38,297 nucleotides of DNA, from assembly GCA_031422435.1 (NCBI GenBank), contig JANPLU010000023.1, positions 1 through 38,297 of the forward strand, given 5' to 3'. The position numbers and the translations under genes were made by a program. Numbering within the stretch: the stretch's first letter is position 1; the number at the start of each line of letters is the position of its first letter. Of the stretch, positions 1 to 38,297 are shown piece after piece. The stretch is from Acaryochloridaceae cyanobacterium VAR_48_metabat_390. Lineage in GTDB: Bacteria > Cyanobacteriota > Cyanobacteriia > Thermosynechococcales > Thermosynechococcaceae. The notes under the pieces are model-generated. The model was not told the DNA's origin, searched no databases, and saw only the letters and a list, made by a program, of their open reading frames with translations.

Positions 1-219
1 GAGGGTATAGAACGCTTTGAAGGTACGAAACCCTGAGCCATGAAAGGCAATGACGATGCTTGCTACTTCACTCAGGCTTAGTTTTGAACGATATTGTTTG
101 GCTTCTCCGTCGTAGGGCAGTTTGTGTAATGCTTCTCCAACGTGGTTTAAGACCTGATAAAAGTCGTCGATGTCGCAGAAGATTTGGGTCAGGTCAAGGC
201 GAGCTAGACTGTTATGCAT
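1..219 (-). CDS. IS982-family transposase, N-terminal fragment (73 codons, open to window edge; absent from ORF track)
   Basis: Manual translation from ATG 219: MHNSLARLDLTQIFCDIDDFYQVLNHVGEALHKLPYDGEAKQYRSKLSLSEVASIVIAFHGSGFRTFKAFYTL. The IFCDIDDF...LSLSEVxxIVIAFHxSGFRTFKxFY pattern is typical of IS982 transposase N-termini. Confidence 0.88.
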   Translation of the reverse strand, partial: MHNSLARLDLTQIFCDIDDFYQVLNHVGEALHKLPYDGEAKQYRSKLSLSEVASIVIAFHGSGFRTFKAFYTL

Positions 220-301
220 GGCTGAGACTGCTTAAACATCAATACTTTGAGCTTAAGACCTCAGCCTTTCTTTTGAGTATTTTTGTCCGTCGAACTCACG
301 T
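1..301 (-). mobile_element. IS982-family insertion sequence, left part (truncated by window edge)
   Basis: The minus strand begins ACGTGAGTTCGACGG at 301, an end motif I recall from cyanobacterial IS982-family elements. A transposase-like ORF follows about 80 bp later and runs off the window. The element ends 4 bp from the lnt stop. Confidence 0.85.
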
Positions 302-305
302 CTTT

Positions 306-1850
306 TTAAGAACGTTTAATTTTGATTCTCGTCCTTGCCCAAATTCCAACGCTCCACACCACCATCAGAGGCAACAGCCAATTCCCAAACCTGACGTAGA
401 GGGTCTGAGTGCGGCGCCGCTCAATTTCTGCAATATGGGTAGCACCTTCATTCACCACAGACTTCCACATCGTTTGCCCATGCGGATCAATTACCGCCGA
501 AAAACCCGTATTGGTGACGCGCACCAACCAGCGATCGCTCTCCACGGCGCGAATCACGTCTAGGGCGTGGTGCTGTGCCATCATGCGATCGCTGTAGGGG
601 TCATTGTTGGCAATGCTGAGGATAAACTGCCCGCCCGCCGCTGCCTGAGCGCGAAATATTTCTGAAAATACTGAGTCATAGCAAATCCCAACAATGGCTT
701 TACCATAGGGCGTCTCAAAACGCTGGTGAGAACTCCCTGGCACCATGCCCATTCGCATCGGTGAGAGCCGTCGCAGAATGGTCGCTAGCACTGATTCAAA
801 GGGTAAATATTCTCCGAGGGGCACCAGCTTTACTTTGTTGTACTGGCTTAAAATCTCGCCCTCTGTGCCAAGACTCAAAAGACTTTGGGTATAGCTCTCC
901 CCGTTGGGAACAAATGTCCCCACCCATAGCGGCACTTTTTCTTCTTTAACGGCCTTTAGGATGGGCTGCTCTCGACCAAAAGACTGCCCCCACAATAGCG
1001 GTAGTGCGCCCTCTGGCAACAGGACGGCGTCCACTTTTTGAGTCGTCAAGGCTTTGTAGCCTCGGCGATAGATATCAACGGATTGCTGAATCCCTGCTGG
1101 CGATAGCTTGAAGCGTGTGGGGATATTGCCCTGAACCATGCCGATGGAAAGACGCTCTGCTGGGCTGGTGATTAACGGCACCTGTGCTAAATGCCAGCCT
1201 AGTGCGTGGAGTGTAAGGGCTAGGGCGATCGCCACCCCAATCCCCTTCCCTTGTCGCCTTAACCAAGCCTCCGCCATAAAACCATTTACCAGCATTAAAG
1301 CCAACGTAATAGCGACAGGCCCTGTGAGTTGGCTCAAGTGCAGAATAGCAATGTTATGGGGGCTTTGGCTGTTGGCGAGATCTGTCCACCATAGAGGCGA
1401 CAGGCTCCAGAGCCACTCTAGAAAACACCACAGCGTTGCGCCCATGATGACCCGAGAGAACAGACCCAGCGTAGGGCTGAGCCAATGGATGCCAAATGCC
1501 CAAATCATCGGCAGACAGGCACCCCACAGCGTCACTGCTCCCCAGGCGAACGTCGCAATCATTAAGCTTGCTGCCCAAGGGATGCCCAACCAAGTCAGTG
1601 GATGCAGCCCAAAAATCCAGAATAGCGCCGCGCCGTGGTACCCAATGCCCCAACATGCCCCCAAAAAAGCCGCTTGTTTACGGGTTAGAGCAGTAACGGT
1701 CAAGCCCCAGAGCGGGGCGATCGCCCCCCAGGCTATCCACCAGGTTGATGCAGGGGCAAGGCTTAGTCCTAGCAGCATCCCCACCACTGCTAAAAGCCCT
1801 CCTTTGACCCAAAGGTGCCGAGGTGGAAGAAGCTGAAGCGCAGATAGCAT
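306..1850 (-). CDS. lnt: apolipoprotein N-acyltransferase
   Basis: Multi-TM N-terminal half followed by a nitrilase-fold domain with VQGNIP, PEGA, YNKVKLVPLGEYLP, ICYDS, RAVE and TNTGFSA motifs. ATG 1850 is preferred; the ORF is open to 1922. Confidence 0.93.
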   Translation of the reverse strand: MLSALQLLPPRHLWVKGGLLAVVGMLLGLSLAPASTWWIAWGAIAPLWGLTVTALTRKQAAFLGACWGIGYHGAALFWIFGLHPLTWLGIPWAASLMIATFAWGAVTLWGACLPMIWAFGIHWLSPTLGLFSRVIMGATLWCFLEWLWSLSPLWWTDLANSQSPHNIAILHLSQLTGPVAITLALMLVNGFMAEAWLRRQGKGIGVAIALALTLHALGWHLAQVPLITSPAERLSIGMVQGNIPTRFKLSPAGIQQSVDIYRRGYKALTTQKVDAVLLPEGALPLLWGQSFGREQPILKAVKEEKVPLWVGTFVPNGESYTQSLLSLGTEGEILSQYNKVKLVPLGEYLPFESVLATILRRLSPMRMGMVPGSSHQRFETPYGKAIVGICYDSVFSEIFRAQAAAGGQFILSIANNDPYSDRMMAQHHALDVIRAVESDRWLVRVTNTGFSAVIDPHGQTMWKSVVNEGATHIAEIERRRTQTLYVRFGNWLLPLMVVWSVGIWARTRIKIKRS

Positions 1851-2053
1851 TCTCTGCTGAACTCCACTTTTAGGATGGAGGAAAGGAATTCGTTTCGGCG
1901 ACTGTAAACGGATTTTCCACAAAGCTTTTGCCTGCCTTCAATGTATCGCGCTAACTAAATCATTGATTTGCATTGTATTCGCTCCTATAAACTGCTCATG
2001 AGAAAGCGGCGTAATTGCATCTAGATTGAGATTACGGCAGTCATCAAACAGCC

Positions 2054-4525
2054 TCAGAGAACGTCCCTCTCTCGCTTAACAGTGGCGCTTGTTTGTCCCA
2101 TTGAGGTGGATTTTAATTCAGCAAAGTCTGTCAGCACGCCAAAAATGAGCCAGATCGCCATCGGTCGCAGATACATACAGGCACGGAACGTCCCTGTTGC
2201 TGTAATCGCTTCAGGGGTGCGGAACTGAAGGCCATTGTCATAGATCTGCTGAACCACCGTTTCTGTTAGCTTAAAGGCTTCATCGCCCATGCCCATCTGG
2301 AGCAAAAAGGCCGCTAAGCCAAAGTTAATGCCCGTCCACACCTCAAGGGGATGAGTGGCATCCGGCTTTTCGGGGATGCCGCCAGGGCGCAGGCCATTGG
2401 CAGCGCCCAAGGTACCGTTGTTAAAGCTTAAAAAGCAGGTTTCGTAAACGGTTGTCAGCGTACTGCGAGTACAGTCCTCTGGCACCACATCCGGTAGAGA
2501 GAGCAGCCGCGCATAAAACTGACCGCAGAGCTGATCTGCCATTACGACATCTGACCCGCTGCCGCTGTCGAGACGGTAATACTGACCATTCCAGAGAGTC
2601 GCTTGGTATAAGGGGCGAGATTGACCTAGCCAGGTTTTGTAGGTGGTCATCTCATTGTCTACCTGCATACCCGTAGACTGAAGGACTTTCGCAATGGCGA
2701 TCGCCGCCTCAAGCGCCGCAATCCACAGCGCCCCACAGTAGGCACTAATGCCCTGAAGTCGCCAGTCATCAAAGGTCTGATCCGGTGCGCCAGAATTTTC
2801 GGGGATGCCGTCTCCGTCTTCATCAAAGGCTTTGAGATAGGCTAAAGCTGCTGTCACCGCAGGCCAGCACTCAGCCAAAAACTCCGTATCTTTACTGCCC
2901 GTGAGCAAGAAATTGCGGTAGACCAGCAGCACAAAGTCCGCAGGTAGATCTTTCCAAAGGTTGCAGTCTTGATAGCTGGTGTAGTTGGTTTTCTCCCACG
3001 GGTGTTCGTTGGGCGCACCTAAATCGTGGGGGGTCGCATTCAGGGCTTTGCGGAGCGCAAGGGGGCTTTCCACGCCAAGGGTATGGTAGTAGCCAATCAC
3101 GCGGGTGCGATCGTCGGCGGTGGGGATGGCTCTGGCAAAGGCTCGCATGACAGATTTGTCTAGCTCAGGCCACAGCATAAACAGCGCAAAGGAGCCGTAT
3201 AGCCGCACGTCTAAGCTCTCATACCAGCGGTAGTCTAAACACTCCAGTACTGCAAATTGACCGATGGGGTCGCGCTCATCACCAGCACTCCACAGCGCCC
3301 CGCCGCTGGTGAGATCGTACAGCTCGTTCATTAGTCCCATCTTGAAGCAGTCCGACAGGTCGGTACGGTCTAAAATCGGCTGCTGCCATGCCTGGATCTG
3401 GGTTTGCCAGTCTTGGTAGTGCTTGAGGCTGTGGCGCACCATTGACCAGGCGTTGTTGCCATTGCGTCCAAAAAAGTCGGTATAGCGACGGTAGTAGGGG
3501 ATGCCTTCCGCAAATTCGGTAATGGGAAAATCCCAGGCCACGACAAAGGGGATCTGCTGAGACTCGCCAGGGGCTAGGGTGATGCGAACGGCGATCGCCG
3601 CCCCAATTTGTTCCCCCGCCACCGCAGGCGTTTCATTGCCAATGTCTGTAAGAGAACCATCTTGAGCAAAGGTAGACCAGAGTTCGCTGCCGTCGCCAGC
3701 AGGGTTCCAGCGACTGTGGTAGAAGACCTCTTGTTTGTAGGGGGAGGCAAAAGTGGCGATCGCCCACTGTCCTTCTCCTTCTGCGACGGGCTGCTCTATG
3801 GACTGAGGGGTATGCCCTAAAATGCAACCAAACCGACCATGATCTTCAATGACCTGATTGAAGTTCCCTGCGCTTTCGCCAATGCGAGGCTGATACTCAT
3901 AGGCAGGGCTACCGTCGTCCCGCACTTCAACCACAGGGGATTTAAGGGCATTAGTAAACCAACCCACCATATTTTGCCAAGTCAGCAAAATGCTGAGGGT
4001 AATCGGTTCTGGGGTGGGGTTATAGAACGTCCAGGCGAAGACGGCGACGGGGTAGCTGGTGTCTTGATAGTTGTGGGGCAAAATGGGCGAAAACTGCTCA
4101 CAGGTAATCTGTGCCTGAAACACGTTTTCGTAAACAAACCAGCTTCGCGGGTAGAGCGCGTGGTAAGTGCCACCTGTTTCTAATGGGTACCACTGCCAGC
4201 TTTTGAGGGTGCCATCAGCAGCGGGTTCAGTAGAGAGGGCATAGGCTTGGGGGGTAGCGTCCCCAACCTGTTCAAAAACGCTGAACTGACAGGCAGGCAT
4301 GGTTTGAAACACATGTTCGCCGCCGTCAATGTGCCACAGGTTAAACTCCCCACGCGGGCTGCGCCCAAAGCAGCCAGCCCCAAAGCCACCCAGGGGTATT
4401 CCGTGCCAGGGGCCATCGTCTAGGTTGCTGGCGTAGCGGACGGTGTAGGGGTTGTCCCAGCCTTTACCAATCGGGCGATTCCAGGCGCAGGTGGGGATGT
4501 GGGGGGAAGGGTGCTGATTTGTCAT
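2054..4525 (-). CDS. GH116-family glycosyl hydrolase (non-lysosomal glucosylceramidase/beta-glucosidase-like)
   Basis: 823 aa with GIPLGGFGAG, LECLDYRWYESLDV, PHDLG, WKDL, PDQTFDDW, DQLCGQFY, EVWTG, FRTPEA and YLRPMAIW motifs of GBA2/GH116 enzymes. Confidence 0.9.
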   Translation of the reverse strand: MTNQHPSPHIPTCAWNRPIGKGWDNPYTVRYASNLDDGPWHGIPLGGFGAGCFGRSPRGEFNLWHIDGGEHVFQTMPACQFSVFEQVGDATPQAYALSTEPAADGTLKSWQWYPLETGGTYHALYPRSWFVYENVFQAQITCEQFSPILPHNYQDTSYPVAVFAWTFYNPTPEPITLSILLTWQNMVGWFTNALKSPVVEVRDDGSPAYEYQPRIGESAGNFNQVIEDHGRFGCILGHTPQSIEQPVAEGEGQWAIATFASPYKQEVFYHSRWNPAGDGSELWSTFAQDGSLTDIGNETPAVAGEQIGAAIAVRITLAPGESQQIPFVVAWDFPITEFAEGIPYYRRYTDFFGRNGNNAWSMVRHSLKHYQDWQTQIQAWQQPILDRTDLSDCFKMGLMNELYDLTSGGALWSAGDERDPIGQFAVLECLDYRWYESLDVRLYGSFALFMLWPELDKSVMRAFARAIPTADDRTRVIGYYHTLGVESPLALRKALNATPHDLGAPNEHPWEKTNYTSYQDCNLWKDLPADFVLLVYRNFLLTGSKDTEFLAECWPAVTAALAYLKAFDEDGDGIPENSGAPDQTFDDWRLQGISAYCGALWIAALEAAIAIAKVLQSTGMQVDNEMTTYKTWLGQSRPLYQATLWNGQYYRLDSGSGSDVVMADQLCGQFYARLLSLPDVVPEDCTRSTLTTVYETCFLSFNNGTLGAANGLRPGGIPEKPDATHPLEVWTGINFGLAAFLLQMGMGDEAFKLTETVVQQIYDNGLQFRTPEAITATGTFRACMYLRPMAIWLIFGVLTDFAELKSTSMGQTSATVKRERDVL

Positions 4526-4723
4526 TTCCCAATTTTAGGGGCTTTGTGGACTTTTATGAACCTACGCTTAAAAGGTTTTGGTTGCAAGAAAGTCTATCCA
4601 TCTCCTTTATCTCCTCCCATACGTACGCAAGTCTTAAATTCTCTATTCAGCACAGGTTTTAACGACGAACCCCACATCATTCGATTCGTACAAACTCAAG
4701 GGTGAAGAGCGCCAATCTTAAGG

Positions 4724-4759
4724 AAAAAAGCGCAGAAACAAATAGCTGTCTTTGCGCTT
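4724..4759 (-). terminator. putative intrinsic terminator of clpR-clpP
   Basis: Imperfect stem AAGCGCAGAAACA...TGTCTTTGCGCTT with an A-run on its left, which is a U-tail on the minus strand. It lies about 50 bp past the clpP stop. Confidence 0.55.
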
Positions 4760-4808
4760 CGTAGCTCACACATATGTTGAGCTTTTTAAATATTTAGGAG
4801 AGATGGAT

Positions 4809-5405
4809 TTAGAGCGATCGCTCAATCACATTGTCAATTAGCCCATACTCCTTAGCCTCTTGAGCAGACATAAAGTAATCGCGATCCGTATCTCGCTCAA
4901 TCTTTTCAACAGGCTGACCTGACCGCTCCGCCAAGATGTGGTTGAGAGAATCTCGGATCCGCAGAATTTCTCTCGCCTCAATATCAATATCTGACGCCTG
5001 CCGACGGCCTGTGCCACCCAACGGCTGGTGAATCATAATACGGGCATTCGGCAATGCTAATCGCTTACCCTTACTGCCAGACGCCAGCAAAAATGCACCC
5101 ATCGAAGCCGCTAAGCCCACGCAAATGGTTACAACCTCAGACTTAATGTGCTGCATGGTGTCATAAATTGCCATGCCTGCCGTGACCGAGCCACCAGGAG
5201 AGTTGATATAGATATAAATGGGCTTTGTCGGGTCATCAGAATCTAGATAAAGCATTGCGGCAATAATTGAATTTGCCAGCGAGTCCGTTACCTCTTGACC
5301 CAGAAAAATAATGCGCTCTTGATTGAGGCGCGTATAGATATCGATCCAGCGCTCATAGGTGCTGCCAGGGAGACGATAGGGAACGCTGGGTACACCAATT
5401 GGCAT
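4809..5405 (-). CDS. clpP: ATP-dependent Clp protease proteolytic subunit (cyanobacterial ClpP3 type)
   Basis: [15 protein letters not shown]-terminus, INSPGG, catalytic AASMG (Ser), IMIHQP (His) and DRD; paired with clpR. Confidence 0.96.
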
Positions 5406-5494
5406 GGCTGGAACTCCTTTAGGTTAGATATAAATCAATTGTGCTAATTAAATCAAGAGATGCCGCAAAAAGGCGGTTTGGCCGTTGTTTCGCC

Positions 5495-6199
5495 TTAAAT
5501 AATGCCAGCGCCAGCCGCTAAAACAGGCGGTATAGCCGCGTCTTTGGAGCTATTGAGGACAATATCAATCAGGCCGTACTCTTTCGCCTCTTGGGGCGTC
5601 AGATAAAACATGCGATCCATATCCTTGGCAATTTTCTCAGCCGTTTGCCCCGTATTGCGAGCCAGAATATTGAGCATCGAAGTCTTGTTAACCATTACTT
5701 CTTTTGCCCGAATCTGAATATCTGTCGCTTGGCCTTGCGCACCCGAACGCGCTTGATTTAGCACAATAGTGGCATGGGGTAGACTTGCCCTAAAACCTTT
5801 TGCCCCACTCGATAAAATCATGGCGGCTGTACCCATCGCCTGCCCTAGGCAAATGGTATGAACAGGGGGCTTAATGTACTGGAGCGTATCGCAAATGGCA
5901 AAGGCTTCCGTTTCAAAACCCACGGCATCCCCGTCATACCAAGAGGTTCCGGTGGAGTTGATGTAAAACCGGATGGGTTTGTCGGGGTCATCAAACTGAA
6001 GGTAGAGCAGCTGAGCAATAATTAGCTCCGTGACATCCATGCCCACTCTGCGCTTCACGTCGTCAGAAGAAAACAGCGGTAGCCCAAGGTAAACAATTCG
6101 CTCTTTGAGCAAAAGAGAGGGAAGGTCGGGGGGTGGGGTTCTTCCAGAAAATGAGTCCCCGCCATAGGGGGCTTGAACAGCCTGAATTGGTGATTCCAT
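5495..6199 (-). CDS. clpR: Clp protease non-proteolytic subunit ClpR
   Basis: ClpP fold with PPPDLPSLLLKERIVYLG. The catalytic Ser and His are replaced (AMGTA; IVLNQ). Directly upstream of clpP, as in the conserved cyanobacterial clpR-clpP3 pair. Confidence 0.92.
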   Translation of the reverse strand: MESPIQAVQAPYGGDSFSGRTPPPDLPSLLLKERIVYLGLPLFSSDDVKRRVGMDVTELIIAQLLYLQFDDPDKPIRFYINSTGTSWYDGDAVGFETEAFAICDTLQYIKPPVHTICLGQAMGTAAMILSSGAKGFRASLPHATIVLNQARSGAQGQATDIQIRAKEVMVNKTSMLNILARNTGQTAEKIAKDMDRMFYLTPQEAKEYGLIDIVLNSSKDAAIPPVLAAGAGII

Positions 6200-6392
6200 G
6201 ACGTGCGACTGCCTGAGATTGGTATTGCTGCTGACACTACTCTAGCAATTTTCTGGGTCGGATACTCTGGCACAATGGATATTAGAGTTGCTTTCAGTCG
6301 GGTTTCAGCCCTTGACGATAAATCGTAAGCAGTCGTTTAGGATTGTGAATTAAATAACTTAGAGGACTGGTCAAAGACCTTACACCTTGCAT

Positions 6393-6482
6393 GCCCTCAT
6401 CCCATAACCCTTTTCCCTAGAGAGAGAGGGAAAAAGTCTCATCTCCCGTCTCTCTAGGAAGAGGGTTGGGGTAAGGGCAAAA
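6393..6482. repeat. palindromic dispersed repeat, copy 1 (pyrimidine-rich 5' arm, purine-rich 3' arm; BoxC-like)
   Basis: GCCCTCATCCCATAACCCTTTTCCC...GAGGGTTGGGGTAAGGGCAAAA, with an outer inverted repeat and internal hairpins. Clearly similar to 10914-11006. Confidence 0.8.
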
Positions 6483-6509
6483 TTTTAATCAATCGCGTTG
6501 AGATCCGTC

Positions 6510-7088
6510 ATGGCATATTTTTGGTTTAAGGCGTTTCATATCATTGGCGTTGTTGTCTGGTTTGCGGGTCTCTTTTACCTCGTGCGGCTGTTTATTTACC
6601 ACGTAGAGGCCAATGACGAGCCAGAACCTGCACAATCTATTCTTAAGAAGCAGTACGGACTGATGGAGAAGCGACTGCTCAATATCATTACCACCCCTGG
6701 GATGCTGGTGACGGTGGTTTGTGCGGTCGGGCTACTCGTGGGTCAGCCGGATTGGCTCAAGCAGGGTTGGCTCCATGCGAAGCTGGCCTTTGTGCTGCTG
6801 CTATTGGGTTATCACTACTACTGCACGCGACTGGTAAAGCAGCTTGAGGCCGGCACCTGCCGCTGGAGCGGTCAGCAGCTACGGGGGCTAAATGAAGCGC
6901 CGACGGTACTGCTGGTGGTAATTGTGCTGTTGGTGGTTTTTAAGGGTAACTTCCCGACAGACATTACGGTATGGGTCATCTTTGGGATGGTCGTGACGAT
7001 GGTCGCAACCATTCAGCTTTATGCGCGGAAACGCAGACTAGATAAAGAAAAACTTCTGGCAGAAAGCGTGACTGAACCTTCGGCATAA
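6510..7088 (+). CDS. hemJ: protoporphyrinogen oxidase HemJ
   Basis: WFKAFHIIGVVVWFAGLFYLVRLFIYH, MEKRL, WLHAKL and NEAPT motifs. ATG 6510 is preferred over TTG 6498. Confidence 0.95.
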   Translation: MAYFWFKAFHIIGVVVWFAGLFYLVRLFIYHVEANDEPEPAQSILKKQYGLMEKRLLNIITTPGMLVTVVCAVGLLVGQPDWLKQGWLHAKLAFVLLLLGYHYYCTRLVKQLEAGTCRWSGQQLRGLNEAPTVLLVVIVLLVVFKGNFPTDITVWVIFGMVVTMVATIQLYARKRRLDKEKLLAESVTEPSA

Positions 7089-7092
7089 CCCC

Positions 7093-8424
7093 ATGTTTCA
7101 AGCCACTCGACAACGTTTAGCCCTTTGGTATACCGCCGTGACAGCGGCTTTGCTGATTTTATTTGCCAGTGGGTTTTATTGGTACGTGCGCGAAACGCTG
7201 ATTGAGCGGGTAGACGACACGCTTCATCATGTGGTGGAGGTGGTGGGGCGATCGCTCGTCTTAGAGCAAGCCCTTGGCGCTGACCGTCAACTGCACTATC
7301 AGGTCAACATAGATGCCAGCTTTCGCAACAACGCTGAGGCCGTAGACGATGACCGGATTGAGTTGGAGTGGTTTAGCCCTCACCGCGATCCGGTGTGGTC
7401 TACGCTTTCAGAACCGTTGGCTTTTCCCCTACACGTGCTTCAGAATGGCGAAACGGTTAGAATCCGGCCTGATTATGTGCTGCGACAGCTTACCCAGCGC
7501 CTAGAGTATCGCGGCGATATTCTGGGCTATTTGCGAGTCAGCCATCCTTGGTTTGAAGTCGCAAAGCCCACCCGCGAGCTGTTTGTCGATTTAGCGGCAG
7601 GGCTAACGGTCATGATTGGTTTTGTCGCAGCGGTCGGCTGGTTTTTATCTCGTCTTGCCATTCAGCCCCTGCAAGAGTCTTATCAGTATCTGCGGCAGTT
7701 TACCGCCGATGCCTCCCACGAACTGCGTAACCCGCTCGCGCTGATCCAGACAACGGTGCAGGTTGCCCTCAGTGACCCAGATATTACGCCCAAAGAACAG
7801 CGACAGCAGCTAGAGGTAGTAGAGCGTCTAACCCAGCGCCTAGGACACTTAGTCAACGACCTATTGTTTCTGGCGCGACAAGATAGCGGCATGATACAGC
7901 CACAGCTTCAGCCCTGCCCCTTAGATGCGCTGCTGATGGCGGTGGTAGAAGAGCAGTCCGCCACGGCAGCAGCCCAGAATATTCGGCTAACGCTAGACTT
8001 TGGCGAAGCTGAGCTGGAGCCAGAAAACGGCATTGAACCCTTTACGCTCCTGGGAGACTACGATCAGTTGGCGCGACTTTTTTCTAATTTAGTGAGCAAT
8101 GGGTTACAGCACACTCCTGCTGGTGGATCGGTAGAGCTTAAGCTAGAACAGACAAACCGACAGCTCCAGGTTTTGATTAAAGATACAGGCACAGGCATCC
8201 CTGAACAGGCATTGCCCCATGTGTTTGAGCGGTTTTATCGGGTAGACCCTGCCCGTCCACGAACCAATGTACCAGCACCTGCGTCTAATTCAGGGACAGG
8301 TTTAGGGTTGGCGATCGCTAAGGCCATCTGCGAAACCCATCACGGTCAAATTCGCGTCGAAAGTAAGCTGGGACAGGGCACCACGTTTAGGGTTATTTTG
8401 CCGCAATTTGAATTTAAAGCATAA
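7093..8424 (+). CDS. membrane-bound sensor histidine kinase (possibly ManS/Hik27-like)
   Basis: Two TM segments, H-box FTADASHELRNPL, N-box NLVSNG, and DTGTGI, FERFYR and GTGLGLAI motifs. No response regulator gene is adjacent. The ManS resemblance is from memory only. Confidence 0.9.
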   Translation: MFQATRQRLALWYTAVTAALLILFASGFYWYVRETLIERVDDTLHHVVEVVGRSLVLEQALGADRQLHYQVNIDASFRNNAEAVDDDRIELEWFSPHRDPVWSTLSEPLAFPLHVLQNGETVRIRPDYVLRQLTQRLEYRGDILGYLRVSHPWFEVAKPTRELFVDLAAGLTVMIGFVAAVGWFLSRLAIQPLQESYQYLRQFTADASHELRNPLALIQTTVQVALSDPDITPKEQRQQLEVVERLTQRLGHLVNDLLFLARQDSGMIQPQLQPCPLDALLMAVVEEQSATAAAQNIRLTLDFGEAELEPENGIEPFTLLGDYDQLARLFSNLVSNGLQHTPAGGSVELKLEQTNRQLQVLIKDTGTGIPEQALPHVFERFYRVDPARPRTNVPAPASNSGTGLGLAIAKAICETHHGQIRVESKLGQGTTFRVILPQFEFKA

Positions 8425-8462
8425 ATTAAATGGATAGAAAATCGAAGGGAGCTAGCGATTGT

Positions 8463-9299
8463 ATGCGTCAGTCTATTATTTCGCTATTGATGATTGGCGG
8501 CACCTTAAGCCTTAGCAGTTTGCCAGCCCCAGCCCAGGTCAATTCACCTAATCCTGTCGGGAATGGTGCTACCTCGGTAGGCTCTACGGATATTTACTTT
8601 ATCAACCGCGCTAAAAATTTAGCGCGACAGGCTGCCATTACAGCCAATGGTGGCCTAGAGCGCTATCGTCCCGACCCAGCAATGTTTGGTCCTGCTATCC
8701 AAACCCAGTACACCCGAAACGGCGACGGCAGTATTACCTTTTCCTTTGGAGGGGGCGCTCCAGGTCTAACGACCCATAGCCTTGAAACCATCGCCACTGT
8801 TTCAACAAGTGGCTCGGTCAAACTAGACTACAACGGCCCCCTTCGCAATATTGGCGCTGGCTCCTTACCCATTACAAACCAGGTGCTTCCGGGTCAAAGT
8901 CCTGCCATTTCTCCCAGTTTTTCACCAGTCTTTCCCAAGTTACCCACTTCAAATTCAACAGCGATTACGCCAACGATGGTGCAAGGGAGGGTAAATGGAG
9001 CCGCACCCAGCGATCGCCCTTTGATGGGCTGGGTTGATGAAGATGCCTTTTTCTCAAAAGCGCGAAACTTAGCGCGACAGGCTGCCATCAAAGCCAATGG
9101 CGGGCTATCCCGCTATCGTCCAGAAACCGCGATGTTTGGTCCGTCTGCCCAAACCCCAGCCGTCAAAAATGCCAATGGCAGCATTACGTTTTCCTTTAAA
9201 GGCGGCGCACCTGGCACCCCTACACTAACCACAGAATCAGTAATAACGGTAAATCTAACGGGCAACGTCAACCTTGAATACAACGGCCCAGCTCGGTAG
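8463..9299 (+). CDS. putative secreted hypothetical protein with two tandem copies of an ~80-aa domain
   Basis: Signal-peptide-like N-terminus (…SLPAPA|Q). AKNLARQAA…ANGGL.RYRP…MFGP…SITFSF.GGAPG…YNGP occurs twice, separated by a Pro/Ser/Thr linker. The ORF is open from 8430. Confidence 0.85.
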   Translation: MRQSIISLLMIGGTLSLSSLPAPAQVNSPNPVGNGATSVGSTDIYFINRAKNLARQAAITANGGLERYRPDPAMFGPAIQTQYTRNGDGSITFSFGGGAPGLTTHSLETIATVSTSGSVKLDYNGPLRNIGAGSLPITNQVLPGQSPAISPSFSPVFPKLPTSNSTAITPTMVQGRVNGAAPSDRPLMGWVDEDAFFSKARNLARQAAIKANGGLSRYRPETAMFGPSAQTPAVKNANGSITFSFKGGAPGTPTLTTESVITVNLTGNVNLEYNGPAR

Positions 9300-9321
9300 G
9301 GTACTTTCTCAACGTCAAACT

Positions 9322-10149
9322 TTAGAGCTGCCCAATCATCTTATGGGTTTGCGGGATGACGCGAACAGACGTAAGCTGCTGCTTAAGTTTCGCTTGCCAA
9401 TCTAGCACTTGCTGCGGGGTAGGCGGCGTAGGTTGCCCTTTATCGGTCAAGGGCGTAACGGGCTGAAGAAAGAGAGGGATGTTAGGGTTTACCCGTGCCA
9501 CCAGCGCAGCGGCTTGGTTAAGGTCGGCCTCCGTAGTGTCGCGGGACGTAATAAGCTTGCAAAATACGGTCACGCCTGGCTGATTGCAGAGCTTGAGAAA
9601 CGCCTCATGCGCTTCCCAATGTGTTTCGCCGCTGACGCTCGGCAGTTTGAGATCCATACCCACCATATCCAGGTAAGGCAGCAATTTGTGCAGGTCATCC
9701 GGTCGATGCCCTCCGGTTTCGAGATAAACCGGAATCTGAACAGCAGTACGAAGCTGTCTCAAAAAATCAGCCAAGAAATCGGCATGGAGAAGCGGCTCTC
9801 CTCCCGTTAGGCTCAGGCTATCGTGCAGATTTACCACCGCCTGACGCTTCACCCAGGTGATGAGCTGCGAGATCTCCACCGGATTAGGATAAACCTCAAA
9901 GTCTCGCTGACCTGGCGTTACTTCGATTTTGCAGGTTGCCTGAGTGTGCCAGGTATGGGCGCTATCGCAAAAGCGGCATCGCAGATCGCATCCTCCAAAC
10001 CGCACAAAAAGCTGACGAGTACCAACGTTTAGCCCCTCTCCCTGAATTGCAGAGAAAATCTCCACCAGTGCAGCCGTTGGGGTAGGAGCATCTTCGATAA
10101 ATCCTGGATGCCGTGGAATTGCCACTTCCTTCTCTGTTATTAACTGCAT
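9322..10149 (-). CDS. queE: 7-carboxy-7-deazaguanine synthase (radical SAM)
   Basis: EIFSAIQGEG, CDLRCRFCDS (CxxxCxxC), LTGGEPL and RVIPQTHK motifs; overlaps the queC end. Confidence 0.93.
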   Translation of the reverse strand: MQLITEKEVAIPRHPGFIEDAPTPTAALVEIFSAIQGEGLNVGTRQLFVRFGGCDLRCRFCDSAHTWHTQATCKIEVTPGQRDFEVYPNPVEISQLITWVKRQAVVNLHDSLSLTGGEPLLHADFLADFLRQLRTAVQIPVYLETGGHRPDDLHKLLPYLDMVGMDLKLPSVSGETHWEAHEAFLKLCNQPGVTVFCKLITSRDTTEADLNQAAALVARVNPNIPLFLQPVTPLTDKGQPTPPTPQQVLDWQAKLKQQLTSVRVIPQTHKMIGQL

Positions 10150-10913
10150 AGCTCTTTTGACGCATAGGGCAACGGATCTCTAAGGCTAAGATCGGCAAAG
10201 GCCGCTAACCGCAGTTGACAAGAATCGCATACTCCACAAGCAACCGGTGGATTAACGCCGCCGCCATCGCTGTAGCAAGACCAGGTTTTAGCCCAGGGCA
10301 CTCCTAAGTCATTTCCCTTCTGAATAATGTCCGTTTTGCGAAGATTCAGCAGCGGAGCCACAATTTCAATGGGGACACCTTCTCGGCCTTGACGAGTGCC
10401 TAACCGAAACGCTTCCTGAACAGCCGCAATAAAGTCAGGGCGGCAGTCTGGATAGCCGGAGTAGTCAAGCTGATTAACGCCAATATAAATGTATCCTGCG
10501 CCAATCGCTTCGGCGTAGGATAGGGCAAAGCTTAAAAAAATAGTGTTACGCGCCGGAACATAGGTGATGGGGATATCTGCTGACATGGCTGAGGGCGATC
10601 GCCCTACAGGCAAATCAACCTGCATATCTGTCAGCGCAGAGCCGCCCCACTGTCCCAAATTAAACGTCACCACCTGATGCTCTTTGACCGCCGCTGTCTG
10701 GGCGATCGCTGCCGCCGCATCCATTTCTTGGCGATGACGCTGACCATAGTCAAACGACAGGGCATAGCAGTCTAGTCCCTGAGCCACTGCCCCATACAAA
10801 ACGGTAGAAGAGTCTAACCCTCCAGACAGTAGAACAATTGCCTTAGATGCCTCACGCTTTGTCACTTTGTCTATATGCCGCTTAGTTTTGGTAAGAGATT
10901 TTACATCTTGCAC
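10140..10913 (-). CDS. queC: 7-cyano-7-deazaguanine synthase
   Basis: LLSGGLDS PP-loop, YGQRH, TYVPARN, YPDCRP and TWSCY…CGVCDSC. The start is uncertain (GTG 10913 or a GTG near 10865). Confidence 0.95.
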   Translation of the reverse strand: MQDVKSLTKTKRHIDKVTKREASKAIVLLSGGLDSSTVLYGAVAQGLDCYALSFDYGQRHRQEMDAAAAIAQTAAVKEHQVVTFNLGQWGGSALTDMQVDLPVGRSPSAMSADIPITYVPARNTIFLSFALSYAEAIGAGYIYIGVNQLDYSGYPDCRPDFIAAVQEAFRLGTRQGREGVPIEIVAPLLNLRKTDIIQKGNDLGVPWAKTWSCYSDGGGVNPPVACGVCDSCQLRLAAFADLSLRDPLPYASKELCS

Positions 10914-11006
10914 TCTCTCATCCCCCTAGCCCCCTCTCCCCAGGAAGAAGGGGAATTAGACTCTTGCTCCCTCTCCTTAGGGAGAGGGTTGGGGTGAGGG
11001 GCAAAA
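10914..11006. repeat. palindromic dispersed repeat, copy 2 (BoxC-like)
   Basis: CTCATCCCCCTAGCCCCCTCTCCCCAGGAAGAAGGGG…CCCTCTCCTTAGGGAGAGGGTTGGGGTGAGGGGCAAAA; same architecture as 6393-6482. Confidence 0.8.
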
Positions 11007-11286
11007 GTTAAGGTTATTCAAGCCATAATCATCAAGCTGTTCTTCATCGTAGCCTGTTCCTCATCACAACATAAATACTGGAACCTAAGCATCAAAATTC
11101 ACTTCTTAAAGAGAGGATAATCCGCCAAAACCTCTATATATCTGACAGAATCGTAAGTCTCCATCGGATAAATCGCACGAATTGCGATAACTCGTGCTAG
11201 TATCCATCTGATCATTTAAACTTGGCAAAATCTTAAGGAAAATAGCCAAAACATTAACCGTCCTTTACGGTAGAGGGTTGTGAGGA

Positions 11287-12369
11287 GTGAGTAAACGCTT
11301 ATCGCCGACTCCATTGGGAGCCTATTCATCGCGGGGTCAGCTCGATCCCATTCGGATTGGGGTCATCGGCGTCGGGAATATGGGTCAGCATCATGTTCGG
11401 GTTTTAAGTCTGCTCAAAGATGTTGAGCTGGTGGGCATCTCCGACACCAACATTGAGCGCGGAATCGAAACCGCAAGCCAGTACCGAGTTCGATTTTTTG
11501 AAGACTATCGAGATTTGCTGCCCAATGTAGATGCCGTCTGCGTTGCTGTCCCCACGCGCCTGCACTACGAAGTAGGGATGGCGTGCTTAGGTGCGGGCGT
11601 AGATGTCTTACTTGAAAAGCCGATCGCCGCCAGCATTGCCGAAGCAGAATCTTTGGTCAATTCAGCGGCAGAAGCCCAGTGCTTACTTCAGGTGGGTCAT
11701 ATTGAGCGGTTTAACCCTGCGTTTCAAGAGCTGACTCAGGTCTTGAAAGTCGAAAGCCTTCTTGCCATTGAAGCCCATCGTATGAGTCCCTACTCCAACC
11801 GCGCCAACGATGTATCAGTGGTGCTGGATTTAATGATCCATGACATTGATCTACTGCTGGAGCTAAACGACTCACCCGTCGTGAGACTTAACGCCTGTGG
11901 AAACCGCAGTGACGATTCTCCCTACCTAGATTACGTTACGGCAACCCTAGGCTTTGCCAATGGCGTTGTCGCGTCCTTAACCGCTAGTAAAGTCTGTCAT
12001 CAAAAGCGCAGGCAAATTGTGGCGCACTGCAAACAGTCTCTAGTAGACGCTAACTTTTTAAGTAACGAAATTCATATCCATCGTTCAAATGTCATTCATC
12101 CTAGTGTTGCCGTTTCTAGTGGCTTTTACCGAAGTGACGGCATTACAGAACGGGTTGCAACCAAACGGGTTGAGCCACTCCACGCTGAACTCGAGCATTT
12201 TGTAAACTGCGTCCGTGGGGGGCAGCAGCCCTCCATCGGCGGGGAACAGGCGCTTAAGGCGCTCAAAATTGCTAGCCTCATTGAGCAAATGACGATGGAT
12301 GGTCAGCTTTGGAGTACGGCTTTGTCAGGCTCCCCTGATGGAAAAATGCTTCCCTTGACGGCGATTTAG
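11287..12369 (+). CDS. Gfo/Idh/MocA-family NAD(P)-dependent oxidoreductase
   Basis: GVIGVGNMG Rossmann motif, LEKPIA, VGHIERFNPA and DLMIHDID. GTG start preceded by GAGGA. Confidence 0.92.
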   Translation: MSKRLSPTPLGAYSSRGQLDPIRIGVIGVGNMGQHHVRVLSLLKDVELVGISDTNIERGIETASQYRVRFFEDYRDLLPNVDAVCVAVPTRLHYEVGMACLGAGVDVLLEKPIAASIAEAESLVNSAAEAQCLLQVGHIERFNPAFQELTQVLKVESLLAIEAHRMSPYSNRANDVSVVLDLMIHDIDLLLELNDSPVVRLNACGNRSDDSPYLDYVTATLGFANGVVASLTASKVCHQKRRQIVAHCKQSLVDANFLSNEIHIHRSNVIHPSVAVSSGFYRSDGITERVATKRVEPLHAELEHFVNCVRGGQQPSIGGEQALKALKIASLIEQMTMDGQLWSTALSGSPDGKMLPLTAI

Positions 12370-12446
12370 GCAATATGGGGCTAGATTAGAGGCAAGCCTA
12401 TAAGTAAGCTTAAACATTCAAGTTTTATCCCAAAGGATCCATATTT

Positions 12447-12590
12447 ATGTCATCGGATTTTGATCGCGGCATTATGAAGTTTAAAGGCGCGGATAATCCT
12501 CTGATTATTACGCTATCGGCAATGGTTATTTTGGGCGCCATTTTGACGCTAGTCTGGTGGTCGCTGCATTCTGCCTATGCGCTTCACTAG
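12447..12590 (+). CDS. ndhQ: NDH-1L complex small subunit NdhQ (47 aa; absent from ORF track)
   Basis: Manual translation MSSDFDRGIMKFKGADNPLIITLSAMVILGAILTLVWWSLHSAYALH matches the NdhQ pattern as I recall it (DFxRGIMKFxGADxP, one TM helix, WWxLHxAYA). It has its own terminator. Confidence 0.87.
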   Translation: MSSDFDRGIMKFKGADNPLIITLSAMVILGAILTLVWWSLHSAYALH

Positions 12591-12612
12591 CATTTTGTAA
12601 ATCTATGAAGCC

Positions 12613-12648
12613 AATCCAGCAAGGGCGTTTTCCTTTGCTGGATTTTTT
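12613..12648 (+). terminator. intrinsic terminator after ndhQ
   Basis: AATCCAGCAAGG…CCTTTGCTGGATT stem followed by a T-run. Confidence 0.75.
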
Positions 12649-12655
12649 AATGCGC

Positions 12656-12691
12656 AAAAAATTCAGCCCCCAACAGTTGTTAGGGGCTGAA
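12656..12691 (-). terminator. intrinsic terminator after rnj
   Basis: TTCAGCCCC…GGGGCTGAA stem with an A6 run on its left (U-tail on the minus strand). Confidence 0.75.
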
Positions 12692-12748
12692 AGTGTTCGT
12701 TTTGGTTATGTTTTGGGTGCGATCGCCGAACGACCTAACACCAATTCT

Positions 12749-14605
12749 CTAAGACGCAGCCTTTGCAGTGCTACGCTGCCGACGGGTTGGAGTAGGTGTA
12801 CCACTGCCCGTTGTGACCACAGCAGCAGCAGACGAAACGATCGGAGACGGAATCGTTTTCACGGCGGATGTAGGGACAGTTACTCGAGTGGTGCGCCGTT
12901 CGGCTTGCTGAGGGTACTGCATCAAAAACAGCAGAGAGGCTCTGGTTTGTAGCTCACGGCGAAGCAAACCGTTTAGCTCACGCTCTAGATGAGTCTTTAA
13001 GCCTTCCCAATCAATATCAAGCTGACCGTCTTCTTCTTTGGTGGTGTACTGCTCCCAGCGGTTTCTCAGGGCTAGCTCAATGGCTTCTTTCACCCACGTT
13101 CTCCACTTATCGTGGTTCACGCTGGTGACAACCCCGCGTAAATGCACCTCTGGAGCCGTCAGCATTTCGCCATTAGCACCAATCACTGCCGCCACCGTCA
13201 CCATTCCATCTTCCGCGAGGCGCTGCCGCTCTTGGAGGACGTTCGCCTGCACAATGCCTGCGGTATCCATCAGCTCAATGCCTGCGGGTACCTTGCCGCC
13301 AATCTTGATAGATTCTGGGGTCAGTTCAACCACATCGCCATTGTCAATAATAACCATGTTCTCTGCCGGAACGCCGACGCTCTGAGCAGTCTCAGAATGC
13401 TTGATCAGCATTCGGTGTTCACCATGCACGGGCAAAAAGAACTTAGGCTTCGTTAAGGCCAGCATCAGCTTCTGATCTTCTTGACAGCCGTGACCAGAGA
13501 CGTGAATCCCTTTATCGCGACCGTAGACCACGTGGGCACCCTGAATCATGAGCTGGTCAATGGTGTTGACCACAGAAATGGTGTTACCTGGGATGGGGTT
13601 AGCTGAAAAGACCACCGTATCGCCTTGGCGAATTTGGATTTGGCGGTGTTCTTTACGCGCAATCCGAGACATCGCCGCCATTGGCTCACCTTGAGAACCC
13701 GTCGTAAGAATAATGACCTTGTGGTCGGGCAGGTTACGAATGGCCTGGAGGGGTTCAAAGAGGTTGTCGGGGCACTTGATGTAGCCCAGATTGCGAGCGT
13801 GAGCAATCACATTGAGCATAGAGCGACCCAGCACAGACACCACGCGGTTGTGCTTTTGAGCCAGTTCCAAAATCATGTTGATGCGGTGCACCGAAGAGGC
13901 AAAGGTTGTTACCAATAAGCGACCCTTCGCCTGACTGATAATGCGATCAAGGTTCGGGAACACAGAGCGCTCCGAAGGGGTAAACCCAGGCAGCTCTGAG
14001 TTAGTGGAGTCGCTAATAAGGCACAGAACGCCTTTCTCGCCATACTCTGCAAGGCGCTGGAGGTCAAAATACTCACCATCCACAGGGGTGTGGTCGATTT
14101 TGAAATCGCCTGTGTGAATCACCACGCCAACGGGGGTATGAATCGCCACCGTAAAGCTATCGGCGATCGAGTGGGTATTACGAATAAACTCTACAAAGAA
14201 GTGCTTGCCGTAGCGCACAATCTCACGAGGGCCAACGGTATGCAGCTTTGTCTTACCCGCTACGCCTGCTTCTTCTAGCTTGCCTTGCAGCAGCGCCATG
14301 GCAAGGCGAGGGCCATAAATGACCGGAATATTAAATTGCTTGAGGTGAAAGGCAATGCCGCCAATATGGTCTTCGTGACCGTGGGTAACAATCATGCCCT
14401 TAATTTTGTGCTGATTGTCGCGCAGATAGGTCATATCTGGCAGCACAATGTTTACGCCATGCATCCCGTCTGTTGGGAATGCAAGCCCTGCATCTAAAAG
14501 GATGATTTCATCTTCGTACTCGAATACACAGGTGTTTTTGCCAATTTCATGAAGCCCACCGAGGGGAATTACTTTGAGTGGGGATACAGCAGCAGCAGTC
14601 GTCAT
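12749..14605 (-). CDS. rnj: ribonuclease J
   Basis: IPLGGLHEIGKN, THGHEDHIG, HSIAD, HTGDFK, DSTN, TGSQGEP and HVSGH motifs. ATG 14605 is preferred; the ORF is open to 14704. Confidence 0.96.
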   Translation of the reverse strand: MTTAAAVSPLKVIPLGGLHEIGKNTCVFEYEDEIILLDAGLAFPTDGMHGVNIVLPDMTYLRDNQHKIKGMIVTHGHEDHIGGIAFHLKQFNIPVIYGPRLAMALLQGKLEEAGVAGKTKLHTVGPREIVRYGKHFFVEFIRNTHSIADSFTVAIHTPVGVVIHTGDFKIDHTPVDGEYFDLQRLAEYGEKGVLCLISDSTNSELPGFTPSERSVFPNLDRIISQAKGRLLVTTFASSVHRINMILELAQKHNRVVSVLGRSMLNVIAHARNLGYIKCPDNLFEPLQAIRNLPDHKVIILTTGSQGEPMAAMSRIARKEHRQIQIRQGDTVVFSANPIPGNTISVVNTIDQLMIQGAHVVYGRDKGIHVSGHGCQEDQKLMLALTKPKFFLPVHGEHRMLIKHSETAQSVGVPAENMVIIDNGDVVELTPESIKIGGKVPAGIELMDTAGIVQANVLQERQRLAEDGMVTVAAVIGANGEMLTAPEVHLRGVVTSVNHDKWRTWVKEAIELALRNRWEQYTTKEEDGQLDIDWEGLKTHLERELNGLLRRELQTRASLLFLMQYPQQAERRTTRVTVPTSAVKTIPSPIVSSAAAVVTTGSGTPTPTRRQRSTAKAAS

Positions 14606-14748
14606 AGGTTTTTTGTCTCTTTTAATTAGATTAGTCATGTAATGGGGGTATTGGGTTGTAAAAAACTTTGCTTCGGTCATACCGTTGACCCTAGTAAAGG
14701 GCACAGTAAAACTGGGATATCGTGAATAGTCTGTGCTTACTTATGGAT

Positions 14749-15633
14749 TTACAGAAGTGACAAATCTGTAAGTACCTGCTTAATATCGCGCTCTATATCC
14801 GCTGGCACATCTGGAAGTGGGAGCCGAGTGCTGCCTACTGCCCATCCCTGTAGCCGCAGCGCAGCTTTAAGAGGGATAGGGTTTGCCGTTGCAAACAGTG
14901 CCTTAAAGAGGGGTATAAGCTGGAGATGAATGCTGGTCGCTTCTTGAGGACGGCCTTCAAAGAAGTGTTTCACCATCTGCTGCATTAAGTCACCAACCAA
15001 ATGGCTGGCAACGCTAACCACGCCAGACCCACCCACTGCGAGCATGGGCAGCGTGAGCGAATCATCGCCGCAGTAAATCTCAAAGGTTGAGGGCGTTAGG
15101 CGGCGAATTTGGCTGGCTTGGTCAAGGCTCCCGCTGGCTTCTTTAACCGCCACAATGTTCTGCAAATTTGCGAGACGTGCGACGGTCTCTGGCTGCAAAT
15201 TTTGACCTGTGCGCCCAGGGACGTTGTAAAGCATGATGGGCAGGTCGGGCACGGCTGCGGCGATCGCCTTGAAATGCTCGTACAGTCCTTCTTGAGGCGG
15301 CTTATTGTAGTAGGGCACCACCAAGAGGGCACCGTCTAAACCTAAGGCCGCTGCCTTACGGGTTGCTTCAATCGCCTCATGGGTCGAATTAGAGCCTGTC
15401 CCCGCCAAAACCTTAGCACGTCCGGCTACTGCCTGCTTAATTACCTGAAAAAGCTGATATTCTTCATCCCAGGTAAGGGTAGGAGACTCACCTGTAGTGC
15501 CGCAAACGACAAGCCCGTCAGAGCCATGATCCACGAGGTAGCTTGCAAGCTTTGCTGCTACGTCGTAGTCAACGTCTCCCGTAAGGTTAAAGGGTGTGAC
15601 CATTGCCGTCACAATTCGTCCAAAATGAGTCAC
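14749..15633 (-). CDS. dapA: 4-hydroxy-tetrahydrodipicolinate synthase
   Basis: [32 protein letters not shown] and GDD motifs. GTG 15633 is preferred; the ORF is open to 15723. Confidence 0.96.
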
Positions 15634-15861
15634 AGGACTTGAACTCCAGATTGGGACAGGCAGAATAGCAAACTGTTTCGGATTTGAATTGAAACTCGAA
15701 TCAAGCTTTACTCCACTCCTCAAGATAAATGATGTTCGTTATTTACCAACACACTCGTTGAACCGAAAGTTTAGGATTATTAAATTGCTGAAGCTCATTG
15801 AGCAATGATATTGAATGCCTTAGTCAAAGTCGAAAAGCCAAGTTTTCAAAGCATCCCAAAC

Positions 15862-16905
15862 TTAATGAACAAGCTCTCGCTGATATGGTTTTAGCGCATT
15901 TTGCTCAATCAGCAACTCTGCAATTTGGACTGCATTTAGCGCTGCTCCCTTACGGATTTGATCGCCACTGAGCCATAGCTCTAGACCACAAGGATGCGAT
16001 AAGTCCTGACGAATCCGTCCAACCAGCACATCATCTAGACCGCTTGCCTCCATCGGCATAGGGAAGTAGTTTTGACTCCAGTCTTCTACTAACTTAACCC
16101 CAGGTGCACTCCGCAAAAGCGCTCGTGCCGTTTCAACAGAAAATGGTTGGGCAAATTCTAGATTGAGGGATTCTGAATGCGCTCTTAGTACTGGAACCCT
16201 AACACACGTTGCACTGACTCGTAAATTAGGAAGACCCAAGATTTTTCGAGTTTCATAAACCATTTTTAACTCTTCCGCGCAATAGCCATTATCGCTCAAA
16301 TCTGAGTTATGGGTGAACAAGTTAAACGCTAAAGGGTAAGGAAAACAGTCTGTTGGCGGCGTTTTTCCATCTAAGATGGCCTGAGTTTGAACCTTTAGCT
16401 CTTCCATTGCCCGCGCTCCAGCACCGCTGGCAGATTGATAGGTCGCAGCCACAATTCGCTGGATGGGCTGAACCTGGTGGAGCGGCCAAATCGCTACAGA
16501 CATCAAAATTGTGGTGCAGTTGGGGTTAGCAATAATTCCTTGATGCTGTGTGGCGGCCTCAGGATTCACCTCTGGCACAACTAGAGGCACTAAAGGATCC
16601 ATCCGAAAGGCGCTGGAGTTATCGACCACCACTGCACCAGCAGCGACGGCCTTTGGTGCCCAGAACTGTGAGACAGTTCCGCCAGCAGATGCCAGCACTA
16701 GGTCTATGCCCTTAAAGGCTTGCTCCGTCACTTCTTCAACTTGGATATCAGAACCCTTGAAGTTAATTTTTTGACCCGCTGAGCGGGCGGATGCCAACAG
16801 CTTGAGTTCAGACAATGGAAAATTTCGCGACTCTAAAATCTGAAGTAGCTCCGCCCCAACGGCACCTGTAGCCCCTAGAATGCCAACACGATATAACTGA
16901 GTCAA
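15862..16905 (-). CDS. asd: aspartate-semialdehyde dehydrogenase
   Basis: GATGAVG, DNSSAFRM, ANPNCTT, TYQSASGAG, CVRVPV and RKGAALNAVQIAE motifs. TTG start preceded by GGAGG. Confidence 0.96.
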   Translation of the reverse strand: MTQLYRVGILGATGAVGAELLQILESRNFPLSELKLLASARSAGQKINFKGSDIQVEEVTEQAFKGIDLVLASAGGTVSQFWAPKAVAAGAVVVDNSSAFRMDPLVPLVVPEVNPEAATQHQGIIANPNCTTILMSVAIWPLHQVQPIQRIVAATYQSASGAGARAMEELKVQTQAILDGKTPPTDCFPYPLAFNLFTHNSDLSDNGYCAEELKMVYETRKILGLPNLRVSATCVRVPVLRAHSESLNLEFAQPFSVETARALLRSAPGVKLVEDWSQNYFPMPMEASGLDDVLVGRIRQDLSHPCGLELWLSGDQIRKGAALNAVQIAELLIEQNALKPYQRELVH

Positions 16906-17521
16906 TCCAATGGCCTCCGTAACAAATGATGTTATCTTCCTAAAGATTAAACGTTAGACAAGGACAGTAGGACTACCATTTTTTCAGGCATAGGAATGCA
17001 TACTTTTGATACATGCAAGCAATAAAAGCTTTACTAAAAAACTTTGTGGCAACGTAAACATTGACTCAGTTCTATACTGAACCAATTTAGCCCTATGCTT
17101 TTTCGTACTGTGCCAGCTAAACCTCGTTTTGGAATTTAGCTCTTGGTGTACAGCGCTTCTCTCTGTTAAGTCCATTGTACACGCTTCTCAAGAGAGATAG
17201 AACAAGACGACTGAAAGATCTGGGTAAAGATCACGAAAGATTAAACTTGGAGGGATTGGGCTATCTAGCCTCAGGGTTTTAGATTAACCAACACCTAAAT
17301 TACCTAGCCACTTCAGCCACAGCATCTTTATCATTGTCAGGAAGTTGATAAGTGGAAACGATTGCCATTTCCCAGGCCATCGGCAGAAAATAAGCCCTCG
17401 CATATCAACGTTACTGAAGTACCGCCTCAAACTGTCGTCGCAAAGCATCGGACGCAGGAGATGCCAAAATCCAAAGATTAGGAGAGATCAGCCCCTGAAA
17501 ATAACCCTAGACAGTACAAAA

Positions 17522-18268
17522 CTAAATTCCCCCAAACCACTCATAACCTAGATCTTCCCAGTAGCCTTTGGTAGGCATGAGCTGATCCACTAGGGTAATT
17601 TGCGTTACCCACTTGCTTTGCTTATAGCCCAACTTAATCGGAGAAGCCAAGCGTAAAGGTGCGCCGTTATCAACCGAAAGAGGCCGACCATTTCTTTGAT
17701 AGGCTATCAGGGTTTGGGGGTGCAGCGACGAGGCTAAATCCCAGCTTTCATAATAGCCATCGGCAGACTTAAAGTAAACGTACCGAGCATTGGGCTTAGG
17801 TTTCGCCAGCAGTATCAAATCAGATAGCCGCACCCCGCCCCACTGCACAATCGCAGCCCAGCCCTCAACGCAGACGTGCTGAATCACCATAGAAGTGAGA
17901 GGCAGCGTTTGCAGGTCTGTCATGGATAGCTTCAGTGGACTGTTGACAGCGCCATTAATGGTGAGCTGAAACTTATTCGGGTCAATTTGTGGCGTTGCAT
18001 CAAAGGTATTAATCAGCAGCTTTTCATCCGGCTCAATGGCGCTGACAGGGAACTCCGGCACGGGTTTATTGCTAAGCATCAAGGCATTGAGGCTGGCATT
18101 GAGCGGGTCAAAAACCTTCCCAATCGGTTCAGACAATAGGGTGGTGCCGCAACCGCCCAGCAGTAGACCCAGCCCAGAGAACCCAGCCCCCTGAAGCATT
18201 TGGCGACGAGACAACCGATTTTGTAGCTGTAGATAATTGGCAAGCTGCTGATCAAACACGGCCTGCAC
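17522..18268 (-). CDS. Tat-exported molybdopterin-dependent oxidoreductase, sulfite-oxidase family (MsrP/YedY-like)
   Basis: Twin-arginine SRRQML followed by a hydrophobic stretch, HVCVEGW (Mo-ligating Cys), WGGVRL, NGAPLRL..PIKLGYKQSKW and GYWEDLGY. Start is GTG 18268 or 18259. Confidence 0.88.
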   Translation of the reverse strand: MQAVFDQQLANYLQLQNRLSRRQMLQGAGFSGLGLLLGGCGTTLLSEPIGKVFDPLNASLNALMLSNKPVPEFPVSAIEPDEKLLINTFDATPQIDPNKFQLTINGAVNSPLKLSMTDLQTLPLTSMVIQHVCVEGWAAIVQWGGVRLSDLILLAKPKPNARYVYFKSADGYYESWDLASSLHPQTLIAYQRNGRPLSVDNGAPLRLASPIKLGYKQSKWVTQITLVDQLMPTKGYWEDLGYEWFGGI

Positions 18269-18875
18269 CTCTCAAAAACATAGAGTTCACTAAGCGAAGT
18301 CCACCCACCTTCAGCGCCAAAACCGAGTGAAGGAACGTGAACAGTAAAACGGTAGGGACGGTAATAAAATGAACCGTTCGCAGGATTTGCCAACTTCCGA
18401 ATAAACCTGAGAGCCAAGCAAATTGAGCGGGTTTATACATCGCAAGGCCGCTAAAGATCGCCAATACCAGCACCGGAATAATGGCGGTATATACCAGCCG
18501 ATGCCATGCGTAGTTTTTGCGCTTAACGTTGTGGCTGCTTTGCAGCGCCTTAATATCTTGGCTATCCACAAACCGACGGTTCCAACGGCGTGTGAGAACT
18601 ATATATAGGCCATAGAGCAGCAGGTTAATGCAATAAAACCACATCACGGCAAAATGCCAGCTTCTGCCGCCCCCCAGCCAGCCCCCTAAGGTAAACGTGG
18701 ACGGAAATGTCCAGCCGCCTCTTCCCCCAAAGACTGGATTGGCGTTATAAATTTGCAGTCCGCTGCTGAGCATCAAAAATAGGCTGACAATATTAATCCA
18801 GTGAAAGATTTTTGCCAGCAATGCCTGACTGGGCTGCGATCGCCCTTTTTTGCGCACAGAATTTGGTGTATCCAT
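18252..18875 (-). CDS. di-haem cytochrome b/b6-domain membrane protein (partner of the molybdoenzyme)
   Basis: Four TM helices with candidate His haem ligands (IFHWIN, SWHFAV, TVHF, LHS) and SGLQIYNA. Overlaps the downstream gene. ATG 18875 is preferred over 18917. Confidence 0.85.
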   Translation of the reverse strand: MDTPNSVRKKGRSQPSQALLAKIFHWINIVSLFLMLSSGLQIYNANPVFGGRGGWTFPSTFTLGGWLGGGRSWHFAVMWFYCINLLLYGLYIVLTRRWNRRFVDSQDIKALQSSHNVKRKNYAWHRLVYTAIIPVLVLAIFSGLAMYKPAQFAWLSGLFGSWQILRTVHFITVPTVLLFTFLHSVLALKVGGLRLVNSMFLRGAGRV

Positions 18876-18885
18876 AGTGCCTATG

Positions 18886-19575
18886 TTAAAGCCCAAGCGT
18901 CGGGAAAAATGGTGCAAGCCAGAGCTGAATTTCGATATCCCAGCCGAAGAGCATGGCGATCACCGCCACAATAATCATGCCGCCACCAACCTTCTGCAAC
19001 AGCACACTGTGAGGGCGCAGCCGTAGAAACGATTGACCCAAGCGGCGACCTCCGTAGGCGATCGCCAGCAGCGGGAAGGCCGCACCCACACCGTAGGCCA
19101 GCAATAGCCCAAAGGCTCCGGCAATTTGGCTGGTCGTTGCGGCGATTACTAAAATTGCGCCCAAAACAGGGCCAGCACAGGGCGTCCAGAGTAAGCCAAG
19201 CTGAGTCCCTAGCCAAAATTCCCCTGTTAAACCCACGCGCTTTGACTCGCCCCAATGAGCAATGGGTAAAGTGCTAAACAGTCGGTAGCTCCAAGCAGGA
19301 AACAGCGTGAGCAACCCTAAAATCAGCAGCGCCATTACAGCGAACATTCGTAACCCATTGGTCAAACCCGTGAGCCAGTTCGCCGTAATCCCTAATAGAC
19401 TGCCCGCTACCGCAAAGCCCCCCACTAACCCTGCCACCAAAGCGACCGGACCAAGACGGTGGGATTGAAGCGATCGCCCTACCACAATCGGCAAAATGGG
19501 CAGCACACAGGGAGAAAGTACCGTCAAAATTCCGCCAGCAAATGCAAGCCCAATCGAAGGCGTAAGTGCTGCCAT
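18886..19575 (-). CDS. ccdA: CcdA/DsbD-type transmembrane thiol-disulfide electron transporter
   Basis: LSPCVLPILP and WTPCAGPVLGAIL motifs; about 6 TM helices. Confidence 0.88.
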   Translation of the reverse strand: MAALTPSIGLAFAGGILTVLSPCVLPILPIVVGRSLQSHRLGPVALVAGLVGGFAVAGSLLGITANWLTGLTNGLRMFAVMALLILGLLTLFPAWSYRLFSTLPIAHWGESKRVGLTGEFWLGTQLGLLWTPCAGPVLGAILVIAATTSQIAGAFGLLLAYGVGAAFPLLAIAYGGRRLGQSFLRLRPHSVLLQKVGGGMIIVAVIAMLFGWDIEIQLWLAPFFPTLGL

Positions 19576-19583
19576 CGATCCCG

Positions 19584-20183
19584 CTACCCTAAAAGTCGAC
19601 GAATGGTTTGCTCCGTGGCGTCATAAGCACCTTCTCCAGTATGGCTATAGCGCAATATGCCTTGGCGATCGGCAAGATAGAGGTTAGGCCAATACTGATT
19701 GCTGTAGGCACTCCAGGTTTTGAAAGCATTGTCTAACGGCACAGGGTAGGTAATCTGGTTCTTTTGTAAGGCGCGTTTAACGTTATTGGCGTCTCGCTCA
19801 TAGCCAAATTCAGGGGTGTGTACCCCAATCACTTTTAATCCCTTTGCCGCATACTGTCGGTGCCAACGCACAATATAAGGCAGCGTTCGCTGACAGTTAA
19901 TGCAGCTAAACGTCCAAAACTGCACCAGCACCACTTGGCCTTTGAGATTGGCGATCGTCAAGGGTGACGCATTCAGCCATTCACTAATGCCCTGAAACTC
20001 CGGCAGCGTTTTTTGCGGCAAGGCCGCAAGGGCTGAATCCATCGAAGCGGATGGTGGGCTCAAACGATTGACAGAAATAGTATCCTTTGAGCGTAGGCCA
20101 TAAGCTGTCGCAGCGCCCGCGCCAGTTACGCCCAAGCCTAAATAGAGGAGCATTTTTCGCCTATTCAGCAGCGTTTTATTCAT
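19584..20183 (-). CDS. exported thioredoxin-like protein (DipZ/TlpA-type)
   Basis: From ATG 20183: NRRKML twin-arginine-like signal, FWTFSCINC (CxxC), GVHTPEF, YWP and GEGAY, as in the DipZ thioredoxin domain. The ORF is open to 20264. Confidence 0.88.
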   Translation of the reverse strand: MNKTLLNRRKMLLYLGLGVTGAGAATAYGLRSKDTISVNRLSPPSASMDSALAALPQKTLPEFQGISEWLNASPLTIANLKGQVVLVQFWTFSCINCQRTLPYIVRWHRQYAAKGLKVIGVHTPEFGYERDANNVKRALQKNQITYPVPLDNAFKTWSAYSNQYWPNLYLADRQGILRYSHTGEGAYDATEQTIRRLLG

Positions 20184-20302
20184 ATTAAAAATATCTGTAT
20201 AAGAAAAAGGCAGTAGATTTTTTAGGAGATGAAGTGGGGGGCGTGGAGGGCGATCGCTACGCATCCAAAGTCCGCATTCATCCCCTATCCCATTTCTAAT
20301 CG

Positions 20303-20623
20303 CTACTGACCTTTCATCATAGAATCGTCTTTTTTCATCATAGAATCGCCTTTCATCATGGATCCATCTTTTTTCATCATGGAGTTGTGCTGCATCATCT
20401 TGGACGGCGTAAGCCTAGATGAATAGCAATACAGATTCACTTCATTGTTATGGCGATAACAGTGCTTTCCCTTCATCTGCGTTTGGCTCAGCGTATATCC
20501 AGGGGGCATAGTAGACCCAGCCAACGCCGCAGTACCAGAACTTAAAAGTCCAATACCGACAACAGATGCACCCATAAATGCACCAAGAATCGTTGATTTG
20601 AAGATGCGATGAGTCATGTTCAT
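20303..20623 (-). CDS. small exported methionine-rich repeat protein (MXKDX-like)
   Basis: Signal peptide ending …TAALA and C-terminus KMMQHNSMMKKDGSMMKGDSMMKKDDSMMKGQ. Confidence 0.8.
   Translation of the reverse strand: MNMTHRIFKSTILGAFMGASVVGIGLLSSGTAALAGSTMPPGYTLSQTQMKGKHCYRHNNEVNLYCYSSRLTPSKMMQHNSMMKKDGSMMKGDSMMKKDDSMMKGQ
20309..20400 (-). repeat. coding tandem repeat (18-21-bp units; five MM pairs, four of them in SMMK)
   Basis: On the + strand TTTCATCAT(A/G)GA occurs four times, plus one degenerate unit (GCATCATCT). Confidence 0.85.
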
Positions 20624-20653
20624 GGGAAAGGTCTTCCTTGCAACTACAACCCA

Positions 20654-20720
20654 ATTCTAAAAACGCTTCCTTAAAACCAACGCGCAAAATCCTGAGGAAG
20701 AGATTAGAAAGCCCTGAGGA
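20654..20720 (-). promoter_or_regulatory. candidate promoter of the Met-rich/MsrP-like operon with phased direct repeats
   Basis: CCTGAGGA at 20691 and 20713 (22 bp apart), with a degenerate TTAGAA midway (11-bp period). A minus-strand TAGAAT -10-like hexamer lies at 20654-20659. Confidence 0.45.
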
Positions 20721-20854
20721 GAAGCCAATTATCAAATTGGGTATCAATAATCCTTCAGGCTAATTCCTTTGGTAGATTTCACTGATCACTATTCAATTGT
20801 GAGAGATTTTGATTAAGTTTTGTATGCTAAATTATCAAAATTCAGGGAATCCAG

Positions 20855-20887
20855 AGGGTTAAGTATTTTTACTCAATACTTAACCCT
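20855..20887. promoter_or_regulatory. perfect 13-bp inverted repeat in a divergent intergenic region
   Basis: AGGGTTAAGTATT-tttactc-AATACTTAACCCT. Confidence 0.55.
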
Positions 20888-21123
20888 AAAAATTAGATCA
20901 GTTACCCAATATAGGCAATCCGAAGATTTCCTTCACGCTTTGCTTGATCCCCAATCTTTTAGCGTTCAATGTAAATGAATAATCCCTGAACGCTTATGTA
21001 AACTTTAACAACGAGTCGTTCATTTTCTAAAACCCTTTGCATATACTAAGAAAAATTGATTCAAGGCTAAGTTTCAAATTAACCCATTAAACCAACCCAT
21101 TAAACCCAGCGGGAGGACTAAGC

Positions 21124-21510
21124 ATGACATTAGCGCAAGTGCAAGAATTACCTAAAAATCAGGCTGTCAGAACGGTCAGAAGCTTCTTGATATGGACTTT
21201 CACTTTAACGGTATGTTGGCTGGTTGTCGGTTTTCCACTGGTTTTCTTAATTACGACCATCGGCTCTCTGTTTGCAATTTCCCTTCAGGCTATTTTGCCC
21301 ACAAGTGCTGTTTTAGTCGTAGCAGGAGCTATTTTATCTATTAACGTTTTGGTAATCTTATTTGGCGCTGGGCTTCTAACCCTTAAAGGCATCCATCCCC
21401 ATGAAGTGCAGTGGCTGCGCTGGCTCAATGGGCAAGCAAACCCCAGTCATGGATCCGTTTTTGCGTCTTGCCCTCTGACCTGTGAGCGTCCTTCTGTAGA
21501 GCGTCATTAA
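21124..21510 (+). CDS. cyanobacterial hypothetical membrane protein
   Basis: Strong RBS (GGGAGGA), long hydrophobic core, GIHPHEV.WL.WL and C-terminal SCPLTC; followed by a terminator. Confidence 0.85.
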   Translation: MTLAQVQELPKNQAVRTVRSFLIWTFTLTVCWLVVGFPLVFLITTIGSLFAISLQAILPTSAVLVVAGAILSINVLVILFGAGLLTLKGIHPHEVQWLRWLNGQANPSHGSVFASCPLTCERPSVERH

Positions 21511-21567
21511 GTCTTTCAGTGGGTTTTGCAGCTTAACGTTGCTACGTCATAAAGCCTCAATCATTTT

Positions 21568-21592
21568 AAGCCCGGTTACGACCGGGTTTTTT
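21568..21592 (+). terminator. intrinsic terminator
   Basis: AAGCCCGGT-tacg-ACCGGGTTT followed by a T-run. Confidence 0.8.
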
Positions 21593-21692
21593 CATGGCAA
21601 AATACGAGACAATTTAGGACGAGAACTTATAACCTGAGAACTCATGCGAGAAAACTCGCGCACCAACGCTATCCGTTCAGCCTGGAGCATTC

Positions 21693-22808
21693 ATGGCAAC
21701 CGTTCCCATTCGTATTGCAATTGTTTTGGGTACCCGTCCCGAAGCCATTAAGCTTGTGCCTGTCATCAAAGCATTTCAGGAGGCAGACTTTTGCAGTACC
21801 CAGGTTATTTTGACAGGGCAGCATCGAGAAATGGTGGCTCAGGTGATGGACTTTTTCCATCTAAAAGCGAACCACGACCTTGCCATCATGCAGCATGGTC
21901 AAACCTTAACTCAAATTACCTGTCGCAGCTTAGAAGGGTTAGAAGACTATTTCAAAACCAATCGTCCTGATTTGGTACTGGTTCAGGGAGACACCACGAC
22001 AGCATTTTCTGCCGCCCTTGCGGCCTTCTACCAGCTCATTCCAGTGGGGCATGTTGAGGCAGGCTTACGCACGGACGATTTATTTAACCCTTATCCAGAA
22101 GAAGCAAACCGTCGCCTCATTTCTCAGATTGCCCAGCTTCACTTTGCGCCCACGTCTTTATCGGCAGAAAATGTCAGACATTCAGGGGTCAAAACCGGAA
22201 TTCATCAAACGGGCAATACCGTCATTGACACCCTAATCATGGTGGCGGCAACCCATCCCCCATGCCCTATCCCTAATCTCAATTGGGATCAGTACCGCAC
22301 CATCTTAGCTACCGTCCACCGCCGAGAAAACTGGGGACAGCCCCTTCAAAATATTGGACAAGGATTTCTCAATATCCTAGAGCAGTTCCCTGACACGGCA
22401 TTGGTCTTACCTTTACATCGCAACCCTACCGTTCGGGAACCCCTAACGCAGCTACTGGGCAATCATCCCCGCGCCTTTTTAATTGAGCCATTAGACTATA
22501 CCGATCTCGTCGGAGCCATCCAGCGCTGTCACCTACTAATGACAGATTCTGGCGGCCTTCAAGAAGAAGCGCCCAGTTTAGGCAAGCCCGTTCTGGTTTT
22601 ACGAGATACCACCGAGCGTCCAGAAGCCGTCCATGCCGGAACTGCAAAGCTCATTGGTACAAATGCAGACGATATCTTTGCCGCTGCCGCTGAACTACTC
22701 ACTAATTCTGCGCTCTACGACCAAATGGCAACAGCCATCAATCCTTTTGGGGACGGTCATGCTTCCGAGCGCATAGTAGACATTGTGCGCAGCTATTTTG
22801 AGGTTTAG
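21693..22808 (+). CDS. wecB: UDP-N-acetylglucosamine 2-epimerase (non-hydrolysing)
   Basis: GTRPEAIK, TGQHR, VQGDTTT, HVEAGLRT, PEEANR, HRREN, TDSGGLQEEAP, TERPE and NPFGDG motifs. Confidence 0.96.
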   Translation: MATVPIRIAIVLGTRPEAIKLVPVIKAFQEADFCSTQVILTGQHREMVAQVMDFFHLKANHDLAIMQHGQTLTQITCRSLEGLEDYFKTNRPDLVLVQGDTTTAFSAALAAFYQLIPVGHVEAGLRTDDLFNPYPEEANRRLISQIAQLHFAPTSLSAENVRHSGVKTGIHQTGNTVIDTLIMVAATHPPCPIPNLNWDQYRTILATVHRRENWGQPLQNIGQGFLNILEQFPDTALVLPLHRNPTVREPLTQLLGNHPRAFLIEPLDYTDLVGAIQRCHLLMTDSGGLQEEAPSLGKPVLVLRDTTERPEAVHAGTAKLIGTNADDIFAAAAELLTNSALYDQMATAINPFGDGHASERIVDIVRSYFEV

Positions 22809-23083
22809 CAGCGTCGAGATTCAGTTTTTGTTTTACGCGCCATTAATGCATTAAGTGCATCTTAATCATGCAGTATTAGGGTGCGAAGGTATCCATTAAT
22901 ACCAACTATTTTAGGGAATTGCTTTAACTTTACTTAAGATTTGAGCTAAACTGCAAGTCGTGTGCTTATCCCCTAACCCAATGGATTCTCAATTGTCTCT
23001 AGTGCTGAGCTAGGGTATGGTTTCACACTAGCGAAAACATTGGGACAGTCTAAAGTTAGAAATTTTTAGGTTGTAGAGTATCT

Positions 23084-23422
23084 ATGGCTGCATCAGTTGT
23101 GAAATATGCGTTGGTAGGGGTTCTGACTCCACTCAGTTTTTACCGAGCGTGGTTAAAGAAGGGGCAAGGGTTATTTCAGGGCATGTATTTTTACATTCTG
23201 AACCAGACCTTCAATGACCCCAAGCTCGCCCACTGGATTTGTCGGCTTGTGCCTGCACAGTGCCCCTTTGAGAGAGACGTATGGGTCTTGGGTCGAGAAT
23301 TTCATATCCCCGCACTTTGTAAACTCAATCCTTTTTACGAACAGTTGGCAGCACTCCGATTTAGTGCGTTGTCCTATTTATCTGAAGACTGTGGAGAAGA
23401 TGTATTGCCCTACTGTCAGTAA
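23084..23422 (+). CDS. 'Mo-dependent nitrogenase C-terminal domain' family small protein (function unknown)
   Basis: C.LVPAQCPFERD…HIPALCKLNPFYEQL..LRF.AL.YL…CGED is the signature of this cyanobacterial family. Confidence 0.85.
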   Translation: MAASVVKYALVGVLTPLSFYRAWLKKGQGLFQGMYFYILNQTFNDPKLAHWICRLVPAQCPFERDVWVLGREFHIPALCKLNPFYEQLAALRFSALSYLSEDCGEDVLPYCQ

Positions 23423-23475
23423 TTAAATCCTAATATCAGTAAATTGTCTCAGCGCCGCTCTAACCCTAGGGTATA

Positions 23476-24594
<1,119 letters not shown>

Positions 24595-24656
24595 TTATCC
24601 CAAATCATATCGCTTCTGCCCTAAGGCAGAAGCGAACAGGTTAGACTTTCTAGCTA

Positions 24657-25847
<1,191 letters not shown>

Positions 25848-26249
25848 CTAACGTGCGTTTTTCTTTTGTTTATTATTTTGCAATAAAAAGGCGCAGGGAC
25901 GTTGATGTGCCCTAAGGGTGCGCTTCTAAACATCTTTAGGTTTCAAAGATGCGGCTGGCGCAAGGACGACAAAAATGCGCCATTTACAAATTGAGACTTA
26001 TTTTATCGCGTTTTGCTGGACTGCTAGACTCTTGCCACTTCAGCGTAACGAAGGTTTGCGGTTTAGGACTGTTCTCTAATTGACGAAATTGGCTCAAACA
26101 AGCCTAGAAATGTAACGCTCTATTGCGACTTGGTTAAACTGTGTTGCAAGTTAGGCGCTAGAACAGGGGCAAGTGACTTTAGCCCAAATCCACCGTGTTA
26201 GGATGCAGGTCAACAATCGAGCTGTTTTTAATCAGAATTGGAGGGTCGC

Positions 26250-27473
26250 TTGGCATTACGGGTTGCTGTGGTCGGGTCAGGGCCAGCCGGTTCCTCTGCG
26301 GCTGAAACGCTTGCAAAAGCGGGTATTGAAACTTTTTTGTTTGAGCGCAAGCTAGACAACGCAAAACCTTGCGGCGGTGCCATTCCGCTGTGCATGGTAG
26401 AAGAATTTGATTTGCCGCCTCATATCATTGACCGTCAAGTGCGGAAGATGAAGATGATTTCACCCTCTAATGTTGAGGTCAATATTGGCGGAACGCTCAA
26501 AGATGGTGAATATATCGGCATGTGCCGCCGTGAGGTGCTGGATGGTTTCCTGCGCGATCGCGCGGTTGGCCTTGGGGTCAAGCTGATCAACGGCATTGTG
26601 AACAAGCTAGAGATTCCGAGCAGCAGCACGGCTCCCTATGTGCTGCACTATGCTGATTTCTCCAGCGGTAAGGCCGAAGGTGAAATGAAGTCTTTGCAGA
26701 TAGATTTGGTGATTGGTGCCGATGGCGCAAATTCCCGCATTGCCAAAGAAATTGACGCAGGGGATTACAACTATGCGATCGCCTTCCAAGAGCGCATTCG
26801 TCTGCCAGACAAACAGATGGCCTACTACGAAGACTTAGCCGAAATGTACGTCGGTGACGATGTCTCAACCGACTTTTACGCCTGGGTCTTTCCCAAGTAC
26901 GACCACGTTGCGGTAGGTACGGGCACCATGCAGGTGCACAAGGCCGATATCAAAAAGCTCCAGGCGGGGATCCGCGCCCGTGCGGCACATCGACTCCAGG
27001 GTGGAGAAATCATTAAGGTTGAAGCACATCCTATTCCTGAGCATCCTAGACCCCGCCGTGTGGTGGGTCGGGTGGCACTGGTGGGGGATGCCGCAGGCTA
27101 CGTCACTAAGTCTTCTGGCGAAGGTATTTACTTCGCAGCCAAGTCTGGACGCATGTGTGCGGAGATGATTGTGGCACGCTCTGAAAATGGGGCAAAGGTT
27201 CCCACGGAAGCTGACTTGAAAGCTTACACCAAAAAGTGGGATAAGGAATACGGCATTACGTATTTTGTCCTCGACATTCTACAACGGGTGTTCTACCGCT
27301 CTGACGCGACGCGGGAAGCCTTTGTGGAGATGTGTGCTGACATTGATGTACAGCGCCTGACCTTTGATAGCTACCTGTACAAGACCGTCGTGCCTGCCAA
27401 CCCGCTAACGCAGCTCAAGATTACGGCTAAGACGATTGGCAGCTTGCTGCGAGGCAATGCTTTAGCGCCTTAG
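26250..27473 (+). CDS. chlP: geranylgeranyl diphosphate reductase
   Basis: VAVVGSGPAG, AKPCGGAIPLCM, GADGANS, FYAWVFPK and GDAAGYVTKSSGEGIYFA motifs. TTG 26250 after GGAGGG is preferred over 26238. Confidence 0.96.
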   Translation: MALRVAVVGSGPAGSSAAETLAKAGIETFLFERKLDNAKPCGGAIPLCMVEEFDLPPHIIDRQVRKMKMISPSNVEVNIGGTLKDGEYIGMCRREVLDGFLRDRAVGLGVKLINGIVNKLEIPSSSTAPYVLHYADFSSGKAEGEMKSLQIDLVIGADGANSRIAKEIDAGDYNYAIAFQERIRLPDKQMAYYEDLAEMYVGDDVSTDFYAWVFPKYDHVAVGTGTMQVHKADIKKLQAGIRARAAHRLQGGEIIKVEAHPIPEHPRPRRVVGRVALVGDAAGYVTKSSGEGIYFAAKSGRMCAEMIVARSENGAKVPTEADLKAYTKKWDKEYGITYFVLDILQRVFYRSDATREAFVEMCADIDVQRLTFDSYLYKTVVPANPLTQLKITAKTIGSLLRGNALAP

Positions 27474-27493
27474 TCTGGATTCTTCAAGAACAC

Positions 27494-27529
27494 AAAATCC
27501 CTGCTGCTAGAAATAACGGCAGGGATTTC
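27494..27529. terminator. putative bidirectional terminator between convergent chlP and PPTase genes
   Basis: AAATCCCTGC…GCAGGGATTT perfect 10-bp arms. Confidence 0.7.
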
Positions 27530-28338
27530 TATTGCTGATCTTCGTCGGTGAGCCATTCGTGATGAATAATCTGCCGAGGGGCGCTGGAGAGGGCGATCGC
27601 CCCTGCAAAAGAATCCCCCATGTCTAAATCCTGGAGCCAAATTCGCCGATCTTCAAGCTGTACCCAGTAGCTGCCAAGGCTAGCATGGGCGGGAACTTCA
27701 AAGACAGAGAGCTTTTCGTAGAGGCGATCGCCAAATAGCTTCACTAATGCCTCCTTCCGCGTCCAAATTTTAAAGAACGCCTGGGGCTGATCAAGTGGAG
27801 GAAGTTGATTAAAGACGAGCAATTCTTGGGGCGTACAGATGCGCTGAGCTAGGTCTAAATAGTTAATCAGAGGATTGAACCCTTCAAGATCAACGCCGAC
27901 AGCCTGGTTAGTCGTAATGGCGTACAGTATTTTGCCTTGAGAGTGCGACACATTAAACTGAAGTAAATCTCCGCCAGTGTGTGGTGCTAAAGCAGGCTTA
28001 CCATTCTTTGAATAAACAAACTCTAAACGGGCGGCATCTTGCTGAAGATAAGATCCCAGCAGCAACCGCAGCCGCGCCCGCGTTTCTAAAAACTGTCTTT
28101 TCGCTTTTGGTGCAATATAGCGCTGACATCTGGCGTGTTCATCGAGGCTAAGGAGAGATGAAAGAGAAAATGCCTGCTGCGGAATCTTGGCTTGCATCTG
28201 GGCGATCGCTGGGTCATGCTCTGGGCAAGTTGTGACTGACCATAAATGCAGCGTCCCTGTCTCAGGCATATCTAGCTTCAAGCGTAGCCCCTGTACGGCA
28301 CAGTGCTTGAGTAAAGCTGGCGTAATGCTGGTTGACAT
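27529..28338 (-). CDS. Sfp-type 4'-phosphopantetheinyl transferase (HetI-like)
   Basis: GKP, FNVSHS, VGVDLE and FF.IWTRKEA.VK motifs. Confidence 0.92.
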   Translation of the reverse strand: MSTSITPALLKHCAVQGLRLKLDMPETGTLHLWSVTTCPEHDPAIAQMQAKIPQQAFSLSSLLSLDEHARCQRYIAPKAKRQFLETRARLRLLLGSYLQQDAARLEFVYSKNGKPALAPHTGGDLLQFNVSHSQGKILYAITTNQAVGVDLEGFNPLINYLDLAQRICTPQELLVFNQLPPLDQPQAFFKIWTRKEALVKLFGDRLYEKLSVFEVPAHASLGSYWVQLEDRRIWLQDLDMGDSFAGAIALSSAPRQIIHHEWLTDEDQQ

Positions 28339-28823
28339 TAGCAGAATGAATTAACCCAAAACAAAGATGCTCCTACACAGCCGAAGGCGGCTCTTAAAAA
28401 ATCTTTTTAAGATGAATGCGGATTGCCTTGAGCCTTTGACTGTGAAACAAGTTTTGTATTGCAAGATTCCCAAACCTCATTCATGGCCTGAAGCGCTAAA
28501 TCTCGTGGCAATTGACTTAGCGACTGCCCGTGGTGAAACTTTAGGCTAATAACAAGCTGTTTGTATAGTACCGATAAATGTTGGGAATCTTGAGGAATTG
28601 GAAAAGACGAAATATTGTTCATAAGCGTCGCTCTGAGCGTGATCTTAGAAACAATCACGCGGGGCATAAGCTTTAGAATGCCTGTAAGTGTGCAGATAGC
28701 CTACCGTAAATCTACGGATAGCTGACACGAAATCATAACTTCAGCAAAATTTATCATTATTATGATTCTGCTTAAAAATTGGGTTATGACGGTAAAAAAG
28801 CTTGATTGAGCCATAAAGAGCAC

Positions 28824-29363
28824 TTAGGTTGACGGAGGACTGAGGCACTTTTGCAAAAAAGTGGCTTGGGGTGCATAGCCTAGATGAATGTACAGGGCAT
28901 GGGCTGCAACACTATTGACTAATACATGGAGGCCAACCTGTTTATTACCCTGCCCAATCGCCCAGGCTTCAGCCTGCTGCATCAGCGCAGTGCCCAGTCC
29001 GCGCCTTCGATAGGCCGGACAAATGTACAGTAAAAAGATGTGCGTGTAGCGATCGCCACTCACCTGATCGATCGCATTGCCCAGCCACAAACAGCCTTGA
29101 GCCTCACCAGAGCGCGTGGGTAGCGTAGGTTCAATAAACCAGAACCCCGCTTGGTCTGACCAGAGCTGTTCAACGGTTTGATTCAGATGCTCAAGAGAGT
29201 CCATTGGACATAGCTCTTGATACGCCCGACGCATAAATTGCAGCAGCAGCGTTTGTTCAGAATGCCTCCCTGCCCAACAGCGATAATTCTGAGTCACGCG
29301 ATCTGGAAGATTAGGCACGGGAGACCGATGAAGGAAGAACAACAGCCTGTTGCGACGGGGCAT
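28824..29363 (-). CDS. GNAT-family N-acetyltransferase
   Basis: GCLWLGNAIDQ and YRRRGLGTALM acetyl-CoA motif A, N..A..LY..LGY. The true start may be GTG 29318, overlapping the upstream stop. Confidence 0.88.
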   Translation of the reverse strand: MPRRNRLLFFLHRSPVPNLPDRVTQNYRCWAGRHSEQTLLLQFMRRAYQELCPMDSLEHLNQTVEQLWSDQAGFWFIEPTLPTRSGEAQGCLWLGNAIDQVSGDRYTHIFLLYICPAYRRRGLGTALMQQAEAWAIGQGNKQVGLHVLVNSVAAHALYIHLGYAPQATFLQKCLSPPST

Positions 29364-29493
29364 CTACCGCCTCAATGGGTGCAGGCTGAGCCATATCTGA
29401 CGGCAAAAAGGCTCTAGCGGTGACAGCCAACAACGCCACCAAAAAAATTAAAACAATAAATAGAGGCGCAATGTATTGCCGAAAAAATGCCAT
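29311..29493 (-). CDS. small single-TM cyanobacterial hypothetical protein (60 aa)
   Basis: MAFFRQYIAPLFIVLIFLVALLAVTARAFLPSDMAQPAPIE…; resembles a small-protein family I recall from cyanobacteria (FLP.DM..PAP). Confidence 0.75.
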   Translation of the reverse strand: MAFFRQYIAPLFIVLIFLVALLAVTARAFLPSDMAQPAPIEAVDAPSQQAVVLPSSVSRA

Positions 29494-29688
29494 GACGTTT
29501 TGCTGCAAGGGGACACTCCTTATCCTATCGCTGTCTCTTCCTTTAGCTCAGGAAAATGGTTTGTTAGCAATCTTTTTCTCAAACGATAGATTTTGGATTA
29601 AGTGCCTATCCTGCACACTGTCCAGAATGCCAGTAGTAAAAGATTATGATGAATAACACATCGGCAATCTGGAGGAATTAGCTAGGCT

Positions 29689-30168
29689 ATGAGTATTGAG
29701 ATTGGCCTTCCTGCCCCACGTTTCACCCTCAATAATGCCCAAGGTAAAGCAACGAGTTTGATAGATTTCCGAGGGCAGTGGGTCATTTTGTACTTCTACC
29801 CCAGAGACAATACGCCAGGCTGTATTAAAGAAGCCTGTGGATTTCGTGACCATCATGCAGCCTTTACGGCACAGAAATTTCAGGTTTTAGGGGTAAGCGC
29901 AGATCATGAAGCGTCTCACCAAAAGTTTATTCGCAAGTTTGATCTCCCCTTTATGCTGCTGTGTGACCCTGAAGGTACCGTGGCAAAAACCTACGACAGC
30001 TACGGGCCTAAGAAATTCATGGGTAAATCCTATGAAGGTGTATTTCGGCAAACCTTTATACTTGACCCTACCGGAAATATTGCTAAGATTTACCGCAAGG
30101 TAAAACCTGAAACCCACGCTAAAAAACTTTTAGCAGATATCTCTCTTCTCATTGATGCAGCGGCATGA
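29689..30168 (+). CDS. bcp: thioredoxin-dependent thiol peroxidase (BCP/PrxQ)
   Basis: LYFYPRDNTPGCIKEACGFRD, GVSAD and R.TF motifs. Confidence 0.93.
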   Translation: MSIEIGLPAPRFTLNNAQGKATSLIDFRGQWVILYFYPRDNTPGCIKEACGFRDHHAAFTAQKFQVLGVSADHEASHQKFIRKFDLPFMLLCDPEGTVAKTYDSYGPKKFMGKSYEGVFRQTFILDPTGNIAKIYRKVKPETHAKKLLADISLLIDAAA

Positions 30169-30623
30169 ACTTACAGCAGTGGTCTTTTATCCAGTCTGCC
30201 TTAAGACTAATCTTCCGGCATCCAATTTGCGGGGTCGTGATGGTTCCAGTACTAGCAGATGGTCGTATTGTACTGGTGCGTCGTCGGGATAACGGCTGCT
30301 GGAGCTTACCAGGCGGCATGATTGAGTGGGGAGAAGATATCCCTACTACCATTGCGCGGGAGCTTCAGGAAGAGACGGGGCTACAGGTCACACAAATTGG
30401 GCGATTGGTGGGGGTATATTCTGCCCCGAAGCGCGACCCTAGATTTCACTCTATCTGCACTACAGTTGAGGTGATGGTTGAGGGGTCACTTTACGTGAAT
30501 GATACACAGGAGATTTTTGAGGTGCAGGCTTTTGAGCCGACGCAAATTCTGATGGATGAACTCGCTCATGACCACTGCCAGCAGCTTACCCATTACTGGC
30601 AAGGTGCAACCATCTTGGCCTAG
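30165..30623 (+). CDS. Nudix hydrolase
   Basis: Nudix box GGMIEWGEDIPTTIARELQEETGL; ATGA overlap with bcp. Confidence 0.92.
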   Translation: MNLQQWSFIQSALRLIFRHPICGVVMVPVLADGRIVLVRRRDNGCWSLPGGMIEWGEDIPTTIARELQEETGLQVTQIGRLVGVYSAPKRDPRFHSICTTVEVMVEGSLYVNDTQEIFEVQAFEPTQILMDELAHDHCQQLTHYWQGATILA

Positions 30624-30788
30624 TCGCAGTGGTTGAGTCATCTTGGCGGAACTTCTGCGGTGGATTAAGGTCAATACTAAATGTATATGAACAGATTCTG
30701 CTGTGAAATCTGAGCTTAAATTTATCAATCGTTGAAGCGGCATGTTTGGTGCCGTATGGAAAAAGTTTTAAGAAGGAGAACTATTTTT

Positions 30789-31484
30789 ATGCTGAAACAG
30801 CACTTGCACGCTAGCGTTGCAGTTTTAACGGCCTTTAGTCTTGGGACTGGAGCCATGATTGTTCCCTTGATTGGGTTTGAGCGTCCGGCTGCCGCTGGGA
30901 TCTTTGCTCAGCAAGGCAGCAGCGGTGCCCTGCAGCGCAGAACTATTTCGCAAAATACGTTAGGACGGATTCAAGAAGGAACCACCTTTGATGTGGTTGA
31001 GCCAGATGGCAAACGCATTATCGTAACGCCAGACGAAACGGCTTCGGTGACGCTGGTCACAAGGGATGCCGTGCGATCGCAGGCAGGCACGGTTTTGATT
31101 CCTAGACAGACTAGGATTGACGGTGAGTTTCGGCCTGAGGGAGATGGGACTCAGTTTGTGGCGCGTCGCATTATTTTTAGAGACGGAACTGAGCGAAATC
31201 TTGAGGCCCGCAGCAATGTGGTGAACTACCGCAGAAAAATTCAGAAAGGAACCAACACCGACGCGATCTGGCAAGGTGCTTTAGTGGGCGGTGGCGCATC
31301 TGTACTTATTTCTAGCATCGTCACCAGACCAGGTATTTTCAAGACCCTCGCGGGTGCTGGAGCAGGGGCTTTAGCTGGATATCTTTTATCCGGTCGAAAA
31401 AGAACTGAGGTAATTGTGGTGAGACCCGATGAACCACTGTCCCTAACCCTAGATTCAGATCTGGTAATCGGCAGCAGATACTAA
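30789..31484 (+). CDS. exported hypothetical protein with C-terminal glycine-zipper-like segment
   Basis: AAGGAG RBS before ATG 30789, signal peptide (…PAAA), beta-rich core (G.VLIP..T.I.G…P…G.QFVA) and GALVGGG…AGAGAGALAG. The ORF is open from 30732. Confidence 0.82.
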   Translation: MLKQHLHASVAVLTAFSLGTGAMIVPLIGFERPAAAGIFAQQGSSGALQRRTISQNTLGRIQEGTTFDVVEPDGKRIIVTPDETASVTLVTRDAVRSQAGTVLIPRQTRIDGEFRPEGDGTQFVARRIIFRDGTERNLEARSNVVNYRRKIQKGTNTDAIWQGALVGGGASVLISSIVTRPGIFKTLAGAGAGALAGYLLSGRKRTEVIVVRPDEPLSLTLDSDLVIGSRY

Positions 31485-31580
31485 TTTAGTTGGAGATGCA
31501 AGTTCAATGAACTAAGGTTTGGATAAGTTCACTTTGAAAATTGAATTACCATAAGAGCAGTGAAGTCCAATGAGGGTTCT

Positions 31581-33317
31581 ATGGTAATGACAGCAGCGCA
31601 GCCCGCTCAGGCCAGCAAACGGTTAACGACCCAAACCTTAGACTTTGCCCCCGATACTACGGTCATTCGATCGCTCGATTGGGATAGAGACCGCTTTGAT
31701 ATTGAGTTCGGCCTCCAGAATGGCACTACTTATAACTCTTTTGTTATACGCGGCGAAAAAACAGCGCTGGTCGACACCTCCCACGAAAAATTTCGTCAGC
31801 TTTACCTAGATGCCCTCACAGGCGTGATTGACCTCACCATGCTGGATTACCTGGTTGTGAGCCACACCGAACCGGATCACAGCGGGTTGGCGGCGGATAT
31901 CTTGGAATTAGCGCCTCAGGTGGTGGTGGTGGCCTCAAAGGTTGCCATACAGTTTTTAGAAGACCTGGTGCATCAGCCTTTTGAACGGATTGTGGTTAAG
32001 AATGCCGACAAGTTAGACCTTGGTAACGGTCACGTTTTGGAGTTTGTGATGGCTCCTAATCTGCACTGGCCTGACACCATTTTTACCTACGATGCCAAGA
32101 CCAGCATTCTCTACACCTGTGATGCGTTTGGGCTGCACTACTGCACTGAAGATATCTTTGATACCGATCTCAACGCCATTAACCCAGACTTTCGGTTTTA
32201 CTATGAGTGCCTGATGGCACCCAATGCGCGCTCGGTTCTCTCTGCGATGAAGCGGATGGACGAACTGCCTGGGGTGGATCTGATTGCGACAGGCCACGGC
32301 CCACTGCTGTCTCATCACGTCAAGGTGCTGACCCAAAACTATCGAGAGTGGAGTCAGGCGAAAGCGAAGGCGGAGGCAACCGTGGCTGTGTTTTATGTTT
32401 CTGACTATGGCTACAGCGATCGCCTGTCTCAGTCTATTGCGCGAGGCATCACCAAAACTGAGGTTGCGGTGGAGATGATGGATCTTAAATCTGCTGAACC
32501 TCAGGAAGTAGGGGAACTTGCCAGTCGCGCCCAGGGCTTAGTGCTGTGTGCCCCTCCCAGTTCTGGCGCAGTAGGAACCGTGGCAAAGGCGGCGTTAGGA
32601 ACGCTCTTAGCAGCAGTGAAGGCTAAGCAAACCATTGGGCTGTTTGAAGCCTATGGTGGAGATGATGAGCCGATCGATCCGCTAATTAATCAGTTCCGTG
32701 ATTTGGGGCTGACCCTAGGGTTTGAGCCAATTCGCATTAAGTCAACGCCGACGGATTTAACCTATCAGCTTTGTGAGGAGGCTGGGACGGACTTAGGGCA
32801 GATCCTGATCCGCGATCGCAAAATTAAGGCCAAAAAGTCAATCAACAGCGACCTCGAAAAGGCGTTGGGTCGGCTTTCCGGTGGGCTGTACATTATTACG
32901 GCAAAGAAGGGGGATGTGACGGGGGCAATGTTGGCCTCTTGGGTAACTCAGGCCAGCTTTGAGCCATTAGGGTTTACGGTGGCGGTGGCAAAAGATCGGG
33001 CGATTGAGTCTTTGATGCAGGTGGGCGATCGCTTTGTCCTCAATACGCTAGAAGAAGGAAAGCACCTACCGCTTATGAAGCATTTTCTCAAGCGCTTCCC
33101 GCCAGGGGCCGATAGGTTTGCAGGTATTAAAACTCAGGTGGCGAGTAACGGCAGCCCCATTTTAACTGAGGCATTGGCCTATCTAGAGTGCGAGGTAGTG
33201 AGCCGCATGGAGTGTAGCGATCACTGGCTGGTTTATAGCCAAGTGAAAGCTGGGCGCGTGTCCAACGCTGAAGGGCTGACGGCGGTTCATCACCGGAAGG
33301 TAGGCAATTACTATTAG
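31581..33317 (+). CDS. flv3: class C flavodiiron protein (diflavin flavoprotein), Flv3-like
   Basis: RSLDWDRDRFDIEFGLQNGTTYNSF and canonical di-iron ligands HTEPDH, LHWPD, CDAFG and GHG; flavodoxin domain; C-terminal flavin reductase ending HHRKVGNYY. Flv3 versus Flv4 is not rigorously resolved. The ORF is open from 31560. Confidence 0.88.
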   Translation: MVMTAAQPAQASKRLTTQTLDFAPDTTVIRSLDWDRDRFDIEFGLQNGTTYNSFVIRGEKTALVDTSHEKFRQLYLDALTGVIDLTMLDYLVVSHTEPDHSGLAADILELAPQVVVVASKVAIQFLEDLVHQPFERIVVKNADKLDLGNGHVLEFVMAPNLHWPDTIFTYDAKTSILYTCDAFGLHYCTEDIFDTDLNAINPDFRFYYECLMAPNARSVLSAMKRMDELPGVDLIATGHGPLLSHHVKVLTQNYREWSQAKAKAEATVAVFYVSDYGYSDRLSQSIARGITKTEVAVEMMDLKSAEPQEVGELASRAQGLVLCAPPSSGAVGTVAKAALGTLLAAVKAKQTIGLFEAYGGDDEPIDPLINQFRDLGLTLGFEPIRIKSTPTDLTYQLCEEAGTDLGQILIRDRKIKAKKSINSDLEKALGRLSGGLYIITAKKGDVTGAMLASWVTQASFEPLGFTVAVAKDRAIESLMQVGDRFVLNTLEEGKHLPLMKHFLKRFPPGADRFAGIKTQVASNGSPILTEALAYLECEVVSRMECSDHWLVYSQVKAGRVSNAEGLTAVHHRKVGNYY

Positions 33318-33404
33318 GCTGCCTATTTTGGGTTCTATATGCGTACGTTCATCCCTGAGGCCTTTTGTACTTCTTCCCATACGCTGAATTTTAACGACCA
33401 CGAA

Positions 33405-36380
33405 CTAAGGCAGAGCCAGCGGTGCCGCAATGCCATAGCCTTGAGCGTAGTCGATTCCCAATTCCTTGATGCGGTCTAGAATAGCGTCGTTTTCTACAAA
33501 TTCTGCAATGAGCTTCATGCCCATCACATGCCCGATCTGCGTCATGGCTTGAACCATGGCATTATCGACGGGGTCGGTCACAATATTGCGAATGAAGCTG
33601 CCATCAATTTTGAGGTAATTTACGGGCAGGTTTTTCAGATAGCCAAAGGAGGACATGCCGCTGCCAAAGTCATCTAGGGCAAAACGGCAGCCCATCTGCT
33701 GAAGTTCACGAATAAACTGGCTGGCTTTAGTGAGATTAACAATCGCCAAGGTTTCGGTAATTTCAAAGCAGATCAGCTGGGGCGGAATGTTGTGCAGGGC
33801 AAACTGCTGGTACAAGAAATTAATAAACTGATCGTCATTAATGCTGTCACCTGAAAGGTTGATGGCGTATAGCGCACCAGGAGCATCCCCTTCCTGGTGG
33901 CACTGCCGCTGCCATACGTCTCGGTAGTGAGCGCCTTGGGTCTTAAATAGGGTCTTGATGACCCAGCGGTCAATCAAATGCATGAGGCTGTATCGCTCAG
34001 CAGCAGGGATAAAAGCCATCGGCGGCACCAGTTTACCCTCCTCATCCCGCAGCCGCAGTAAGACTTCATAATGTTCGACTTGAGATCCGGTTGCAACGTT
34101 GGCAATGGGCTGGTAATAGAGGCAAAAGCGATCTTCCTCTAGCGCCCGCTTCAGTCGAGAGATCCACTGAATGTCGCCACGCTGCTGAAGTACAGCCTGA
34201 TCATTAGCTTGAAACAAATGAACCCGATTGCGCCCTTTATTTTTGGCGGCATAGCAGGCTGCATCTGCCACGCTCAGAAGGTCTGACACACTGATGCTCT
34301 GGGCATTAATTTCCGTTAGGCCAATACTTGCGCCAACGCTGAAGGTTTGCGTCTGCCAAACAAACCGGAAATCCTGAACGCATTCCCGTATCTGATTTGC
34401 AATGCGTAAAGACTGTTCTAGGGTGCATTCATTGAGCAGTACGCCAAATTCATCCCCGCCCAGCCGCGCTAAGGTATCACTCCGGCGCACCTGAGACTGC
34501 AAGATCCCTGAGAGCTGGCGAAGAAGTTCGTCACCACCGCTGTGACCACAGTTGTCGTTGATGCTTCTAAACTGATCGAGGTCTAGATAGCACAATGCGT
34601 GAATTTGACCGTGGGTCTGAGCCGTAGCGAGAGCCTGCGCCACGCGCTGCTCAAACTCACGTCGATTGACGAGGTGCGTTAAAGAGTCATGGCTGGCTTC
34701 CCAGGTGAGCTGCTGGGACAACCGCCGCGTTTGGGTAACATCCTGAAGTATCATCACCGCGCCAATTCTCTGACCACTGCGATCGCAAATGGGGGCAGCC
34801 GATTCTTTAATCGGAATCTCTCGACCATCTGCTGCAATCAAAACGGTATCTAAGCCTGCCGTGTGGCGTTCCTGAAGCGCTCTTTCTAAGGGATTTTCGA
34901 CAACTTCACCCGTCGCTTCATTGAACATCTTGAAAACCTCAACAAAGGGTAAACCCAGGGTTTCAAGGGGGTGCCACCCCGTTAAATGTTCGGCAACAGA
35001 GTTAAAGTACTTAATGCAGCCCGCTGCATCTGTTGTAATCACTGCATCCCTAATAGACTCAAGGGTCACTTGAGCCAGCTCTTTCTCGGTAAATAAATCT
35101 TGCTCAAGCTTTTTCTGGGCGCTGACATCCCGCACCACTAACACCACCGCATCGGCTGAGAGAGGCGAAAAGTTGGTCGAGAAATCAATTCTCTCGCCCT
35201 CAATGTCTAGGCTGTACTCGCCCTGTATGGTTTGCTGTGTCTCTAGAGCCTGCCGAATATAGCCCAGAATCACATCGGCCTGCGCGGGGGGGAAGGTTTC
35301 ATGAAGCGTTTTGCCCAGTATTTCTTCAATGGGTTTGTAGAGCTGTTGAGTGTTTGTAGAAACCAATCTTAAGCAGCGACCTTCAGCGTCCCGCACCAGT
35401 ACCATATCGGTCATGGCGGCAAAAAGCGCCTGAAGTTCTGCTTCGCTCGTTTTGAGCGAGTCTTTTACCTGCTTTTGCTTGGTAATATCAGAGAACGAAG
35501 TAACCACTGCGTAGGGCAGCGGTTCGTTGGGAAAAAAGAGCGGCTGTGAATTAATCGATATCCAGGTGAGACGCTTATCTGGCTTACGGATGCCCATGAT
35601 AACGTTGCGATAGGGTTCACCAGTGCGGAGTGTGACCACAGCCGGATGCTGTTCGCCCGGAAAAAGTGAACCGTCTTCATGGATAGCCTGCCATTGAGGA
35701 TCAAGGGAAGAGCGTCCCATCATCTGCTCAGGGGAAAGACCTAAAATGGTCGCAGCGCTAGTGTTGCTGGCAAGAATGGTAGAGGATGCATCCTGTAGGG
35801 TGATGCCCTCAGACAATGCCTCAATGATGGAATGATAGCGTTCTTGACTGTCGCGTAAGGCCAGAAGCAGCTCATTTTTTGCCTCAAACTCTGAGGCAAG
35901 ATTCAGCGAGGTTGCCAAAAATTCAGCAATGAGCTGGAGCGCCTGCACATCTTGGTCTGTGAAGGCGTGCGGGGTTGAAGCAGAAACCTTCAGCACACCT
36001 TGCCACCTTTCTGAGGTCTGAATGGGCACCACAATCATTGACTGAATGCCAATGCGACGACAGGCTTCGAGATCTACGTGCGGATCGGTGGCGACATCTG
36101 GACAATACAAAATTTCACCCGTTTTAAGACTTTGTCCAGACAAACTTTCATGAATTTTCAGCCGCTGTCCCACCGAGAGAGCAGCATTCCCGCTAGCGGA
36201 TCGACGAATGAGTTCGTCACCATTAAGTATTTCAATGGCGGCTCCTTCCGCATGGGTGAGCTGCTGCGATCGTTCTACGATGAGTGCCATCGTCTCATCT
36301 AGGCTAGAACCTTTCAGCGCGATCTCTTGCTGAAGCTGAATAATTTCACTAAGGCACAGGGTATCTTTTCTCTGGTTCAT
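33405..36380 (-). CDS. GAF-PAS-PAS-PAS-GGDEF-EAL c-di-GMP signalling protein
   Basis: N-terminal GAF, three PAS-like repeats, HDSLT.L.NR, RxxD (RRSD) plus RLGGDEF, EVLLR, FEITET, DDFGSG, LKIDGSF, AEFVE and QGY motifs. Confidence 0.93.
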   Translation of the reverse strand: MNQRKDTLCLSEIIQLQQEIALKGSSLDETMALIVERSQQLTHAEGAAIEILNGDELIRRSASGNAALSVGQRLKIHESLSGQSLKTGEILYCPDVATDPHVDLEACRRIGIQSMIVVPIQTSERWQGVLKVSASTPHAFTDQDVQALQLIAEFLATSLNLASEFEAKNELLLALRDSQERYHSIIEALSEGITLQDASSTILASNTSAATILGLSPEQMMGRSSLDPQWQAIHEDGSLFPGEQHPAVVTLRTGEPYRNVIMGIRKPDKRLTWISINSQPLFFPNEPLPYAVVTSFSDITKQKQVKDSLKTSEAELQALFAAMTDMVLVRDAEGRCLRLVSTNTQQLYKPIEEILGKTLHETFPPAQADVILGYIRQALETQQTIQGEYSLDIEGERIDFSTNFSPLSADAVVLVVRDVSAQKKLEQDLFTEKELAQVTLESIRDAVITTDAAGCIKYFNSVAEHLTGWHPLETLGLPFVEVFKMFNEATGEVVENPLERALQERHTAGLDTVLIAADGREIPIKESAAPICDRSGQRIGAVMILQDVTQTRRLSQQLTWEASHDSLTHLVNRREFEQRVAQALATAQTHGQIHALCYLDLDQFRSINDNCGHSGGDELLRQLSGILQSQVRRSDTLARLGGDEFGVLLNECTLEQSLRIANQIRECVQDFRFVWQTQTFSVGASIGLTEINAQSISVSDLLSVADAACYAAKNKGRNRVHLFQANDQAVLQQRGDIQWISRLKRALEEDRFCLYYQPIANVATGSQVEHYEVLLRLRDEEGKLVPPMAFIPAAERYSLMHLIDRWVIKTLFKTQGAHYRDVWQRQCHQEGDAPGALYAINLSGDSINDDQFINFLYQQFALHNIPPQLICFEITETLAIVNLTKASQFIRELQQMGCRFALDDFGSGMSSFGYLKNLPVNYLKIDGSFIRNIVTDPVDNAMVQAMTQIGHVMGMKLIAEFVENDAILDRIKELGIDYAQGYGIAAPLALP

Positions 36381-36570
36381 CTCTCTAACGTTCCCTGAAT
36401 TACGCCGAAATCTATGATGCCAATGGTGATCACAGTCAAAACTGAACTATCGTCGCTGTTTTGCGTTTACCTCTTAGATTTGAGACTGGATTAATTATCA
36501 GAGTTATGGTAGCAATAGCTCTTAAATTTCGCTTTCAGGAGGAATCTGCAAAAAACTATGTGGGTTTGTC

Positions 36571-36735
36571 TTTGGTGGTGCAGAGAACTCATAAAACCCT
36601 TTCAAACAAAGAATCATGAAAAATAGCAGTCTTTAGAAGATCACAATATTTGAACGAGGAGAGTGGGTTTCAGTCTCTATTTTGATCGTTCATTCTGTTT
36701 GTCATAAGAATCAAAAAGTTTTCTGCACCACTAAG
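36571..36735. mobile_element. MITE-like element, copy 1 (~165 bp, terminal inverted repeats)
   Basis: Ends GTGGTGCAGAGAACT…AGTTTTCTGCACCAC (14/15 complementary), no coding capacity; colinear with 37914-38081. Confidence 0.75.
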
Positions 36736-36777
36736 CCCATTTAACTTGCGTTTCAGAAGATAAAATAGTTTTTATTT

Positions 36778-37671
36778 CTATTTTTTCGACCAATCTTGAC
36801 CGGAGACTGCATGTTTAGAGGGACTAATGGGTGTGCCCAAATACTTAGAATAAACCTGAGTGAATTCTGCCCCCAAGAGCAAAATCTGTGCAGAATAAAA
36901 AATCCAAACTAAAACAATAATAATCGATCCAGCCGCACCATAAGCCGATCCAATACCACTATTCCCCAAATAAAGACCAATTAGGTATTTGCCAATATTA
37001 AATAATAGTGCTGTCACTCCCGCACCAATCCAGAGGTTACGCCACGGAACTTTTACATCTGGCAAAACCTTATAAATTGAAGCAAAAAGAAGGGTGACAA
37101 CGAAAACGGAAAGTAAAAAGTCAAGTGATTGTCCTAAGAATTGAAAACCGGGCCATAAATTTCTAATAAATTGAGTCACAACAATTAGAACGGTTGAGAG
37201 AAGTGAGGAAACTAATAACAAGAAGCCAATCACTAAAACCATTGCTGAGGAAAGAAAGCGAGACTGGATAAATGTAACAAGATTTCGACCAGGTTTCGGT
37301 TTGACGTCCCAAATAATATTCAAGGCTTCTTGAAGTTGACCAAAAACACCAGAAGCGCCAAGTAGTAGCGTAATTACACCAAAGACAGTTGCAATAGTAC
37401 CCCCAGAGTTAGGTTTTTGAGTATTTTGAAGCATTGCTTGAATGGTCGATGCACTGTCTTTACCGATTAAACCTTGAATTTGACCAATAATTTCTCCCCG
37501 AACAGCTTCTTCTCCAAAAAAGAAACCTGCAATAGAAATAGCAATAATTAACAAGGGTGCAATAGAAAAGACTGTATAGTAAGCCAACGACGCTGCCAAA
37601 AGCGGAACTCTGTCTTTCTGCCATTCCGCAAACGTTTCTTTTAGTAATCGCCCTGCTGTCCGTAAATTCAT
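36778..37671 (-). CDS. YihY/virulence factor BrkB-family membrane protein
   Basis: AASLAYYTVFSIAPLL, LQEALN.IW, YKVLPD and YGAAGS…LVWIFYSAQILLLGAEF motifs; visibly AT-richer than the flanking core genes. Confidence 0.92.
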   Translation of the reverse strand: MNLRTAGRLLKETFAEWQKDRVPLLAASLAYYTVFSIAPLLIIAISIAGFFFGEEAVRGEIIGQIQGLIGKDSASTIQAMLQNTQKPNSGGTIATVFGVITLLLGASGVFGQLQEALNIIWDVKPKPGRNLVTFIQSRFLSSAMVLVIGFLLLVSSLLSTVLIVVTQFIRNLWPGFQFLGQSLDFLLSVFVVTLLFASIYKVLPDVKVPWRNLWIGAGVTALLFNIGKYLIGLYLGNSGIGSAYGAAGSIIIVLVWIFYSAQILLLGAEFTQVYSKYLGTPISPSKHAVSGQDWSKK

Positions 37672-37913
37672 GGTTTTTGTATCTATAAAACAATTAAAGT
37701 TGTTTAAAATTAGAGATAACTCATTAATAGTAAATTTAGTCTATCTATCAAAAGTGATTTGACGACATACTAATCTTATAAATCTTGTAAACAATTCAAG
37801 CTTGTCATATTTCCTTTTTACATATTCAAAAAGCTTCTTGAAGATGCTAATATACCTTTTGATTTTTTGTCTATCTACTTTAAGGAAGAGAGTTATCTCT
37901 ACACCTATTTTAT

Positions 37914-38081
37914 CTTGGTGATACAGAAAATTCATGAAACCCTTATAAATAAAGAGTTGTGGAAAAGATAGCAATCTTTAGTAGATCTCAAGATTTGAAC
38001 GCGGGCAGTGGGTTTCAGCCTTTATTTTAATCGTTTATTCTGTTTGCCATAAGACTCAAAAAAGTTTTCTGCACCACTAAG
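37914..38081. mobile_element. MITE-like element, copy 2
   Basis: CTTGGTGATACAGAAAATT…AAGTTTTCTGCACCACTAAG; about 80-85% identical to copy 1 by manual alignment, same orientation. Confidence 0.75.
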
Positions 38082-38159
38082 GAGTTCCTCTTGAATCTTG
38101 GATAATGAGTAAGCGTTTTAATCTCCTCTGAGGCTTACCCGTAGGTGAAACCAATACAA

Positions 38160-38297
38160 TAGACCTCTTGCGTGAATAGAGAGAAGTCGGTAGAAGTGTG
38201 TCAAGGCTCAAGGAGGGAACAGCCATGACCTACGAGCAACTGAAACATCTCAGCCCCAGTGCGTTCAAACGTCGTTGCGGCGTGCGACGAGGCACCT
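38160..38297 (+). mobile_element. IS5-family insertion sequence, left end (truncated by window edge)
   Basis: TAGACCTCTTGC end motif, recalled from cyanobacterial IS5/ISL2-like elements, followed by an AGGAGG RBS and a transposase start. Confidence 0.75.
38225..38297 (+). CDS. IS5-family transposase, N-terminal fragment
   Basis: MTYEQLKHLSPSAFKRRCGVRRGT…; FKRxxGV is the typical N-terminal HTH start of these transposases. Confidence 0.78.
   Translation, partial: MTYEQLKHLSPSAFKRRCGVRRGT

Follow-up and report, generated by a model that had tools for sequence, protein, structure and literature searches.

A probable envelope methionine-redox operon in an Acaryochloridaceae cyanobacterium and its likely partner, an unlinked exported MsrA

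How might a cyanobacterium deal with methionine oxidised in its envelope, given that oxygenic phototrophs are exposed to strong oxidants at the cell surface? This question is raised by a run of genes in a 38,297-nt contig of Acaryochloridaceae cyanobacterium VAR_48_metabat_390 (JANPLU010000023.1; the whole stretch is hereafter the window). As a first-pass annotation had described, five co-oriented genes follow one another there, all on the minus strand, and the profile searches it had proposed placed the Pfam domains of the last four above cut-off:

20623-20303, minus strand: Met-rich protein, 106 aa, with a signal-like leader at residues 1-35
20183-19584, minus strand: thioredoxin with a twin-arginine (RR) leader and a CINC active site (WTFSCINC); PF00578 and PF08534
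19575-18886, minus strand: CcdA/DsbD-type membrane electron transporter with Cys23 and Cys133; PF02683
18875-18252, minus strand: Ni/Fe-hydrogenase-type cytochrome b, corresponding to the 'YedZ1' of yedZY operons with reversed gene order; PF01292
18268-17522, minus strand: YedY/MsrP-type single-domain molybdopterin oxidoreductase (Mo enzyme) with an RR leader and LLGGC40; PF00174

From the Met-rich gene to the Mo-enzyme gene the gaps are 119, 8, 10 and -17 bp, and the genes would be co-transcribed. Scans for sigma-70 promoters and terminators stayed at chance level (6 versus 5.8 and 5 versus 5.0, respectively), and enumeration of bipartite promoter words found none. The order Met-rich protein, thioredoxin, CcdA, (MsrA), cytochrome b, Mo enzyme recurred in 23 of 80 related loci, in line with the synteny expected by the first-pass annotation, so the arrangement is not due to chance. 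The thioredoxin frame could be extended to 20264; alignment with relatives favours the start at 20183. Export signals were judged by eye from the sequence.

We consider it probable, on homology and gene order, that these genes make up the central operon of a methionine-redox defence in the envelope, with a sacrificial sink and two recycling chains. The exported Met-rich protein would serve as the oxidant sink. One chain would run from quinol through cytochrome b and the Mo enzyme to methionine sulfoxide, and the other from cytoplasmic thioredoxin through CcdA and the exported thioredoxin and on to an MsrA, also exported, whose gene lies on another contig.

By homology, the module belongs to a type already described in Azospira, Brucella and uropathogenic E. 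coli, the yedZ-yedY-mrpX system with reversed gene order ('HGT clade'). Described examples of yedZ1-yedY1-mrpX are the SigF regulon of Azospira suillum (PMC4436054), Brucella bcrXQP (PMC8315932) and UPEC c3566-c3568 under OrhK/OrhR (PMC8550376). Common to these and the window operon are a cytochrome b gene preceding a short YedY-type Mo enzyme, a hydrogenase-type cytochrome b, a small exported Met-rich protein and, in relatives, a neighbouring ECF pair or two-component system as regulator. In contrast to the clade, the window operon contains a thioredoxin and a CcdA gene, its Met-rich protein is not of the MXKDX type and carries a Cys-pair head, and the regulator genes are dispersed in the genome. 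The first-pass annotation knew of no cyanobacterial precedent, and this can be upheld for experiments only: no experimental study of the operon or of the CTGAG motif described below was found in cyanobacteria in the literature searched, which covered few subscription papers, whereas the gene association in Cyanothece PCC 7822 (Cyan7822_1372, with mrpX, msrA and thioredoxins) and Gloeobacter (gll1153, with mrpX) had already been tabulated in a 2015 supplement (PMC4436054 Data Set S4). The accessible part of a Limnospira study mentions only an msrP-like gene that is split and undergoes repression under gamma irradiation (PMC8400943). Chlorite dismutase was not found in the window genome, so no internal source of chlorite is indicated.

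The cytochrome b is homologous to that of this clade. Its gene lies upstream of the Mo-enzyme gene, the reverse of the MsrPQ order, and this reversal is given as the hallmark of the HGT clade, in whose lists cyanobacteria appear (PMC4436054 Text S1, Data Set S4). The protein is 36% identical to an orthologue from an E. coli plasmid (E 5e-36), with which it has His25, 74, 169 and 183 in common, and its best NCBIfam model is that of the clade's cytochrome b; with E. coli MsrQ no alignment was obtained. The cytochrome was therefore correctly read as a non-canonical MsrQ in the first pass but is no peculiarity, being the usual partner within the reversed-order clade.

The thioredoxin and CcdA appear, by sequence, to be a split DipZ. 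Among solved structures, the thioredoxin comes closest to Mycobacterium tuberculosis DipZ (E 2e-43), with SOQ1 next (E 1.6e-20); CINC and the pairing of CcdA with thioredoxin are common to DipZ and the window pair, and the window thioredoxin ends where the DipZ thioredoxin domain ends. Unlike DipZ, the window encodes thioredoxin and then CcdA in two ORFs 8 bp apart, which are separate in related loci too. The RR motif was invariant in 26/26 aligned thioredoxins. A second, housekeeping ccdA, 34% identical, lies elsewhere in the window's own genome, at G000:C55 (G000 denotes this genome and C numbers its contigs; L and P numbers denote loci and proteins).

What, then, would the split DipZ reduce? 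The first-pass annotation had left the target open, having correctly seen no MsrA/B gene inside the cluster, and an exported MsrA at G000:C24:3441-4136 is the likely candidate by orthology. Genes for MsrA or MsrB occurred within 7 kb in 11/80 related loci, and orthologues of the C24 MsrA lay beside or inside the operon in 9/80; in L065, L066, L072, L089 and the same-genus genome G008 (L148), msrA sits between ccdA and the cytochrome b gene. All nine neighbouring MsrAs found their best match (55-61%) in the C24 protein among the three genomic MsrAs, and all three neighbouring MsrBs matched best the MsrB on C64, a putative second target of the thiol arm. Both the C24 MsrA and the C64 MsrB have N-terminal export-like leaders. 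Thus, the scavenge-and-recycle system of MrpX/YedY kind proposed earlier gains support from homology and synteny, but its description as self-contained is not supported, because the C24 MsrA is the orthologue of the relatives' operon-linked MsrA and its gene has an upstream repeat in common with the operon.

Transfer from thioredoxin to MsrA is suggested by analogy with two systems. In the EcfF regulon of Bradyrhizobium japonicum, the DsbD-beta protein Bll1027 is co-regulated with the periplasmic thioredoxin Bll1026 and with exported Msr enzymes, and its authors proposed the electron path (PMC3420878); the regulon also includes a yedY of the HGT clade as well as a Met-rich peptide (PMC4436054 Text S1); there the genes are scattered under an ECF sigma factor, whereas the window has a five-gene run and a predicted OmpR-family pair. 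CcdA and an exported thioredoxin feed an extracytoplasmic Msr in the CcdA-Etrx-MsrAB2 system of Streptococcus pneumoniae, for which the accessible part of the description names no Mo enzyme or Met-rich sink (PMC3914529); the window genome encodes MsrA and MsrB separately, by unlinked genes.

The two arms are separable. The cytochrome b was present in 66/80 related loci and the thioredoxin-CcdA pair in 28; the other 52 include some short contigs, and among the 65 loci with 4 kb of upstream sequence the pair was missing from 41. In genome G009, cytochrome b and the Mo enzyme remain, the Met-rich gene is broken and no thioredoxin match was obtained, and G004 has msrA and none of the other operon genes.

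For the Mo enzyme, methionine sulfoxide is the substrate proposed for the clade and would apply here by analogy; no in vitro assay of an HGT-clade enzyme was found in the literature searched. The enzyme is the sole PF00174 protein of the genome, which also encodes Moco genes and TatC, and is a predicted Tat lipoprotein. It is closer to CFT073 c3567 (32%, E 4e-38) than to E. coli MsrP (30%, E 4e-23), and both it (92.4 bits) and c3567 (71 bits) fall under the cut-off of 207 for the MsrP profile NF003767. Its Cys133 aligns with the CVE motif of MsrP, a cysteine that we take to be the Mo ligand. Common to E. coli MsrPQ, the housekeeping YedYZ, are the Mo-domain family, this conserved motif, the RR leader and a membrane cytochrome partner; the window enzyme differs in its low profile score, opposite gene order, unrelated cytochrome b and predicted lipoprotein nature. 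In a 17-row PF00174 tree the cyanobacterial enzymes formed their own group (96/99) with deeper forks open, and their grouping with MsrP was not rejected (p-AU 0.32); an earlier tree had a single outgroup.

An alternative is that cytochrome b and the Mo enzyme act as reductases of a small S- or N-oxide, such as free methionine sulfoxide or a DMSO-like compound, or do another redox job, that MsrA and MsrB alone recycle the Met-rich protein, and that the arms are merely co-regulated. Besides the missing assay, the identity of only about 30% to MsrP and the absence of MsrP's inserts and C-terminal part from the Mo enzyme fit this reading, as does the distribution of Met-repeat genes, which track thioredoxin and CcdA (25/28 loci) over the cytochrome b-Mo pair alone (2/52) under a relaxed rule picked after the first results. 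Nevertheless, we consider it unlikely: in proteobacteria this pair shares a transcript with the Met-rich gene in the absence of trx and ccdA, and shows HOCl or peroxide phenotypes, and in L041 a Met-repeat gene directly precedes cytochrome b in a locus with no thioredoxin or CcdA.

The Met-rich protein has 15 Met in 106 residues (14%), ten of them within the last 32, and consists of a conserved head of ~30 residues and a variable SMMK/KDD tail. The predicted model gave the head three short strands (pLDDT 86-88) and the tail no confident structure. Cysteines C55 and C66, on neighbouring strands in this model, were invariant in 53/53 aligned homologues. The expected MXKDX repeat found no support: the protein gave no match to TIGR02953, and membership of that family is rejected, whereas the three cyanobacterial head-of-operon proteins tested all passed (53-89 bits, cut-off 41). 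The Cys-head Met-rich protein occurred in 8/9 same-genus genomes and in none of 31 others, and in only two of the 80 related loci. By sequence comparison, it is a genus-restricted, non-homologous replacement of the usual MXKDX lipoprotein in the MrpX slot. A query of the ESM Atlas with the head returned no usable match, and a fold search of the head model against 48,161 chains found none at Z >=2, the domain being too small to inform.

Since the same head also occurs on Met-poor secreted proteins (for example P0061, P0062, P0068, P0069, P0073 and P0078), C55 and C66 likely form a structural disulfide. The first-pass annotation had offered this Cys pair as a target of the thiol arm, which would leave the operon self-contained; taken furthest, the idea would make the head redox-active, like the relay from thioredoxin to C-terminal domain reported for plant SOQ1, and the sink self-recharging. 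The invariance and placement of the cysteines suit this idea, as does the kinship of the thioredoxin with SOQ1, whose thioredoxin domain in plants supplies an Msr-active Cys pair according to the available part of one report (10.1101/2024.11.01.621559). In G009, moreover, the break in the Met-rich gene coincides with the absence of trx and ccdA, yet a single deletion could explain this loss. We regard reduction of the head as quite improbable, and a self-recharging sink likewise: the head is found in two loci against 28 with thioredoxin and CcdA, mostly accompanied by headless lipoproteins, and in relatives the gene found inserted behind ccdA is msrA. The pair is therefore not supported as the thiol target, and the C24 MsrA stays the likely one.

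Other systems have Met-rich exported segments that bind Cu(I), and the protein might mainly bind Cu(I) or Ag(I), making the operon a module for metal stress or for the maturation of cytochrome c, a process in which CcdA/ResA-type proteins serve; the histidine kinase described below resembles heavy-metal sensor kinases (214 bits, under the cut-off of 292). Against this, the genome has the separate ccdA on C55, and no copper transporter or cytochrome c gene recurred among 122 neighbour proteins, where msrA/B do recur. The related suggestion that the Mo enzyme is a sulfite dehydrogenase (SorA/SorT/SoxC) fails on profile scores (26-63 bits against cut-offs of 420-600) and on length (248 aa versus 365-474 aa in solved sulfite oxidases). 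We judge this whole set of readings very unlikely.

How would such an operon be switched on? A repeat upstream of the Met-rich gene and two unlinked regulatory genes suggest an answer:

20692..20719, strand unspecified: three-unit direct repeat with an 11-bp period, predicted site of an OmpR-family response regulator
G000:C20:21894-23426: histidine kinase, predicted OmpR-family pair with the C123 regulator
G000:C123:51790-52467: NblR-like response regulator, OmpR family, 225 aa

The repeat reads CTGAGG-n5-ATTAGA-n5-CTGAGG on the plus strand (CTCAG on the coding strand), is the window's only match of the pattern, and stood on the same strand at a similar distance in 9/9 copies of the Met-rich gene scanned. 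A motif trained on 24 other cyanobacterial loci scored 233 against 131-152 in three shuffled sets, with the shuffles made by single bases and the related genomes not independent. Upstream sites of 3,203 ORFs ranked the C24 msrA 1st, the operon 2nd and the kinase gene 5th by an orientation criterion chosen after the first results, and 1st, 5th and 8th on either strand; the msrA site was the best of 7,398,338 positions scored. Before msrA the repeat was strong in 6/8 same-genus loci, the window genome's included, and in 1/7 outside the genus. Five of nine pre-listed targets went unranked by the motif (both msrB genes, two other msrA genes and the regulator gene, 298th). The gene for a DM13 lipoprotein on C80, a possible regulon member, ranked 11th on either strand, but its site faces a divergent gene.

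Orthologues of the kinase or the NblR-like regulator lay within 10/80 operon loci. The regulator scored 290 bits against the NblR profile (cut-off 300) and is probably, on the features compared rather than the full sequence, an orthologue of Synechocystis Rre28 (sll0396): both are NblR-like OmpR regulators, of 225 and 224 aa, with a single Cys at 66 and 65 and C-termini GYTLRG and (primer-encoded) GYVLRD, respectively. It was present in 31/41 genomes, many without the operon, and must therefore have other targets. We tentatively propose, at somewhat less than an even chance, that one regulon unites the operon with the exported msrA and the gene of the kinase. It would be that of the conserved Rre28-like two-component system, the putative cyanobacterial sensor of methionine oxidation in the envelope, in which the C20 kinase and C123 regulator would activate all three through the CTGAG repeat, with reactive chlorine or peroxide as candidate inducers.

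Some relatives carry a flanking SigK/RskA pair instead, a further likeness to M. tuberculosis, where dipZ belongs to the SigK regulon. A SigK-type promoter, CATCC-N16-CCGTA, precedes the operon in L104, L112, L118 and L087. SigK control of the window operon is rejected despite three RskA genes in its genome, because none of 118 genome matches to a loose SigK-type pattern lies upstream of it.

By itself the operon would be no surprise to a specialist, since its chemistry has precedents. What the analysis adds is that in one genus the MrpX slot is taken by a non-homologous Met-rich protein with an undescribed small head, probably disulfide-bonded, that the thiol arm gains a named likely target in the exported C24 MsrA, and that a widespread cyanobacterial regulator acquires a candidate DNA site and target set. 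Rre28 is described as without defined function and as a priority for experiments in a 2026 network study (10.64898/2026.06.09.731130); if the proposed regulon is true, it would receive its first binding site and function, and cyanobacteria would possess an oxidant sink outside the cytoplasm that is inducible and served by two recycling arms independent of each other.

The first-pass annotation's five co-oriented genes are indeed five minus-strand open reading frames, separated by 119, 8, 10 and -17 bp and encoding a Met-rich protein, a thioredoxin, CcdA, a cytochrome b and a Mo enzyme:

17522-20623, minus strand: the five-gene operon
20692-20719: three-unit CTGAG direct repeat, 11-bp period
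21124-21510, divergent: 128-aa membrane protein without Pfam or NCBIfam match, its position kept in same-genus loci

Pfam cut-offs were exceeded by the thioredoxin (PF00578, PF08534), CcdA (PF02683), the cytochrome b (PF01292, hydrogenase type) and the Mo enzyme (PF00174, molybdopterin oxidoreductase), the genome's sole PF00174 member; the Met-rich protein matched no Pfam or NCBIfam profile. Across 15 cyanobacterial homologues, the RR pair of the Mo enzyme is invariant and its lipobox-like Cys40 at least 90% conserved, and the genome encodes Moco genes and TatC. The genes on one flank, which by sequence we take to be asd, dapA and RNase J, lie outside the unit, and the 128-aa membrane protein is host context rather than an operon member.

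A search of 41 genomes, the window's own counted, found the Mo enzyme in 20, one of these matches (G040, 35%) being weak. A scan of species genomes confirmed at least 557 relatives, and we compared the best 80 loci, their record titles almost all cyanobacterial and 15 of them with less than 4 kb upstream. Among these 80, the cytochrome b was seen in 66, thioredoxin and CcdA together in 28, msrA/B in 11, DM13 genes inside the operon in 4, and the order Met-rich > (DM13) > thioredoxin > CcdA > (MsrA) > cytochrome b > Mo enzyme in 23. The operon thus recurs as a unit across cyanobacteria, and its thiol arm (thioredoxin and CcdA) is separable; this arm appears deleted in the complete genome G009. 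There, a broken Met-rich gene lies directly 5′ of the cytochrome b gene (L027:7400-8000; G009:C1:1301400-1302000), with the promoter repeat intact and trx/ccdA absent. Thioredoxin variants with CSVC in place of CINC follow the Mo gene at L033:8980-9582 and L034:9141-9749, and at L039:4183-9626 the cytochrome b-Mo enzyme pair sits inside a molybdenum cofactor biosynthesis cluster (moaA, C, D, E, moeA).

The closest solved relative of the thioredoxin is DipZ (E 2e-43), and thioredoxin plus CcdA is therefore a split DipZ; the operon ccdA is distinct from the genome's housekeeping ccdA. Three MsrA and two MsrB are encoded in the genome, four with N-terminal export-like leaders. In relatives, msrA lies between ccdA and the cytochrome b gene (L065, L066, L072, L089 and L148 of same-genus G008) or directly 3′ of the Mo gene. 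Among the best 80 of at least 557 loci, all nine neighbouring MsrAs best match the MsrA on contig G000:C24, and all three MsrBs that on G000:C64, both off the operon. The same electron path has precedents: in B. japonicum a proposed one with Bll1026/Bll1027 and the periplasmic Blr7043 (PMC3420878), and in pneumococcus CcdA-Etrx-MsrAB2, where it has been described (PMC3914529). On these matches and precedents, the operon is probably not self-contained, contrary to the first-pass annotation; the exported C24 MsrA (G000:C24:3441-4136, L140) is likely a displaced operon member.

CTCAG repeats were first spotted by eye, followed by a motif search. When 24 upstream regions, with the two closest loci (L057, L058) left out, were searched by Gibbs sampling for three units at 11-bp period, the result was CTGAGA with a score of 233, versus 131-152 in three shuffled sets (single-base shuffles). 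Sites of OmpR-family regulators are typically direct repeats with this period. Of 7,398,338 genome positions, the top-scoring one is upstream of the C24 msrA (G000:C24:3365-3392); among non-coding hits, the operon site ranks 13th, that of a candidate kinase gene (G000:C20:21894-23426) 15th, and an intergenic site that separates a DM13 gene from a divergent neighbour 16th. Five other pre-listed targets did not rank highly: both msrB, the other two msrA and, at 298th, the regulator gene. Among 3,203 ORFs, msrA, operon and kinase rank 1, 2 and 5 if the strand is fixed, a criterion set post hoc, and 1, 5 and 8 on either strand, with DM13 at 11. The repeat occurs at similar distance before all nine Met-rich gene copies scanned (window counted), before 4/4 kinase orthologues, and before msrA at six of eight same-genus loci (one miss being the in-operon copy) and one of seven outside the genus. 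The DM13 protein (G000:C80:7973-8586, L139) carries a DAMMKK stretch, and its divergent neighbour encodes a 769-aa membrane protein.

Ten of the best 80 of at least 557 loci include a gene for an OmpR-family regulator (77-84% to G000:C123) or for its kinase (39-48% to G000:C20), and the two genes are adjacent in G005. The window genome's regulator falls just below the NblR cut-off. It resembles Synechocystis Rre28 in its length, the position of its Cys and its C-terminus (PMC4361706); Rre28 has been characterised as an NblR homologue without a defined function (10.64898/2026.06.09.731130). The occurrence of the regulator in 31 of 41 genomes, many of which lack the operon, together with SigK/RskA neighbours, speaks against a simple regulatory picture. 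A SigK/RskA pair is nearby in three of the first 20 loci and four of the best 80 of at least 557, and a CATCC-N16-CCGTA element accompanies some of these. Regulators of the operon seem to differ from lineage to lineage, a trait shared with its proteobacterial version. The candidate regulator gene lies behind DoxX-like and DUF4079 genes (G000:C123:51790-53724, L137), and at L032 DUF4079 adjoins the operon and a SigK/RskA pair. G000:C81:12931-15283 is a clear SigK-type autoregulated locus: an RskA-like gene is followed by an ECF sigma gene, and the 460 bp that separate them from a divergently encoded small secreted protein contain three GATC[CT]-N15/16-CCGTAC elements. A third sigma/RskA pair, at G000:C96:28711-30974, comes after a secreted protein that has a short Met-rich segment.

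The 52 homologues of the Met-rich protein all have a leader, followed by a head in which C55 and C66 are invariant and an SMMK tail that varies. Members of this family turned up in 8/9 same-genus genomes versus 0/31 others. In most other cyanobacterial loci among the best 80 of at least 557, the slot holds an unrelated GDAMK-repeat lipoprotein; all three tested pass TIGR02953, the MXKDX-repeat profile that the Met-rich protein itself did not pass. The 30-residue head, so far undescribed, is modelled as three short strands (pLDDT 86-88) and gave no structural match in a fold search. Because it recurs on Met-poor secreted proteins (one named case, cyanobacterial), a structural C55-C66 disulfide is favoured over the earlier suggestion that this pair could be the thiol-arm target; the pair may still have a redox role, since in SOQ1 the CINC thioredoxin drives a Cys pair that has Msr activity (10.1101/2024.11.01.621559). 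Secreted proteins P0061, P0062, P0068, P0069, P0073 (two copies) and P0078 join the head (MPxGYxxSxxxxxGxHCY...YYCY) to unrelated low-complexity tails. Met-repeat genes occur in 25/28 loci with thioredoxin and CcdA versus 2/52 others (best 80 of at least 557; rule relaxed after a first pass, related loci not independent), and recycling of the sink may therefore depend mostly on the thiol arm.

PMC4436054 defines a YedY "HGT clade" in which yedZ precedes yedY, commonly in association with mrpX, thioredoxins, msrA/B and either SigF/NrsF or a histidine kinase system, and lists at least ten cyanobacterial entries, including Cyan7822_1372 with mrpX, msrA and thioredoxins. Pairwise scores place the Mo enzyme nearer to c3567, one of the members listed, than to E. 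coli MsrP, and the cytochrome b matches the HGT-clade partner, not MsrQ. The tree groups the cyanobacterial Mo enzymes (96/99) without settling their deeper position, and grouping with MsrP is not rejected (p-AU 0.32); their assignment to the clade is therefore based on gene order, the partner cytochrome and the pairwise scores. Genetics in Azospira (PMC4436054), Brucella (PMC8315932) and UPEC (PMC8550376) supports oxidant defence by this clade, all three terming the reductase putative.

Alongside the observed gene content, order, families, co-occurrence and repeat, we consider it fairly probable that the system is an envelope methionine sink with two recycling arms under two-component control. 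The five genes would share one transcript, activated by the two-component pair, and all products would be exported. An external oxidant would oxidise the Met tail, which the Mo enzyme would re-reduce with quinol electrons, and MsrA, probably with MsrB, via CcdA and then thioredoxin. The Mo enzyme lipobox favours the periplasm as compartment, with the lumen a less favoured possibility.

Each part and most pairings are already in print, and a 2015 table records the association in cyanobacteria (PMC4436054). In line with the first-pass annotation, no experiments on the operon in cyanobacteria were found in the literature searched, which was mainly open-access. Msr systems have been linked to chlorite dismutase (PMC9751292), which was not found in the window's genome. 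The same searches gave no report of the CTGAG repeat or an Rre28 regulon, and subscription papers and the supplements of two bioRxiv papers could contain predicted Rre28 targets. What carries the interest of this operon is its proposed, testable regulon.
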